A DNA stretch of 64,000 nt from Nannocystaceae bacterium ST9 (lineage in GTDB: Bacteria; Myxococcota_A; Polyangia; Nannocystales; Nannocystaceae), in assembly GCA_048320885.1 (NCBI GenBank), contig JBLWFJ010000001.1:1285642-1349641 (forward strand), given 5' to 3'. The first letter of the stretch is position 1. Every line of letters starts with the position of its first letter. Below are positions 1-64,000 of the stretch, piece after piece. The translations under genes were made by a program, and so were the position numbers. Under the pieces are notes generated by a model. That model was not told where the DNA came from. It saw only the letters and a program-made list of their open reading frames with translations, and did no database searches.

Positions 1-431
1 CGCCGCTGCTCGCCGCGGTGATCGACGAGACCATGCGGATCCGCCCGGTCGCGGGCCAGCTGTTTCGCAAGCTGGCCGAGCCGATGACGCTCGGGCCCTG
101 GCACCTGCCCGCCGGCGTGACCGTCACGCCCGCGCCCTGCCTGGTCCACCTGCGCCCCGATCTGTGGCCCGAGCCCGAGCGCTTCGATCCCGAGCGCTTC
201 TTGGCCAAGCCGCACCCACCGGCCGGTCACTTCATCCCCTTCGGCGGCGGGACCCATCGCTGCATCGGGGCGATCCTCGCTCGCTTCGAGGCGATGGTGA
301 TCCTCGGCACCATGCTGCGCGAGCTGAGCTTCGAACTCGAGGACGCGAGCCCGCCCGCGTGGGTCCGCGACGGCTTTCCCTTGGGTCCGGCCGGCGGCGT
401 CCCCATGCGCCTGGTCGCGCGTCGGACCTGA
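1..431 (+). CDS. cytochrome P450, C-terminal fragment (gene starts upstream of the window)
   Basis: Heme-binding Cys loop FIPFGGGTHRCIG in the ORF 18..431 frame; the ORF is open to the window edge. Confidence 0.8.
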   Translation, partial: PLLAAVIDETMRIRPVAGQLFRKLAEPMTLGPWHLPAGVTVTPAPCLVHLRPDLWPEPERFDPERFLAKPHPPAGHFIPFGGGTHRCIGAILARFEAMVILGTMLRELSFELEDASPPAWVRDGFPLGPAGGVPMRLVARRT

Positions 432-459
432 GCGCCTTCACGGCTCGTCCGGGCCTGTT

Positions 460-1665
460 ATGGTTCGGGCAACCGTGTCCAACGCGCCCGCCGGCAACTC
501 CAACTACCCGACCCCCTATCGCATCGGCCGCGGCCGGATCCGCGAGCTGCCCGACGCCTGTCGAGCGTTCGGGATGCAGCGCCCGCTGATCGTCACCGAT
601 CCCGGGATCGTCGTGCTGCCTTGGTTCGCCGCGATCGAGCGTACGCTGACCGCCCCGGCCGATCTCGATGGCAAGGTGTTCGCGCAGGTCCAGGCCAACC
701 CGACCGGCGACGACGTGGTCGCCGGCGTCGCGGCCTACCGCGAGCATCGAGCCGACGGCCTGGTCCTGGTCGGCGGCGGCTCGGCGCTCGACGTCGGCAA
801 GTGCATCGCGCTGATGGTCGAGCACCCCGGCACGGTGTTCGACTACGAGGACGTCGGCGACAACTGGACCCGCGTCGACCCCTCGAAGATGCCCAAGAAG
901 ATCGCGGTCCCGACCACCGCCGGGACCGGCTCCGAGGTCGGGCGCGCGTCGGTGATCGTCGACCCGCAGCACGCCAAGAAGATCATCTTTCACCCGCGCA
1001 TGCAGCCCGAGCTGGTCATCGCCGATCCCGAGCTGACCTTCGGCCTGCCGCCGCGCATGACCGCCGCGACCGGCATGGACGCGCTCGCCCACTGCTTCGA
1101 AGCCTTCTGCGCGCCCGGCTATCACCCGATGGCCGACGGCATCGCGCTCGAGGGCATGCGGCTGATCCACGCCAACCTCGTGCGCGCCTACGAGAACGGG
1201 CTCGACGTCGAGGCCCGCACGCACATGCTGATGGCCTCGGCGATGGGCGCGACCGCGTTTCAGAAGGGCCTCGGCCTGGTCCACGCGCTCAGCCACCCGC
1301 TCGGCGGCGCGACCGGCCTCCACCACGGCACCGCCAACGCGATCTTCCTGCCCTACGTGATGGTGTTCAACCGCGAGGCGATCGCCGACAAGATGGAGCT
1401 GCTCGCTCGCGTCCTCGACCTGCCCACGGCCAGCCACCAGGCCCAGAAGGGCTTCAACGCGGTGCTCGGCTGGATGCTCGAGCTGCGAGCCACGCTCGGC
1501 CTGCCGCACACGCTCGAGGGCGTCGACGGCTTCTCGGAGCGGATGGCCCACGAGCTCGCCCCGCTCGCCGTCGCGGACCCCTCGATGGGCGGCAACCCGA
1601 TCCAGGCCGACGCCGCCCAGTGCGAGGCGGTGTTCCTCAAGGCGCTGCGCGGCGATCTGAGCTGA
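460..1665 (+). CDS. iron-containing (group III) alcohol dehydrogenase
   Basis: 401 aa; Fe-ADH signatures (GGGSALDVGK, metal-binding His cluster HALSHPLGG...HHG); high GC3. Confidence 0.8.
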   Translation: MVRATVSNAPAGNSNYPTPYRIGRGRIRELPDACRAFGMQRPLIVTDPGIVVLPWFAAIERTLTAPADLDGKVFAQVQANPTGDDVVAGVAAYREHRADGLVLVGGGSALDVGKCIALMVEHPGTVFDYEDVGDNWTRVDPSKMPKKIAVPTTAGTGSEVGRASVIVDPQHAKKIIFHPRMQPELVIADPELTFGLPPRMTAATGMDALAHCFEAFCAPGYHPMADGIALEGMRLIHANLVRAYENGLDVEARTHMLMASAMGATAFQKGLGLVHALSHPLGGATGLHHGTANAIFLPYVMVFNREAIADKMELLARVLDLPTASHQAQKGFNAVLGWMLELRATLGLPHTLEGVDGFSERMAHELAPLAVADPSMGGNPIQADAAQCEAVFLKALRGDLS

Positions 1666-2014
1666 GCGTCCACGAGCCGACGTCGTCGGCGTTTCCCGGC
1701 ACGCCGTCGGGGCCCGACGAGGCCACGTCGATCGCGTCGTGGGTGCCCGGACAGGTGATCCGGTAGGCGTTGCCCCAAGGATCGGGGGTGGCCTTCTGCA
1801 GCGTCCGACCGGCGACGAGCTCCTCGATCGTCGCCGGGCACTCGGTGGTCTGGAGCTGGTAGATCATCGCGGCGTTGGCGATGTTCGCCGCCTCGGTCCG
1901 CGCGAACTCGAGCTTGGCCTGCTCGAACTCCGATTCGACCTCGGCCCGCGGCGATTCGCACGCGAGCACGACAGCCACGAGCATGAACACGAGTGCGCGA
2001 GCGCGAGCGGCCAT
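1637..2014 (-). CDS. GspG-like (type II secretion pseudopilin fold) protein with signal peptide/lipobox instead of a prepilin leader
   Basis: 125 aa, MAARARALVFMLVAVVLAC...; C-terminal region DPWGNAYRITCPGTHDAIDVASSGPDGVPGNADDVGSW resembles the GspG pseudopilin core; ATG is 2 nt after the argS stop; 29 nt convergent overlap with the Fe-ADH 3' end. Confidence 0.5.
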   Translation of the reverse strand: MAARARALVFMLVAVVLACESPRAEVESEFEQAKLEFARTEAANIANAAMIYQLQTTECPATIEELVAGRTLQKATPDPWGNAYRITCPGTHDAIDVASSGPDGVPGNADDVGSWTLSSDRRAAP

Positions 2015-2016
2015 CG

Positions 2017-3828
2017 TCACATCCGTTCGGGCGCCGGGATCCCGAGCAGCTCGAGTCCCCAGCTCAGCGCGCTGCGGGTCGCCGCGACCAGCAAGAGTCG
2101 GGCCTGCACGATCGCCGGGTCGGCCTGGTGGATCACGTCGCAGGTCTGCTGAAAGTGGTTGTAGGCCTTGGCCAGCGCGTAGAGCTGGGCGCAGACCATC
2201 GAGGGCCGCAAGGTCTGGGCCGCGTGGGCGACCGTGTTGGGCAACGCCGCGATCGCCTGCAGCAGCGCCTGCTCGGCCGGCTCGGCGAACGCGTGGGCGG
2301 CCAGCCTCGCGTCGTCGCCGAGCAATGCGGGGTCGAGCGTCAGCTCGCGCTCGCCGGCCTTGCGCAGTAGCGAGGCCGAGCGGGCGGCGACGTACTGGAT
2401 CGTCGGGCCACTGTCGCCGCCGCCGATCTCGGTCCACTTGTCCATGTCGAACACGATCTTCTGGTTGTTGTCGCGGACCAACATCCCGTACTTGATCGCG
2501 CCGAGCGAGACTTGGTGGATCGCCAGGCGAATCTCCTGCTCGCTCATCGTGTCGCGCAGGCTGGCGAAGTGCCGGCGCTCGAGCGCCGCGGCCAGCTGCT
2601 CGCGCAGGGCCCGAAACAAGATCACCGTGCCGGCCCGACTCGACATCGCGCCGCTCGGCAGCTCGACCATCTCGTAGGCGACGTGCTCGCAGCGCTCGGC
2701 CTGCGGGAAGCCCATCTTCTTCAGGGTCAAGAACACCTGCTTGAAGTGGTCGCTCTGGCGAGCATCGACCACGTAGATCGAGCGATCGATCCCGTACTCC
2801 TCGAACTTCTTGCGGGCCAGCGCGAGGTCCTTGGTCGCGTAGAGCCCGGTCCCGTCGGACTTGCGCAGCATGAAGAAGGGCATGTGCTTGATCTCGGGGT
2901 TGTGGATCCCGATCGCGCCCTGGCTCTCCGCGAACACGCCCTTGGCCAAGAACTCGTCGACCAGCGCGAGCCCGGGCTCGTCGACCTCGCTCTCGTAGAA
3001 CACCCGATCGAAGTGCACGCCGCACCAGGCGTAGATCTCTTCGAACTCGTCGAGCGACCACTGCCGGGTCCGCTCCCACAGCTCGCGCCAGACCGGATCG
3101 CGGGTCTCGATCCCGTGCAGGATCGTGGTCATGCGCTCGCGCGCGGCGGCGTACTTGGCCGCGGCCTCGCCATCGCCGGCCTTGCCCGACTTCTCCCAGT
3201 CCTCGAGCTGGATCGCCGCGCGCGAGTAGACCTCGCCGAGCCACTCGCCGCGGGCCTGCGCGGGCGGGTCACCGACCGCGAGCGCCTCGAGCCCCCACAG
3301 ACACTTGGCCACGTGCGTGCCGACGTCGCCGAGGTAGTTGGCGGCCACGACTCGGTATCCGGTCGTGCGCAGCAGTCGAACCAGGCTGTCGCCCAGACAC
3401 AGGTTGCGCATGTGCCCGACGTGAAACGCCTTGTGCGTGTTGGGCTGCGAGTACTCGACCATCACCGTCGCCGGCGTCGCGGCGTACTCGGGCCGCTCGC
3501 CACGAGCCCAGGCCGGCAGCAGGATCCGCCCGACCTCGGCCGGGACCAGGCGCAGGTTGAGGTAGGGACCGGCCGGCTCGAGCCCGGCGATCAGCCCCTG
3601 CCCGACCTGCTCGCGCAGCGCCTCGGCCAGGGTCTGGGCGATCTTCGGCGGCGCCTGCTTGAGCGGCTTGCTCAGCCGAAAGCAGGGGAAGGCCAGGTCG
3701 CCCATCTCGGGCTTGGGCGGCGGCTCGAGCAGGCTGGCGATCGCGGCGACGTCGAGCTCGGGGACCAACCCCGCGACCACCGGCGCCAACACTCGAGCGA
3801 CTTCCTGGGCGAGAGCGTCGGGACGCAT
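2017..3828 (-). CDS. argS: arginine--tRNA ligase
   Basis: 603 aa starting MRPDALAQEV; class I HIGH motif (HVGHMRN); lower part of the long ORF 2017..5403, whose upstream extension is an open-frame artefact. Confidence 0.9.
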   Translation of the reverse strand: MRPDALAQEVARVLAPVVAGLVPELDVAAIASLLEPPPKPEMGDLAFPCFRLSKPLKQAPPKIAQTLAEALREQVGQGLIAGLEPAGPYLNLRLVPAEVGRILLPAWARGERPEYAATPATVMVEYSQPNTHKAFHVGHMRNLCLGDSLVRLLRTTGYRVVAANYLGDVGTHVAKCLWGLEALAVGDPPAQARGEWLGEVYSRAAIQLEDWEKSGKAGDGEAAAKYAAARERMTTILHGIETRDPVWRELWERTRQWSLDEFEEIYAWCGVHFDRVFYESEVDEPGLALVDEFLAKGVFAESQGAIGIHNPEIKHMPFFMLRKSDGTGLYATKDLALARKKFEEYGIDRSIYVVDARQSDHFKQVFLTLKKMGFPQAERCEHVAYEMVELPSGAMSSRAGTVILFRALREQLAAALERRHFASLRDTMSEQEIRLAIHQVSLGAIKYGMLVRDNNQKIVFDMDKWTEIGGGDSGPTIQYVAARSASLLRKAGERELTLDPALLGDDARLAAHAFAEPAEQALLQAIAALPNTVAHAAQTLRPSMVCAQLYALAKAYNHFQQTCDVIHQADPAIVQARLLLVAATRSALSWGLELLGIPAPERM

Positions 3829-3926
3829 GGGGCCGGAACGGTACTTCGGAGCGGCGCACGACGGCAATCGGGCCTCGCAAATCTCGCCGGCTCCATTGCG
3901 CGACCGGGCATGGTAGGAAGGGCGCC

Positions 3927-4073
3927 ATGTCCCCGACGGTCGGCGCAGCCATCCTGTTCGGCTTCCTGTGGATCGGGATCCTGACGTGCACCTTCCTGCT
4001 CTACCGCTGGCTGTTCCGCATCGATCGTGATCAGCGCGACGATCGCCACGTGCCCTTCGATCGCGGGCTCTGA
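3927..4073 (+). CDS. candidate small hydrophobic protein (48 aa)
   Basis: MSPTVGAAILFGFLWIGILTCTFLLYRWLFRIDRDQRDDRHVPFDRGL; very high GC3; GGAAGGG 6 nt upstream of the ATG; lies in the 257 bp gap between argS and the upstream minus-strand gene, on the opposite strand. Confidence 0.3.
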   Translation: MSPTVGAAILFGFLWIGILTCTFLLYRWLFRIDRDQRDDRHVPFDRGL

Positions 4074-4085
4074 TCGCTCGAGCGC

Positions 4086-5279
4086 TCAGTCCTTCGCTCG
4101 CCGAGCGGCGCGCTGCAGCTCGTCGCGTAGCGCCGACGCGATCGCGTCGCTGATCCGCTCGCCGATCCCCGACTCCGACAAGTTGCGCGAGCCGGCCAGC
4201 TCGTCCTCGCCGATCCGCAGTTCGAACGCGACCGGAAACTCGCGGCCGAGCACGCCGAGCGCGTCGCCGGCCAGCTCGAGCATCATCTTGGTGGCCAGCG
4301 TCGCCCGCTCGCCCGCGTGCAACTCGAACTCGCGCAGGGTCAGCGTCACGTCGATCTCGAGCTCGGGCGGGCTGGCCTCGGCGTGATAGCGATCGACCAT
4401 CACCAGGTCGGCGCTCCCGCCCGCGCGCACGCCCGCCGCTCGCTCGATCGGAGCGCCCAGCTCGGCCAGCGGCATGTCGTGGATCTCGAGGGTCATCTGC
4501 GGCGCGCCGTCGACCTCGTGGCTGGCCATCTCGAACTCGATGCCGGCGATCGAGCCGCGGCCGCGGCTGCGGTAGAGCGCGTCGAAGGCCGCGTGATCGC
4601 TGCGCAGCGGGCCGATGTCGAGCTCGTCGAGCTCGAGCTCGAGCTCGCGGACCTGCGCGCCGCCGTGATCGCGGACGGCCAGCGCGAGCTCGCCGACGTG
4701 CAGGCGATCGAGGCGAAATTCGCGAGCCGGCCCGGGCTGCTCGCGCTCGCGCTCGGGCGCCGCTCGACGCAGGCGATCGTAGCTGCCGCGCACGCCGTCG
4801 AGCGAGAGCTCCTCGACCGCGAACGTGGCGGTCAGCAGCGCCCCGGTGTCGATGTCGATGATCAGCTTCTCGATGTCGAGCTCGAAGCGGGCGCTGGGAT
4901 CGGCGAGGTCGCCCCGCGCCCCGGAGATCTCGAGGTGGTCGATCTCGATCCGACCGAGGATGAACGAGCCCTCGGCGTGGGCGTGGCGGACGTCGAGATC
5001 CTCGCGGTCGTCGATCGATCCGAGCACGACGTTGACCAGCGCCTCGAAGAACACCAGGTCGACCAGGACCAGCGCCACGCTCGCCAGCAACAGGCTCCAG
5101 ACCAAGCGTCGACGCAGCCGCAGCCACTGATGGCGGACCAGGTCGCTCGGGCGGCGTCGACCCATCACGATCCCGACCGCCGTTCCGAGCGTGCCCAACA
5201 CCAGCTCGACGAGGATCAGGATCCACAAGAGCAAGGGCAGCAGCAGCAGCTCGGCGACGATGACGAAGAGGGCGTCCAT
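4086..5279 (-). CDS. hypothetical membrane protein
   Basis: 397 aa, strongly hydrophobic N-terminus (LLLLPLLLWILILVELVLGTLGTAVGIV...) followed by an acidic soluble domain; coding-like GC3. Confidence 0.55.
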   Translation of the reverse strand: MDALFVIVAELLLLPLLLWILILVELVLGTLGTAVGIVMGRRRPSDLVRHQWLRLRRRLVWSLLLASVALVLVDLVFFEALVNVVLGSIDDREDLDVRHAHAEGSFILGRIEIDHLEISGARGDLADPSARFELDIEKLIIDIDTGALLTATFAVEELSLDGVRGSYDRLRRAAPEREREQPGPAREFRLDRLHVGELALAVRDHGGAQVRELELELDELDIGPLRSDHAAFDALYRSRGRGSIAGIEFEMASHEVDGAPQMTLEIHDMPLAELGAPIERAAGVRAGGSADLVMVDRYHAEASPPELEIDVTLTLREFELHAGERATLATKMMLELAGDALGVLGREFPVAFELRIGEDELAGSRNLSESGIGERISDAIASALRDELQRAARRAKD

Positions 5280-5636
5280 GCCGGAGTGACGAGCGTCCCA
5301 CGATTCGCCCCCCAGCGACCAGCGCTCGATGTGCTCGCCAAGTCGCGGGCCAATGCACGGCTCTCGGCGGCGCCCGGCGGGTCGAGGGTGGAGTTCGGAT
5401 CACGTCGGATCACGACACCCCGATCAGGCTGGCCGCGACCCGGCCCGCGCCGGCGCCCCGCGAGTCGTGAGCCCACCGACGCGACCTCGCCAAAACGGCC
5501 GTCCACGCCCGTTTCAAGCCTGTTGCGCGACGGAGCGCCGAGCCGCCAGCGTTGCAGTCTGCCACGGTGAATTACTACATTTGCGGGCCCTTCGTGCGTG
5601 CTAAACCCGAGGAGTCCGCTCGGGACGACATCCGCC

Positions 5637-6290
5637 ATGACACCGTCGAACTCTCGCTTGGTCACTGCTTCCACCCTCGCACTCGCGCTCTCGGTGAGCT
5701 GGGCGATCCCCTCCGTGGCGTTCGCCGGTCCGCCCGCGCTGCCGCCCGAGCAGCCCGTCGCCGCGCCCGAGCCCGCGCCCGCTCCCGCCCCGGCGCCCGC
5801 TCCCGCTCCGGCCCCTGCGCCCGAGGGCATCGCGGTTCAGCCTCAGCCCGCGCCCGCGCCCGCCCCCGCCCCTGCTCCCGTCGCCCAGCCGACGGTCGTC
5901 GTGCCCGCGCCGGTCTATGTGCAGCCCGGCCCGCCGCCGCCCGCTCCGATGCCGATCCAGCCGCGGGTCAACCCCAACCGCGGACTCGGCCTGACCATCT
6001 CGGGCTTCGCGATCTTCGGCATCTCGTACCTGATCACCGCCGGCTCGGCGACGGTCGCGATCGATGCCGGCGATCCCGAGATCGGCCGTCCCTTGCTGAT
6101 CCCGATCGCCGGTCCCTTCATCGCCGCCTCGCGGCTCGACTCGGCCACGCTCGGGTTCGGGCTCGGCTTCGTCGGCGTGATCCAGATCGCCGGCCTCGCG
6201 ATGGGCATCGGCGGCGCGACCATGCTGGCCAAGTCCCGCCGCGAGTCGCGGATCTCCGCCTCGCCCGGCGGCCTCCAGCTCAAGTTCTGA
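5637..6290 (+). CDS. secreted Pro/Ala-repeat protein with Gly-rich C-terminal membrane segment
   Basis: Signal-like N-terminus MTPSNSRLVTASTLALALSVSWAIPSVAFA; (PA)n repeats (EPAPAPAPAPAPAPAPE, PQPAPAPAPAPAP); C-terminal GxxxG-rich hydrophobic stretch. Confidence 0.55.
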   Translation: MTPSNSRLVTASTLALALSVSWAIPSVAFAGPPALPPEQPVAAPEPAPAPAPAPAPAPAPAPEGIAVQPQPAPAPAPAPAPVAQPTVVVPAPVYVQPGPPPPAPMPIQPRVNPNRGLGLTISGFAIFGISYLITAGSATVAIDAGDPEIGRPLLIPIAGPFIAASRLDSATLGFGLGFVGVIQIAGLAMGIGGATMLAKSRRESRISASPGGLQLKF

Positions 6291-6326
6291 GCTCGAGTTC
6301 CGCGCTCGACCCGACGATCGTCGAAC

Positions 6327-6362
6327 CATCACCCACGCGCGCCTCGGCTCGCGTGGGTGATG
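6327..6362. terminator. perfect 13 bp stem-loop between convergent genes (putative bidirectional terminator)
   Basis: catcacccacgcg-cgcctcggct-cgcgtgggtgatg, between the stop of 5637..6290 (+) and the stop of 6376..7275 (-). Confidence 0.45.
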
Positions 6363-6375
6363 TGTTCGTGCGAGC

Positions 6376-7275
6376 TCAGCCCGGCACGACGGCGGTCGGG
6401 CAGCGGGTCGAGCCGGCCAGCTCGCTGCTGACGCTGGCCAGGAACACCCGCTCGATCGGGCCGAGCTTGCGCGAGCCGGTCACCAGCACGGCGGCCTTCC
6501 GCTCTTCGACTAGGTGCGCGAGGTTGCGGGCCGGATCGCCGAGGAACACGTGCTCTTGCGCGCCCTCGAGCCCCTGCGCCTTCACCCACGCGTGCAGCTT
6601 GGCGCCCGCCCGCGCGCGAGCCTGATCGAGCATGACCTCGAAGGTCTCGGCCGGGATGTACGAGACCCCCCAGTTGAACGCCTCGGTCCCGTGCGCGACC
6701 AAGATCGGACGATCGAGGCGTGCAGCCAGCCGCTTGGCGAACTCCGCCGCCGCGACGCAGTGCTCGTCGAGGTTGGTGGCCAGCACGACCGGGCCGGAGT
6801 CGAGCGCCGGCTCGTCGGGCTCGGACCCGAAGTCGGGCGGCACCACGATCACCGGGACCGGCAGCTTGCGCAGCACTCGGCGACTGATCTCGCCCAGCCG
6901 GATCAGCGGATCCTCGTCGCGCCGCGCTCGACGACCGACGATCAACGCGGTGAAGTGCTCGCGCACGGCGGTCTCGACCAACCCGAGCTCGGGGTGATCG
7001 TCCTCGATCACCCGCACCTCGACGCGGCCGCTCGCGCCGGCACGCTCGAGCAGCAGCGCGACGTCGGACGCGACCTGCTCGGACATCGCCGCGGTCTGCT
7101 CTTGGCTGAGCAGCGGATGCAGTCGCGTCGACTCGGGCATCACGTGCACGCCGACGAGCGCGTCGTCGGGGCCGGCCAAGTGGCCCGCGAAGCGCAGCGC
7201 CCCGAGGTGATCCTCCGACAGCTCGACGCCCACGCCCCAGATCTGGTTGCCGGTCTCGCTCATGGGCCCGAGCAT
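6376..7275 (-). CDS. tandem universal stress protein (two USP domains)
   Basis: 299 aa; two USP-like halves, each with a G-rich ATP-loop-like segment (VLVAHGTE..., VLVTGSRKLGPIERVFLASVSSELAGSTRCPTAVVP). Confidence 0.7.
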   Translation of the reverse strand: MLGPMSETGNQIWGVGVELSEDHLGALRFAGHLAGPDDALVGVHVMPESTRLHPLLSQEQTAAMSEQVASDVALLLERAGASGRVEVRVIEDDHPELGLVETAVREHFTALIVGRRARRDEDPLIRLGEISRRVLRKLPVPVIVVPPDFGSEPDEPALDSGPVVLATNLDEHCVAAAEFAKRLAARLDRPILVAHGTEAFNWGVSYIPAETFEVMLDQARARAGAKLHAWVKAQGLEGAQEHVFLGDPARNLAHLVEERKAAVLVTGSRKLGPIERVFLASVSSELAGSTRCPTAVVPG

Positions 7276-7338
7276 CGAACGCGAGCGAGAGCACGTCCAG
7301 GGCCTCGCGCGCGCAACGAGTTCGCGGGCGGCAGAGCC

Positions 7339-7661
7339 ATGACGAATGGGTTACGGCGCCGCACGCCGCCTCGTCGCGCGCGGCTCCTGCCCCTCGCCCT
7401 GCCCTTCGCCGCGTGTCCGGCCTTCCCCGACCCGGTCGACTTCTCGGCTCACGGGACTCGCGGCGTGCTCGAGGTCGAGACGCTCGACGGGCTCTCGCCA
7501 CCGGCTCACGCGGGTCGACGCCGACGACATCGCGCCTCATCGAGCCGTCGGATTCGAACTGCCCCGTGATGCTCGATGGCAATCACGCGATCGTCGATTG
7601 CACCGATCCCCTCGGGTCGATTCGCATGTCGATTGTCGACTCCGGCGAAATCCGCGGTTGA
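7339..7661 (+). pseudogene. degenerate, frameshifted remnant of a paralogue of lipoprotein 17809..18666
   Basis: GVLEVETLDGLS (frame 1) matches SVLEVETLDGFS, and VMLDGNHAIVDCTDPLG (frame 2) matches VMLDGNHALVGGTPGTD of the 17809..18666 product; the roughly 110 aa between the motifs is missing. Confidence 0.5.
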
Positions 7662-8338
7662 TTCGACGTTCGTCTGGCGATTGGAATCGAGCGTAACGAG
7701 CATTTCCAATCGTCACGGCGCGCGCGAGCGAAGGCGCGAAATCGATGGCGCGCAAGTTTGTCGCCGACATCGAGACCATTGACAAACGTAATTGAACCCA
7801 CTGATTCTCGACGTCGAATGCGCGGCGACGGCCGCTATCGCTCGCTAAATCCCCCGCACGGGGCGCATCTTCGGAACCGACTCGTCCTCGCCCGCGACCT
7901 GCGGGTTCGAGTCGAAGAAATTGTCTCGTTTCGAAGAACAACCTCGCGCGATGTCGAGCTGATCCGTCGATCTTTGCTCGATAGCAAGCAGCTTTCGAGT
8001 CGAGAGCGCTCAACCATGTTCCAAACGATAATTCGTACCAAAAGCCAGGTCGTTCTCTCGGGCTCACATCCTTCCAAATCGAACTACACACCTGAAATTT
8101 CTGCTGTTTTATCCTTTCTCTCGCAAAAACTGCGGGTACTGATGACCCCGCTCGTGCGGCTCGGCCTGCCCGCTGTCCGGTCGGGGTGGTACTCAAGCCC
8201 CCGTCGCCAGGTGCTTTTGCACGTATCCACGAACGTCCTCGATGACCACGAATCAATCCACCCGCCCATTCGCCGGGATTTTCCCGGCCACGATTTCACC
8301 TTCGAATATTTTCACCGAATGCCACGAGGTGGCGTCGC
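7580..8338. other. AT-rich segment (roughly 45-50% GC) without convincing CDS
   Basis: Visibly AT-richer than the flanks; only short, low-GC3 ORFs. Confidence 0.5.
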
Positions 8339-8896
8339 ATGAGTAGCCGCATCGACACGCGAATCGTGCGACTCTTCGACCCGAACTGGAAGCCGTCCAT
8401 GATCGGCGCTCGTCGGTCCGTCCATCTCGGCGACACCGCGCTTGCCGACACCGCCGAAGTGATCGCCAGCCAGCCTCGGATCGACCCGCTGCTCTCGCTC
8501 GCGCGCCACCGCCAGCTCGAGGCCCTGCGCTCCTCGGGCTGTCGAACCCTCGATTGTGGCTGGGCCCGCGAGGTCGCGCGCGAGGTCGCTCGAATGAGCG
8601 AATGCGATTGGCATCGAGGCCCGGCCCTCGCCGTTCGCCTGCACGAGCCCGGCGGCTCCGTGGTGTGGACCCGGTTGCTCCGAATCACGAGCGATCGGGT
8701 CTGGCTGAGCCCGCAAGCCGGGCTCGAGCTCGGAGTCCGCGTCGTGATCGAGCGCGACGACCCCGTCAGCGACACCCACATCGAGATCGCCGGCCATTGC
8801 AGCGAATCCACGCGCGAATCCATCATCGTATGTACCGACGGTCATTCGACGATCGTCCGGCCAGCGATCGCAATCTGCGACCATCGATTCGAATGA
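8339..8896 (+). CDS. hypothetical protein
   Basis: 185 aa ORF with moderate GC3, next to the AT-rich segment; no recognised motifs. Confidence 0.35.
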   Translation: MSSRIDTRIVRLFDPNWKPSMIGARRSVHLGDTALADTAEVIASQPRIDPLLSLARHRQLEALRSSGCRTLDCGWAREVAREVARMSECDWHRGPALAVRLHEPGGSVVWTRLLRITSDRVWLSPQAGLELGVRVVIERDDPVSDTHIEIAGHCSESTRESIIVCTDGHSTIVRPAIAICDHRFE

Positions 8897-8929
8897 TTTA
8901 ATTTCATCCTCCGTGCTCGACATTTTCGA

Positions 8930-11041
8930 ATGACGGCGCATAGAGATTTCGTCGAACCAATGCATCCCTGCCGACGGGTGGCCCGTCTCGGGATCCTTCT
9001 CGTCACCACGAAAGCGAACAGAAATACCGTGTCCAACCGCAACCGCAACGTCGTCGTTCTCCACACCTCCCGCGCCTTGGTGCCCTTGTGCGTACTCGGC
9101 CTGTTTGGCTGCACCTTCACCACGCCGAGCTCGAGCGGCACCGACATTGGGACCGAAGACGGAGATTCGACCTCCGACGACACCTCCGACGAACACGACC
9201 CCGACGAGCACCACACCCCGGACCACGGCGAGGACGAGACCGAGACGACCGAGACCGGCGAGGGCGAGACCGGGACCAGCGAGACCGGCGAGCCCGAGGG
9301 CGAATGCGGCGACGGCCAGGTCGACGCGGGCGAAGATTGTGACGATGGCAATTCGATCAATGCCGATTCCTGCACCAACGTCTGCGAATCCTCGGCCTGC
9401 GGCGACGGCCACGTGCAGCCGGGCGAGCAGTGCGACTCGGGTGCCGACAACGGCCCCGGCCAAGCTTGCACCGACGCCTGTCTGGTCAACGTGTGTGGCG
9501 ACGCCGATGCCGGGCCCGGTGAGGCCTGCGACGACGGCAACCCGGTCGACGACGACGGCTGCACCAACCTGTGCGCGCTGCCGACCTGCGGCGACGGTCT
9601 CCTGCAGGCGGGCGAAGATTGTGACGACGGCAACCCGGTCGACGACGACGATTGCCTGAGTACCTGCGTGACCCCGAGCTGCGGCGACGGCATCTTGTAC
9701 TACGCCCAAGAGGCGTGTGACCAAGGCGCCCTGAACTCCGACCAGGCCGAGTGCACGGCCGCCTGCCTCTACAACGTGTGCGGCGATGGCCTGCCCTGGA
9801 GCGACGTCGAGGCCTGTGACCTCGGGGTCGAGAACGGCCCCGACGCGGCCTGCCTCGAGGGCTGCACGCTGGCCGCTTGCGGCGACGGCTTCGTCGGGCC
9901 CGAGGAGGCCTGCGACGACGGCAACCTCGACGAGAGCGACGGATGCAGCGCGCTGTGCCAGCTCGAGAGCTGTGGCGACGGCATCGTGCAGTCGGGCGAG
10001 CAGTGCGACGACGCCGACCTCGACGAGACCGACGAGTGCACGACGCACTGCGCGATCCCGATCTGTGGCGACGGCCTGCTCCTGCCCGAGGTCGAGGAGT
10101 GCGACGAAGGCCTGTTCAACGCCAACGAGGGCGGGTGCACGCTCGGCTGCACGCTCGCGAAGTGCGGCGACGGCCTGGTCGAGCTCGACGTCGAGCAATG
10201 CGACCTCGGGCCGGCCAACGCCGACGATGGCGTGTGCAAGACGGATTGCAGCGATCAGGCCTGTGGCGACGGCCTGGTCGGCCCCGGCGAGAGCTGCGAC
10301 GACGGCAACAAGATCAACGACGACGACTGCACCAACGCCTGCGCGCCGGCGAGCTGCGGCGACGACATCCTGCAAGCCGGCGAGGCCTGCGACGACGGCA
10401 ACGCGATCGACGACGACGCCTGCACCAACGCCTGCACCGCGGCGGCCTGCGGCGACGGCATCCTGCAGGCCGGCGAGGCTTGCGACGAGGGGCTCGCCAA
10501 CGCCGACGACGCCCAGTGCACGGCCAGCTGCGTGCTCGCGACTTGCGGCGACGGCCTGGTCTGGGCGGTCGGCGACGAGCAGTGCGACGACGGCAACGCG
10601 ATCGAGGACGACGCCTGCACCAACGCCTGCAGCGAGCCGGCGTGTGGCGACGGCGTCCTGCAAGTCGGCGAAGAATGCGACGACGGCGGGTCGATCGACG
10701 AGGCCTGCTCCGACACCTGCAGCCTGCCGGCCAGCGAGTGCGCCGGGATCACGCTCGACCCCGGCAACGGCGTGCTGGGCTGCTGGTACTCGGCGGGCGA
10801 GCTCGACCTGAGCTGCGACCAGGTCTGTGCCCCGCACGGCGGGTTCGATGCCCTGGCCTCGCAGCACCTCGGCAACCCGCTCGGCACGCTGGTCTGGCCG
10901 GACAAGACCGACGGCGGCGTCTGGGAGTCGATCGAGTGCTCGTCGACCGACAACGACACCAACTGGGGCGCGAACGGTCAGGCCCCGGACTCGACCTGGC
11001 ACCATTCGGCCTGCTACGTCCATTGCGCGTGCGTGCAATGA
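8930..11041 (+). CDS. secreted lipoprotein with myxobacterial Cys-rich repeats (TIGR02232/DUF4215 type)
   Basis: Signal plus lipobox-like LCVLGLFGC; acidic S/T/D/E linker; roughly 18 repeats of about 30 aa built on CGDG...QxGExCDDGN...DDxCTxxC; distinct Cys-rich C-terminal domain. The true start may be downstream of the first ATG. Confidence 0.8.
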   Translation: MTAHRDFVEPMHPCRRVARLGILLVTTKANRNTVSNRNRNVVVLHTSRALVPLCVLGLFGCTFTTPSSSGTDIGTEDGDSTSDDTSDEHDPDEHHTPDHGEDETETTETGEGETGTSETGEPEGECGDGQVDAGEDCDDGNSINADSCTNVCESSACGDGHVQPGEQCDSGADNGPGQACTDACLVNVCGDADAGPGEACDDGNPVDDDGCTNLCALPTCGDGLLQAGEDCDDGNPVDDDDCLSTCVTPSCGDGILYYAQEACDQGALNSDQAECTAACLYNVCGDGLPWSDVEACDLGVENGPDAACLEGCTLAACGDGFVGPEEACDDGNLDESDGCSALCQLESCGDGIVQSGEQCDDADLDETDECTTHCAIPICGDGLLLPEVEECDEGLFNANEGGCTLGCTLAKCGDGLVELDVEQCDLGPANADDGVCKTDCSDQACGDGLVGPGESCDDGNKINDDDCTNACAPASCGDDILQAGEACDDGNAIDDDACTNACTAAACGDGILQAGEACDEGLANADDAQCTASCVLATCGDGLVWAVGDEQCDDGNAIEDDACTNACSEPACGDGVLQVGEECDDGGSIDEACSDTCSLPASECAGITLDPGNGVLGCWYSAGELDLSCDQVCAPHGGFDALASQHLGNPLGTLVWPDKTDGGVWESIECSSTDNDTNWGANGQAPDSTWHHSACYVHCACVQ

Positions 11042-11143
11042 GTCGATGAATCCGAGCCGGGCCGCTCCCCCTCGGCCCGGCTCGGATTCACGCTCCGATT
11101 CCGATTCCAGCCACCGATTCTAGACCCCCCGAAAGAAACGACG

Positions 11144-12832
11144 ATGCGAATTCGACCACTCCACGATTGGCGATGTCCACGATTGAGCCTCGAGACCCTC
11201 GCGCTGATCTTCGAATGCAGCCTGACGTTGGGCTGCGTCGTGCTCGGGCCCAAGGGCTCGGGCGACGAACAGGGCGAGAGCAGCGGCGATACCAGCGACG
11301 ACGACGAGGATCCGAGCGAGGACTCGAGCGACCCGACCAGCGGGGGCGATTCCACCGACCCCGACGGCACCGACGGCACCGACGGCAGCGACGGCACCGA
11401 CGGCACCGGCACCGACGGCGAGCCCGATGCCCCGGTCTGTGGTGATGGCCGGGTCGACCCCGGCGAGGGCTGCGACGACGGCAACCTCGTCGACGACGAC
11501 GCGTGTTCGAACGCGTGCGCCCCGGCGACCTGTGGCGACGCCATCTTGCAAGTCGGCGAGCAATGCGACGACGGCAACCTCGTCGACGAAGACGGCTGCC
11601 TGAACGACTGCGCCGCGGCGACCTGTGGCGACGCCGTCGTGTGGGCGAACGTCGAGGTCTGCGACTTCGGGCCGGCCAACTCCGACGAGGGCGGCTGCAC
11701 GCTGGCGTGCGCGCTGCCGATCTGTGGCGACGGCTTCGTGCAGGACGGCGAGCAGTGCGACGCCGGGCCCGACAACGGCAGCGAGGGCTACTGTCTGCCC
11801 GGCTGCGTCGAGAACGAATGTGGCGACGGCCACGAGGCCCCCGACGAGCCCTGCGACGACGGCAATGGCATCCCCGGCGACGGCTGCTTCGGCTGTCGGC
11901 TCGAGCGCTGCGGCGACGGGATCATCGAGGCCGGCGAGGCCTGCGACGACGGCAACCTCGACGAGGACGACGGCTGCACCAGCGTGTGCTTGCTGCCGAC
12001 CTGCGGCGACGGGTTCGTCCAGCAGGGCGAGCAATGCGACGCCGGCGAGAACAACGGCGACGACGAAGCCTGCACCCGCCACTGTCAGATCGCGACCTGC
12101 GGCGACGGCCTGATCTGGGCGGAGTTCGAGACCTGCGATCAGGGCCCCTTCAACGCCGACGACGGCGCCTGCACCTCGGCCTGCAAGGCCGGCATCTGCG
12201 GTGACGCGCTGGTCGGGCCCGGCGAGCTGTGTGACGACGGCAACGCGATCGACGACGACGGCTGCACCAGCACCTGCACGGTCGCGAGCTGTGGCGACGG
12301 GGTCGAACAGGCGCCCGAGGCCTGCGACGACGGCAACGGCGTCGGCGAGGACGCGTGCAGCAACGCGTGCACGCTGGCGACCTGCGGCGACGGGCTGCAG
12401 CAAGCCGAAGAGAGCTGCGATCTCGGCTCGCTCAACGGCATGTCGGCCTGGTGCACCCCGCTCTGCCACGCGCAGGTCTGCGGCGACGGCATCTACTTCC
12501 CGCTCGGCGGCGAGGAGTGCGACGACGGCAACGCGATCGAGAGCGACGGCTGCAACGGCGAGTGCGACGAGGCCGAGTGCGGCAACGGGCACCTCGAGCT
12601 GCCCGAGCAGTGCGACGACGGCAACGCGATCGAGGGTGACGGCTGCACCAACGCCTGCCTCGAGCAGATCTGCGGCGACGGAGTCGTGCAGGCCGGCGAG
12701 GCCTGCGAAGACGGCAACCTGCTCGGACAGACCTGCGACTCGATCAGTCAGGGCGAGCTGCCCTTCGGCGAGCTCGGCTGCGACGCCAGCTGCAAGCCGA
12801 CGACCGATGCCTGCAGCGCGGAGGGAGGCTGA
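11144..12832 (+). CDS. secreted lipoprotein with myxobacterial Cys-rich repeats (second paralogue)
   Basis: Lipobox LTLGC; acidic low-complexity linker (GSGDEQGESSGDTSDDDEDPSEDSSD...); 14 or more CGDG repeats; first gene of a tightly coupled operon. Confidence 0.8.
   Translation: MRIRPLHDWRCPRLSLETLALIFECSLTLGCVVLGPKGSGDEQGESSGDTSDDDEDPSEDSSDPTSGGDSTDPDGTDGTDGSDGTDGTGTDGEPDAPVCGDGRVDPGEGCDDGNLVDDDACSNACAPATCGDAILQVGEQCDDGNLVDEDGCLNDCAAATCGDAVVWANVEVCDFGPANSDEGGCTLACALPICGDGFVQDGEQCDAGPDNGSEGYCLPGCVENECGDGHEAPDEPCDDGNGIPGDGCFGCRLERCGDGIIEAGEACDDGNLDEDDGCTSVCLLPTCGDGFVQQGEQCDAGENNGDDEACTRHCQIATCGDGLIWAEFETCDQGPFNADDGACTSACKAGICGDALVGPGELCDDGNAIDDDGCTSTCTVASCGDGVEQAPEACDDGNGVGEDACSNACTLATCGDGLQQAEESCDLGSLNGMSAWCTPLCHAQVCGDGIYFPLGGEECDDGNAIESDGCNGECDEAECGNGHLELPEQCDDGNAIEGDGCTNACLEQICGDGVVQAGEACEDGNLLGQTCDSISQGELPFGELGCDASCKPTTDACSAEGG
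12823..12827 (+). promoter_or_regulatory. GGAGG ribosome-binding site for 12835..13254
   Basis: gagGGAGGctgatcATG; the upstream TGA stop is 2 nt before the ATG. Confidence 0.5.
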
Positions 12833-12834
12833 TC

Positions 12835-13254
12835 ATGAAACGCCGCGCTCGCGTCCTGGTCCACGAGGAGCTGGTCGGCCTGCTCCGACGAGCCAGCGTT
12901 CGCGCCGAGGTCGTCAACCTCGCGCGCGAGACCTGGCCGAGCGAGCCCGAGGCGCTCGAGCAGCTCGACCTGCTGGCCGACTACGCGTGGGTCGCCGCGG
13001 CCGACGAGACCGCGACCCCGTCGGTCGGCGGGCGCGTGCGGATCGAGCTCTTGATGCGGGCGGCCTCGTTGGCCCGCCTGCTCTGCCTGCACCTCGAGTT
13101 GCTCGCCCGCGAGCCGGTCGGCGCGCGGCGGGTGCTCGAGCTGGCCGAGCGGTTGGTCTGGGGCGAGCTCGACGAGTCCGAGAGTCGCCTGCCGGTCAAG
13201 TCGCAGCGCTGGCGCACTCATGTCCGCGCGTGGACCCGCGCGTTCGGATCATGA
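12835..13254 (+). CDS. hypothetical protein, paralogue A of a tandem pair
   Basis: 139 aa; paralogous to 13347..13841 (RVRIELLMRAASLARLL...LELAERLVWGELDESE vs RLRVALLMRAASLSNLL...LALAEAIAWSDLPKSE). Confidence 0.6.
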   Translation: MKRRARVLVHEELVGLLRRASVRAEVVNLARETWPSEPEALEQLDLLADYAWVAAADETATPSVGGRVRIELLMRAASLARLLCLHLELLAREPVGARRVLELAERLVWGELDESESRLPVKSQRWRTHVRAWTRAFGS

Positions 13255-13300
13255 TCGAATCATGATCATGCCAATCGAATCATGATCATGCCAATCGAAT
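13249..13300. repeat. 20 bp tandem repeat (catgatcatgccaatcgaat, about 2.5 copies)
   Basis: Direct tandem repeat in the 92 bp gap between paralogues A and B. Confidence 0.7.
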
Positions 13301-13346
13301 CCACGGATCAAAGTCTTCGACCCGCTCACCGAATGATGGTGCTGAC

Positions 13347-13841
13347 GTGACCCTCAACCACAAGATCGATTTTCCGGCCCTCAAAGTCAACCAGATCGGC
13401 GAGCGAGCGCTCGCGTTGATCTCCAACGAGCTCGTATTTCTGCTCTCGACCGCGAAAGCTCCGGCCGAGCTGCTCGCCCGCGCGAGCGCGAGTTGGAAGC
13501 ACGATTGCGACGTCGCCGGTCGGCTCGCCGAATTGACCGACGAGATCTGGGCCGCGGCCTCGCAGGAGGCCGCACTACCCGCCAACGGGGCGCGCCTGCG
13601 CGTCGCCCTGCTGATGCGCGCGGCTTCGCTGAGCAACCTGCTGCGCATATTCGTCGAACTGCGGGAGGCCGAGGTCGCCAGCGCCGAGCAGGTCCTGGCC
13701 TTGGCCGAGGCGATCGCGTGGAGCGATCTTCCGAAGTCGGAGTTTGCCGAGGCACCCCCGCCGAGCCGCGCCCGTGCGGCCCTGGGCTGGCAGTCTCACG
13801 TGCGCGACCTGGCCGTGCGAATGCGGGTGCTGGCGCGATGA
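13347..13841 (+). CDS. hypothetical protein, paralogue B of a tandem pair
   Basis: 164 aa, GTG start; paralogous to 12835..13254. Confidence 0.6.
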   Translation: MTLNHKIDFPALKVNQIGERALALISNELVFLLSTAKAPAELLARASASWKHDCDVAGRLAELTDEIWAAASQEAALPANGARLRVALLMRAASLSNLLRIFVELREAEVASAEQVLALAEAIAWSDLPKSEFAEAPPPSRARAALGWQSHVRDLAVRMRVLAR

Positions 13842-13966
13842 TGGTCGCGATCCTGATCGCCGCGGCGATCCTCTTGGTCCTGTTGGTGTCGACGTTGGTG
13901 TCGATCGCCATCCTCCACCTGAAGAACGACGAGCGGCGGTCACGCTCGTCACGAAGGAATCGATGA
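13838..13966 (+). CDS. small single-TM protein (42 aa)
   Basis: MMVAILIAAAILLVLLVSTLVSIAILHLKNDERRSRSSRRNR; ATGA overlap with the upstream stop, and its stop overlaps the PilZ ATG (ATGA). Confidence 0.4.
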   Translation: MMVAILIAAAILLVLLVSTLVSIAILHLKNDERRSRSSRRNR

Positions 13967-14463
13967 TGGGTCGAGAACTCCAGACAGCCGCCGAATCGCG
14001 AATCCGCGTCTCTCACCAGATCGAGATCGCATGGAACGAGGTCATGCAGGACGAGAGCATCGTGCTCTCGCTGCACCTGTATCGACGGCTCCGCGCTCGC
14101 GGCTTGCGCGGCGGATCTTCGCCCGGCGACCAGGCCATCCTCGACCGGATCGAGCCGTGGATCCGCTCGCCCAACCCCGTCAACCCGCTCGGATATCGAC
14201 GATTCAAGTGCTCGTTGCCCGGCACCCTCGAGTTCACCGTCCACGGCCTGACGATCAGCCAAGCGATCACGCTGGTCGACATGTCGGCGACCGGCGCCCG
14301 GGTCCACGCGATCGAGGGGCTCGCGCTCGGCGAGCGAATCCACCTGCGAATCCCGCAACGGATCTTCGGTGATTCGCTGCTGAGCTGGCACGCCAACGTC
14401 GTCTGGGCCAAGGACGGGCACGTCGGCATGCACTTCCTCGAGATCGAAGCCGCCACCCGATAG
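13963..14463 (+). CDS. PilZ domain protein (c-di-GMP receptor)
   Basis: RRFK (RxxxR) and LVDMSATGARV (DxSxxG) PilZ motifs; 166 aa. Confidence 0.7.
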   Translation: MMGRELQTAAESRIRVSHQIEIAWNEVMQDESIVLSLHLYRRLRARGLRGGSSPGDQAILDRIEPWIRSPNPVNPLGYRRFKCSLPGTLEFTVHGLTISQAITLVDMSATGARVHAIEGLALGERIHLRIPQRIFGDSLLSWHANVVWAKDGHVGMHFLEIEAATR

Positions 14464-14474
14464 CCGAGCGAATC

Positions 14475-15923
14475 ATGCCACGCCTCAAGAAACCCGCCGG
14501 CGGCGCCCGAATCGCGATCATCGACGACGATCCCGAGCTGCTGCTCAGCACTCGACGCCTGCTCGCCGACGAGGGCCACACCGTGCAGGCCGTCGCGACG
14601 GCGAGCGCCGGGATCGAGCTCGTCCGCGAATTCAAGCCTCAGCTCGTGTTGCTCGACTACTACCTCGGCTCGGGGATCGGCGCCGACGTCGTTCGCAGCA
14701 TTCGACGCTTCGACGACATGGTGCAGGTCCTGCTGGTCACCGGCTACGCCGCCGAGCAGCCCGCCCGCAAGCTGCTCGAAGAGCTCGACATTCAAGGGTA
14801 TCACGACAAGGCCGACGGCCCCGAGCGCCTGCTGGTCTGGGTCGCGGCGTCGCTGAAGCACGCCCGGCTGCTCGAACGCATGAATCGACAGCAGGGGTAC
14901 TTGCGGCGAATCCTCGACGCGACCCCGCGAATCAGCACGCTGCAGGCGGCCACCAGCCTGCTCGACGTGGCCCTGCGCAGCCTGTCCGAGATCCTGCAAG
15001 GCGGCGACGGGCTGATCGCCACCGAGAACAACGGCCTCTTCGTGCTCGACGACGCGACCCGCGGGGTCAGCCTGCACGCGGGGACCGGCCAATTCGCCGG
15101 GGTCGACGAGTTCTCGCGGCTGGCCCCCGAGCTGGTCGCGATCGTGCGCGAGGGCTTCGACCTCGAGCGGCCGACCCTGCACGCGCGCGGCTACGTGCTC
15201 GTGCCCCTGCGGACCCGGACCGGCGCGCGCGGGTGCATGGCCGTCGAGACCCCGAGCTTCCCCGACGAGGCGATCGATCCGGCCGAGATCTTCGGACGAC
15301 AAGTCGTCCAGGCGCTCGAGAACATCGTGCTCTACGAGCGCGCCACCGTCGATCCGCTGACTCGGCTCTTTCATCGATCGTTCGGGATGCAGCGGCTGAC
15401 CGAGACCCTGCGGCTGGCCACCCGACTGGCGACGCCGACCTCGGTGTTGATGATCGACGTCGACCACTTCAAGCGGCTCAACGACACGCACGGGCACGCC
15501 GCCGGCGATCTGGCCTTGCGGATGATCGCTCGGGTGATCGCGGGCGCGTGTCGATCGACCGACATCGTCGCCCGCTTCGGCGGCGAAGAGATGTTCGTGG
15601 TCTTGCCGGCCACGCCGCGGGACGGCGCGATCACCCTCGCCACTCACGTCGCCGAGTGCGTGGCGAACACCCGCATCGAATTCGAAGGCAGCCAGCTCGC
15701 GTGCACCGTGTCGATCGGCGTGAGCACCCAGCCGCCGACCGGGCCCGAGCTGGCCATCGACGCCGACGCGCTCGTCCGGCGTGCCGACCTCGCCATGTAT
15801 CGAGCGAAGACCACCGGGCGAAACCGAGTGTGCGAGGCCGCTCGCGACCCGATCACGACCGACCACGAATTGAACGAGGGAGCGCCGTGCCCTACGCATT
15901 CGACAGTTCGATCCATCCATTGA
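14475..15923 (+). CDS. response regulator REC-GAF-GGDEF diguanylate cyclase
   Basis: REC (IAIIDDDPELL...LLDYYLG); central GAF-like region; GGDEF domain with RFGGEEMFVV and RYGGEEF-type context (HGHAAGD). Confidence 0.85.
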   Translation: MPRLKKPAGGARIAIIDDDPELLLSTRRLLADEGHTVQAVATASAGIELVREFKPQLVLLDYYLGSGIGADVVRSIRRFDDMVQVLLVTGYAAEQPARKLLEELDIQGYHDKADGPERLLVWVAASLKHARLLERMNRQQGYLRRILDATPRISTLQAATSLLDVALRSLSEILQGGDGLIATENNGLFVLDDATRGVSLHAGTGQFAGVDEFSRLAPELVAIVREGFDLERPTLHARGYVLVPLRTRTGARGCMAVETPSFPDEAIDPAEIFGRQVVQALENIVLYERATVDPLTRLFHRSFGMQRLTETLRLATRLATPTSVLMIDVDHFKRLNDTHGHAAGDLALRMIARVIAGACRSTDIVARFGGEEMFVVLPATPRDGAITLATHVAECVANTRIEFEGSQLACTVSIGVSTQPPTGPELAIDADALVRRADLAMYRAKTTGRNRVCEAARDPITTDHELNEGAPCPTHSTVRSIH

Positions 15924-16315
15924 TCCTGCTGGCCCTCAGCGGCCGAGTCACCGGCGAGGAGTGGGCCCAGATGTTTTCGGACATCGACGATGTGCTCGCG
16001 GCCGGGCGGCCCTTCGCCGTCGTCTGCGACGCGACTCAGATCAAGCTCCCCGACGTGCCCGAGCTGCGCCGATGCGCCGAGTTCATGCGCCTGCGACGAG
16101 TGCGATTGGAGCCGCTGCAGCTCGGGATCGCGTGCGTCACCCGCTCGGCGATGATCCGGGGCGCGCTCAAGGGCGTCGCGCGAATGAGCTCGTGCGCGGT
16201 CCCGGTGATGGCGCTCGATTGTCCGCGCGAGGCGCTGGCGTGGGCGGGCGCTCGAATCGAGGGCAAGCGGGCCCGCGACACGCGATTGGGGTCGAGCGCG
16301 ACGAGGATGCCATGA
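15887..16315 (+). CDS. hypothetical STAS-like (anti-sigma-antagonist fold) protein
   Basis: 142 aa, GTG start with GAGGGAG 6 nt upstream; hydrophobic/charge pattern L.L.G....ID.VL..G.PFAVV.D...I resembles STAS; overlaps the GGDEF gene by 37 nt, and its stop overlaps the HK ATG. Confidence 0.45.
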   Translation: MPYAFDSSIHPLILLALSGRVTGEEWAQMFSDIDDVLAAGRPFAVVCDATQIKLPDVPELRRCAEFMRLRRVRLEPLQLGIACVTRSAMIRGALKGVARMSSCAVPVMALDCPREALAWAGARIEGKRARDTRLGSSATRMP

Positions 16316-17676
16316 TCGACGTTCTTCGCGATCGGCTCCCCGCCCTGCTTCGTCCGGTCCCCGACGACGAGCTGCCGCACCTCGCGACTCGAATGACCCG
16401 AGGCGTACGCGCGATGACGGCGACCTCTGCCCTGGTCAGCCCGATGTTCGCCCTGGTCGCCTGGGCGAGCGGCATGACGACGCCGCTCGACGCCCTGGCC
16501 TCGGCGCTCGCGTTCACCTCCGGGTTCGGGTTTCTCTACGTGCTGGCCGGCACCGCGCACGGACGCGCGAGGCCCCAGCCGATGGCCTTCCTCGCCATGC
16601 TGCTCACCGTCGCCGGCACCACGTTCGCCGGCGAATTCGCCAATGGCATGAATTCCATCACCACCTATGTGGTCGCCGTCCCGCTGGTGGCGAGCGCGTT
16701 CTTTCCCTGGCATCCACGCTGGTCGTTCGGACTGGGCGGGATCGCTATCGTCGGCCCCTTGCTGCTGGTCCCCGACGACATCATGGTCCCCGCTCAGGTC
16801 TATCTCAGCCTCGGGTTCACCTATACGCTGCTCGCCGGCACGGCCAACCAGGTGCACCGCCGACTCTGGCTCGAGCTCGAGCACGCGCGCCAGAGCCTGA
16901 TCGCCTTCGATCGAATGTCGGCGCTCGGTCGCATGCTCGCCGGGATCGCGCACGAGCTGAAGACGCCCGCCGCAGCGACCGCGAACAGCCTGGCCCACAT
17001 CAAGGCGCTCGCATGCGAGCTGCGCGACAGCATCGGCCACCCGGAGGTCGACGACGACGATCTGCACGAGATCACCCGCGAGATCGCGGAATCGGCCGAT
17101 CTCGCGGTCCGAGCGACCGAGCGATGCGGTCGATTCCTGCAAGCCATTCGGGCCCAGACGGTCGGGATGAACCACAGCGAAGTCGTCGAATTCGACGTCG
17201 GCGTGCACGTGACGAATTGCGTGGCGCTGCTCGAATACAAGGCGAGGCGGGCCGGGCTGCAGATCGAGCTGGCGATGGATGTCGCGACCATGAAGGGAGA
17301 CCCCGGAAAATTCGAGCAGGTGGTCACCAACCTGCTCGCCAATGGGCTCGAGGCCTGCGCGACCGCCAATCGTGGGACCACGGTGCGGGTGGAGATCCAC
17401 CAGTCCACCGGCGGGATCCTGCTCGCGGTCGAAGACGACGGACCGGGCGTCCCGACCGACTTCTCGGAGCAGATCTTCGAGCCGCTCTTCACCACGCGCA
17501 CGGCGACGGGCGGAACGGGGCTCGGCCTGAGCATCGCCCGCGACATCGTCGAAGGTGTGTTCGGCGGCACGCTGCGACTCGCCGACGCGATTCGCGGGGC
17601 GAGGTTCGAGGTCTGGGTGCCGAGGGAAGGCGCTCGCGTGGCGACCTCGCACGCGTTCACGCCCGGCTCGAGCTGA
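16312..17676 (+). CDS. membrane sensor histidine kinase
   Basis: Multiple TM helices; HisKA H-box (IAHELKTPAAA); HATPase_c (GGTGLGLSIARDIVEG). Confidence 0.8.
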   Translation: MIDVLRDRLPALLRPVPDDELPHLATRMTRGVRAMTATSALVSPMFALVAWASGMTTPLDALASALAFTSGFGFLYVLAGTAHGRARPQPMAFLAMLLTVAGTTFAGEFANGMNSITTYVVAVPLVASAFFPWHPRWSFGLGGIAIVGPLLLVPDDIMVPAQVYLSLGFTYTLLAGTANQVHRRLWLELEHARQSLIAFDRMSALGRMLAGIAHELKTPAAATANSLAHIKALACELRDSIGHPEVDDDDLHEITREIAESADLAVRATERCGRFLQAIRAQTVGMNHSEVVEFDVGVHVTNCVALLEYKARRAGLQIELAMDVATMKGDPGKFEQVVTNLLANGLEACATANRGTTVRVEIHQSTGGILLAVEDDGPGVPTDFSEQIFEPLFTTRTATGGTGLGLSIARDIVEGVFGGTLRLADAIRGARFEVWVPREGARVATSHAFTPGSS

Positions 17677-17808
17677 ACGCGATCGGGCCCGCACGCCGGC
17701 AGGCCGCCGCGGCCCTCGTCGCGGGCGCCTTCGAAGCGGACCTGGCCGAGTTCGCGGGCGGCGAAGCCATCACGGGCGAAGCCATCACGAATGGGCTAAA
17801 CCTTTGTC

Positions 17809-18666
17809 GTGCGCAGCCCTTCGATCCTGCCCCTCGCCTTGCTACTGCCCTGCGCCGCGTGTGGACGCGTCGGTGGAGAGACCGACGACGAAGTCGGCGA
17901 GACCGCGGGGACCGACGCGACCAGCGAGGACTCGGGCTCGTCCGACGCGAACAGCGAGGACTCGTCCGACATGAGCAGCGCGTCCGATTCGACCAGCGAT
18001 GGCGTCGACTCGACCGACACCGGCGACTCGACCGACACCGGCGATCCCGACTGTCCGGCCTTCCCCGCCGACCCGGCCGAGTTCAGCTACTCGATCGACG
18101 TCCCGGGCGTGGATCCCTGGGAGGTCGACGTGCGCTGGACCTGCAGCGTGCTCGAGGTCGAGACCCTCGATGGATTCTCGCTCACGCTCGACTGCCCCGA
18201 CGCGCCCGAGCCGGTCACGCTCTCGATCCTGACCGACCCGCTGCTGAATCCGCCGCTCGCCATCGGCGACGTCGTCGACCTGAGCTACGTGATCCAGGCA
18301 TCTTGGTGGCAGAGCACCTACGTCCGGCTGGACCTGCAAGGCGTCGGCCATCTGCTCACGTTGATCGACGCCGACTCGATCATGCCCTTCCAGTCCGTCG
18401 CGTTCGAGCTGCCCTTCGAGATCACCACGATCACGGATCTGTGCGAGGTTCAGAACTGGGACTGTGGCCAGCGCGAGCGGCTCGGGCTGGCGTTCGAGAT
18501 CGGCGGAGAGGCGGTCGTGATGCTCGATGGCAATCACGCGCTCGTCGGCGGCACCCCGGGCACCGACGTCTGGGTCGAAGAGGCCGGGCGCCTGCACGAC
18601 ATCGTGTGCACCGACATCCCCGGGGATTGGTACCGGGTGCTGATCGCCGACACCGGCTCGGAGTAG
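17809..18666 (+). CDS. hypothetical lipoprotein with acidic S/D/T-rich linker
   Basis: GTG start; LLLPCAAC signal/lipobox-like; low-complexity SEDSGSSDANSEDSSD linker; a paralogue remnant lies at 7339..7661. Confidence 0.65.
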   Translation: MRSPSILPLALLLPCAACGRVGGETDDEVGETAGTDATSEDSGSSDANSEDSSDMSSASDSTSDGVDSTDTGDSTDTGDPDCPAFPADPAEFSYSIDVPGVDPWEVDVRWTCSVLEVETLDGFSLTLDCPDAPEPVTLSILTDPLLNPPLAIGDVVDLSYVIQASWWQSTYVRLDLQGVGHLLTLIDADSIMPFQSVAFELPFEITTITDLCEVQNWDCGQRERLGLAFEIGGEAVVMLDGNHALVGGTPGTDVWVEEAGRLHDIVCTDIPGDWYRVLIADTGSE

Positions 18667-21033
18667 TCAGCCGATCGGGACGCAGACCACGATGGTCTCC
18701 GACTGGTTGTCCTCGTCGCACTCGTTGAGCGCGCCTTGCCCGAGCTCGTCTTCGTCGACGACCGCCCACACGCTCGCCGACGACTGCATCTGCATGCTCT
18801 CGAGCGTGACGGTCTGCTTGCCGCCGGCCGGGATCGCGGCTTGAGTCTGCACGCTGCCGAGGAAGCCGAGCTCTTCGGAGAAGAACGAGACCTCGACGCC
18901 CGGGCCGACGCCGAGGCAGCCGATGTTGACCACGTCGACGCTCAGGTTCAGCGTCGGGCAGGCCATGTCGTCGGCGCGCAGATCGAAGAGCTCGAGGTTG
19001 GGCGCGCAGAAGTCCGAGCCGCCCTGGATGTTGCAGCGATAGTTGTTGTAGGGGTCGCCGATCGGAGTCAGCCACGAGCTCTCCTCGACCAGCGGGATGC
19101 CACCGTCAATCCCGACGTTGGTGATGTGATAGCTGTGCTGATTCCAGATCGGTCGGGTGCTGACCCAGTTGTCGAGCGAGTCGCCCCAGACCTCGATGCC
19201 CGCGTCGAGCCCCCAGGCGATGTCGGAGTTGCTCGAGAACACCAGTTCGGCCTTGAAGTCGCCGTCGACGTCGGCGACGACCGGATACTCGGTGCGGGTC
19301 CGCGAAGTGTTGGGGTCCTTGAACAAGACCTCGCTCTCGTCCATCACCCCGTCGCAGAGCGGCCCGGGTGGGTTCAGGGCGCAGTCGGGCTCGATGCCCG
19401 GATAGATGCGCAGGAAGTACTCGTCGTTGTAGATGACCTCGTTGCGACCGTCGCCGTCGAAGTCGAACACCGACGAGCCGGTCACGCGCGACGAGTCGTC
19501 TTCGGTCACCGCTCGCCACATCTCGGTGAAGCTGGCCCCGTCGAAGGCGACCACGACATAACGGCTCGCGCCCGCGCTGGCGACGTCGGGCTGACCGTCG
19601 CCGTCGAAGTCGGCGATGTTGGGCGCACCGCCACCGTCGGGGGTGCCGGGGATCGGGATGCTGTCGATCGTCGTGCCGTCCTGGCCGTCGAGCGCGTAGA
19701 TCGTGCCGCCGCGGACCAAGATGACCTCGGGCAGGCCGTCGCCGTCGAAGTCGGCCACGCCACACTTGCCGTCGCCGGGCGCCGCCGTCCAGTAGATCAT
19801 CCCGGTGAAGTCGCCGCCCATCGCGGTGCCGGTGGTCTTGTAGGCCGTGCGCCCGCCGATCAGCTCGGGCCGCAGATCGCCGTCGAGGTCGGCCACGCAC
19901 GAGATCGGGCCCTGCAGGTCGAAGCCGATCCCCTGCGTGCCCTCCCAGAGCTTGGTGCCGGTGCTCGAGAACACCGCGGCCCCGAACACGATCTCGGGCT
20001 CGCCCTGGCCGTCGAGGTTGGCGATCGCCGTCGAGCCGCTGGTCTCGCCGCCGGTGAAGTTCTGCGAGGTCCACAGCGGCGTGCCGTCGTGATCGATCGC
20101 GATCAGGTACTTGCCCTCGCCCTGCACGACGACCTCTAGCTCGGGGTCGCCATCGATGTTGCCGATCGCCGGATTGGCGGTGCCGTCGGACTGATAGGCC
20201 GGATCGCTGACCCACCAGATCTGCTCGCCGGTGTCGCCTCGCAGCGCGCGAAGGATCCCGTTGGCCCCGGCGTCCCCGGACGGGTAGCTGTTGAACACGA
20301 TCTCGGGCACGCAGTCGCCGTCGAGATCGCCGACGACCGGGATCGACGACACGTGGGTCTGGGCCGGCGAGTCGATGACCGGCACGTGCGGCCACGAGGG
20401 CGTGCACACGCTGTTCACACAGACCTCGGCGGTCTGGCAGACGCTGTCGTCCACGCACGCGACCTGCTTGCGAGTGCCCCAGGTGAACTCGGGTCGCGGC
20501 GCGAACTGGGCCGGCGGCGGAACGTACTGACAGTTGGGATCGGCCATGCTCGGCACGCACTGGCCGAGCTCGGCGTCGCAGGTGTAGCCGGGGTCGCAGG
20601 TCGAGGTGTCGGGCTTGGTCGCGCAGCTGAACTCCGAGCAGGCCCCGGCCGGCACCACGCACGCGCCGAGGTAGCAGACCTCCGAGTCCGCGCAGCATTG
20701 GCCCTCCGACCCGCACGCCGGCACGCCGCCGCAGTCGTCGTCGCAGGCGCCCTCGAAGCAGACCTGGCCCTCGTCGCAACACGCCCCCGCACACTCGATC
20801 TGCTCGTCGGTGCAGGCCGGCCCGGTCTCGCTGCCGCTGGTGTCGAAGCTCGAGCTCGCGTCCTCGCTGCCCGAGTCGCTGCCATCGCTCGTGGTCGTGC
20901 TCAGGCTCTCGTTGGTCAGCGCCTCGTCGTCGCCGACTCGCCCGTCGTCGCCACCACAGCCGCTCGCGCCCACGACGAAGCCGAGCGCGAGGAACAAGCG
21001 AAGGGACGCGGGGGGAAGCGAGTCAGGACGCAT
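18667..21033 (-). CDS. FG-GAP/VCBS repeat lipoprotein with Cys-rich N-terminal region
   Basis: Lipobox GASGC; repeated DxDGDGxxE/FG-GAP motifs (GDLDGDCVPEIV, ADLDGDLRPELI, ADFDGDGLPEVI, ADFDGDGQPDV, FDFDGDGRNEVI, ADVDGDFKAELV). Confidence 0.8.
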   Translation of the reverse strand: MRPDSLPPASLRLFLALGFVVGASGCGGDDGRVGDDEALTNESLSTTTSDGSDSGSEDASSSFDTSGSETGPACTDEQIECAGACCDEGQVCFEGACDDDCGGVPACGSEGQCCADSEVCYLGACVVPAGACSEFSCATKPDTSTCDPGYTCDAELGQCVPSMADPNCQYVPPPAQFAPRPEFTWGTRKQVACVDDSVCQTAEVCVNSVCTPSWPHVPVIDSPAQTHVSSIPVVGDLDGDCVPEIVFNSYPSGDAGANGILRALRGDTGEQIWWVSDPAYQSDGTANPAIGNIDGDPELEVVVQGEGKYLIAIDHDGTPLWTSQNFTGGETSGSTAIANLDGQGEPEIVFGAAVFSSTGTKLWEGTQGIGFDLQGPISCVADLDGDLRPELIGGRTAYKTTGTAMGGDFTGMIYWTAAPGDGKCGVADFDGDGLPEVILVRGGTIYALDGQDGTTIDSIPIPGTPDGGGAPNIADFDGDGQPDVASAGASRYVVVAFDGASFTEMWRAVTEDDSSRVTGSSVFDFDGDGRNEVIYNDEYFLRIYPGIEPDCALNPPGPLCDGVMDESEVLFKDPNTSRTRTEYPVVADVDGDFKAELVFSSNSDIAWGLDAGIEVWGDSLDNWVSTRPIWNQHSYHITNVGIDGGIPLVEESSWLTPIGDPYNNYRCNIQGGSDFCAPNLELFDLRADDMACPTLNLSVDVVNIGCLGVGPGVEVSFFSEELGFLGSVQTQAAIPAGGKQTVTLESMQMQSSASVWAVVDEDELGQGALNECDEDNQSETIVVCVPIG

Positions 21034-21120
21034 GGCGTGAAACTATGCGCTCGCGCGGCGCAGATCAGCACGAGATCGACGAGGGCTCGCGAAGCCGGCT
21101 CGAACTCGATTTTCGACCTT

Positions 21121-21161
21121 CGCGAGCTCGTGCGCGCACGGGCATGCGCGAGCTCGTGCGC
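21121..21161. promoter_or_regulatory. direct repeat cgcgagctcgtgcgc x2 in the divergent intergenic region
   Basis: Two copies 10 bp apart between 18667..21033 (-) and 21220..23415 (+); candidate operator. Confidence 0.3.
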
Positions 21162-21219
21162 CCTGATCCTACGACCGCGACACGAAAATTCACGAACGTG
21201 CTGCTGTAGTCTCCTCGTG

Positions 21220-23415
21220 ATGACGCGTCGCCGGCAGATTGCCCTCGCGCTCGGCTTCGCTGGGCTCGCGCTGCTCGTGTCGACCTGCCGCGGCCGCCAC
21301 GAGGGCCCCGGCAGCGTTCACCCCGATCCCGTGCCCGCGCCGATCGTCGAGGCCCGCGAGCGCGAGCAGGTCGAGCGGGCGGCCGCGCTGGGGGTCGAGC
21401 CCGACGCCAAGCAGATCCTGTTCGGCGATCTGCACGTGCACACGACCTTCTCGCCCGACGCGTTCTTGCGCAGCCTGCCCTTGGTCGGTGGCGAAGGCAC
21501 GCATCCGCCGGCCGACGCCTGCGACTACGCTCGCTTTTGCAGTGGGCTCGACTTCTTCGCGGTCACCGATCACGCCGAGGGCCTGACCCACGAGCACTGG
21601 CGCGAGACCATCGAGTCGATCCGCGACTGCAACGCGGCCGCCGGCGACCCCGACGATCCCGACCTCGCGGCGTTCGTCGGGTTCGAGTGGACGCAGGTCG
21701 GGGCCACCGTCGACGATCACTACGGACACAAGAACGTGCTGTTTCGCGGGACCGCCGACGACGAGCTGCCGGCCCGGCCGATCGCCGCCGGCGGCCCGCT
21801 GGTCCAGGCCCTGCGCGCGACCCAGATCAACGCCAAGACCATGTGGCTGCCGCTGATCGACGGCCAGCAGCCGCGCCGCTACTTCGACTATCGCCGCTAT
21901 CGCCAGGAGATCGCCGCGATGCCCGATTGCCCGGTCGACGTCGACGTCCACCAGCTTCCGCTCGACTGCCGCGAGCAAGCCAGCACGCCCGCCGAGCTCT
22001 ACGCCAAGCTCGATCAGTGGGGCCTCGACTCGCTGGTGATCCCGCACGGCACGACCTGGGGCTTCTACACGCCGCCCGGCTACGTCTGGCACGAGCTCGC
22101 CGAGTCCGACGAACGACAGAGGTTGATCGAGGTCTACTCGGGCCACGGCAATTCCGAGGAGTGGCGCAGCTTCTCGGCCGCCGAGCGGGTCGCCGGCGAG
22201 TGGGTGTGCCCGCAGCCGACGCCCGAGTTCGAACCTTGTTGCTGGCGCGCGGGCGAGCTGATCCGCGAGCGCTGCGGCGACGCTCCGGCGGCCACCTGCG
22301 AGGCGCGAGTCGAGCGAGCGCGCCGGCTCTACCTCGACGCCGGCGTGTCCGGCCACCAGGTCGTGCCCGGGGCCACGGTCGAGGACTGGGGCGACTGCGA
22401 TCAATGCCGCGACTGCTTCAACCCCAGCTACAGCCACCGCGCCGGTGGTTCGGTCCAGGCGATCCTGGCCCGCGGCGCGACCTTCGGGATGATCGCGTCG
22501 AGCGACAACCACCTCGCGCGTCCGGGCACCGGCTACAAGGAGTTCGGTCGACACGGCAACACCGAGACGGTCGGGGCCCGATCGCCGCGCTTCGACGGCT
22601 ACTTCCGCGGTCGCGATCGCCGACCCACGCCCGAGCCCGAGCGCTTCGATCCCGAGGATCGCTCGATCCCTCCCTTCGCGCAGGCCTACCTCGAGCGACA
22701 AGCCTCGTTCTTCATGACCGGTGGCCTGGTCGCGGTCCATGCCGGCGGCCGCGACCGCGACTCGATCTGGTCGGCGCTCGAGCGGCGCGAGGTCTACGGG
22801 ACCTCGGGCGAGCGGATCTTGCTCTGGTTCGATCTCGTCGGCGGTCCGCCGGGGCTCTCGGAGCCGCTGCCGATGGGCAGCGTGGTCGAGCTGCCCGACG
22901 ACTCGCTGCCCCGCTTTCGCGTGCGCGCGGCCGGCAGCTTCGAGCAGCTGCCCGGCTGCCCGACCTGGGTCGAGGACCAGCTCTCCGACGAGCGGATCCA
23001 CGGCCTGTGCCTCGACGAATGCCACAACCCCGCCGATCGCCGGCGAGCGATCACGCGGATCGAGGTCGTGCGGATCCGGCCCCAGCAGCGCCCCGACGAG
23101 CCGATCGACGCGTTGATCGAAGATCCCTGGCAGACCTTCCCCTGCCCCGCCGACGCCCAGGGTTGCTCCATCGAATTCGAAGACCCCGAGTTCGCCGGCG
23201 GCCGCACCACGCTCTACTACGTCCGCGCGATCCAGGAGCCCACCCCGGCCGTCAACGCGGGCGGCCTGCGCTGCCAAGGCGAGGCCTGCGAGCGGCTCGA
23301 CGTCTGCTACGGCGACTACCGGACCGAGTTCGACGACGAGTGCGTCAGCCCCAACGAGGAGCGGGCCTGGTCGTCGCCGATCTGGCTGCACCCGACGCGA
23401 GTCGTCACGCCATGA
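21220..23415 (+). CDS. DUF3604-family lipoprotein (PHP-like metal-dependent hydrolase fold)
   Basis: Lipobox LLVSTC; GDLHVHTTFSPDAF...FFAVTDHAE, characteristic of DUF3604/PHP. Confidence 0.7.
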   Translation: MTRRRQIALALGFAGLALLVSTCRGRHEGPGSVHPDPVPAPIVEAREREQVERAAALGVEPDAKQILFGDLHVHTTFSPDAFLRSLPLVGGEGTHPPADACDYARFCSGLDFFAVTDHAEGLTHEHWRETIESIRDCNAAAGDPDDPDLAAFVGFEWTQVGATVDDHYGHKNVLFRGTADDELPARPIAAGGPLVQALRATQINAKTMWLPLIDGQQPRRYFDYRRYRQEIAAMPDCPVDVDVHQLPLDCREQASTPAELYAKLDQWGLDSLVIPHGTTWGFYTPPGYVWHELAESDERQRLIEVYSGHGNSEEWRSFSAAERVAGEWVCPQPTPEFEPCCWRAGELIRERCGDAPAATCEARVERARRLYLDAGVSGHQVVPGATVEDWGDCDQCRDCFNPSYSHRAGGSVQAILARGATFGMIASSDNHLARPGTGYKEFGRHGNTETVGARSPRFDGYFRGRDRRPTPEPERFDPEDRSIPPFAQAYLERQASFFMTGGLVAVHAGGRDRDSIWSALERREVYGTSGERILLWFDLVGGPPGLSEPLPMGSVVELPDDSLPRFRVRAAGSFEQLPGCPTWVEDQLSDERIHGLCLDECHNPADRRRAITRIEVVRIRPQQRPDEPIDALIEDPWQTFPCPADAQGCSIEFEDPEFAGGRTTLYYVRAIQEPTPAVNAGGLRCQGEACERLDVCYGDYRTEFDDECVSPNEERAWSSPIWLHPTRVVTP

Positions 23416-24329
23416 CCCGCATGATCAGCGAGACCCGCATGATCAGCGAGACCCGCATGATCAGCATGATCAGCGAGCCCGACCCGAAGCAGGATCGCTC
23501 GTTCATGCTGGCCATGCTGGTCGGCGCGAGCCTGGCGTTGCTCGGGCTCTTCGTCGAGCTCGATGCTCCGGCGCCGCGCGTGCCCGCGGGCGCGGTCGCG
23601 ATCGTCGACGGCACGCCGATCCCCGAGGCCGACTACGAGCGAGCCCTGGCCGCGCTCGCGGCCGACCTGCGTAGGCCGCTCACCGACGCCGATCGCCGCC
23701 ACGTGATCGATCGGCTGATCGACGAGCTCCTGCTGGTCGAGCACGGCCTCGCGCTCGGGCTGGTCCGCAGCGATCCCTACTTGCGCACGGCGGTCAGTCG
23801 CGCCGTGCTCGATCGCGTGCAAGCCGAGGTCGCGACCGGCGAAGCGGCGAGCGAGCTCGAGCTGCGCAGCCATCATCGCGCTCACCCCGAGCGCTTCGCC
23901 GCGACCGATCGGATCGCGCTCGACGGGCTCTTCTTTCGCACGCTCGACGACGCGGCCCGAGCCCGCGAGCAGTGGGTCCGCGGCGAACCTCGCCGAACGT
24001 TCGCCGCCCGAGCGCTTCGCCCCGCGCTCGCGCTGCCCTCGACGCCGCTGCCACCCGGCAAGCTGCGCGACTACCTGGGCCCGCGCGCCAGCGAGCTCGC
24101 GCTCGCGCTCGAGGTCGGGCAGATCAGCGAGCCGATCGCCGTCGAGGGCGGCGCGTGGTTGCTCGAGTGCCGCGCCCGCACGCTCGGGCGAGCCCGGCCC
24201 TTCGCCGAGGTCCGCGAGCTGGTCGAGGCCGACCTCCGCCGCGAGCGTGAAGACCAGGCCCTGCGCGAGCGGATCGCCGCGCTGCGCGACGCCGCCGTGA
24301 TCGTGATCCGCGAGGAGTCCGACGAATGA
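23412..24329 (+). CDS. SurA/PpiC-like periplasmic chaperone/PPIase with N-terminal MISETR tandem repeat
   Basis: ATGA overlap with the DUF3604 stop; SurA_N-like region followed by a degenerate parvulin-like segment (LRDYLGPRASELALALEVGQISEPIAVEGGAWLLEC). Confidence 0.6.
   Translation: MTRMISETRMISETRMISMISEPDPKQDRSFMLAMLVGASLALLGLFVELDAPAPRVPAGAVAIVDGTPIPEADYERALAALAADLRRPLTDADRRHVIDRLIDELLLVEHGLALGLVRSDPYLRTAVSRAVLDRVQAEVATGEAASELELRSHHRAHPERFAATDRIALDGLFFRTLDDAARAREQWVRGEPRRTFAARALRPALALPSTPLPPGKLRDYLGPRASELALALEVGQISEPIAVEGGAWLLECRARTLGRARPFAEVRELVEADLRREREDQALRERIAALRDAAVIVIREESDE
23421..23480 (+). repeat. 18 bp coding tandem repeat (atgatcagcgagacccgc, about 3 copies)
   Basis: Encodes MISETR-MISETR-MIS-MISEP at the N-terminus of 23412..24329. 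Confidence 0.7.
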
Positions 24330-25447
24330 GGGCGCTGTGGACCGCGCTCGCGCTGCTGCTGGCCCTGCTCGCGCCCACGCTCGCGCTCGCGCACGGCCGC
24401 GACACCTCGCACTCGCGCTGGCGAGTCGAGGGCGATCGGGTCGAGGTCGCGATCCAGATCGCCGCCCGCGATCACGCCCGCTTTCCGAGCTCGCAGAGCT
24501 TGATCGAGCGCTTCGTGATCGAGGGTGACGCGGGCGAATGCCGACCGCTGCTCGAGACCCTCGACGAGCGCGCGACCGCGACCGGCGAGTTGGTCATGCG
24601 CTGGCGCTTCGACTGCGCCGGCGTGTCCGCCCCGCGTACGATCCACGTCGAGCTGTTCGAGGCGCTCGGCCCCGCCCACGTGCACGTGCTCGCCCGCGAG
24701 GGCAGCGAGCGCGAGCTGGTCCTGAGCGCGAGCGCGACCAAGGCCCCGCTCGACCCCGACGCCGAGCCGACGCTCGCATGGTCCGCGTTCCTGCGCCTGG
24801 GCCTGGTCCACATGCTGAGCGGCTGGGATCACCTCGCGTTCGTGCTCGCCCTGCTGATCGCCGCCGGCAGCCTGCGCCGCGCCCTGCTGCTGATCACCGG
24901 ATTCACGCTCGGGCACAGCCTGACCCTCGCCCTGTGTGCGCTCGACCTGCTGCGTCCGCACGCGAGCGCCGTCGAGCTGCTGATCGCCGCGAGCATCGTG
25001 ATCGTCGCCGCGCAGGACTTCGATCCCGAGCGCCGCGCCGGCGTGCCCGAGCAAGTCGCCGGCATGCTCGCGCTCGCGGCCCTGCTCGCCGCCGTTCGCC
25101 AGCAAGCCAGCGCGCTCGCGGCCTGCGGCGCCGCGCTCTTCGCCTGGGGCTACCTGCACCACGCCCGCGCGGACACCCGCGTGCTGCTGGTCGCCGCGTT
25201 CGGGCTGATCCACGGGGCCGGGTTCGCGGCGATCCTGCACGACACCGGACTGCCGACCGACGCCCGCGTCGGCGCGCTGCTGGCCTTCAACCTCGGCGTC
25301 GAGCTCGGTGGTCTCGCCTTCGTGGCCCTGCTCTGGCCCGCGCTCGCTTGGGCCTCGCGCAAGCGCCTCGCGCTCGCACGCCCGCTCGGCTTGCTGCTCG
25401 CCTGCCTCGGCACCGCGTGGGTCGTGCAGCGAGCCGGCGGGATCTGA
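24326..25447 (+). CDS. HupE/UreJ-family membrane protein with N-terminal periplasmic extension
   Basis: ATGA overlap with the upstream stop; GWDHLAFVLALL and GLIHGAGFA motifs; signal peptide plus roughly 160 aa soluble N-domain. Confidence 0.6.
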   Translation: MRALWTALALLLALLAPTLALAHGRDTSHSRWRVEGDRVEVAIQIAARDHARFPSSQSLIERFVIEGDAGECRPLLETLDERATATGELVMRWRFDCAGVSAPRTIHVELFEALGPAHVHVLAREGSERELVLSASATKAPLDPDAEPTLAWSAFLRLGLVHMLSGWDHLAFVLALLIAAGSLRRALLLITGFTLGHSLTLALCALDLLRPHASAVELLIAASIVIVAAQDFDPERRAGVPEQVAGMLALAALLAAVRQQASALAACGAALFAWGYLHHARADTRVLLVAAFGLIHGAGFAAILHDTGLPTDARVGALLAFNLGVELGGLAFVALLWPALAWASRKRLALARPLGLLLACLGTAWVVQRAGGI

Positions 25448-25487
25448 GTCGATCGCGATCTCGCCACCCGCTATTCTCGCCCGCGCC

Positions 25488-25968
25488 GTGCCGATCCCCG
25501 CCGAGTTCCAGGCCGAGAGCCTCTACGCGCCCGACCAGTGGTACATCCACGACCTGCTCGAGGTCGAGCGCGACCCCAGCGAGGGCCTCGATCGCGTCGT
25601 CGCGCTCTGCGACACCGCCACGCTCGCCGACCACCCGATCGTCGCCGCCCAGCGCGAGTGGCCCGGCCAACCCAAGCACGTGCCCGGGATCGTCATGGTC
25701 CAGATCACCGGCACGCTCGGCAACCTGCACGCCGTCTGCGTGATGGGCCTGAAGATGAGAGGGCTGGGTCGGGTTCGGGACCAACATCCACGAGGCCAGG
25801 TTCTCGGGGATCGGCCGGATCGGGCCGGGGTTGGTCTGCGAGCTGAAGATCGAGCGAATGCGGCGGATCAAGGGCCAGGTGTTCGGGACCTACGCGTTTC
25901 GCTTCGAGCAGGAGGGGAAGGTGATCTATCGGTCGCGGCAGACCGCGAGCTGGTCGCGGGTCGGGTAG
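25488..25968 (+). pseudogene. FabZ/FabA-like hotdog dehydratase with apparent +1 frameshift (around 25751-25770)
   Basis: N-part in frame 0 (...DHPIVAAQREWPGQPKHVPGIVMVQITGTLGNLHAVCVMGLKM); C-part in frame 1 (GFGTNIHEARFSGIGRIGPGLVCELKIERMRRIKGQVFGTYAFRFEQEGKVIY...), matching the FabZ C-terminus; join point in the run gagggctgg. Confidence 0.55.
25803..25917 (+). repeat. direct repeat copy A (3' end of the FabZ-like gene)
   Basis: About 95% identical to 28505..28616; the two copies bracket the HK/REC-Mrr cassette. Confidence 0.8.
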
Positions 25969-25976
25969 GGGCCGGG

Positions 25977-26897
25977 CTACTTGGCGCCTGCGCTGGTCTC
26001 GATCGCGCGTTGATGCAGCGTCTTGAGCACTTCGTTGCGCGCGGGGTCGTCCACCAAGCGCTGGAGCTCGTCGGGCCCGATCGGAACGACGACGATGTTC
26101 TCCCGGCGACGCGTCGCCAGCGTGGCCGCGAACCCCTTGGTGAATCCATTGGCCGCGATGAAGAAACCGAGCGTGGCCCGTCCGAAGCGGCGCTCGAGTT
26201 TGTTGGTGAAGCGATCGAGCTCATTGGGGCCGACGCTGCCGCTCCAGTTCTTGCACTCCACCAAGAAGTATTGACTCTCCTTGGTCCAGAAGGGATCGAT
26301 GGACTCGTTGCGAACGACGAGATCGAACTCCTCGTCGAGGCCGCGTCGGCGGGTGGCGACGACGAAGCCCGGCGCCGCCCGAAAGATCGACTCGACGAGA
26401 TCCTCCAAGATCCGCCCTTTCTCGGCGCTCGTGGTCGCCCCACGAACTTGGGCCTGCAACTCGCTCAGGCGCGTGGAGACCTCGTCTTCCGCGGAGGTCA
26501 GCCATCGCTCGCGGGCCAACTCGATCGCGTTTCGGACCTTGGCCCGCAGCAGCGTCTTGAAGTTTTCGGTCTTCTCGACGTAATCGTAGACTCCGACCTT
26601 GAACGCACGCTCGATCGTCTCGGGGCTCGCGTAGCCGGTGACGATGATGATCTTGGCGCCCGGGCTCCTTCGTTCGACCTCCTCGATCAATTCGAGGCCC
26701 TCGTCGCCGCCCGCGGATCCATGCAAGCGTTGATCGAGCAGCACGACCGACCAATCGCCTTGGTCGAGCGCGTCCACGGCTTGCTGATAGCTCGACACTC
26801 CCGTCACGCTCAGACCGTCGAGACCCAGCATTTCGCCATAGATGGCGAGGATGTTCTTTTCGTCGTCGACGGCGAGGATCTTGTCGTAGCGATTCAC
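25977..26897 (-). CDS. response regulator: REC domain fused to Mrr-like restriction endonuclease (PD-(D/E)xK) domain
   Basis: REC (ILAVDDEKNIL...VVLLDQRL...KIIIVTGY); C-terminal EDLVESIFRA...EEFDLVV...FLVECKNWSGSVGPNELDRF, typical Mrr_cat D...E.K core; lower GC than the surroundings. Confidence 0.7.
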   Translation of the reverse strand: MNRYDKILAVDDEKNILAIYGEMLGLDGLSVTGVSSYQQAVDALDQGDWSVVLLDQRLHGSAGGDEGLELIEEVERRSPGAKIIIVTGYASPETIERAFKVGVYDYVEKTENFKTLLRAKVRNAIELARERWLTSAEDEVSTRLSELQAQVRGATTSAEKGRILEDLVESIFRAAPGFVVATRRRGLDEEFDLVVRNESIDPFWTKESQYFLVECKNWSGSVGPNELDRFTNKLERRFGRATLGFFIAANGFTKGFAATLATRRRENIVVVPIGPDELQRLVDDPARNEVLKTLHQRAIETSAGAK

Positions 26898-28453
26898 TGT
26901 CCCTCCTGGATCGCGGGCAACTCTATGTGAAACCGAGCACCACCGTCAACCGACCCCTCGCACGTCACCTTGCCACCGAAGTCGCGTTCGACGACCTCTC
27001 GGACCAAGGCCAAGCCATGGCCGGCTCCATCGGGCCGACCCGAGACTCCGTGGTCGAAGATTCGCTCGCGGAGCGGCTCTGGGACGCCCGGACCGTCGTC
27101 CTCGACCGTCAGATGAATCGCGTCGGGATCCCGAGCATCGACCACGATCGAGATCTGGACATCGGGCCCTCCACTCTGCATCGCGTTGCGCAGAATGTTG
27201 ACGATCGCCAGCACCGCGCGGCCGCGATGCCCGCGGGTCTTGGGGCCCGCTGCGCCCGGCACCGTCTCGACGCGAATGCTGCCCCGAAACTCCGGAGACA
27301 GCGCGCGACGGGCCTCTTCGATCACGTCCAGCACCGCGAATGACGTGATGGCATCGTCGATCGGCGAGCTCATTCGTACGGATGTCTCGACAAAGCGATA
27401 GAGGCGGGTGATGCCGCCCTCGATCTGCTCGCGCGGCATGGCGAGTGATTCTTCCAGATCGGCCTGCGCGACGGCCATCCAGACCTTGTCGAGCGCATGC
27501 CGGATGGGAAGCAGCGCGTTTCGGACTTCGTGCGCGACCAGTCGCATCTGTCGCATCGCCGCGGCCGTCGATTGATTCTCTCGATCGACGTCGCCGACCG
27601 AGAGAATCACTTCGCTGCGGTCATCTTCCATTTGAGCCAACGCCGCGGATCGAAAGGAGGCGAGGACGTCGGAGTTGACGGCGGCGAACAGATCATTGCC
27701 GAGCGCCGTCAACTCGTACCCGATCCGGTGCTCCCCGTATTCTCCCTCATGCAGCACTCCCAATGCGGACCAACGGGCGATCCCGGACCAACCCAACAAC
27801 GTACGCTCTTCGTCATTGTCGATGGTGAACGTGTATCCTGCGCGCTGGAGGATCAGAGATACATACGCCGTACCGACACACCAGGCATCGCCGAGCCCCC
27901 CTCCGCGAACACCCTCCAACGCGATCAACCATCGCACTCGATCGATCCCGCGCAAGCTCAGAAAGGTCTTGCCGGAGAGGCTCACGAGCGGGCCGCCGAG
28001 TCGCACGCCGACCAGCCCGAGGTGCTCGCAATACCGAGAGACGATCTGCCACGGGTATTTGCCCGACGTGGCTTGCACATCTCGTGTTACCCTTCGTGCC
28101 AGCTCTTCCAGTCGTACGCGCCTCGGCCATTCGATCGAGGAGAACGAGGGATCGTCGATATCCACCGCGATGGCGATGGCCGCGTCGATGTGGTCGCGGC
28201 GCGACTGCCACGACAGCCGAGCCGCAAAGCCTGCCAACAACTCCCAGTGCATTTCGTCGACGAAGTGCGAAAGGACGTGTGTTCCCCATTCGCTAAACCT
28301 TGCGGCCGGGGCCGCCTCGCGCTCGAACAGCGACACCAGGGTCGCCTCATGATGCGAAAGGTCTGGCGGCCTGTCCGCCTCCACCGCCTCCGTCGCCTCG
28401 ATGCTCTGCACTCGGCGCAGGTGGTGCTCGATCTGCGCGACGAAGTCGGACAC
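26894..28453 (-). CDS. cytoplasmic sensor histidine kinase with uncharacterised roughly 300 aa N-terminal domain
   Basis: GTG start; H-box VAHEVRNALLPI; HATPase_c GHGLALVREVVERDFGG; no TM segments; stop overlaps the RR ATG (ATGA). Confidence 0.75.
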   Translation of the reverse strand: MSDFVAQIEHHLRRVQSIEATEAVEADRPPDLSHHEATLVSLFEREAAPAARFSEWGTHVLSHFVDEMHWELLAGFAARLSWQSRRDHIDAAIAIAVDIDDPSFSSIEWPRRVRLEELARRVTRDVQATSGKYPWQIVSRYCEHLGLVGVRLGGPLVSLSGKTFLSLRGIDRVRWLIALEGVRGGGLGDAWCVGTAYVSLILQRAGYTFTIDNDEERTLLGWSGIARWSALGVLHEGEYGEHRIGYELTALGNDLFAAVNSDVLASFRSAALAQMEDDRSEVILSVGDVDRENQSTAAAMRQMRLVAHEVRNALLPIRHALDKVWMAVAQADLEESLAMPREQIEGGITRLYRFVETSVRMSSPIDDAITSFAVLDVIEEARRALSPEFRGSIRVETVPGAAGPKTRGHRGRAVLAIVNILRNAMQSGGPDVQISIVVDARDPDAIHLTVEDDGPGVPEPLRERIFDHGVSGRPDGAGHGLALVREVVERDFGGKVTCEGSVDGGARFHIELPAIQEGQ

Positions 28454-28504
28454 TTCGACATCCTACCACGAGCCGCGCTCGCGCCACTACCACCAGCCCG
28501 GCTC

Positions 28505-28616
28505 TCGGTATCGGCCGGATCGGGCCGGGTTGGTCTGCGAGCTGAAGATCGGGCGGATGCGGACGATCAAGGGGCAGGTGTTCGGGACCTACGCGTTTCG
28601 CTTCGAGCAGGAGGGG
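28505..28616 (+). repeat. direct repeat copy B (orphan FabZ-like 3'-end fragment)
   Basis: Encodes ...VCELKIGRMRTIKGQVFGTYAFRFEQEG then diverges; about 95% identical to copy A. Confidence 0.8.
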
Positions 28617-28784
28617 TCGAGGGTCAGGGCGAGGGGTCGGGGAAGTAGAGGCGGCGCGAGGGGTCGTGCTCCGGCCAGCGCAGCACGAGGGTCTGCGGGT
28701 CGGCCCATTTCCGGAGCTTCTCGTATTGATCGGGGAAGGCGTGAATCGGCGTTCGGATCTGCGGATCGCCGGTGACGAAGGCTA

Positions 28785-28850
28785 CGAGTTCGTGAAGGTC
28801 GGCGTCGAGGTCACCCCACCTTCGGCCCAAGCCTCGATGTGATGCGTGCT
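28785..28850 (-). pseudogene. short remnant of an HNH-endonuclease gene
   Basis: Encodes STHHIEAWAEGGVTS (compare HAHHVEAWAEGGETS in 28997..30283) and is followed at once by a stop; about 75% DNA identity over roughly 45 bp. Confidence 0.3.
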
Positions 28851-28996
28851 CGAGGCCTGCGCGACGCTGACCAACGCGTCGGCACGCTCGGCCGGCAGGG
28901 CGCTCGGGTCGAGTGGCTCGGACGGCGAGGCGGATCCGCGCCTGAGCCGACCAGGCGAGCATCCACCCAAGAGGGCCCGAGATGCGCCCTGCGCAA

Positions 28997-30283
28997 TCAT
29001 CCCCACCCGCCCACGTCCGCTCGAAATCCCTCGGCCAGCATCATCCAACCGATCACCTCGTGAAGATCGAGCCGACTCCCGTCCCACGCCACCGGCGGCT
29101 CGCCCGATGGTTCGGACGCGTCGAGCCAAGCCGCGACGGCTTCGGGATCGATGCAATGGTTTGGGGCAGGCGCGAGGGGCAGACCGTGAGCGTTGATGAA
29201 TTCGAGCCTACCCGCCCGAACCTCGACGTGCAGCTTGCCGTCGTGGACCAAACCATGATGGCCGGAACAGAGCAGCACGAGGTTCGAGATCGAAGTCTCG
29301 CCGCCTTCTGCCCACGCTTCGACATGATGGGCGTGTAGGTGCCGCGAGCGCCCGCAGCCCGGCACACGACAGCCGCCGTCACGCAGCGTCAGCGCCCGTC
29401 CGATCGCCGCCGGGATGGTTCGCCGCGAGCGGCCGACGTCGAGGATCTCGCCCGACTCGCCGACGCTCACGTCGACCCGCGAGGCGTCGCAGGCCAGCAT
29501 TCGGGCGACATGCAGCGGGAGCGGCGTGCCATCGCGCAAGAATCCACCGATCCCCTCGGGGCCGTGGGCGAGCTGCTCGGGCGTGGTCATCATGATCAGC
29601 TCGCAACCGGTCCCGCGCGTGGTCGGCTTGCGCTCGAGATAGCCGCGCGCGACGGCGACCAGCGCGTCGGCCTGGTCGGAGCCGAAATCTCCCGCGGGAG
29701 ATTGCGCCAGGTCGATCGCCGCTTGCAGGACGAGCGCCTCCTCGGGTCCGACCTGAGCGACGATTCGCACCATGCCGTCCGGCGTCTCGGTGAAGCGGGC
29801 GAATCGGCGCGGCGGCTCGCCGCCGCCCTGCTCGGGATTCGCGTGCGCTCGGACTCGCCGCAATCCAGCGACGATCTTGTCGAGTTGGCTGGCGGTCGCG
29901 GCCTTGGCCACGTCGATCAGGGTTTGTTGCGTGGCCGGCGTGGCGACGCGGGTGAGCGCGCGAACCTTGGAATAGGTCAGCTCACCGGCCGCGAATGCCT
30001 GATCGATCAAAGCCAGCTCGCCGAGCGCCCGGGCGATACGGACATGCTCGCTGGCCGTCTTGTTGCTGGTGCCCGTCCACCAGGCCAGCCACGCGACCAT
30101 CGAGACGCAGCCCGTGTCCGCCCAGCCATTGTGGGCGTCGAATTCACGGATTCGCCCGAGCCATGCGTGCTTGACCGTGTCGACGCTGCGGGCGAGTTCG
30201 GCGATCTGCTGGGCGAGGTGCTCGATGGATTTCAAACAATCGGCCATCCCATGAATCATATCATTAGAGCGTGCGAATGACAA
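28997..30283 (-). CDS. DUF222 (13E12-type) + HNH endonuclease
   Basis: 428 aa; C-terminal HNH CRVPGCGRSRHLHAHHVEAWAEGGETSISNLVLLCSGHHGLVH; N-terminal DUF222-like region. Confidence 0.8.
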   Translation of the reverse strand: MSFARSNDMIHGMADCLKSIEHLAQQIAELARSVDTVKHAWLGRIREFDAHNGWADTGCVSMVAWLAWWTGTSNKTASEHVRIARALGELALIDQAFAAGELTYSKVRALTRVATPATQQTLIDVAKAATASQLDKIVAGLRRVRAHANPEQGGGEPPRRFARFTETPDGMVRIVAQVGPEEALVLQAAIDLAQSPAGDFGSDQADALVAVARGYLERKPTTRGTGCELIMMTTPEQLAHGPEGIGGFLRDGTPLPLHVARMLACDASRVDVSVGESGEILDVGRSRRTIPAAIGRALTLRDGGCRVPGCGRSRHLHAHHVEAWAEGGETSISNLVLLCSGHHGLVHDGKLHVEVRAGRLEFINAHGLPLAPAPNHCIDPEAVAAWLDASEPSGEPPVAWDGSRLDLHEVIGWMMLAEGFRADVGGWG

Positions 30284-30366
30284 GTCGAGTCCACGATGGG
30301 CGGGTGTGCCCCATCGCGATCACGCGACCGCACGACACGGTAGCGGAATGGATCAATGTAGTGAGA

Positions 30367-30667
30367 TCACCACCAGCCATGGAACGAGCTGACCAGATAC
30401 CACCCGGTCGACGCGACCAGGCTCCCGGCTCGCTCCCACGAGAACTCGCGCGCGAGCGTCAAGAGCCGCGGCGCCCCGCACATCAGCTGAAACGCGACGA
30501 TCCCGATCGGCAGCCCGATCAACGCGACGGCCGGCATCGGGCCCTGCTCGGTGAAGCCGGCGAACCAGCCGAATCGCGACGCAGAACGCGACGAACCCGA
30601 GCGCCGGCCAGATCGCCGCGGTGAGGACGTCGAGTCGCCGGTCGCTGGCCACGGCAGGCTCGCTCAT
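30367..30667 (-). CDS. small membrane protein, apparently frameshifted (-1) around 30575-30590
   Basis: Frame [33 protein letters not shown]...; frame B ...[39 protein letters not shown]...[12 protein letters not shown]; joined they give a coherent 3-TM protein; ATGA overlap with the thrC stop. Confidence 0.3.
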
Positions 30668-32034
30668 GCCTCCGCGGCGTCGAGCAGGCGGTGCAGCTCG
30701 CCGAACGCCTGGTCGGGGTCGCCGCTCATCGCGATCGGCTGATTCGCGAAGGGCGTGTCGAATCCGAGCCGGCGCTCGTGATACGCGGTCTTGAATTCGG
30801 TGAACTTGAGCCCGTGCGCGGTCGAGATCAGCACGACCCGATCGTCGGGCCGGATCTCGCCCGAGCCGGCCAATTGCTCGAGGCAGGCCAGCGCGACGCC
30901 GGTGTGCGGGCACGAGAAGAGCCCGGTTCGGTCGGCGCGGGCCGAGGCGTTGGCGAGCTGCGATTCGCTGGCTTGCAAGACCAGGCCGCGGGTCTCGACC
31001 AGCGCCTTGACGGCCTTGGGCAGGCTGACCGGGTTGCCGATCTGGATCGCCGAGGCGAGCGTGGCCTCGGCGGTGACGGCTTCGAAGTCGCCGATCTCGA
31101 GCTCGCGGCCGGCGGCCTTGGCCCGCATGAACGCGCGATAGAGCGGGTTGGCCCGCTCGGCCTGGCAACATACCAGGCGCGGCATTCGATCGATCATGCC
31201 CATGCGCCGGGCCTCCGCGAACCCCTTGGCGATCGCCGAGACGTTGCCGAGGTTGCCGCCCGGGACGAGGATCCAGTCGGGCACCTCCCAATCGAATTGC
31301 TGGAGGATCTCGAGCGCGATCGTCTTTTGGCCCTCGACCCGCAGCGAATTCATCGAGTTGGCCAGATAGATCCCGCTCGCGCCCGCGCTGGTGTCGGTCA
31401 GCCGCTGCACGACCTTCATGCAGCCGTCGAAGTCGGTGGCCAGGCTGCACACCAGCGCCCCGTTGGCGATCGGCTGGACGAGCTGGGCGGCGGTGACCTT
31501 GGCCGCGGGCAGCAGCACGATCACGGGGATGCCCGCGGCCGCGCCGTAGGCCGCGAGTGCGGCCGAGGTGTCGCCGGTCGAGGCACAGGCGACGGCGCGG
31601 ATCGGCTTGCCCTCGGCGCGCATCTGCTTGACCGTCGAGACCAGCACGGTCATGCCGAGGTCCTTGAACGAGCCGGTGTGGCTGGTCCCGCACTGCTTGA
31701 TCCACAGGTCGCGCAGGCCGAGCTGCTCGCCGTAGCGCTCGGCCCAAAACAAGTTGGTGCCGCCTTCGAAGAGCGACACGACGTTGTCGTCGGCGACCTG
31801 CGGCGAAACCCACTCTTTCTTGCCCCACACGCCGCTGCCGTAGGGCCACTTGTTTCGCAAGAAGCGCTCGTCGAAGAGCCGCATCCACGCGGCGGCCGAG
31901 CGGGCGCGCAGGGCCTGCTCGTCGTGGACGACCTCGAGCAGGCCATTGCAGGTCGGACAGCGGTAGAGCACCTCGGTCAGCGAGTGCCGACCGGGGCAAC
32001 CAGCGACGCACGAGAACCAGGCGCGATACTGCAT
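30664..32034 (-). CDS. thrC: threonine synthase (long form with N-terminal zinc ribbon)
   Basis: 456 aa from [31 protein letters not shown]; PLP-lysine region (SFKDLGMT); the ORF 30664..32241 extended upstream is an artefact. Confidence 0.85.
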
Positions 32035-32057
32035 GATTCGAACTCTCGAAAGGCGAC

Positions 32058-32948
32058 TCAGGTCTGCGACTGCGAGCGCGGAGCGGGGGCGCCGAAGCGA
32101 CGGGGGACCTCGGTCTCGAACAGGTCGAGCTTGGCCTGCTGGTAGGGGAAGGTCTGGCCGTCCAGCTCCCAGCGCAGCGCGAAGCGGGTCGGGATGCTCA
32201 GGCCACCGAACGCCCGATGCTCGCCGAACTCGGCGATCCACAGGGCGGTCTGCGGACGCGACTCGCCGAGCCAGGGCCGCTCGTCGGACTCGAAGCGGAC
32301 GACGTCGCCCTTGTCGTCGAACACGAAGATGCCGTGGACCTCGTGCTCGCCCTCGCGGACCGTCAGCTCGGCCCGATCGTCGTCGAGCGCGGTCCAGCTC
32401 AGGCCGTCGCGCGGCAGCATGGCGCTGGGCACGAACACGAGGTCGACCATCCAGCGCAGCAGCAGGGTCCGTCGGGTCGCGTCGTCGTCACGATCGACGG
32501 CGCCGAGGGTCGAGAAGATCTTCGAGAGCGAGTGGGCGCGACCCGAGACCAGCAGCTCGCGGTTGTCGACCCAGACCAGCGGGAAGGGCCGCAGCCGGGC
32601 GTACCAGAGCAGCGCGGGGGTCGAGGCGACCACGTACTCCTCGGCTTCGAACTCGGTCCAGGGCTGGCCCGGTCGCTCGCGCAGGTTGCCGGACTGGCGC
32701 AGGCGTGCGCAGGAGAGGTGCGGGGTGCCGTCCTCGAGGTTGCGCCGCATGAAGCGTTGGACGGGGACCGGCAGGCCGTCGAGCTCGCGCTCGGCGTGGT
32801 AGGTCGGCAGCGTGTCGAGCTCGGTGAAGAGCGTCGCGACCTCGGCGTCGACTCGCCGCTCGAACGCCGAGCGGTTGAGCAGCACGCCGAAGCCGAGACC
32901 GATCATCAGCGCGGTCAGGGACAGAGAGAAGAGCACGAGCACGGGCAT
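32058..32948 (-). CDS. hypothetical membrane-anchored protein
   Basis: 296 aa with N-terminal TM helix ([24 protein letters not shown]); coding GC3. Confidence 0.5.
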
Positions 32949-32972
32949 GGCGCTCGCTGCATAACACTTCGC

Positions 32973-33755
32973 TCAAGGGATGCGAAACGCCGGGATCCGC
33001 CGACCGTCGATGTCGGTGAAGTCGTAGAGTTCGGCCAGCTCGCCGGCCAGCAGCACCTCGCCCGTGCGCTCGAACACCCGGGGATCGGCGGCGAGTCGGG
33101 CGATGCCGCGGCCGACGTACTCGGGCGACTCGGTGATCGAGAGATCACGGACGCCGCCCGGCCACGACTCGTCGGGCGCCGCGAGCACGGCCTCGGTCCG
33201 CGTGAACCCGGGCGCGACGGCGAGGGCCGCGACGCCGTGCGGACGCAGCTCGAGCGCGAGGTCGTCGATGAAGCGGCGGGTCGCGTGCTTGGCCACGTCG
33301 TAGGTCAGCGCGCCGAGGTGCTTGCCGCGATCCCAGGCGAGCGTCGAGACGATCAGCCCGCGCCCGCGCGGGACCATCACGCGACAGGCGTGCCAGCTGG
33401 TCAGCATGTGGGCCCAGAGCCCGCCGACGAACATCGCCTGCCAGCGCAGCTCGATCGGCTGCTGCCAGAAGGGATCCATGAAGCCGGCATGGTGCTCGTA
33501 GCCGGCCCAGGCGTTGTTGACCAACAAGTCGAGCGGGCCGAGCTCGGCCAGTCGCTCGAAGAGCGCGGCGACCTGCTCGGGCGAGCCGTGATCGCAGCGG
33601 ATCGCGAGCGTGCCGGGCTCGTCGTCCTCGACGTTGCGGCCGGTTCGAACCACGGTCGCGCCGGCGTGGGCGAGCACGCGGGCGATGCCACGGCCGACGC
33701 CGCGGCTGGCCCCGCTGACCAGCGCGAGGCGCTGGCGAAGATCTGGTTGGGTCAT
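32973..33755 (-). CDS. SDR-family oxidoreductase
   Basis: LVSGASRGVGRGIARVLAHAGATV Rossmann motif; YxxxK context. Confidence 0.8.
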   Translation of the reverse strand: MTQPDLRQRLALVSGASRGVGRGIARVLAHAGATVVRTGRNVEDDEPGTLAIRCDHGSPEQVAALFERLAELGPLDLLVNNAWAGYEHHAGFMDPFWQQPIELRWQAMFVGGLWAHMLTSWHACRVMVPRGRGLIVSTLAWDRGKHLGALTYDVAKHATRRFIDDLALELRPHGVAALAVAPGFTRTEAVLAAPDESWPGGVRDLSITESPEYVGRGIARLAADPRVFERTGEVLLAGELAELYDFTDIDGRRIPAFRIP

Positions 33756-33801
33756 GCCGAGAGCATGATCGGGCCGGCGCGCTCGGGATTGGATCGAGCG
33801 G

Positions 33802-34596
33802 TCACTCGGGTCGCTCGTGAACGACCCCGGCGTACCAGTCGGGCGCGAAGAGCCGGGCCGGGGTCCCGCCGGCCAACGCTCGAAACTCGCGGATCAGGTG
33901 GGGCTGATCGCAGTAGCCGAGCTCGAGCGCGGCCTGGGCCCAACGAGTCGGCGCCGCCCGGCCGAGCGCTCGCCAGGCTCGCGCGAACCGGGCGAGCTGC
34001 ACGAAGCGGCGCGAGCTGATCCCGAGCTCGCCGGCGAACTCGCGGCTGAGCTGACGGCGACTGCACCCGAGCGCGGCCGCCAGCGTGGGCAGCTCGATCG
34101 GCGCGTCGATCAAGCGGGCCGCGGCGGCCCTCACTCGGTGAGCGCAGCGATGCTCGCGACCCTCGACGTGCTCGGCCAGCACCGACCACAGCTCGCTCGC
34201 CGGCCGCTCGCGCGCCTGCCATTCGGCGAGTCGACGATCGAGCCCGCGATCGAGCTCGGCCAGCGCGACGATCCGCCCGCGCAGCGCGGCCGGGCGGATC
34301 CCGAGCAGGCACGCGCAGCCGCCCGGCAGACGCAGGCCGATCAGATCGGCCGGGTCCGGCATCGCGTAGGCCAGCGCGCGGTCGAGGCCGCCGACGACCA
34401 TGCGCGCGCCCTGATCGATCGTCGGCTCGGCGAGGAAGCGCCCGGCCGGCCCGCGACAGAACACCAGCTCGGCCGCGTGCACGTCGGGGAAGATCGGCTC
34501 GATCGCTCGCGGGTTGCGACCCCGCAGGGCCCACAGCTCGTGCACCCACGCGCGCAGCGAGGCCGGGGCCGCGATCGTCCGGGCATGGATCGTCAC
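33802..34596 (-). CDS. AraC/XylS-family transcriptional regulator
   Basis: C-terminal dual HTH (LAAALGCSRRQLSREFAGELGISSRRFVQLARFARAWRALG...LGYCDQPHLIREFRALAGGTP); GTG start inferred. Confidence 0.75.
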   Translation of the reverse strand: MTIHARTIAAPASLRAWVHELWALRGRNPRAIEPIFPDVHAAELVFCRGPAGRFLAEPTIDQGARMVVGGLDRALAYAMPDPADLIGLRLPGGCACLLGIRPAALRGRIVALAELDRGLDRRLAEWQARERPASELWSVLAEHVEGREHRCAHRVRAAAARLIDAPIELPTLAAALGCSRRQLSREFAGELGISSRRFVQLARFARAWRALGRAAPTRWAQAALELGYCDQPHLIREFRALAGGTPARLFAPDWYAGVVHERPE

Positions 34597-34641
34597 GCCG
34601 AGCGACGATACCCGCTCGGCCGAGCTGCTACCATCGCGGCC

Positions 34642-35391
34642 ATGCACCGATCCCTGCGTGTCGGCTTCGCCGTGGCGTGGTGGACGACCTTCCTGCTCGT
34701 CTGCATGGTCATGTTCGTCGGCGCGGCGATCTGCTTCGTGCTGACGGTGGCCTTCGATCGCCGGCGGGTGATCCAGCACCTCTACTCGTGCTTCTGGGCC
34801 CAGATCATGTTCTACGTGACGCCGGGCTGGCGCCTGCGCGTCGAGGGCCGCGACAAGCTGCGCTGGCGCGGCCCGGCGGTCTACGTCGCCAACCACGAGT
34901 CGCTCGGCGACATCCTGGTCTTGTTCGGGCTCTATCGGCCCTTCAAGTGGGTGTCGAAGCGCGAGGTGTTTCGCTGGCCCTTCCTGGGCTGGAACATGCG
35001 GCTCAACGGCTACGTCCCGCTGGTCCGCGGCGACAAGCAGAGCATCGCTACGATGATGGAGCACTGCCGATGGTGGCTCGATCGCGGCGCGCCGATCATG
35101 ATGTTTCCCGAGGGCACGCGCTCGCCCGACAGCGAGGTCAAGCCCTTCAAGGACGGGGCGTTTCGCTTGGCCTGCGAGACGGGCTGCCCAGTCGTGCCGA
35201 TCGTGCTGACCGGGACCGCCGACACGCTGCCCAAGCACGGTTATCTGGTCAGCCCGAGCGCGAACTGTCGGGTTCGCGTGCTCGATGCCGTCGATCCGGC
35301 CGCGTTCGGAGCCGACGTCGCGGCGCTGCGCGACCACGTGCGCGCGCTGATCATCGCCGAGAAGCAGGCGATGCTGGCCGAGCGGCCATGA
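34642..35391 (+). CDS. plsC: 1-acyl-sn-glycerol-3-phosphate acyltransferase
   Basis: HxxxxD acyltransferase motif (NHESLGD) and FPEGTRS. Confidence 0.8.
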   Translation: MHRSLRVGFAVAWWTTFLLVCMVMFVGAAICFVLTVAFDRRRVIQHLYSCFWAQIMFYVTPGWRLRVEGRDKLRWRGPAVYVANHESLGDILVLFGLYRPFKWVSKREVFRWPFLGWNMRLNGYVPLVRGDKQSIATMMEHCRWWLDRGAPIMMFPEGTRSPDSEVKPFKDGAFRLACETGCPVVPIVLTGTADTLPKHGYLVSPSANCRVRVLDAVDPAAFGADVAALRDHVRALIIAEKQAMLAERP

Positions 35392-35449
35392 TGGGATGGG
35401 ATGGCCTGGGATGGCCTGGGATGGTCCGTGATAGCCTGGCCGCGAATCG

Positions 35450-36436
35450 ATGCACGCCGGACGCCACTACTCCCTCCGTGAAGTCGCGCTGTGGACCCGA
35501 CGCGAGACGCTGATCTTCCTGGTCATCGCGACCGTCCCGACCCTGCTCTACGTGCTGGCCGGTTGGACCTGGCTGACCGTACCCTGGCTGCCGATCGCCC
35601 TGGTCGGCACCGCGGTCGCGTTCATCACCGGGTTCAAGAACAACGCCTCGTACTCGCGGATGTGGGAGGCCCGGCAGATCTGGGGGGCGACCGTCAACAG
35701 CAGCCGGACCTGGGGCATCGAGGTGCTCGACTACGTGAAGGCCGGGCCGGCGGTCCACGCCCGATTGATCCATCGCCACCTCGCGTGGTTGACCGCGCTG
35801 CGCTACCAGCTGCGCGAGCCCAGGAAGTGGGAGAACCTCGGCCAGGCCCACAACGTCGAGTATCGCCGCCACTATCACGTCGCCGAGCAGGAGAGCGCGC
35901 TGACCGACGAGCTCGCCGCGCTGATCTCGGCCGAGGATCTCGCCCACGTGCTGGCCAAGAAGAATCGCGCGACTCACTTGATCGCGCTGCAATCCGCCGA
36001 GCTCCGCCGGCTGCACGCGGACGGGGCGATCGATGATTTCCGCCACATCGAGATGGTCAAGCTGCTCGCGGAATTCTACGATCAGCAGGGCAAGTCCGAG
36101 CGAATCAAGAATTTCCCCTACCCGCGGCAATTCGCGACCTTGAACCTGTTCTTCGTCTGGCTGTTCGTGACGCTGGTGCCCTTCGGGCTCTTGCAGGAAT
36201 TCGCCGAGCTCGGCGATCACTTCGCCTGGCTGACGATCCCGGCCAGCGTGATCGTGGCCTGGGTGTTTCACACGATGGACAAGATCGGCGAGAGCTCGGA
36301 GAACCCGTTCGAGGGCGGGCCCAACGACGTGCCGATCACCGCGCTGTGCCGGACGATCGAGATCGATCTGCGCGAGCTGCTCGGCGAGCGCGACGTCCCG
36401 CCGGCCCTGCAGGCGGTCAACGACATCTTGATGTGA
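35450..36436 (+). CDS. bestrophin-like (UPF0187/YneE family) membrane channel protein
   Basis: FITGFKNNASYSRMWEARQIWG family signature; four hydrophobic segments. Confidence 0.75.
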   Translation: MHAGRHYSLREVALWTRRETLIFLVIATVPTLLYVLAGWTWLTVPWLPIALVGTAVAFITGFKNNASYSRMWEARQIWGATVNSSRTWGIEVLDYVKAGPAVHARLIHRHLAWLTALRYQLREPRKWENLGQAHNVEYRRHYHVAEQESALTDELAALISAEDLAHVLAKKNRATHLIALQSAELRRLHADGAIDDFRHIEMVKLLAEFYDQQGKSERIKNFPYPRQFATLNLFFVWLFVTLVPFGLLQEFAELGDHFAWLTIPASVIVAWVFHTMDKIGESSENPFEGGPNDVPITALCRTIEIDLRELLGERDVPPALQAVNDILM

Positions 36437-36452
36437 TTCGCGATCGCGGCAA

Positions 36453-37259
36453 TCAGCATTCGCGCAAGAACGCCTCGCTGGAATCGTCGAGCGGAAAATA
36501 CAATTCGATCCGCAATTCCTGGGCGGTCACGTCGAGCGGGGTGCCGAGCGAGGTCAGCATGGTGAAGAGCCGGGCCTCGCCGCCGTCGGGCGCCCGCAGG
36601 TGGACCGGGATCGCGACCGGCGGCACGCCCTCGAGCCCGGGCACGCGCAGGCGATCGGGCACGCCCTCGTAGCCGAGCACGGCGTCGCGCAGGGCTCGGA
36701 GCTCGGGATCGACGGCGGCCTCGCGATGCAGGCGCTCGGCCATCACGCCGGCGAGCGCGGGCCAATCGACGATCACCGATCGCAGCCCCTGCGGATGAAA
36801 GAGCGCGTGGCCGAGGTTGGCGAAGATCGCGGGCGCCGGCGCGCGGCCGGCCAGCAGGCGCCCGAACAGCCGCGTGCAGCCCTGGTTCATGCGCAGCAGG
36901 TTCCAGGTCCGATCGAGCACCATCGCCGGATAGGGCTCTTGCTGATCGAGCAGGCGATCGAGCGCCTTGCGGACGTGCTGCATCGGCGCAGCCTCGAGCG
37001 CGGTCTCGCGGTAGACCGGCGCGAACCCGGCCGCGCTCAGCAGCATGTTGCGCTCGCGCAGCGGCAGGTCGAGCGCGTTGCCCAGCACCAGCGCCATCTC
37101 GCGGCTGGCCTGCGCGCGGCCGGTCTCGAGGAAGCTCAGGTGGCGGGTCGAGACCTCGGCCAGCTCGGCGAGCGCCTGCTGGGTCAGCCGTCGAGCCGTC
37201 CGCCATTCGCGGAGCAGGGGGCCGAAGCCGCTGGAATGCGAGTGCGCGAGCTCTGCCAC
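36453..37259 (-). CDS. XRE-family HTH regulator with MmyB-like C-terminal domain
   Basis: N-terminal HTH (LREWRTARRLTQQALAELAEVSTRHLSFLETGRAQAS) plus MmyB-like region. Confidence 0.7.
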   Translation of the reverse strand: MAELAHSHSSGFGPLLREWRTARRLTQQALAELAEVSTRHLSFLETGRAQASREMALVLGNALDLPLRERNMLLSAAGFAPVYRETALEAAPMQHVRKALDRLLDQQEPYPAMVLDRTWNLLRMNQGCTRLFGRLLAGRAPAPAIFANLGHALFHPQGLRSVIVDWPALAGVMAERLHREAAVDPELRALRDAVLGYEGVPDRLRVPGLEGVPPVAIPVHLRAPDGGEARLFTMLTSLGTPLDVTAQELRIELYFPLDDSSEAFLREC

Positions 37260-37348
37260 GCGACCAGGGTAGCCCGAGCCTGGTCCGGCCCGACATTACC
37301 CGCGAGGTAATGGCGAGCATGCCCTGCGCTCGGCATCTTGTCGGCACG

Positions 37349-37669
37349 ATGCAAGTTCAAAAGCTCGCCCTCGCCCTGGTCGTCTTGGTCGCGTTCACGG
37401 TCTACACGGTGGTCGTCGCCGTCGGACACGGCCCGCTCGGGTTCCTGGCCGTCCACGAGCAGGGCGGCTGGAACCTCCAGGTGTTCCTCGACCTCGTGCT
37501 CGCGCTGCTCGGGTTCTACGTGCTCGCGGCCCCCGACGCCAAGCGGCACGGCATCTCGCACTGGCCCTACTTCGTGGCCTCGCTGCTGCTCGGGTCGATC
37601 GGGATGCTCGCGTACTTCGTGCACCGCGAGCTGCGATCGCTGCGGCAGCCCGCGCTCGCGACTCGCTGA
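37349..37669 (+). CDS. small membrane protein (3 TM)
   Basis: MQVQKLALALVVLVAFTVYTVVVAV...; divergent from the MmyB-type regulator. Confidence 0.45.
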   Translation: MQVQKLALALVVLVAFTVYTVVVAVGHGPLGFLAVHEQGGWNLQVFLDLVLALLGFYVLAAPDAKRHGISHWPYFVASLLLGSIGMLAYFVHRELRSLRQPALATR

Positions 37670-37690
37670 GCGAGTGCGAGCGAGCCCGGC

Positions 37691-39133
37691 TCAGGCCGGC
37701 ACGCGGGTCAGGATGTCCGCGATCGCCACGGTCAGCTTCTTGACGTAGGGCACGTGCAGGAATTCGTTGGGCCCGTGCGCGTTCGACTTGGGCCCGAGCA
37801 CGCCGGTGATCAAGAACTGCGCGTTGGGGAACTTGGACCCGAGCATGTTCATGAAGGGGATGGTCCCGCCTTCGCCGAGCCAGCCGGCGTCACGACCGAA
37901 GGCCGCGTTCGAAGCCGCGTCGGCGGCCTTGGCCAGCCAGGGTGCGGTCGCGGGCGCGTTCCATCCGCTCGACGACCAGTCGGGCTCGAAGCGAACCTTG
38001 GCGCCGTAGGGCGGGTCGTGCTCGAGCAGCTGCTGGAGCGCGCGGGCGGCCTGATCGCCGTCGACGGTCGGAGGGATCCGCAGCGAGAGCTTGAGCGAGG
38101 TCTTGGGTCGCAGCACGTTGCCGCCCGAGGCGATCGCCGGCAGGCCGTCGGCGCCGGTCACCGAGAGCGCCGGTCGCCAGGTCCGGTTGAGGATCGCCTC
38201 GACCGGATCGGTGGTCGTCGGCTGCATGTGCAGGTGCGCGTCGGGGCCATGGTTGCAGCCGACCCAGGGGAACTGGTTCCAGACTGCGTCGCCGAGGATC
38301 CGCCCGGCGGCCTCGGCCTGGCGCTGGCGCTCGTCGGGGATCCGGGCGTGGAAGGCCTCGTTCAGCACGCGGCCGCTCGCCGAGTCGTCGACGCGATCGA
38401 GCAGCCGGCGGGCGATCCGAAACGAGCTGGGCACCAGGCCGCTCGCGGCCCCCGAGTGCACGCCTTCGCTGAGGACCTCGACGGTCAGCACGCCGCCGAC
38501 CAGGCCGCGCAGCGAGGTGGTGACCCAGAGCTGATCGTAGTTGCCACAGCCCGAGTCGAGCCCGGCGACCAGCTGCACGTCGCCGAAGCGAGGCGCGAGT
38601 AGATCGAGGTAGTCGGGCAGATCGGGGCTGCCCGACTCTTCGCACGACTCGATGATCCCGACGCAGCGCGGCCGCGCGATGCCCTGGCGATCGAGCGCGG
38701 CGATGCTGGTCAGCGCCGCATACACGGCGTAGCCGTCGTCGGCGGCACCGCGACCGTAGAGCTTGCCGTCCTCGAGCTTGGGGATCCACGGGCCGAGGTC
38801 GGCTCGCCAACCCTCCATCTCGGGCTGCTTGTCGAGGTGACCGTAGAAGAGCACGGTCTTGTCGTTGCCGAGCGTGCCGGTCGCGGGCGCGTCGAAGAAC
38901 AAACAGGGCGTTCGGCCCTCCATCGCGATCAGCTCGATCGTGATGCCGGCGATGGCCTGCGCGCGACACCAGGCGTGGGCGTCGCGGACGACGGTTTGCA
39001 GGTGCCCATGCGCGGCCCAGCTCGCGTCGAACGAGGGCGACTTGGCGGGCACCTTGACGTAGTCGATCAGGCGAGGGACGAGCTCTTCGTCCCAGCGACG
39101 ATCGACGAATGGTTGCAGGTCGGCGACGTTCAT
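37691..39133 (-). CDS. M20-family metallopeptidase/dipeptidase
   Basis: M20 metal-binding context (FYGHLDKQP, GRGAADDG, HSG). Confidence 0.8.
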   Translation of the reverse strand: MNVADLQPFVDRRWDEELVPRLIDYVKVPAKSPSFDASWAAHGHLQTVVRDAHAWCRAQAIAGITIELIAMEGRTPCLFFDAPATGTLGNDKTVLFYGHLDKQPEMEGWRADLGPWIPKLEDGKLYGRGAADDGYAVYAALTSIAALDRQGIARPRCVGIIESCEESGSPDLPDYLDLLAPRFGDVQLVAGLDSGCGNYDQLWVTTSLRGLVGGVLTVEVLSEGVHSGAASGLVPSSFRIARRLLDRVDDSASGRVLNEAFHARIPDERQRQAEAAGRILGDAVWNQFPWVGCNHGPDAHLHMQPTTTDPVEAILNRTWRPALSVTGADGLPAIASGGNVLRPKTSLKLSLRIPPTVDGDQAARALQQLLEHDPPYGAKVRFEPDWSSSGWNAPATAPWLAKAADAASNAAFGRDAGWLGEGGTIPFMNMLGSKFPNAQFLITGVLGPKSNAHGPNEFLHVPYVKKLTVAIADILTRVPA

Positions 39134-39264
39134 CGAGCGCGGTCAGGATAGCGAGCGTTTCCCTCGGGGTGTGCGCGTCGACGAGCTCTCGATCGCTGCG
39201 CACCGACCTGCACGGACCCGCGTGGACCTGCACGCCGCGAGCATGACGCCTCGCCCACGAACGT

Positions 39265-40599
39265 GTGCGAGGCTGCACGATGCTTCGAAGCTCGACGTGG
39301 CCCTCCTCGCGCTGGCTCGCCGCGCTCGCAGCAACTTCGGTCCTCGCGTGCTCCGGCCCGCTCGCGGCAGCCCCGCCCGAACTCGACGAGCCCGCGGCGA
39401 CTCCGATCGCGCTCGACCACGATCCCGCGATCGATCGGGCGATCGAGCAGCGGCTCGCGGCGATCTACGCGGAGCTCGACGCGCTCGCCGGCGTCGAGGT
39501 CGAGGTCGCCGCGGGCGTGGTCCACCTGCGCGGGCGCGTGCTCTCGCTCGGAGCCGCCGACGAAGCCGAGGCGATCGCGGGCCGGATCGAGGGCGTCGCG
39601 GCGATCACCAACGCGATCGAACAAGAGGTCGGGGTCGGCCGCCGCCTGCAGCCGATCATCGACGGCTTCCTCACCCGCGCGGGCGCCTGGCTGACCTACG
39701 TGCCGCTGGTCTTGATCGCCGCGAGCGTGGTCGTGTCGGCCTGGCTGTTCGCGCGGCTGCTCGCGCGCCGGAGTCGGCAGAGCACGGCCGAGCGAACCTT
39801 CGTCCGCGAGCTGCTCGGCCAGCTGTTCCGATTCGGCATCGTCGCGCTGGCGCTGGCCCTCGCGCTCGAGGCCCTCGGCGCCACGGCGCTGCTCGGCGCG
39901 CTGCTCGGGACCGCCGGCGTGATCGGCATCGCGCTCGGGCTCGCGCTCAAGGACACCGGCGAGAACTACATCGCCTCGATCCTGCTCAGCATTCGCCAGC
40001 CCTTCGCGCCGCACGACTACGTGAAGATCGGCGACTCCGAAGGCGCGGTCGTCCGGCTGACCTCGCGCGCGACCGTGCTGCTCAGCTTGGCCGGCAACCA
40101 CATCCGGATCCCCAACTCGACGGTGTTTCGCGCGACGATCACCAACTACACCCGCAACCCCGAGCGACGCTTCGAGTTCATGCTCGGCGTCGGGTTCGAG
40201 AGCGAGCTGCGCAAGGTCCAGGAGCTGGCGATCGCGACGATCGCGGCGATCCCCGGCGTGCTGGTCAAGCCGGCCCCGAGCTGCTTCGTCGAGGAGTTCG
40301 GCGCCTCGGCGATGACGATCAGCGTCGGCGGCTGGATCGATCAGCGCAACGCCGATTGGTTCAAGGTCAACTCCGAGGCCCGCCGGCTGATCAAGGCCGC
40401 GTTCGATCGCGCGGGCATCGACGTGCCCGAGCCGATCGTCCGGGTCCGCACGATCCACGACGATCCGGTCGAGCTGGCGAGCGAGCCGGCACAGCCGCTC
40501 GATGTCTCGCCCGACGACCACATCGTCCGGCAGATCGATCGTCAGCGAGCCGGGCTCGGCGAGCAGGACCTGCTGCGCGAGGATGGTCGGCCCGAGTAG
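39265..40599 (+). CDS. mechanosensitive channel, MscS family, with periplasmic N-domain
   Basis: TM helices plus conserved MscS beta-domain (IRIPNSTVFRATITNYTRNP). Confidence 0.8.
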   Translation: MRGCTMLRSSTWPSSRWLAALAATSVLACSGPLAAAPPELDEPAATPIALDHDPAIDRAIEQRLAAIYAELDALAGVEVEVAAGVVHLRGRVLSLGAADEAEAIAGRIEGVAAITNAIEQEVGVGRRLQPIIDGFLTRAGAWLTYVPLVLIAASVVVSAWLFARLLARRSRQSTAERTFVRELLGQLFRFGIVALALALALEALGATALLGALLGTAGVIGIALGLALKDTGENYIASILLSIRQPFAPHDYVKIGDSEGAVVRLTSRATVLLSLAGNHIRIPNSTVFRATITNYTRNPERRFEFMLGVGFESELRKVQELAIATIAAIPGVLVKPAPSCFVEEFGASAMTISVGGWIDQRNADWFKVNSEARRLIKAAFDRAGIDVPEPIVRVRTIHDDPVELASEPAQPLDVSPDDHIVRQIDRQRAGLGEQDLLREDGRPE

Positions 40600-40693
40600 T
40601 CCCCTCCGCTCGGACGGCGCGCGCGAACGGGGCGTCGCGCATGGGCGCTGCATGTATGTTGCGCTCGAGAATCGCAGTTGCTATCAGCATACG

Positions 40694-41182
40694 ATGACAA
40701 AGACCCGTCTCCGAATTCTGATCACCGGCCTGTTGGCCTTTTTGTGCTCCACGGCGCATGCGGATGATCCGACCCATGTTGCCATGACCAGCTTGCCGAC
40801 TTGTGACAACAGCTACGATGTCGTCGGAACCGTCCACGACCGCGTGGAGAGCGAGTCCATCGACGGCGATGTGTTCACCGACCTCGATCCGTTCGAATGT
40901 GAACTCGCCAGCGCCAATCAGACCGTGGACTTCAACTTCAATGGCGCTTCGACCGATTCCGTGACCGGCTGCACGTACACCCTCGTGCGGCGCGACAAGG
41001 CCACGGGTGCCCCTCTCGGTGCGACCGAGACCCTCGATTGCGTCGACAACGAGATCACCTTCGAGGTCATCGCCACACCCTTGTCGAGTGACCCCGATTG
41101 TAGTGGGCTCTCTGTCATCGAAGTCGACCCAAAGGTCCACGTGACCTGGGGCAAGGGCGGCTCGACCGTCTGCCCAAACTGA
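40694..41182 (+). CDS. small secreted Cys-containing hypothetical protein (lower GC)
   Basis: 162 aa, signal peptide MTKTRLRILITGLLAFLCSTAHA; about 55% GC against about 70% around it. Confidence 0.5.
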   Translation: MTKTRLRILITGLLAFLCSTAHADDPTHVAMTSLPTCDNSYDVVGTVHDRVESESIDGDVFTDLDPFECELASANQTVDFNFNGASTDSVTGCTYTLVRRDKATGAPLGATETLDCVDNEITFEVIATPLSSDPDCSGLSVIEVDPKVHVTWGKGGSTVCPN

Positions 41183-41242
41183 TCCGGCAGTGTACTTCGC
41201 TCGACTCGGCATGCTTCGGGCCGAAAACGCGGCGATGAGCAA

Positions 41243-41280
41243 GAAGGGTTGCATGCATGCGCGTGCATGCAGCCCTCTTC
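41243..41280. terminator. GC-rich palindromic stem-loop, copy A of a duplicated terminator-like element
   Basis: gaagggttgcatgcatgcgcgtgcatgcagccctcttc, followed by acgagctcgc; just 3' of 40694..41182. Confidence 0.5.
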
Positions 41281-41769
41281 ACGAGCTCGCCGGCGAGCTG
41301 TTCGAGCGGTCGCCAGCGAGCAGGCCACGACCCAGTGGAGGGCCGACGCTCAGCGCTCGTAGGCGCTCGAGCTTGCTCGCGCCCCATCATCCCAAGCTAG
41401 CCAGCGATCGTTCATCGCCGACCCAGCCCGCCGCGCGAGCTGACCCTGAAAACGCGGTCGACGAAGTAAATTGTGCGGGCGACGTGGATCGAATCGCCGG
41501 CTCCGTCGTCGACCACGCGATGACGATCAAACGATCCGGGCGTCTGCGGGCCGCGTCCAGATGATGGCGACATCGACGGTCACGCGCGAACTTTTTTGGT
41601 TCGGACCACCACGAGACCTCGAGCGCGCGGACAGCTACGCCGACGATCCAGAATCATGCATCGATCGATCGCAACGTCTCATCCTCGAGCCAGATCGGCA
41701 CGACTCAGTGATCCAACCAAGGGTGTACGTCGTGTCGAAATGCACCCTCGAACCGAAAGAAAGAAAATC

Positions 41770-42009
41770 ATGCGAATCAAGAAGCTCACGATCGCCGCGG
41801 CGTTGTTCATCGCCGCCGCAGCCGGCACCCCGAGCCCAGCGCAGGCGCTGCCGCCCCCGGGCGACTATCTGATCGTCTTCGCGTACTACTCCGACGCAGA
41901 GCACAACAACGTGATCGGTCAGACGTGGTCGGGTTGTGGTCAACCCGCGGGTCGTTGGGGCACCACGAGCGGCCCCTACCACGAACTCTTCTTCACGCCT
42001 TGCTCGTGA
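41770..42009 (+). CDS. small secreted protein (79 aa) with two Cys
   Basis: Signal peptide MRIKKLTIAAALFIAAAAGTPSPAQA; AT-rich RBS region; followed by palindrome copy B. Confidence 0.5.
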   Translation: MRIKKLTIAAALFIAAAAGTPSPAQALPPPGDYLIVFAYYSDAEHNNVIGQTWSGCGQPAGRWGTTSGPYHELFFTPCS

Positions 42010-42120
42010 GGCTCCCGCGCGAGCCGTCGCTCTGCCGCCGTGATGTGGTTCGACGGTTCGCGCATCGAGCGGGAGCAGGAGCGGGCGAGCGGCAAAACTC
42101 ACCGAACCAAGACTGCGCGA

Positions 42121-42152
42121 GAAGGGCTGCATGCGCGTGCATGCAGCCCTTC
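42121..42152. terminator. perfect 14 bp stem-loop, copy B (bidirectional terminator between the small ORF and metK)
   Basis: gaagggctgcatgc-gcgt-gcatgcagcccttc, followed by the same ttcacgagctcgc tail as copy A. Confidence 0.55.
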
Positions 42153-42173
42153 TTCACGAGCTCGCGCTCGAGC

Positions 42174-43313
42174 TCAGCGAGCGCTGCGGAGCGCGTCGAC
42201 CTTGGGCGTGGTCTCCCACGAGAACCCGTCGCGGCCGAAGTGCCCGTAGGCCGCGGTGGCCTTGTAGATCGGCTTGAGCAGATCGAGCTCCTGGATCAGC
42301 CGAGCCGGGCGGGCGTCGAAGTGCTCGCGGACCAGCCGGGCGAGCTTCTCGTCGTCGAACTTGCCGGTGCCGAAGCTCTCGACCCGGATGCTGACCGGCT
42401 CGGCCACGCCGATCGCGTAGGCGAGCTGGACCTCGCAGCGCTCGCAGAGCGAGGCGGCGACCAGGTGCTTGGCGATGTAGCGGGCGTAGTAGGCCGCGCT
42501 GCGATCGACCTTCGAGGGATCCTTGCCCGAGAACGCGCCGCCGCCGTGGCGACCCATGCCGCCGTAGGTGTCGACGATGATCTTGCGGCCGGTCAGGCCC
42601 GAGTCGCCCATCGGTCCGCCGATCACGAAGCGACCGGTCGGGTTGATGTGGTAGGTCGGGTTCTTGAGCAGCTCGGCGGGGATCATCGGCTTGATGACCT
42701 CCTCGATCACGTACTCGCGCAGGCGACCCTGCTCGACCGACTCGGAGTGCTGCGTCGAGACGACCACGGTGTCGACCGCGACCGGCTTGCCGTCCTCGTA
42801 CACGATCGAGACCTGGCTCTTGCCGTCGGGCCGCAGGAAGCTGCTGGGATCCTGGCGGCGGACCGCGGTCAGCCGCTCGGTCAGCTTGTGCGACAGGTAG
42901 ATCGGCATCGGCATCAGCGCGTCGGTCTCGCGGCACGCGTAGCCGAACATCATGCCCTGGTCGCCGGCGCCCTGCTCACCGTCGGTCCGGTCGACGCCCT
43001 GGTTGATGTCGGGGCTCTGGGCCTCGATCGCTACCAGCACGCCACACGAGTTGCCGTCGAAGCCCATGTCGGAGCTGACGTAGCCGATCTCGGTGACCGT
43101 ATCGCGGACGATCTTCGGCATGTTGACGTAGGTCGAGGTCGTGACCTCGCCCGCCAGCACGACGAAGCCCGTCTTCACCAGCGTCTCGCAGGCGACGCGG
43201 CAGCGCGGGTCCTCGGCGATGATCGCATCGAGGATCGCGTCGCTGATCTTGTCGCACATCTTGTCGGGGTGACCTTCGGTCACGGATTCGCTGGTAAACA
43301 GACTGCGTGGCAT
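42174..43313 (-). CDS. metK: S-adenosylmethionine synthetase
   Basis: [29 protein letters not shown]...; GGGAFSGKD; AGGAGA RBS 9 nt upstream. Confidence 0.9.
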
Positions 43314-43435
43314 CGAATCTTGGTCTCCTGAGCGGCCGCGAGGATAGGAGCCACCGTGGGGGGGCGTCAACGCGAGCAAGCCCTGCCGCGACGAGGTGGC
43401 TCACGCGCTGGCGACCCGTGAATCGGACCCGTGAA

Positions 43436-44647
43436 TCAGGGCTCGGTGATCCGCAGCGAGACGGAGAAGATCGCCGCCGCTTCGTCGCGGGGCAGCTCGA
43501 CGAAGAGCAGCGCCTCGACGCCCTGTGCGGCCCACGACGGCAATTGCCCCTCGCCGACGATCAGCGTGTGAGGGCCGGCTTCGAGGTCCGGCGGCGCGCA
43601 GCCCTGCGCGTGATCCGGCAAGCAGTCGGGCGCACGCAAGGCCAAGCCCACGCGAGGGTCGTCCGCGACGATCTCCAGCCGCGCCTGGGGAGAGATCTCC
43701 GCGCCCGCGGGCCAACGCAAGCGATGGACCCGCTCGGGCCGACGCCAACCCGTGCACGAATGAGCGTGAGCATCGCCGTGCGCTTCGCTGGTGTCGATCG
43801 CGAGCACGAGGGTCTCGCCCGGAGGCAGCAGCGCGAGCTCGCCCGGGTCGGCGCAGCTCTCGGCCTCGGGCCGACGACAGCGATCGACCGCGAGCTCGGC
43901 TTCGATCGCGGACAGGCAGAGCGTCCCGGTCTCGCAGCGACCGAGCCCCGCGTCGCAGCGCTCGCCTTCTTCGATCACCGCGCGCAAGGTCAGCTCGAGC
44001 TCGACCTCGAGCGGATCGAACACGCCGGGTGCGGGTGTCGGGGTCGCGAGCGCGGGGTCGTCGACCGCGGCTCCGATCGCGAGCAGCAGCTCGGTGCCGG
44101 GTCGGAGATCCTCGACCACGACCGGCAGCGCGTCGACGCAGGCGAGCAGACGATCGCGATCGAGCGCCTCGCTGGCGCAGCCGGCTTGCAGGGTCGCGAC
44201 GCGCGGGATCACCTGACCGCCGCGCGCGTGGATCCGAAGGTCGGCGCGGATCGGGACCTCGACGCGCACGAACCCGATCGGGCCGCCCTCGCCGAGCGCA
44301 CAGTCGAGGCCGATCGGCGGGACGTCGAAAGCGATCGTCTCGACCAGTGGACGCAGCGAGCCGCGCAGGGTCGCGGGCAGCCGGTGGATCGCCGCGTCGG
44401 TGCAGGTCGGCGTGAAGTCGGTCGGCAGCTCGTCGCCGGTGTCCGTCTCGCTGGTCTCGCTCTCGCCCGCGCCCGCGCGCAGGCTCGCCGGCGCGTCGCT
44501 CGTGCAGGCCGTCGCGAGCAAGAGCGCGAGCGAGACCAGCGAGGCGAGCGAACGACGACGCGGGAGCACCGAGCCGAGAGTAGCCTCGTTCGTGGTCGAA
44601 CCATGAAGATGTTCTGGGTCGCCGCGGTGATCGACGAATCGGCGCAC
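43436..44647 (-). CDS. hypothetical secreted/lipoprotein
   Basis: Signal plus Cys (LVSLALLLATAC); acidic linker SETSETDTGDE; Cys-containing C-domain. Confidence 0.6.
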   Translation of the reverse strand: MRRFVDHRGDPEHLHGSTTNEATLGSVLPRRRSLASLVSLALLLATACTSDAPASLRAGAGESETSETDTGDELPTDFTPTCTDAAIHRLPATLRGSLRPLVETIAFDVPPIGLDCALGEGGPIGFVRVEVPIRADLRIHARGGQVIPRVATLQAGCASEALDRDRLLACVDALPVVVEDLRPGTELLLAIGAAVDDPALATPTPAPGVFDPLEVELELTLRAVIEEGERCDAGLGRCETGTLCLSAIEAELAVDRCRRPEAESCADPGELALLPPGETLVLAIDTSEAHGDAHAHSCTGWRRPERVHRLRWPAGAEISPQARLEIVADDPRVGLALRAPDCLPDHAQGCAPPDLEAGPHTLIVGEGQLPSWAAQGVEALLFVELPRDEAAAIFSVSLRITEP

Positions 44648-44759
44648 TCGATTGGGCTCGCTGGAGATCCATGCGAATCATTGAACCGGCACGAATGCGT
44701 GATTGCGACCGGCATCCCTGCTGGTTACGCGTTCGGATCCCCCGCGATAGCGTCCGCGC

Positions 44760-45818
44760 GTGACCTCGAAGCCCCACGACGCGCTGTTCAAGACCGCGTT
44801 CGAGCTGCCCGAGAGCGCCGCCGACCTGGCGCGCCACAATCTTCCCGCGTCGGTCGCCGCCGCGATCCGCTGGTCGACGATGGAGCTCGCGCCCGGCTCC
44901 TTCATCGCGCCCTCGCTCGCCGACCACCACAGCGACCTGCTCTTTCGCGTCGAGACCGAGATTGGCGACGCCCTGATCTACCTGCTCTTCGAGCACCAGA
45001 GCACCAACGACCCCCGCATGCCCCTGCGAATGCTCGTGTACATGCTGCGGATCTGGGAGCGCCACGCCAAGGAGCACGAAGGCTCGCCGCTTCCGCCGAT
45101 CATTCCCTTGCTGATCTGCCACGCGACGAATGGCTGGACCTCGCCGCGAAGCTTCCACGAGCTCTTCCCGACCACGCTCGCCGCGGTCCCCGAGCTCGCG
45201 CAATTCGTGCCGAGCTTCACCCTGCTCGTCGACGATCTCACTCATGTGACCAACGACGAACTCGAGGCCCGCGCGCTCGCGGGCGTCGCCAAGCTCGCGC
45301 TGTGGCTGCTCCGTGACGGTCGCTTTGCCAACCAGATCCTGGCCAACTTGCCCGCATGGGCTCACGCCATCCGTGAGGCGATGCGCACGCCGAGCGGGAG
45401 GTCGGCCCTGCGTTCTCTGTTCAGCTACTTGGTGGAGGTCAACGAGGGGCTGACCTACGACCTGTTTCATGCCAAGCTCGAAGAACACGCCCCCGAAGCT
45501 GCACGGGAATTCATGACGATCGCAGACAAATTGCTCAACGAAGGTCACGCCAAGGGCCGCATCGAAGGCCGCAACGAGGGTCGCGTCGAAGGCCGCAACG
45601 AAGGTCGCGTCGAGGGTCGCGTCGAGGGTCGCGTCGAAGGTCGCGTCGAAGGTCGTGTCGAAGGTGCGGCGAGCGTGCTGAGCAAGCTGCTCGGGCTGAA
45701 GTTCGGCGAGCTGCCCGAGCCCTACCGAGCACGCCTCGCCCATGCGAGCCCCGACGAGCTCGACGCCTGGACCGACCGAGTGCTCACCGCGGCGACGCTC
45801 GAGCAAGTCTTCGCCTGA
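44760..45818 (+). CDS. Rpn-family recombination-promoting nuclease / putative transposase (YhgA-like, PD-(D/E)xK)
   Basis: N-terminal DALFKTAFELPESAADLARHNLPASV family signature; C-terminal EFMTIADKLLNEGHAKG followed by GR(I/V/N)EGR repeats as in Rpn C-termini. Confidence 0.7.
   Translation: MTSKPHDALFKTAFELPESAADLARHNLPASVAAAIRWSTMELAPGSFIAPSLADHHSDLLFRVETEIGDALIYLLFEHQSTNDPRMPLRMLVYMLRIWERHAKEHEGSPLPPIIPLLICHATNGWTSPRSFHELFPTTLAAVPELAQFVPSFTLLVDDLTHVTNDELEARALAGVAKLALWLLRDGRFANQILANLPAWAHAIREAMRTPSGRSALRSLFSYLVEVNEGLTYDLFHAKLEEHAPEAAREFMTIADKLLNEGHAKGRIEGRNEGRVEGRNEGRVEGRVEGRVEGRVEGRVEGAASVLSKLLGLKFGELPEPYRARLAHASPDELDAWTDRVLTAATLEQVFA
45555..45665 (+). repeat. 12 bp coding tandem repeat (ggtcgcgtcgaa-type, about 9 copies)
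   Basis: Encodes GRIEGRNEGRVEGRNEGRVEGRVEGRVEGRVEGRVEG inside the Rpn-like gene. Confidence 0.75.
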
Positions 45819-45850
45819 CGACGCCGGCCATCGAGATCGCGCAGAAATTC

Positions 45851-46099
45851 ATGACGATCGCCGACAAGTTGCTCGACGAAGGTCGCGCCAAGGGTCGCAT
45901 CGAGGGCCGCGTCGAAGGTCGCATCGAAGGTCGCGTCGAAGGTGCCGCGAGCGTGCTGAGCAAGCTACTCGGGCTGAAGTTCGGCGAGCTGCCCGAGCTC
46001 TATCGAGCTCGCCTCGCCCAGGCGCGGCCCGACGAGCTCGATGCCTGGACCGATCGAGTGCTCACCGCAGCGACGCTCGAGCAGGTCTTCGCCGACTAA
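45851..46099 (+). pseudogene. duplicated 3' fragment of the Rpn-like gene
   Basis: MTIADKLLDEGRAKGRIEGRVEGRIEGRVEGAASVLSKLLGLKFGELPELYRARLAQARPDELDAWTDRVLTAATLEQVFAD is near-identical to the C-terminus of 44760..45818. Confidence 0.55.
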
Positions 46100-49000
46100 C
46101 CAAAACTCCGCACCCACATCGCCTTGCCCGCGGTCGCCAACCACAGCCCGAAGCGCCCGAGAAACAACATCTCCCCGCGCGGCCGCCAGCGCTCGAGCGC
46201 CTTGCGATAGAGCAGCAGCTGCGGCCCGTACTCCCACTGGAGGTCCTGCATCTGCGCGACCGAGCGGACCTTGTGGCTGGCCTTGTAGTCGAGCACGTTC
46301 CACAGCCCGGCGTCGTCGCGCCAGAGCAGGTCGAGTCGGCCGCTGATCCGATCGAGGCGCGGCGACTCGCGGACCAGCGCGTCGAGGTCGACCTCGTGAA
46401 AGAGCTGGTTGCGGGCCCTCGCGGCGCGCAGCTCGGGCAAGAGCTCGCTCTCGGCGAAGCGCTCGACGCAGCGGCTCAGCCACTGGGTCAGTCGGCGCTG
46501 GTCGGCGGCGTCGCGCTGGCCGAAGTGGATCGTCACGCGCTCGGCCAGGCGCGAGCCGGTCGGCGGATCGCCGACGAAGTCCCAGGCCTGCATCGCGGCG
46601 TGGAAGAGCTCGCCGAGTCGGCGTGGATCTTCGTCGTCGAGCAGGATCGGCTGGCGCGCGGGCAGAGGCATGTCCCACTCGAGCTCGCTGACCGGCCAGG
46701 GTGATCGACCCGCGCTCGGCTGCCAGGTGGTCAGGGCCGAGCCCGCGCGCCAACGCATCACCGGGTCGCTCGGGGGCTCCGGGATCGGCTTGGTCGGCGA
46801 GCTCGTGGGCGTGGGCTCGACGATCTCGATCGCCGTCGGTCGACGCAGAAACGACTCGAAGTCGAGCTGGACCGGACCGCTCAACAACAAGGGTGGCAGC
46901 GCGCGCTTGAGCGGCTCGGGTTCGGGTTCGGGCTCCGGCGCGAGCTCGGGTTCGGGCGCCGGCGCGTCGACGATCGGCACCTCGCTCGCCCGCGCGAGCC
47001 CGGACAGCAGCATCGCGTCCTCGATCACCTGCACGTGCGCGAGGCTCCACGCGCCCGCGCGCGGTCGCATGACGCCGGCGGCCGGCAGATCGAGCGCGGT
47101 GATCAGCAGCTCGAGCGGTCGCTTGCACAGATAGAAGGGCTTGGGCTCGCCCAACAAGGGATCGACCGACGCCCGATAGTCGAGCCCCAACCACGGCTTG
47201 TCGTCCCAGTGCACGAAGCTGCGCGCGTCGGTCTCGCCCGAGAGCACCAGGCGATCGCGGGCGCGGGTCAGCGCGACGTAGAGCAGCCGCTTGGCCTCGG
47301 CGGCCTCGAGCGGGGCGAGCATGTTGGCGCAGGGCTCGTGCAGCGGATCGGGCTCGGCCCAGAACCCGTGATGCGGGCCGCGGATCCGCGGGACCGGCAG
47401 GACCTCGCCGTGCACGGGATCCAGCGCGGGCAAGGTCGGCACGCCGGCGCGACTCCAGCTCGTGCGCGCGCCGGCCTCGCGATACTCGCCGAGCCCCGCG
47501 ACGATCACCACCGGCCACTCCTTGCCCTTCGATCCGTGCCAGGTGGTGATCGTGACCGCGTCGGCGTCGGGCGAGATCAGGCCCTCGGGGGCCGGCTCGG
47601 CGCCGGCGTCGAGCCAGGTCGCGAGTCGCTGGAGATCGGGGCCCTCGCTCTCGAGCAGGCGGACGTGCTCGACGAAGCGCCAGGCGTTGGCGACGGCTCG
47701 CCGCTCGCGGGTGCTGGCCAGCCAGTGGGCTTCGAGGCGGAACTCGGCGATCACCTCGGCGAGCAGATCGCCGCTCGCTCGCCCGCCCGCATGCCGCTCG
47801 ATCGCTCGCAGGCGATCGCGGCCGTGCTCGAGCGCCCGGGCGTCGGCGATCAAGAGCTCGCGCGCGCTCTCGCGGGCCTCGGGCGCGAGCACGCCGGCCG
47901 AGTCGAGCGCCGCGAGGGCCCGCTCGGGATCGAGTCGAGCGTGGCGCAGCAGCACGTGCATCGGCCGGGCGCGCGTGCCTTCGTCGAGCGCCCAGGGCTC
48001 CCAGACCTCGTCGATCGCGGCGAACTCGGGCAGGTCGGGGTCGGCCTCGGCGATCCGACGATCGACCCCGGGCCAGCGCGCCAGCACGTAGAGCCCGAGA
48101 TCCGAGATCGCCATGGCGGGCCCACGCAGCACGCCGAGCGCGGCCAGGTCGTCGTGCTCGTCGGCCCACGAGCGCAGCAGGTTGATCAGGTCGCGGACCT
48201 CGGCGAGCAAGAGCAGCCCGCGACCGCCGGCGAGATCGGCCGCGATGCCCTGGGCCTCGAGCGCGATCCGATGATCCTCGGCGAGGTTCCAGCGCGGGAT
48301 CAGGATCGCCACGTCGCGCGCACGCAGGCGAGGATCGGCCAGCAACCCACGCACGCGCGCGGCCACGCGGGCGGCCTCGCCGGCCAACTCGGGCGTCGGC
48401 TCGCCCATCCGCCGAGCGTCGCGGATCAACAGATCGACGGCCAGGCCCTCGAGCTCGTCGCGCTCGCGCAGGGCGACGATCGGCCCGTCCCAGCGGACCT
48501 CGGCGTGATCGGGGATCTCGAGCAGGCGCGCGAGCTCGGGCGGGCGCGTGGCCGCGCTCGGCATCCGCCCGGAGAAGAGCACGGGGAAGAGCGCGTCGAA
48601 GAAGCGAGCGAGCGTCGGCGAGCTGCGTCGGTTCTCGCCGAGCGCGAGGATCGAGTCGCGGTGCAGCGCCTCGGCCCGCGCGAACACCTGCGGGTCGGCG
48701 CCGCGAAACCGATAGATCGACTGCTTGGGATCGCCGACGTAGAACAGCTTGGTGTCCTGCTCGCCGCAGGCTTCGGCGAGCCGATCGAGGATCTCGGCCT
48801 GGATCGGGCTGATGTCCTGGTACTCGTCGACGAGCAGGTGGCGATGCCGGCCTCGCAGGTGCGCGCGCGCTCGCGGGTGCGCGAGCAGATCGAGCGCGAG
48901 CTGCTCGAGGTCGTCGTAGCGCAGCAGCGCCCGCCCGCGCAGGCTCTCGGCCCAGTCGCGGCGGACCCAAGTCGCGAGCTCGATCCAGCGGGCGAGGTGC

Positions 49001-50064
49001 TCGGCGTGCTCGCGCGAGCGCGAGCGAACCGGATCGGGCAGCACCAACCGCTCGCGGCGAGTCCCGGCCACGCGGATCATGTCGCGCAGGTGATGATGGA
49101 GGTTGGCGATCTGTCCGAGCTCGCGGTGCGGTCGGATCCGACGCAGCTCGTCGATGTCGTTGGCGACGCTGGCGAGATCGGGCTCGGGCAGGTGACGCTG
49201 GAAGATCCGCGTGAGCGCCTCGCCGAGCTCGCGCAGGCGGGCCGAGTTGGGCTTGCGCTGGAGCTCGAGCACGCAGAACTGCCACACGCCGGCCATCGCG
49301 GGCTGGAGCACGGCCAAAAACTCGCGCCACTGCGTGCGCACGAACAGCTCGCGCGCGCGCAGGAGATCGTCGGCGTGGACCGGACCGGGCGCGTGGCGAT
49401 CGGTCAACGCGGCGCCCGGCGGATCCGCCCAGCCGGCCGCGGGCGGATCGCGATCGTCGACCATCGCCCGCAGCTCGCCGCGCACGAACCTCAGCGGATG
49501 CAGGCGCAGCAGCTCGAGCACGCGGCGATGCCCGACGTGCCCGCCCTCGTCGATCGCACGATCGATCCACCCGGCCACGAACGCGTCGAGCTCGAGCGAC
49601 TGCTCGGCGGGCTCGAGCGCGCGCGCGTCCGGGGGCACGCCGCCGAGCTCGGGGAACTCGGCGAGCAGGCGCGCGCAGTAGGAGTGCAGCGTGCCGATCG
49701 GCGCGGCAGCCAGGCGCTCGGCCAGGTTCAGGCGCTCGGCGTGGCTGCGCAGCGCGGCGATCCGAGCCAGCACCGGATCGTCGTCGGCGTCGAGGCCCGC
49801 GTGCTCGCCGGTGAGCGCGGCGAACAAGCGCGCGCGCATCTGGGCCGCGGCCGCGCGCGTGAAGGTGACCGCGACGACCTGATCCGGTGTCGCCCAGGGC
49901 TCGCGGGTGCCCGGTCGCGCGCCGGCGACGATCCACAGGTAGCGCCGAACCAGGCGCCAGGTCTTGCCCGTGCCGGCGCTCGCGACCAGCACGACCGAGC
50001 GACGCGGATCGAAGATCGGCCCGAATTCGTGTTGATCGTCATGCAGCTCGACCCTGCTCGTCAT
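46096..50064 (-). CDS. AddA-like UvrD-family helicase with C-terminal PD-(D/E)xK nuclease domain
   Basis: 1322 aa from MTSRVELHDDQHEF; Walker A ASAGTGKT; UvrD motifs (LFYVGDPKQSIYRFRGAD, LLYVALTRARDRLVLS); C-terminal nuclease LDYKASH; the ORF 46096..53166 upstream extension is an open-frame read-through. Confidence 0.8.
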   Translation of the reverse strand: MTSRVELHDDQHEFGPIFDPRRSVVLVASAGTGKTWRLVRRYLWIVAGARPGTREPWATPDQVVAVTFTRAAAAQMRARLFAALTGEHAGLDADDDPVLARIAALRSHAERLNLAERLAAAPIGTLHSYCARLLAEFPELGGVPPDARALEPAEQSLELDAFVAGWIDRAIDEGGHVGHRRVLELLRLHPLRFVRGELRAMVDDRDPPAAGWADPPGAALTDRHAPGPVHADDLLRARELFVRTQWREFLAVLQPAMAGVWQFCVLELQRKPNSARLRELGEALTRIFQRHLPEPDLASVANDIDELRRIRPHRELGQIANLHHHLRDMIRVAGTRRERLVLPDPVRSRSREHAEHLARWIELATWVRRDWAESLRGRALLRYDDLEQLALDLLAHPRARAHLRGRHRHLLVDEYQDISPIQAEILDRLAEACGEQDTKLFYVGDPKQSIYRFRGADPQVFARAEALHRDSILALGENRRSSPTLARFFDALFPVLFSGRMPSAATRPPELARLLEIPDHAEVRWDGPIVALRERDELEGLAVDLLIRDARRMGEPTPELAGEAARVAARVRGLLADPRLRARDVAILIPRWNLAEDHRIALEAQGIAADLAGGRGLLLLAEVRDLINLLRSWADEHDDLAALGVLRGPAMAISDLGLYVLARWPGVDRRIAEADPDLPEFAAIDEVWEPWALDEGTRARPMHVLLRHARLDPERALAALDSAGVLAPEARESARELLIADARALEHGRDRLRAIERHAGGRASGDLLAEVIAEFRLEAHWLASTRERRAVANAWRFVEHVRLLESEGPDLQRLATWLDAGAEPAPEGLISPDADAVTITTWHGSKGKEWPVVIVAGLGEYREAGARTSWSRAGVPTLPALDPVHGEVLPVPRIRGPHHGFWAEPDPLHEPCANMLAPLEAAEAKRLLYVALTRARDRLVLSGETDARSFVHWDDKPWLGLDYRASVDPLLGEPKPFYLCKRPLELLITALDLPAAGVMRPRAGAWSLAHVQVIEDAMLLSGLARASEVPIVDAPAPEPELAPEPEPEPEPLKRALPPLLLSGPVQLDFESFLRRPTAIEIVEPTPTSSPTKPIPEPPSDPVMRWRAGSALTTWQPSAGRSPWPVSELEWDMPLPARQPILLDDEDPRRLGELFHAAMQAWDFVGDPPTGSRLAERVTIHFGQRDAADQRRLTQWLSRCVERFAESELLPELRAARARNQLFHEVDLDALVRESPRLDRISGRLDLLWRDDAGLWNVLDYKASHKVRSVAQMQDLQWEYGPQLLLYRKALERWRPRGEMLFLGRFGLWLATAGKAMWVRSFG

Positions 50065-52961
50065 GACGAAGGCCCCATGGCCGCGAGCACGCCCGGCAGG
50101 CCGGTCGCGCGGCGATCGAGGCTGGGCACGACCCGCGCGACTTCGAAGATCCGCTTGGCGCTCGGCGGGATCCGGCGGCCCGTGGGCGTGCGGACGACGA
50201 CCGGGAAGTAGCCGCTCTCGATCGCGCTGACGAAGGCGAGCGCGAACCCGGCCGCGGCCTGCACGACCGTCCAGACGTTGCCGCGCGCGTCGAGCCCGAG
50301 CGGGGCGGTCGGCACGAAGCCTCGCACGACCGGCGGCGAGGGTCGGTTGCCCGAGCGCGGCGGCGGGCGCTTGAGATACTCGAGCCGCAGCGCGCCGACC
50401 GAGACCGGCGCGGGCAGACGCAGCGCCGCGGGATCGCTGCGCATGACCTGCTCGACCGCCAGCGCGTAGAGCCCGAGCTGCAAGTGCGTGCCCGCGCGCA
50501 GCTCGGCCTGCAGCGCGGCCGGCCAGGCCGGCATGCCGGTCTTGTAGTCGCAGACGTTGACCCGCTGGCGATAGGGATCGATCTCGATCCGATCGATCGC
50601 GGCGGCGAAGGGGATCGATCGCGGGCCGAGCTCGAGCTCGAAGCCCTCGCCCGGCGACCACTCGCTGGCCAGCACGAAGGGCGCCGGGACCAGCTCGTCG
50701 GGCTCGCGCCGGCCTTCGTCGCCGCCGCCCCAGGCCTTGCGCAGCCGGCCGACCCACGACTCCCACCACGCGCTCATCTCGACCGCCCAGCGATCGCGCT
50801 CGCTCGCCCAGATCGCCTCGGCCTGGCCATGCTCGGCGCGCTTGCGATAGCCGGCGTCGAGCGCCGCGAGCACCTCGGCGAGCAGCGGCTCGGCGATCGA
50901 CGCGACCTCGAGCGGCTCGGTCCGACCCGCGAGCCGCTCGGCCAGCGCCCGATCGATCGCCCGGTGCACGACCTGGCCTTGCTCGCTGGCTTGCAGCCCG
51001 CCCGCGTCGGGCTCGCGACCCTCGCGCTGACCGAGCCCGAGCACGCGCTCGACGAAGTAGCGGAAGGGCAAGCCGGCGTAGCTCTGCAGCGTGCTCGCCG
51101 AGTAGATCGCCGGCGGGATCGCGAGTCCGAGCGCGCCGGTGTGCGGACCGACGATCGCGGCCTCGTGGCTGCGGATCGCCTGCACGCGGCGGGTGAGCTC
51201 TTCGCTCGCCCCGACGCCCGCGAGCTCGCGCTCGATCGGCGCGATCGGCTTGCTCGGCTCGCCGACCGCGAGCGCGATCGCATCGACCCCGACCGCCACG
51301 CAGCGGCCCTGCTCTCGCTCGTCTTGCCGACCGGCGATCCAGGGCCCGGGCGCGAGCTCGTTGCCGGCCCCGTCGCTGCGGCGATGGCTGGCGATCACCC
51401 GGCCCGGAAAGCTCGCGACGATCGCGTCGAGCCGACGCAGCTCGCCGGCGAAGCGGCGCGCCTCGCCGACCAGGCCGATCCGCTCGCGCAGCGAGTCGGA
51501 CAGCGGCGCATGCAGGCGCGGGATCGGATGGCGATCGAGCCCGGTCATGAACACGCGCGCCGGCAGGCGATCGAGCACCGCGTCGTAGGGCAGCAACCAC
51601 ACCGGCGCCGGCCCACGCTCGGACTCGTGCTCGATCCACTCGCCGGCCGCCGCGAGGTGGAGGGCGTGATCGATCGCGATCGCCAGCTCGGCGCGGGTCG
51701 GCGGCGTCACGCCGCTCGCGTCGTCGGCCAGGCGCGCGAGCGTGTCCTCGATCGCCCGCGCGGCCGTCCGCTCCGCGCCCGCGCCATGCAGGCTCGCGCG
51801 CGCGAGCAGCTGCCAGTCGTCGAGCAGATCCTGCAATGCGCTCGCGCTCGGCTCGGCCCGCCAGCGCGCCAGTCGTTCGATCGCCGTCGCGATCGCCAGC
51901 TCGGCCGCGCCCTCCGATCCGCGCAGACGATCGACCAGCGCGTCGAGCCCGATCGCCGCGCCGCGCTGGCGCTCCCATGCCCGGCGCAGCCCGGCGACGT
52001 CGACCCCCTCGGGCAGCTCGGTCCAGGGGCGCAGCGCCGGACCGAAGAGCAGCGCGTCGAGATCGTCGCGGCGGGCGAGCGGCTGATCGGCGATCCGCAG
52101 CAGCGCACGCGTGGCCCGAGCCGCGGCGCTCGAACGGGCCGGGCGAGTCACCCACGCGCGAACCGGGATGTCGCGATGGCGCAGGCGGGCCGCCCAACGA
52201 TCGATCATGTCGGCCGGCGCGAGCAGGGCCGCCGCCTCGCCGCCGGTCCGCAGCAGGCGAGCGATCGCGGCGATCTCGGCCTCGGGCCCCGCACACTCGA
52301 GCCGCATCGCCAGCGATCCGCGACCTCGGCCGGGCAGCTCGAGCGCCCACGACTCGAACCCGAGCCGGGCGATCAGCTGCTTCTCCCACGCGGCCACGGC
52401 CTCGCCCTCGAACCCGATCGCGATCGCGGCCGCCCGCCGGTTCAGAAACGCGACCCGCTCGTGTCCGGCCAGCACCCGCGCGAGCGCCTGACCCCGCCAC
52501 CAGCTCCCGCCGCCGCGCTCGGCCAGCCGCTCGTCGATGCCGACGCGAAAGCGGGCGAACGCGTCGAGCAGCGCGCGGTCGCGGCTCTCGGGCTCGCTCG
52601 CGGCGATCAACCTGGCGAGGTCGAGCTCGCCGATCGCCAACACCCGCTCGAGCTCGACGAACGCGCCCAACAGCTCGCGCTGGTAGCCGCCGTGGTCGGC
52701 CAGCGCGGCGAACTCGGCCGCCAGCGAGCGCCGGACCTCGGCGAGCACGTGCAACATCGGCAGCCCGGGGCCCGCGAGCTCGACGGCCGCCTCGCTCAGC
52801 AGCGCGTCGGGATCGAGCACGCGCACGCCGACCAGGGTCGCCCGCTCGACGAGCAGGCTCTGCAACCATCGCGCCGCCGCTGCGCCGCGGACCAACACCA
52901 GCACCCGCCCCGGGCTGTGCCTGTCGATCCGCGCGAGCAGCCGGGCGAGCAGATCCTCCAT
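50061..52961 (-). CDS. AddB-like PD-(D/E)xK nuclease subunit (degenerate helicase-like N-region)
   Basis: 966 aa from MEDLLARLLARIDRH; RecB-type nuclease motif VCDYKTG...LQLGLYALA near the C-terminus; stop overlaps the AddA-like ATG (ATGA). Confidence 0.7.
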   Translation of the reverse strand: MEDLLARLLARIDRHSPGRVLVLVRGAAAARWLQSLLVERATLVGVRVLDPDALLSEAAVELAGPGLPMLHVLAEVRRSLAAEFAALADHGGYQRELLGAFVELERVLAIGELDLARLIAASEPESRDRALLDAFARFRVGIDERLAERGGGSWWRGQALARVLAGHERVAFLNRRAAAIAIGFEGEAVAAWEKQLIARLGFESWALELPGRGRGSLAMRLECAGPEAEIAAIARLLRTGGEAAALLAPADMIDRWAARLRHRDIPVRAWVTRPARSSAAARATRALLRIADQPLARRDDLDALLFGPALRPWTELPEGVDVAGLRRAWERQRGAAIGLDALVDRLRGSEGAAELAIATAIERLARWRAEPSASALQDLLDDWQLLARASLHGAGAERTAARAIEDTLARLADDASGVTPPTRAELAIAIDHALHLAAAGEWIEHESERGPAPVWLLPYDAVLDRLPARVFMTGLDRHPIPRLHAPLSDSLRERIGLVGEARRFAGELRRLDAIVASFPGRVIASHRRSDGAGNELAPGPWIAGRQDEREQGRCVAVGVDAIALAVGEPSKPIAPIERELAGVGASEELTRRVQAIRSHEAAIVGPHTGALGLAIPPAIYSASTLQSYAGLPFRYFVERVLGLGQREGREPDAGGLQASEQGQVVHRAIDRALAERLAGRTEPLEVASIAEPLLAEVLAALDAGYRKRAEHGQAEAIWASERDRWAVEMSAWWESWVGRLRKAWGGGDEGRREPDELVPAPFVLASEWSPGEGFELELGPRSIPFAAAIDRIEIDPYRQRVNVCDYKTGMPAWPAALQAELRAGTHLQLGLYALAVEQVMRSDPAALRLPAPVSVGALRLEYLKRPPPRSGNRPSPPVVRGFVPTAPLGLDARGNVWTVVQAAAGFALAFVSAIESGYFPVVVRTPTGRRIPPSAKRIFEVARVVPSLDRRATGLPGVLAAMGPSS

Positions 52962-53195
52962 CGTCGGCGTACAGATAACCCAATCGGGCCCCGACCGGAC
53001 GGCTCCAAATGGCTCGCCGGCCCTGCGCTCGGGCGAGATCTCTCGCTCTCGTGCCGAAACGGAGATCTGCACCTCGGTCTCGCGACCGACGCGAGCTCGG
53101 ATCGGCGTACGGCGATCGTCTTCCACGCTCGCCCACCCGCGACGCGGCGAGAGCACTGCTTGACATGCCCAGTGGCCACCCCGAGCCTGTTTGCG

Positions 53196-54698
53196 ATGTC
53201 TCGTTCGCCTCGCCATTCGCTCTCTCTCGTCCTCTTCGTTGGTTCGTTCGGTCTGGCTTGCAAGGGTGGTGGTGAGACCGACTCTCGCGGTGACACGGTC
53301 GGCTCGACCGCCGAGGACACCAGCGCCGACACCTCGACCGACACCTCGACCACCAACGTCGCGACCACGGAAGACGACGCGACGACCCAGAGCCCCGCCA
53401 CCTGCGGCGACGGTCAGGTCGACGAGGGCGAGGAGTGCGACGACGCCAACGACGTCGACACCGACGCCTGCACCAACAGCTGCACCAACGCGATCTGTGG
53501 CGACGGGATCGCGCAAGCCGGGGTCGAGGCCTGCGACGACGCCAACACCGTCGACACCGACGCCTGCACCAACGCGTGCGCCAACGCGACTTGTGGCGAC
53601 GGCATCGTCGAGGACGGGGTCGAGACCTGCGACGACGGCAACGCCGACGACACCGACGACTGTCCGACCAGCTGCGCGCCGGCCAGCTGCGGCGACGGCT
53701 TCGTGCAAGCCGGCGTCGAGGCCTGCGACGACGGCAACACCGACGACAGCGACGGCTGCGTCGCCGGCTGCGTCGCCGCAGGCTGTGGCGACGGCTTCGT
53801 CCAGAACCGGGTCGAGGCCTGCGACGACGGCAACGACGTCGACGACGACGCCTGCACCAACGCCTGCGCGCTGGCCAGCTGCGGCGACGGGATCGTCCAG
53901 ATGGGCGAGGAGTGCGACGACGACAACGCCGTCGACACCGACGCCTGCCCGAGCAATTGCCTCACGGCGACCTGCGGCGACGGCTTCGTGCAAGCCGGCG
54001 TCGAGACCTGCGACGACGCGGGCGAGTCGGACGTGTGTGACGCCGACTGCAGCGCGGCGAGCTGTGGCGACGGCGTGCTCAACACCAGCGCCGGCGAGGC
54101 GTGCGACGACGGCAACATGATCGACACCGACGCGTGCGTCAGTGACTGCGCCGACGCCAGCTGCGGCGACGGATACGTGCGAGCCGGGGTCGAGGAGTGC
54201 GACGACGGCAATGGCGTCGACGACGACCAGTGCGCCAACGACTGCACCGAGAACACCTGCACGCCCACGGGCCAGCGCGCGCCCTTCGTCACGATCGGCA
54301 ACGACACCGCGAGCGGCTGCTGGAACGGCAACCCCTGCGCGTTCGACAGCTTCGCGTGGGATGCCTCCCACGGCCAGGACTTCCAGGCCTTCGACCAGGG
54401 CGTGACCTGTTCGGGCGCCACGACCTGCGTCGCCAACGTCGGCATCACCACCTACAACAGCGGCAGCGTCTGCCAGGGCAAGTGGGACGTGCTCTGCGAC
54501 GGCCAAGTCGTCGGCTCGATCAACACGATCGGGGTGGCTTGCAGCGGCTCGGCCATGAACAACGCCTGCCGGGCGACCTTCCCGGCCATCGAGTGCGCCA
54601 GCATCCGGCTGGTCGCCGTGCAGGACAACGACGTGACCACGGGCTGCTGCGGCGGATCCAACCCCGACTCGATGATCACGGGCGTCAGCGCCTGGTAG
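53196..54698 (+). CDS. secreted lipoprotein with myxobacterial Cys-rich repeats (third paralogue) and a distinct Cys-rich C-terminal domain
   Basis: Signal/lipobox-like FVGSFGLAC; acidic T/S/D linker; about 10 CGDG repeats; roughly 150 aa non-repeat C-terminal domain. Confidence 0.8.
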   Translation: MSRSPRHSLSLVLFVGSFGLACKGGGETDSRGDTVGSTAEDTSADTSTDTSTTNVATTEDDATTQSPATCGDGQVDEGEECDDANDVDTDACTNSCTNAICGDGIAQAGVEACDDANTVDTDACTNACANATCGDGIVEDGVETCDDGNADDTDDCPTSCAPASCGDGFVQAGVEACDDGNTDDSDGCVAGCVAAGCGDGFVQNRVEACDDGNDVDDDACTNACALASCGDGIVQMGEECDDDNAVDTDACPSNCLTATCGDGFVQAGVETCDDAGESDVCDADCSAASCGDGVLNTSAGEACDDGNMIDTDACVSDCADASCGDGYVRAGVEECDDGNGVDDDQCANDCTENTCTPTGQRAPFVTIGNDTASGCWNGNPCAFDSFAWDASHGQDFQAFDQGVTCSGATTCVANVGITTYNSGSVCQGKWDVLCDGQVVGSINTIGVACSGSAMNNACRATFPAIECASIRLVAVQDNDVTTGCCGGSNPDSMITGVSAW

Positions 54699-54864
54699 CG
54701 AAACGAGCGCGAGCGTCGGCGCGAAGGTCGTCCACCGCTCGTCCACAGCGAGCGCGCAGTTCGTCCACAACTCGTCCACAGCCGCGCAAGCGCTCTTCTT
54801 CGACCTCGCACGCGATCCTTCGCGCGTCTGCGCGCTCGTTCGCGACGACGATGTCCACACCGCG

Positions 54865-56196
54865 ATGTCGCGCGCGCGTGCAAGGGCTATCCTGCCGACG
54901 ATGTCGCGGATCGGCGAGGAACTCGATGCCCTCCTGACCTGGATCGCCGCGACCCCCTTCGCGTCCTACTGCGACGCGCTCGCGCGGGCCGAGGTCGATC
55001 TCGCCGACTACGAGGCCGTGTTCGCGCTGGCCGGCTTCCCGATCCCGTCCGCGCTGCGCGAGCTGGTCGGCGAGCGCGGGTTGATCGGCCTGCCGCGGAT
55101 CGCCGGGCCCTTCGATCTCCCCGGCGGTCAGTTCGGACTCTCGCTCGATCCCCCCGAGTCGCTGTTCGCCAACTACGTCCACCACTGCGCCGAGCAGGAC
55201 GCCGGGGTCGGGCTCGGGCGCCACTGGCTGGTGTTCGCGACGATCGGCGGCGACCTCGAGGGCGCGTGGGCGCTCGACGATCGCTTCGGCGGGGGTGCGA
55301 GCGCGCGCGAGTACGGCGTGGGTTGGTATCATCAAGACGAGGTCTGCGAGGTCGAGCGCGGCCTGGCCGATCCGCTGCCGGGCGGCTGGCTCGGCGTCGA
55401 GGCGTTCTTCTGCGATCTGTTCGCGCGTGGCCGGGCCGGGTTCGAGCGAGCGCTCGCCGATCGCTCGGCTCGCGCCGCGCTCGAGCAGTCGCTCGACGAG
55501 CTGAGCGTGCCCGGCTTCGATCGACCCTGGCACGAGGATCCTCGATCTTGGCGAGCGCTGCTCGACGACGACCTCGACTGGAACCGCGGCCGCCGACGCG
55601 ACTTTCGAACCGCGCTCGCCCACGCCGACGATCTCGATCTGGTCGCGTGGATCCTGTCGGAGATCGATCGCGATCTCGCCGAGGGCTCGCGCCGGCCGGT
55701 CGTGCCCGGCATCCGGCAGATGCTCGAGGGCGGGCTCGGCTGGCCCTGGGACTACCCGGGTCCGCGCGAGCTGGTCCATCGCCTGCCGATCGGTGCGTGG
55801 ACCGGCCCCGCGCTGGTGCGTTGGGCGATCGAGCTCGCCGGTCCGCGATCCGAGCAGCCCGAGCTCGCCCGCGCGCTCGCCATGCTCGACGCGCTCGCCG
55901 AGCCGACGCCGAAGGCCACCCACGCCGACGCGCTGGCCGTGGCGATCGAGCTGGCCGAGCTGGCCCGCCGCGACGCCCGACTCTCGCCGGCCGAGCGCTC
56001 GCTCGCGTGGGCCTTGGTCTGGTCGCTCGGTCGACCCACACCCGCCGCGACCTGGGAGGCCCTGGAGCGAGTGCTGCAATTCGCGAAGCTCGTTCGTGCT
56101 CCGGCTCGCGCGCCACTCGACGCCGTGGTCCTGCATCGCAAGTTGGCCGCGATCGTGCGCGGCAAGCCGGACTGGCAGCCCAAGAGCTTCGGCTGA
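54865..56196 (+). CDS. hypothetical protein (possible SMI1/KNR4-like)
   Basis: 443 aa; a segment HWLVFATIGGDLEGAWALDDRFGGG is weakly reminiscent of SUKH-1; no strong motif. Confidence 0.4.
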   Translation: MSRARARAILPTMSRIGEELDALLTWIAATPFASYCDALARAEVDLADYEAVFALAGFPIPSALRELVGERGLIGLPRIAGPFDLPGGQFGLSLDPPESLFANYVHHCAEQDAGVGLGRHWLVFATIGGDLEGAWALDDRFGGGASAREYGVGWYHQDEVCEVERGLADPLPGGWLGVEAFFCDLFARGRAGFERALADRSARAALEQSLDELSVPGFDRPWHEDPRSWRALLDDDLDWNRGRRRDFRTALAHADDLDLVAWILSEIDRDLAEGSRRPVVPGIRQMLEGGLGWPWDYPGPRELVHRLPIGAWTGPALVRWAIELAGPRSEQPELARALAMLDALAEPTPKATHADALAVAIELAELARRDARLSPAERSLAWALVWSLGRPTPAATWEALERVLQFAKLVRAPARAPLDAVVLHRKLAAIVRGKPDWQPKSFG

Positions 56197-56320
56197 TCCC
56201 TCCCTCTCGCCAGCTCCGTCATCTTTGCGTGGACGCGGCGAAGCGAAGCCCGCTACTCTGGTCTGGTTCGAGCGCTGGAAGTCTTCGATCTCCTCGCTCG
56301 TCGTCCCCCCGAGGTTCGCA

Positions 56321-56935
56321 GTGCTCACCCGACGTCAATGGCTCACCTTCGTGCCGCTCGCGGGTCTGACCGGGCTGGCCTGCCCGAGTCGAGCGCTCGC
56401 CAGCAGCACGCTCGTCACGACCCCGAACAACGCGATCGGTGCCATCGTCGCGGCGATCGGCCTCGACCTGCTCGACATCCAGATCGATCCCAACCTCGCC
56501 GACGATCAGATCACGATCGCCGGTGGCGTTCCCGTGGTGATCAGCCAGCGGATCCTTCGCAAGGGCGAGGGCACGGCGAGCAGCCGCTTCCTCGACGACG
56601 CCCGCAACGCGACCAAGATCGGCGGCAACATCAAGACCGCGCTGAGCGACGCGCTGCCGGATCTCGCCGCCGACTTCGACCTCAACCACCACGCCTGGGC
56701 CAAGCCCTTCGCCAGCCATGCGGTCGCGTGGACCAAGCAGCTGGCCAAGCTCGGGCTCGGCAAGGTTCGCGACGATCATGGTCGCGTGTACCTGCTCGAG
56801 TGGGCCGGCGCGACGATCGATCCCGAAGCCAAGCCCAGCCCGGCCGGCCTCGCCCGCGCGCCCGAACAGCCCAGCAGCCCCACGCTCGCCGCCTACCAGG
56901 ACTACATCGGCGATCTGATCGCCGCGCTGTCCTAG
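56321..56935 (+). CDS. Tat-signal secreted hypothetical protein
   Basis: GTG start with GAGG 6 nt upstream; twin-arginine motif LTRRQWLTFVPLAGLTGLA. Confidence 0.55.
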   Translation: MLTRRQWLTFVPLAGLTGLACPSRALASSTLVTTPNNAIGAIVAAIGLDLLDIQIDPNLADDQITIAGGVPVVISQRILRKGEGTASSRFLDDARNATKIGGNIKTALSDALPDLAADFDLNHHAWAKPFASHAVAWTKQLAKLGLGKVRDDHGRVYLLEWAGATIDPEAKPSPAGLARAPEQPSSPTLAAYQDYIGDLIAALS

Positions 56936-57016
56936 CTGGGCGGAACGTGAAAGAGTCGCGGCGTGCGAGAGCACGACGATTCGAGTCGGCCCGCTGCCGA
57001 GCCCCCACGCCGGGGC

Positions 57017-58339
57017 ATGCAGCTCTACACCAAGATCCTGATCGGCCTCGTGCTCGGCAGCCTCGGCGCCGTGCTGGCCAAGTCGACGCTGATCGGACCG
57101 GTGTTCGCGGATCACGACGCGCTGGTCGAGTTCGGCACGCGCTGGGTCCAGCCGATCGGCGACCTGTTCATCCGCGCGATCGTGCTGACCGTCGTGCCGC
57201 TGGTGTTCGCGTCGATCGCCGCGGGCGTGTACTCGCTCGGAGACATCCGCACGCTCGGTCGGCTCGGCGGGCGAACGATCGTCGTGTTCCTCTCGACCTC
57301 GCTGGCCGCCGCGCTGATCGGCACCGGCTTTTACCTGCTCTTTCAGCCCGGCGGCGGGATCTCGGCCGAGACCCGCGACCTGCTCGCCAAGCAATTCGAA
57401 GCGTCCGCGAACAAGTCGGCCGGGCAGGCGACCGAGGCCGCCGAGCGCTTCTCGGGCTCGGCCCTGCAGATCCTCGTCGACCTGGTCCCGACCAACATCG
57501 TGCTGGCCGCGGGCAGCAACCGCGACCTGCTGCAGATCATCTTGTTCGCGGTGATGCTCGGCGTCGCGCTCACGCTGATCCCCGCCGAGCGGGCCCGGCC
57601 GGTCGCCGCGCTGCTCGAGGGCATCAACGACGCGATGACCAAGATCATCGAGATCCTGATGCTGATGGCGCCCTATGGCGTGTTCGCGCTGGTGTTCATG
57701 GTCGTGACCAAGTTTGGGACCGACGTGCTGCTGGCGCTGGCGATCTACACGGTCGTCGTGCTCGCGGCGCTGCTGGCTCAGGTCGTGTTCGTCTACATGC
57801 CGCTGCTGCGCGTGGTCGCGCGGCGCAACCCGATCGAGTTCATTCGCCGCAGCCGCGAGATCTGGATCACCGCGTTCTCGACCTCGTCCTCGTCCGCGAC
57901 CCTGCCGACCACCTTGCGCCTGACCGAAGAGCAGCTCGGCGTGCCGCGCTCGATCTGTGCGTTCGTGCTGCCGCTCGGCGCGACCATCAACATGGCCGGC
58001 ACGACCATCTACCAGGTGATCGGCGTGCACTTCGTCGCGCAGGTCTGGGGCGTCGAGCTCGGCACCACGGCCATGATCACGCTGATCGTGATCTCGATCA
58101 TGATGGCGATCGGAGCCGCGGGTGTGCCCGGCGGCGTCATCCCGCTGCTCTACGTGACGATGGCGGCGGTCGGCCTGCCCGAAGCCATGATTCCGCTCGG
58201 CATCGCCTTGCTCTTGGGCATGGATCGTCCGCTCGACATGTGTCGCAGCGCGATCAACGTCATCGGCGACTCGGTGACCGCCGTCGTGGTCGCGAGCCTG
58301 GAGCCCGCCCAGCCTGCCGAGGCCGACCCGAGCACGTGA
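57017..58339 (+). CDS. dicarboxylate/amino acid:cation symporter (DAACS, GltP/DctA family)
   Basis: MQLYTKILIGLVLG...; multiple TM helices; conserved DAACS C-terminal motifs (NMAGTTIYQ, DRPLDMCRSAINVIGD). Confidence 0.8.
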   Translation: MQLYTKILIGLVLGSLGAVLAKSTLIGPVFADHDALVEFGTRWVQPIGDLFIRAIVLTVVPLVFASIAAGVYSLGDIRTLGRLGGRTIVVFLSTSLAAALIGTGFYLLFQPGGGISAETRDLLAKQFEASANKSAGQATEAAERFSGSALQILVDLVPTNIVLAAGSNRDLLQIILFAVMLGVALTLIPAERARPVAALLEGINDAMTKIIEILMLMAPYGVFALVFMVVTKFGTDVLLALAIYTVVVLAALLAQVVFVYMPLLRVVARRNPIEFIRRSREIWITAFSTSSSSATLPTTLRLTEEQLGVPRSICAFVLPLGATINMAGTTIYQVIGVHFVAQVWGVELGTTAMITLIVISIMMAIGAAGVPGGVIPLLYVTMAAVGLPEAMIPLGIALLLGMDRPLDMCRSAINVIGDSVTAVVVASLEPAQPAEADPST

Positions 58340-58486
58340 GCAGCGCTCGCGCAGCCTGTCGAATTCGGGCTCGCAGACCCATGCGGACGGCATTCCTCGT
58401 GAGTCAACATACCTCTCGCTGGATGACAAGCATGGATCGCGTCGCCATACTTGCGACGCTTCTCGGCCCTCGAAGGCACCCAAGAC

Positions 58487-60340
58487 ATGGACAGTTTCCC
58501 CAAGGTCCACCGCGAGTCGCTCGAGTCCGTCGTCATCCGCTTCGCGGGCGACTCGGGTGACGGCATGCAGCTCACCGGCAGCCAGTTCACCAGCACCACC
58601 GCCATGATGGGCAACGACCTGGCGACCTTCCCGGACTTCCCGGCGGAGATCCGAGCGCCGGCCGGCACCACCTACGGGGTCTCGGGCTTCCAGATCCACT
58701 TCGCCTCGCACGACATCATGACCCCCGGCGACGCGCCGGACGTGCTGGTCGCGATGAACCCGGCGGCGCTCAAGACCAACCTCGCCGATCTCAAGCAGGG
58801 CGGCCTGCTGATCGTCAACGAGGGCGCGTTCGTGAAGGCCAACCTGAGCAAGGCCGGCTACACGGTCAACCCGCTCGAGGACGCCTCGCTGGTCGGCTTC
58901 CGGCTGGTTCAGATCGACATCTCCAAGCTGACCTTGCAGTCGGTCGACAGCTTCGGGCTCGGCTCGAAGGACGCGCTGCGCTGCAAGAACATGTGGACGC
59001 TCGGCCTGGTCTTGTGGCTGTTCGGCCGCGACCTCGAGCCGACGGTGACCTGGCTGCGCCAGAAGTTCGCCAAGGAGCCCACGCTCGCCGAGGCCAACAT
59101 CGCCGCGCTCAAGGCCGGCCACGCCTACGGCGAGACCGCCGAGCTGCCCAGCGGCATCGGCCCCTACGAGGTGCCCAAGGCCAAGCTGCCGCCGGGTCTC
59201 TATCGCAACGTGACCGGCAACGAGGCGCTCGCGTGGGGCCTGGCCGCGGCCGGCAAGCTCGCGGGCATCGAGGTCATGCTCGGCTCCTACCCGATCACTC
59301 CGGCCTCGACGATCCTGCACACGCTCTCGAAGCTCAAGAACTACGGCGTGGTCACCTTCCAGGCCGAGGACGAGATCGCGGCCGTGTGCGCGGCGATCGG
59401 CGCGAGCTGGGGCGGGGCGATCGGCGTGACGACCACCTCGGGCCCCGGGCTCGCGCTCAAGGGCGAGGGCATCGGCCTGGCGATCATGCTCGAGCTACCG
59501 CTGGTCATCGTCGACATCCAGCGCGGCGGTCCCTCGACCGGCCTGCCGACCAAGACCGAGCAGTCCGATCTCCTGCAGGCGGTCGTCGGTCGCAACGGCG
59601 ACTCGCCGCTGGCGGTCATCGCCGCCGCGACCCCGGGCGAGTGCTTCACCGCCGCGATCGAGGCCGTGCGGCTCGCGATCAAGTTCATGACCCCGGTCAT
59701 GCTGCTGACCGACGGCTACCTGGCCAACGGCTCCGAGCCCTGGCTGATCCCCAAGGTCGCCGACATGCCGAAGATCGAGGTCAAGTTCCAGACCGATCGC
59801 CCGGCCGGCTACCACCCCTACCTGCGCAACCCCGACACGCTCGCGCGGCCCTGGGCGCTGCCCGGCACGCCCGGCCTCGAGCATCGGATCGGCGGACTCG
59901 AGAAGAACTTCGAGTCGGGCAACATCTCGTACGACCCCGACAACCACCACAAGATGACCAAGACCCGCGCGGCCAAGATCGCCGGGATCGCCGACCACCT
60001 GCCCGAGCAGCAGGTCGAGGTCGGCGACGACACCGGCGACCTGCTGGTCGTCGGCTGGGGCTCGACCTACGGGGCGATCACCGCGGCCGTCCGCAAGGCT
60101 CGCGAGGCCGGCAAGAGCGTCTCGCAGGTCCACGTCCGCCAGCTCAGCCCCTTCCCGCGTCGGCTCGGCGAGCTGCTGCGCTCGTTCAAGCGGGTGATCG
60201 TGCCCGAGATGAACAACGGCATGTTGGTCAAGCTGTTGCGCGCCGAGTACCTGGTCGACGCGATCGGCATCAACAAGATCTCCGGCCAGCCCTTCAAGGT
60301 CGTCGAGATCGAGCAAGCGATCGCCGAACACCTTTCCTGA
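58487..60340 (+). CDS. korA: 2-oxoacid:ferredoxin oxidoreductase subunit alpha (KorA type)
   Basis: RFAGDSGDGMQLTGSQF N-terminus; typical alpha-subunit domains. Confidence 0.85.
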   Translation: MDSFPKVHRESLESVVIRFAGDSGDGMQLTGSQFTSTTAMMGNDLATFPDFPAEIRAPAGTTYGVSGFQIHFASHDIMTPGDAPDVLVAMNPAALKTNLADLKQGGLLIVNEGAFVKANLSKAGYTVNPLEDASLVGFRLVQIDISKLTLQSVDSFGLGSKDALRCKNMWTLGLVLWLFGRDLEPTVTWLRQKFAKEPTLAEANIAALKAGHAYGETAELPSGIGPYEVPKAKLPPGLYRNVTGNEALAWGLAAAGKLAGIEVMLGSYPITPASTILHTLSKLKNYGVVTFQAEDEIAAVCAAIGASWGGAIGVTTTSGPGLALKGEGIGLAIMLELPLVIVDIQRGGPSTGLPTKTEQSDLLQAVVGRNGDSPLAVIAAATPGECFTAAIEAVRLAIKFMTPVMLLTDGYLANGSEPWLIPKVADMPKIEVKFQTDRPAGYHPYLRNPDTLARPWALPGTPGLEHRIGGLEKNFESGNISYDPDNHHKMTKTRAAKIAGIADHLPEQQVEVGDDTGDLLVVGWGSTYGAITAAVRKAREAGKSVSQVHVRQLSPFPRRLGELLRSFKRVIVPEMNNGMLVKLLRAEYLVDAIGINKISGQPFKVVEIEQAIAEHLS

Positions 60341-60361
60341 GCCCTCGAGAAAGCCGATCTC

Positions 60362-61381
60362 ATGAGCCCCTCCGAACCAATCAAGAAGCTGACTCGCAAG
60401 GACTTCACCTCGGACCAAGACGTCCGCTGGTGTCCCGGCTGTGGCGACTACGCGATCCTCGCGACCATGCAGCGCACGCTGCCGGAGCTCGGCGCGGATC
60501 CGGCCAAGACCGTGTTCGTCTCGGGCATCGGCTGCTCCAGCCGCTTCCCCTACTACATGAACACCTACGGGTTCCACAGCATCCACGGTCGCGCGCCCGC
60601 GTTCGCGACCGGGCTCAAGCTGACCAACCCGGAGCTCGACGTCTGGGTGGTGACCGGCGACGGCGACGGCCTGAGCATCGGCGGCAACCACCTGATGCAC
60701 CTGCTGCGCCGCAACGTCGACCTGCAGATCCTGCTGTTCAACAACCGGATCTACGGGCTGACCAAGGGCCAGTACTCGCCGACCTCGCTGGTCGGCCTGC
60801 GCTCGCCCTCGACGCCGTTCGGCTCGGTCGATCTGCCGATCGTGCCGGCCTCGCTGGCGCTCGGCGCCGGCGCCCGCTTCGTCGCGCGCTCGGTCGACAC
60901 GCTGGCCAGTCACCTCGGCGAGACCTTCGTGGCCGCCCGCGCCCACCGAGGGACCAGCTTCGTCGAGATCCTGCAGAACTGCCCTGTGTTCAACGACGGC
61001 GCCTGGGACCACGTCAAGACCAAGTCGAAGGCCAGCGACTCGATGCTGATGCTCGAGCACGGCAAGCCGATGCTCTTCGGCGAGAACAAGGGCCTGCGCC
61101 TGGTCCCCGGCAAGCTCGAGCTCGAGGTCGTCACCCTCGGCGAGAACGGGATCGGCGAAGCCGACATCGTCCTGCACGACGAAGGCAACCGCTCGATGGC
61201 GTTCCTGCTCGCGGGCCTCGAGCCGCCGAGCTTCCCGATCTGTCTGGGCGTGCTCTATCGCGAGGCGGGGCCGACCTACGAGGCGTCGGTTCGCGCGCAG
61301 GTCGAGTACGCGATCAAGAAGCAAGGCGTCGGGGACATCGACGCGCTGCTCTGCGACGGCCACACCTGGACCGTCGAGTAA
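60362..61381 (+). CDS. korB: 2-oxoacid:ferredoxin oxidoreductase subunit beta (TPP-binding)
   Basis: WCPGCGDYAI Cys motif and TPP-binding GDGDGLSIGGNH. Confidence 0.85.
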   Translation: MSPSEPIKKLTRKDFTSDQDVRWCPGCGDYAILATMQRTLPELGADPAKTVFVSGIGCSSRFPYYMNTYGFHSIHGRAPAFATGLKLTNPELDVWVVTGDGDGLSIGGNHLMHLLRRNVDLQILLFNNRIYGLTKGQYSPTSLVGLRSPSTPFGSVDLPIVPASLALGAGARFVARSVDTLASHLGETFVAARAHRGTSFVEILQNCPVFNDGAWDHVKTKSKASDSMLMLEHGKPMLFGENKGLRLVPGKLELEVVTLGENGIGEADIVLHDEGNRSMAFLLAGLEPPSFPICLGVLYREAGPTYEASVRAQVEYAIKKQGVGDIDALLCDGHTWTVE

Positions 61382-61409
61382 GCGCGATCACGAGCACGAA
61401 GCGCTTGCG

Positions 61410-61810
61410 AGGAGGGCGGCGGAACGCCCTCCAACGACCAGCGAGCGTCAGCAAAGAGGCGCCCGCAACCGACCGCGAACCGGAGTGAGCGGCCCGAGAG
61501 GGCAGTGAGGTGGGGGTCCCGTGACGGCTCCGCCGGCACGGGGGAGGGCGGCGGAACGCCCTCCCACGACCCTCCGCAACCGACCGCGAACCGGAGTGAG
61601 CGGCCCGAGAGGGCAGTGAGGTGGGGGTCCCGTGACGGCGAAGCCGGCACGGGGGAGGGCGGCGGAACGCCCTCCAAAGACCAGCGAGCGTCAGCAAAGA
61701 GGCGCCCGCAACCGACCGCGAACCGGAGTGAGCGGCCCGAGAGGGCAGTGAGGAGGGGGTCCCGTGACGGCTCCGCCGGCACGGGGGAGGGCGGCGGAAC
61801 GCCCTCCCTC
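61410..61810. repeat. tandem repeat of a roughly 115-130 bp unit (3 full copies plus a partial), each with two conserved hairpins
   Basis: Unit: ggagggcg-gcggaa-cgccctcc hairpin, spacer, caaccgaccgcgaaccggagtgagcggcccgagagggcagtgagg, then cccgtgacgg...ccggcacggg hairpin; copy 2 lacks a 33 bp insert; sits between korB and 61872..62681. Confidence 0.8.
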
Positions 61811-61871
61811 CAGACAGAATGATCCCCGCAGCGCCCCGTCGAACCCGACGGACACCAGGAGCCATCTAACA

Positions 61872-62681
61872 ATGAGCCTGTTTCAGACCCTCCATCTCCG
61901 GACCTCTCTCTTGCTCGGCTCGCTGCTCGGGCTCAGCTACGGATGTCTGATCTCCGTGGGTCCGCCCGCCGAGCCCTGTGACTCGGGCGTGCACAACCAG
62001 CTCGACGATCAAGGCGAGTGCATCTGCGACATCGGCTACGACTGGTGCAACCCCAACGATCCCAACGACCTCGACTGCTGCGACAACAACGTCGGCGAGG
62101 ACGAGGTCGGCACGAGCAACGGCAACACGACGAACACGTCGAACGACACGTCGAACGACACGACCGCGACCGACACCGGTGATGGCGACGGCGACACGAC
62201 CGCGACCGACACCGGTGATGGCGACGGCGACACCGGCACCTTCCCGCCCGACACCTGCCTGCCCGAAGAAGAGGGCTTCTACTGGTGCACGCACTCGGAG
62301 GCGATGGGCCCCGAAGGCAGCCAGCTCTTCGTCTGCACCGGCGGCGCGTGGGTCGAGAACGCCGGCGTGATGGACGAGAGCTGCGGCTTCGACGGCTACG
62401 ACTTCGCCTACGGCTGCGTCGACAACGGCACCGAGGTGATCTTCGAGTGTGGCGTCGGCTCCGGTGACGCCTGCGACGAGACCTCGCCTGCGTTCTGCGT
62501 CGACGACGACCAGATCGGCTACTGCTACCAGGGCAAGGAGACCTGGGACTCGTGCATGACCTTCTGTCAGGAGGTCGGCATCGACGGGGTCACCTACGAG
62601 TACGGCGAGTGCGACGACTCGGTGCCCGACGACGTGGCCTGCTTCTGCTGCGACTCGGGCGACCAGGGCTGCCCGATCTGA
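61872..62681 (+). CDS. Cys-rich secreted lipoprotein with internal TATDTGDGDGDT repeat
   Basis: Signal peptide with Cys (LLGLSYGC); 20 or more Cys; tandem paralogue of 62743..63408. Confidence 0.6.
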   Translation: MSLFQTLHLRTSLLLGSLLGLSYGCLISVGPPAEPCDSGVHNQLDDQGECICDIGYDWCNPNDPNDLDCCDNNVGEDEVGTSNGNTTNTSNDTSNDTTATDTGDGDGDTTATDTGDGDGDTGTFPPDTCLPEEEGFYWCTHSEAMGPEGSQLFVCTGGAWVENAGVMDESCGFDGYDFAYGCVDNGTEVIFECGVGSGDACDETSPAFCVDDDQIGYCYQGKETWDSCMTFCQEVGIDGVTYEYGECDDSVPDDVACFCCDSGDQGCPI

Positions 62682-62742
62682 GCACCATCCCAGCCTGATC
62701 CGAAGGCGGACACGACGAGAGTCGTGCCCGCCTTCTCGCGTT

Positions 62743-63408
62743 GTGGCACGCTATCGGCGAGTGAAGAGGCTCCCCTCGCTCGCGCTCGCGCTCTGCCTGC
62801 TCGCCTGTCCGAACGAGGGCGAGCAGAGCGACGCCGAGGTCGGGGGCGATCGCAGCGGCTGCGGCGATCCGGGCAGCCACAGCGCGCTGCTCGACGATCA
62901 CTCGTGCGTGTGCGAGCCCGGCTACGCGTGGTGCTCGGAGGCGATCGACGACTTCGACTGCTGCCCGAGCGCCGACGAGACCGAGACCGGCGAACCACCC
63001 GACGCGCCCTGCGGCCAAGATCAGCTCGAGCAGATCGCCTGCATCGACGACCCCGAGCAGCCCGGGCCCGGCCGCGAGACTTGGGCGTGCAACGGCGAGG
63101 CCTGGGTCTCGGTGCCCAACCTGGTCGAGTTCGAATGCATTTCGATCGGCTACCACTTCGGCTACGGCTGCCTGGCGGCGATCGGTTCGCCGACCTACGT
63201 GTGTGGCTACGGGCCCGGCAGCCCCTGCGCGGCCGACCAGGCCTCGGTCTGCGTCGACGAGTCGATCATCGACACCTGCGTGTGGGGCCGACGGACGATC
63301 GACTACTGCCGGCGACTCTGCGTCGATCTCCAGCTCTGGGGCCCGGGCTTCACCACCGGCGAGTGCGTCGAGCCCAGCGAGGGCGCGGCGATGTGCGTGT
63401 GCGGGTGA
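62743..63408 (+). CDS. Cys-rich lipoprotein, paralogue of 61872..62681
   Basis: Lipobox LALCLLAC; shared Cys framework (C.CEPGYAWC vs CICDIGYDWC; ACNGEAWV vs CTGGAWV; GYGC). Confidence 0.6.
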   Translation: MARYRRVKRLPSLALALCLLACPNEGEQSDAEVGGDRSGCGDPGSHSALLDDHSCVCEPGYAWCSEAIDDFDCCPSADETETGEPPDAPCGQDQLEQIACIDDPEQPGPGRETWACNGEAWVSVPNLVEFECISIGYHFGYGCLAAIGSPTYVCGYGPGSPCAADQASVCVDESIIDTCVWGRRTIDYCRRLCVDLQLWGPGFTTGECVEPSEGAAMCVCG

Positions 63409-63423
63409 CGGGGATTGGATCGA

Positions 63424-63702
63424 TCAGCCGCGCCAGCGAACCAGGCGTGGCTTGGGATCGCGATGCAGCACCCGCGCGAGCTTGATCAGCTCGTCGAGCG
63501 CCCATGCGAGCGCTTCGTCGCCCGCGGCCTCGGGCCCCTGCACCCGCGCCTGGCCCTCGACCCAGTCGAGCTCGCCCGCCCAGCCGCGCCCGCCCGGCAG
63601 GTAGATCTGCACGCTGTAGCGCGGCGGCTCGCCGACGCGCTCGAACACGAAGCGCGCGCCGGTCTCGGGATGAAGGTCGCGACTCGACGAGAGTTGGTTC
63701 AT
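63424..63702 (-). CDS. hypothetical small protein (92 aa)
   Basis: MNQLSSSRDLHPETGARFVFERVGEPPRYSVQIYLPGGRGW...; its ATG overlaps the upstream stop (TGATG). Confidence 0.4.
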   Translation of the reverse strand: MNQLSSSRDLHPETGARFVFERVGEPPRYSVQIYLPGGRGWAGELDWVEGQARVQGPEAAGDEALAWALDELIKLARVLHRDPKPRLVRWRG

Positions 63703-64000
63703 CAGAAGCGCACCGTGAAGCCGCCGCCGCTCGGCGTCCGACCGATCGTGCCGAGCTCGGGCGTGAAGTCGTCGCGGCGGGTGCCGAGCACGACGCCGGT
63801 GGTCACGCCCGCGGCCACGACCGCGAGCCCACCGACGATCGCGACCCAGAACCACGCCTTCTTGTGGACCGGCTTTTTCTCGCGCTCGTCGTCCTCGTTC
63901 GAGTCGACCGGCGCGGCCTCGCGGTGATCCGAGATTCGGCGATCGACCTCGGCGATCCGCCGCTGGGCGTCGGCGCGCGAGTGGGCCTTGTCTTCGTCGC
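63702..64000 (-). CDS. C-terminal part of a membrane-anchored protein (gene starts beyond the window end)
   Basis: ...EDDEREKKPVHKKAWFWVAIVGGLAVVAAGVTTGVVLGTRRDDFTPELGTIGRTPSGGGFTVRF*; one TM segment. Confidence 0.4.
   Translation of the reverse strand, partial: DEDKAHSRADAQRRIAEVDRRISDHREAAPVDSNEDDEREKKPVHKKAWFWVAIVGGLAVVAAGVTTGVVLGTRRDDFTPELGTIGRTPSGGGFTVRF

Follow-up and report, generated by a model that had tools for sequence, protein, structure and literature searches.

A head-to-tail cluster of dispersed, hairpin-rich intergenic repeats downstream of korB in Nannocystaceae bacterium ST9

What is the repeated, hairpin-containing DNA that occupies the space between korB and a gene for a secreted or lipoprotein-like protein in Nannocystaceae bacterium ST9? 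An earlier note on the 64-kb stretch of DNA analysed here (hereafter, the window) described a tandem array of units of about 120 bp at this site and offered three readings: a REP/BIME-like element stabilising mRNA, a multi-terminator, or an array of structured small RNAs. Our comparisons indicate that the array is a local cluster of a previously undescribed, hairpin-rich dispersed repeat family that appears to be specific to Nannocystaceae, a family of marine/soil myxobacteria.

The gene upstream of the array had been named korB, and both the Pfam domain TPP_enzyme_C and the names of homologues agree with this assignment. Homologues from uncultured metagenome assemblies with 91-92% identity to KorB are named 2-oxoglutarate ferredoxin oxidoreductase beta, and the identity to the Enhygromyxa and Pseudenhygromyxa proteins is about 81-82%, which places the organism in the Nannocystaceae. 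korB is the last gene of a block that consists of a sodium:dicarboxylate symporter (SDF-transporter), korA and korB, and the gene order around it is the same in relatives. From the TAA of korB (61379-61381) to the ATG at 61872, the spacer measures 490 bp, and the array within it has a GC content of 75%, compared with 69.5% in the window. The 269-aa product of the downstream gene has no Pfam match and shows a signal-like N-terminus with ..LSYGC; orthologues of this gene occur without an upstream array in five relatives. The features of the locus are as follows.

60362..61381, + strand: korB, 2-oxoglutarate:ferredoxin oxidoreductase beta subunit; Pfam TPP_enzyme_C, named homologues, synteny kept in relatives
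61382..61392, + strand: putative ancestral spacer remnant GCGCGATCACG, directly 3' of the korB stop codon; left edge of the repeat cluster
61393..61439, + strand: unit 0, truncated and of a different subtype; degenerate HP0, linker CGAAGCGCTTGCGAGGAGGG, no HP2, HP1 copy 1, tail AACGACC
61441..61466 (unit 1) and 61684-61709 (unit 3), + strand: accessory hairpin GCGAGCGTC..GGCGCCCGC, missing from unit 2; predicted energy -12.8 kcal/mol
61467..61571, + strand: unit 1 core; 5' box AACCGACCGCGAACCGGAGTGAGC, HP0 61491-61503, linker 61504-61517, HP2 61518-61542, HP1 copy 2 61543-61564, tail CACGACC
61578..61682, + strand: unit 2 core (the short unit); HP0 61602-61614, HP2 61629-61653 with a GAA loop, HP1 copy 3 61654-61675, tail AAAGACC
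61710..61817, + strand: unit 3 core; HP0 61734-61746, linker 61747-61760 with T>A, HP2 61761-61785, HP1 copy 4 61786-61807, tail CTCCAGACAG
61815..61874, + strand: conserved leader of the downstream gene; -10-like CAGAAT 61815-61820, small hairpin CCGTCGAACCCGACGG, RBS AGGAGCC 61857-61863, ATG 61872; from six aligned orthologous spacers
61872..62681, + strand: downstream gene, outside the element; product of 269 aa, rich in Cys/Asp and secreted or lipoprotein-like

The most conspicuous part of the array is HP1, a 22-nt hairpin (GGAGGGCGGCGGAACGCCCTCC, that is, GGAGGGCG-GCGGAA-CGCCCTCC) with the 8-bp stem and 6-nt loop that had been noticed earlier. It is present exactly four times, always on the + strand (61411-61432, 61543-61564, 61654-61675 and 61786-61807), and 100 dinucleotide-preserving shuffles yielded no match; no further HP1 was found in the 64-kb window, even when three mismatches were allowed. 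The array, which was called by Tandem Repeats Finder and by a second repeat search, is thus real, and the copies of HP1 delimit three near-identical units; the periods are 132, 111 and 132 bp, rather than about 120 bp, and a truncated fourth unit lies upstream of the first HP1 (approximately 61393-61432). A core of 37 nt is identical in three copies. The second hairpin, HP2 (CCCGTGACGGC-NNN-GCCGGCACGGG), is likewise present in three copies, with an 11-position stem that includes one A.G mismatch and a loop that is GAA in unit 2 and TCC in the other units. The computed alignment bears out the high identity of the units, with 98.7% between units 1 and 3 over 154 nt and 97% between unit 2 and units 1/3 outside one indel. 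That indel, which the earlier note had put at a clean 33-bp deletion, is the replacement of a 24-nt stretch carrying the accessory hairpin by CTC, a net loss of 21 bp, and the array ends 64 nt, not 60, before the ATG at 61872. The four copies of HP1 are followed by the tails AACGACC, CACGACC, AAAGACC and CTCCAGA, respectively, and HP0 of unit 1 has the form GCCC-GAGA-GGGC.

In the segment 61393-61817, the truncated unit 0 and the complete units 1-3 form a four-copy, head-to-tail cluster. It is not a simple self-duplication, because unit 0 belongs to a different subtype: its 20-mer CGAAGCGCTTGCGAGGAGGG (61397-61416) is identical to the homologous position in family copies on L022, L029 and L050. 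Furthermore, units 1 and 3 are more similar to each other than either is to unit 2, and this A-B-A' pattern points to a second, dimer-sized duplication, which suggests at least two local amplification steps.

Another explanation is that the locus is an assembly artefact or a protein-coding repeat. Each period (132, 111 and 132 bp) is a multiple of 3, as is the length of the 21-bp indel, and open reading frames (ORFs) of 105-198 aa run across the array (61505-61822 on the + strand; 61276-61872 and 61314-61865 on the - strand). However, GC by codon position in the array is 0.81/0.68/0.75, which is flat when set against the value of 0.94 at position 3 that characterises real genes such as korB, and the array is accordingly non-coding, as had been stated. 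In other arrays of the family, the period is about 88 or 101 nt and thus not divisible by 3, and a comparable array is identical in the independent assemblies L052 and L053, which agree perfectly over their shared 248 nt. We regard an artefact or a coding repeat as extremely unlikely. Long ORFs spanning the array are the usual artefact of high-GC DNA; at 70% GC, they are normal in every frame.

Several other classes of repeats were considered and rejected. The earlier view that the array is not CRISPR-like holds: the 'spacers' of 89-110 nt are 97-100% identical, and a scan of window proteins revealed no cas domains. A ToxI-like RNA of a type III toxin-antitoxin system is at odds with the size of the units (111-132 nt, not about 36-45 nt) and with a downstream gene that encodes a secreted protein and is array-free in relatives. 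A retron msr/msd or a DGR template repeat was dismissed given that neither the scan of 25 window proteins nor the Pfam annotation of called genes, on those loci that had it, showed a reverse transcriptase domain, and that the element occurs at multiple loci. The junction of HP2 and HP1 (GGCACG-N-GGGC) resembles a sigma-54 promoter, but on visual inspection GG and GC are one nucleotide too far apart, and the motif simply represents the 3' arm of HP2.

The array has relatives elsewhere. The exact HP1 22-mer matches 39 metagenome stretches, 28 of which (65-74% GC) share the layout of the window, namely HP0, linker, HP2, HP1 and tail. The remaining 11 'group B' stretches (58-64% GC) contain the exact HP1 in different flanks, and were therefore set aside as an unrelated element. 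On the two of the 28 contigs that were checked, the proteins are closest to those of Nannocystaceae bacterium ST9 (identities of 89% and 75%), with Enhygromyxa/Pseudenhygromyxa next. A full unit of the family consists, from 5' to 3', of a 5' box, the small hairpin HP0, a purine-rich linker (GAGGAGGGGG-like), the variable HP2, HP1 with 8-9 bp, and an (A/C)AAGAC tail. HP0 takes the forms GGCGC-GAA-GCGCC, GGGCC-GAAA-GGCCC and GCGCC-GGGGA-GGCGT in addition to the GCCC-GAGA-GGGC of the window; the linker is TGCGAGGAGGGGG in the metagenome copies and AGTGAGGTGGGGG in the window; HP2 combines a constant CCCC/GGGG base with a variable distal stem; and the tail of the 28 metagenome copies is (A/C)AAAGAC.

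Covariance models, R1 and then R2, were built from family copies and used to find members with a divergent HP1. The models match units 1-3 of the window with 87-89 bits (R1) and 70-73 bits (R2); the individual matches are 61471-61574 for unit 1 (89.1 bits, E about 1e-19), 61582-61685 for unit 2 (87.1 bits) and 61714-61817 for unit 3 (87.1 bits), and unit 0 is matched at 61376-61442 with 42.8 bits (R1) and 41.2 bits (R2). There are no family copies elsewhere in the 64-kb window, so the family is represented in it at this site only. In the closest relatives of the window genome, the models find copies with a different HP1 at other intergenic sites, either solo or in arrays of 2-3:

L010 (KorB 89%), 12010-12365, - strand: tandem array of three units in the spacer that immediately follows the lipoprotein orthologue
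L010, 1147-1235, + strand: solo copy
L008 (KorB 92%), 11947-12048, - strand: solo copy in the same place as the L010 array
L008, 19220-19322, + strand: solo copy
L052/L053, 11483-11677, - strand: two tandem units between the 3-oxoacyl-ACP reductase and thiolase genes

The HP1 variants are GGAGGGCG-GCGGAA-CGCCCTCC in the window, GGCGGCCA-GCCGAA-TGGCCGCC in L008 and GGAGAAACC-GGCG-GGTTTCTCC in L010, in each case followed by AAAGAC or AAATGAC, and the long form of HP2 with its A.G mismatch (GTGACG..CGGCAC) is common to the window and L008. All family copies are intergenic, and the relatives carry one or two sites per 20 kb or so. The core 20-mer has a single, chance match in GTDB genomes, within a coding sequence of a Roseobacter MAG; the 29-mer core has no match in metagenomes; the 21-kb stretch of Pseudenhygromyxa WMMC2535 (L055) contains no family copy; and blastn of the element against plasmid and phage libraries gave no match. 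In the literature on REP/RAYT or intergenic repeats of myxobacteria, Enhygromyxa and Myxococcus, we found no description of such a family. A 12-nt match to CCCTCCACGACC after korB in L009 is not accompanied by HP1 and was treated as a chance match.

These comparisons bear directly on another account of the array, in which the hairpin region of the native korB terminator was duplicated in tandem at this locus alone, as a private VNTR unrelated to sequences elsewhere. The confinement of the units to one site in the window would fit such an origin, as would the 97-100% identity of the copies, which implies recent local amplification, and L002/L007 have their own small duplicated hairpin, with a 26-nt unit, in the korB spacer. 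Nevertheless, dozens of unrelated loci in other Nannocystaceae contain homologous units with their modules arranged alike, which contradicts this account, and unit 0 differs in subtype from units 1-3; there is hardly any probability left for it. The array is, then, a local cluster of a dispersed family.

The site itself can be compared in its occupied and empty states. The korB spacer is 107-217 bp long and free of the element in L002, L008, L009, L010 and L055; the window genome alone has copies there, whereas L008 and L010 have theirs in the spacer that follows. The 10-11 nt of GCGCGATCACG also follow the korB stop codon in the array-free relatives L008 and L002, and the last 60 nt or so before the ATG, with CAGAAT, a small hairpin and AGGAGCC, are common to relatives. 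Together, the shared 11 nt after the stop codon and the shared segment before the start codon delimit the putative insertion to approximately 61393-61814. The same polymorphism is seen elsewhere: the spacer between the reductase and thiolase genes is 272 bp with two units in L052 and 34 bp in L054. Copy number changes as well, given that L010 and L012, which represent one locus in different samples, differ by exactly one 88-nt unit, and that sub-modules are tandemly amplified on L015, L023, L045 and L046. As read from the aligned assemblies, these cases show that sister lineages carry the element at different sites and that the copy number per site varies between assemblies.

The hairpins appear to be maintained in the course of this divergence. 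In the alignment of 33 copies, 95.5% of the stem cells pair, compared with 45-56% after a shift of the 3' partners by 1-3 columns; compensatory changes on both sides are found in 17 of the 24 pairs; and the observed covariation score was reached in none of 500 shuffles, all these counts referring to an alignment that was fitted to the covariance model and to copies that are related by descent. Most of the copies were found via the exact HP1 match, so the covariation of HP1 depends on the few L008 and L010 copies. With this proviso, the alignment shows that pairing in all three stems is kept by compensatory changes.

Are these structures formed in RNA? The predicted fold of the array is more stable than those of shuffled sequences (z = -4.8 for the + strand, -3.2 for the - strand), and each unit, when folded as the earlier note had suggested for one of them, resolves into independent hairpins; as RNA of either strand, HP1 and HP2 have predicted energies of about -17 and -18 kcal/mol, respectively. 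G.T wobbles in the stems outnumber A.C wobbles, 20 to 6 on the strand shown, but the preference is slight and does not suffice to tell which strand is functional. We found no terminator-like site (hairpin plus T/U-tract) on either strand of 61385-61830; no hairpin is followed by a U-tract, so the hairpins are not canonical intrinsic terminators and the multi-terminator reading fails in that form.

The proposed array of small RNA genes, or else a structured 5' leader that would regulate the downstream secreted-protein gene, draws on the compact multi-hairpin fold of each unit with a GNRA (GAGA) loop on the + strand, on the short distance of 64 nt between the array and the start codon, and on the excess of G.T wobbles. 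It has to contend with the lack of a promoter-like (sigma-70-like) site in or before the units. Rfam 15 gave only chance matches in the window (E about 1), all outside the array, and no match on the family-bearing loci except for an unrelated tRNA-Sec. The orthologues of the downstream gene in five relatives do without the array. The genomic niche of the family is equally difficult to reconcile with such a role. Of the 17 callable sites, 14 have a convergent gene on the HP1 side, with its stop codon 3-77 nt away, and only three face a same-strand ORF, so that the window array, with its same-strand downstream gene, belongs to a minority class. Between co-directional genes, the element is in the sense orientation in the window and at L008 19220, and antisense to the flanking genes in L008, L010 and L052. 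The occurrence of family copies in both orientations relative to the flanking genes argues against a dedicated small RNA gene, and we consider an RNA gene array or a regulatory leader highly unlikely.

The kind of element to which the family belongs is better judged by comparison with known intergenic repeats. The resemblance to REP/BIME elements is extensive: short, GC-rich palindromes are scattered over intergenic regions, chiefly at the 3' ends of genes or between convergent genes; they form mosaics with conserved linkers, with compensatory changes in the stems and lineage-specific sequence variants; and they are expected to form hairpins in 3' UTRs. HP1 in particular, a dispersed, 22-nt extragenic palindrome with 39 exact metagenome matches, is REP-like. 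There is, however, no sequence similarity, and the Nannocystaceae unit comprises three different hairpins, compared with one in REP/BIME. The GTAG-type tetranucleotide of REPs is absent: the bases next to HP1 are GGG(G) on the 5' side and (A/C)AAGAC on the 3' side, with no adjoining GTAG/CTAC in the alignment. REPINs are inverted doublets, and the repeats flank a RAYT gene; the clustered Nannocystaceae copies are all head-to-tail, and no Y1_Tnp (RAYT/Y1 transposase) domain was found among the 25 window proteins scanned or noticed on the family-bearing loci. BIMEs alternate in orientation; here, the linkers are conserved but the arrays in the window, L010 and L052 are in a single orientation. 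The REP/BIME-like label of the earlier note is thus apt for the kind of element (dispersed intergenic hairpin repeats with covarying stems, presence/absence polymorphism and tandem amplification) but not as regards the GTAG motif and the alternating orientation that define REP and BIME.

Other repeat families share different parts of this organisation. The BOX elements of Streptococcus pneumoniae (boxA-boxB(n)-boxC) are likewise modular and intergenic, have a stable predicted structure, encode no protein and contain a variable tandem module, which in the present family corresponds to whole units and to the upstream 'GAGCGAACGCGAAGCGAAC' boxes on L015, L023 and L045; they differ in sequence, host phylum and, strongly, in GC content, and their modules are not bounded by a terminal hairpin. 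The Neisseria intergenic mosaic elements (NIMEs), known from N. meningitidis, are repeat units of 50-150 bp, each flanked by 20-bp dRS3 inverted repeats. The Nannocystaceae array follows the same grammar of palindrome, unit of about 100 bp, palindrome (HP1-unit-HP1-unit-HP1-unit-HP1), and is also intergenic and variable in copy number, but the sequences are unrelated; dRS3 elements are known target sites of phages or insertion sequences, and no such association was seen here. Mycobacterial MIRU-VNTRs resemble the family in their head-to-tail units of 50-130 bp in co-directional spacers, their several dozen loci and their copy-number polymorphism among strains, but lack strong palindromes and often contain small overlapping ORFs, whereas in the Nannocystaceae the hairpins are conserved and most sites are convergent. 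We conclude that the Nannocystaceae harbour a new family of mosaic extragenic palindromic repeats, which behaves like REP/BIME, BOX, NIME and MIRU elements.

The features that stay constant while the stems covary open the way to an interpretation at the level of DNA only, in which single-stranded hairpins would be recognised by an HUH/Y1 transposase (RAYT- or IS200/IS605-like), or the units would serve as sites for nucleoid proteins or gyrase in the manner of BIME-2, with no role for RNA. The HP1 loop (GCSGAA), the A.G mismatch of the long HP2 and the AAAGAC tail are constant, and covarying stems combined with a constant loop, mismatch and tail are the pattern expected of protein-recognised hairpins. 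In addition, many copies of HP2 and HP0 contain GCGAAGC or C-GAA-G, which form an unusually stable DNA mini-hairpin, and both the occurrence of copies in either orientation relative to transcription and the presence/absence polymorphism of sites would be natural for such an element. The 25 window proteins scanned include no Y1 transposase, though, the units are head-to-tail rather than in the inverted doublets typical of REPINs, and there is no GTAG-like 5' motif; moreover, a side effect at the RNA level is compatible with recognition as DNA, so that this interpretation overlaps the one that we prefer. As an exclusive account, it is unlikely.

A bolder and rather doubtful extension is that the family is an active element, mobilised as single-stranded DNA by its own cognate enzyme, for which the HP1 GCSGAA loop, the HP2 A.G mismatch and the AAAGAC tail might be the recognition or cleavage signals and the first few nucleotides after stop codons the target; this would be a REPIN/RAYT-like system of independent origin in Myxococcota with a three-hairpin, head-to-tail grammar. 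Otherwise, by the same tentative line of thought, the three-hairpin module could be a bidirectional terminator cassette that lacks a U-tract and has been copied genome-wide in a high-GC lineage.

The explanation that we favour as a whole, with a probability of roughly 0.7, is that the array is a cluster of a dispersed repeat that spread selfishly, would act as a barrier at the 3' end of the korAB transcript, and displaced a -35-like box of the downstream gene. Under this scenario, the family would enter gene-end spacers as selfish or near-neutral DNA, and local amplification would follow by slippage or unequal recombination between the identical HP1 repeats of 22-25 bp. The cluster is in the sense orientation and begins 11 nt beyond the stop codon of korB, so that about 12 GC-rich hairpins would follow one another in the korAB transcript. 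REP/BIME and BOX elements impede RNA polymerase and 3' exonucleases, and the hairpins downstream of korB would most likely form a comparable 3'-end barrier, at which RNA polymerase is paused or terminated and 3'-to-5' exonucleases are blocked. Stabilisation of the mRNA, as originally put forward for the array, is a plausible consequence, and the stack of hairpins might also insulate the downstream gene.

The effect on the downstream gene can be made more specific. In relatives, a conserved promoter-like GCGAATTCGAC-N18-CAGAAT precedes this gene; the promoter role of the -35-like and -10-like motifs is suggested by conservation and by the consensus. In the window, the -35-like box GCGAATTCGAC is missing, and HP1 copy 4 takes its place, ending 7 nt before CAGAAT. 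With HP1 copy 4 where the -35-like box should be, this promoter is probably weakened. Such weakening and/or read-through from korAB has probably rewired how the downstream gene is expressed.

The finding is incremental and establishes no new biological principle, but the korB cluster, which lies between the korAB operon of central metabolism and a gene for a secreted protein, is a concrete case of a repeat insertion displacing a -35-like box. More generally, the family points to many 3' UTRs with strong hairpins, which may determine the stability of mRNAs or the limits of operons in a lineage with few canonical terminators. The genomes of Nannocystaceae are large, rich in natural products and poorly annotated, and a defined repeat with a covariance model should aid both annotation and assembly.

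The latter point is illustrated by the metagenome contigs themselves. Contigs L011, L012 and L053 end inside arrays, and 13 of the 28 HP1 matches are located within 300 nt of a contig end; the existence of the repeat family would explain these breaks at array sites. Conversely, because copy number varies, the arrays could serve as markers for strain typing.

The gene downstream of the array, which encodes a putative secreted or lipoprotein-like protein (window 61872..62681, + strand, 269 aa), is preceded by a conserved promoter-like motif, GCGAATTCGAC-N18-CAGAAT/CACAAT, in four relatives, one of which is the isolate Pseudenhygromyxa WMMC2535. The following upstream regions of this gene were compared:

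Window: 61770-61874
L002, relative with the same korB gene order: 11110-11216
L008, same gene order: 11040-11146
L010, same gene order: 11106-11215
L055, Pseudenhygromyxa WMMC2535: 11095-11246

In the window, which still has the leader hairpin and the -10-like CAGAAT at 61815-61820, the last copy of HP1, the 22-nt hairpin of the array, occupies the place of the -35-like box. The corresponding region of another relative, L009, likewise contains no -35-like box. The secreted-protein gene itself harbors a perfect 36-nt coding repeat of 2.2 copies (TTATDTGDGDGD; 62156-62233).

The korB spacer is a recurrent site of hairpin duplication because, in a lineage with 91% KorB identity, it holds a different, 26-nt hairpin unit (AACCGAGTCCGCCACCCGTGGCGGAG) that is tandemly duplicated (L002 11021-11213 vs L007 1356-1542); these two assemblies, which come from different samples, differ by a 6-nt indel. 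Downstream of the orthologue of the lipoprotein-like gene, L010 has an array of three family units (11990-12520); L010 and L012, again from different samples, differ there by one 88-nt unit. Repeats of the family, the dispersed three-hairpin intergenic element of Nannocystaceae, break short-read assemblies, given that three contigs (L011, L012 and L053) terminate inside family arrays. Besides a family element, the Nannocystaceae-like contig L045 carries a selenocysteine tRNA gene (10464-10557; Rfam tRNA-Sec, 73.9 bits).

Outside the family, the identical 22-nt HP1 was found within an unrelated repeat on contigs of about 60% GC (L013, L016, L019, L020, L024, L033, L037, L039, L040, L043 and L047), at least one of which is labeled human gut metagenome. 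In this repeat, HP1 is flanked by ggtccggaaacat..gtttccgg..ggttcc and ggcccgcc, and L020 contains three copies, at 4398, 5725 and 7550. A search of the HP1-bearing repeat against Rfam gave no match. Its presence there reflects either convergence or the chance reuse of a stable hairpin.

The spacer between the 3-oxoacyl-ACP reductase and thiolase genes holds two tandem family units in L052. Between the end of the reductase gene and these units lies a hairpin with a 13-bp stem, GTTCATCGGAAAG..CTTTCCGACGAAC (L052 11440-11490; also L036 60-120), one arm of which is formed by the final codons of the reductase gene. The 'empty' 34-bp spacer of L054 (4019-4052) contains GTGATGAGCGAGCGAA, which matches the type-A elements' upstream box exactly over 16 nt and may be a solo remnant module.

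The window contains several other repeats. By far the largest families are long coding arrays of 93-99-nt repeats (9300-12800 and 53330-54310) encoding CGDG...C.DDGN motifs, which probably belong to myxobacterial cysteine-rich repeat proteins. In the region 44751-46093, a gene for a YhgA-like putative transposase/nuclease (Pfam Transposase_31) precedes a stretch with 12-nt periodicity (45501-45665) and a direct repeat of 218 nt at 92% identity (45598-45815 and 45876-46093). Finally, a 95-nt direct repeat of 93% identity, its copies 2.7 kb apart (25823-25917 and 28522-28616), is located close to a response-regulator/Mrr_cat gene (25980-26945, - strand) and may mark paralogous gene ends.
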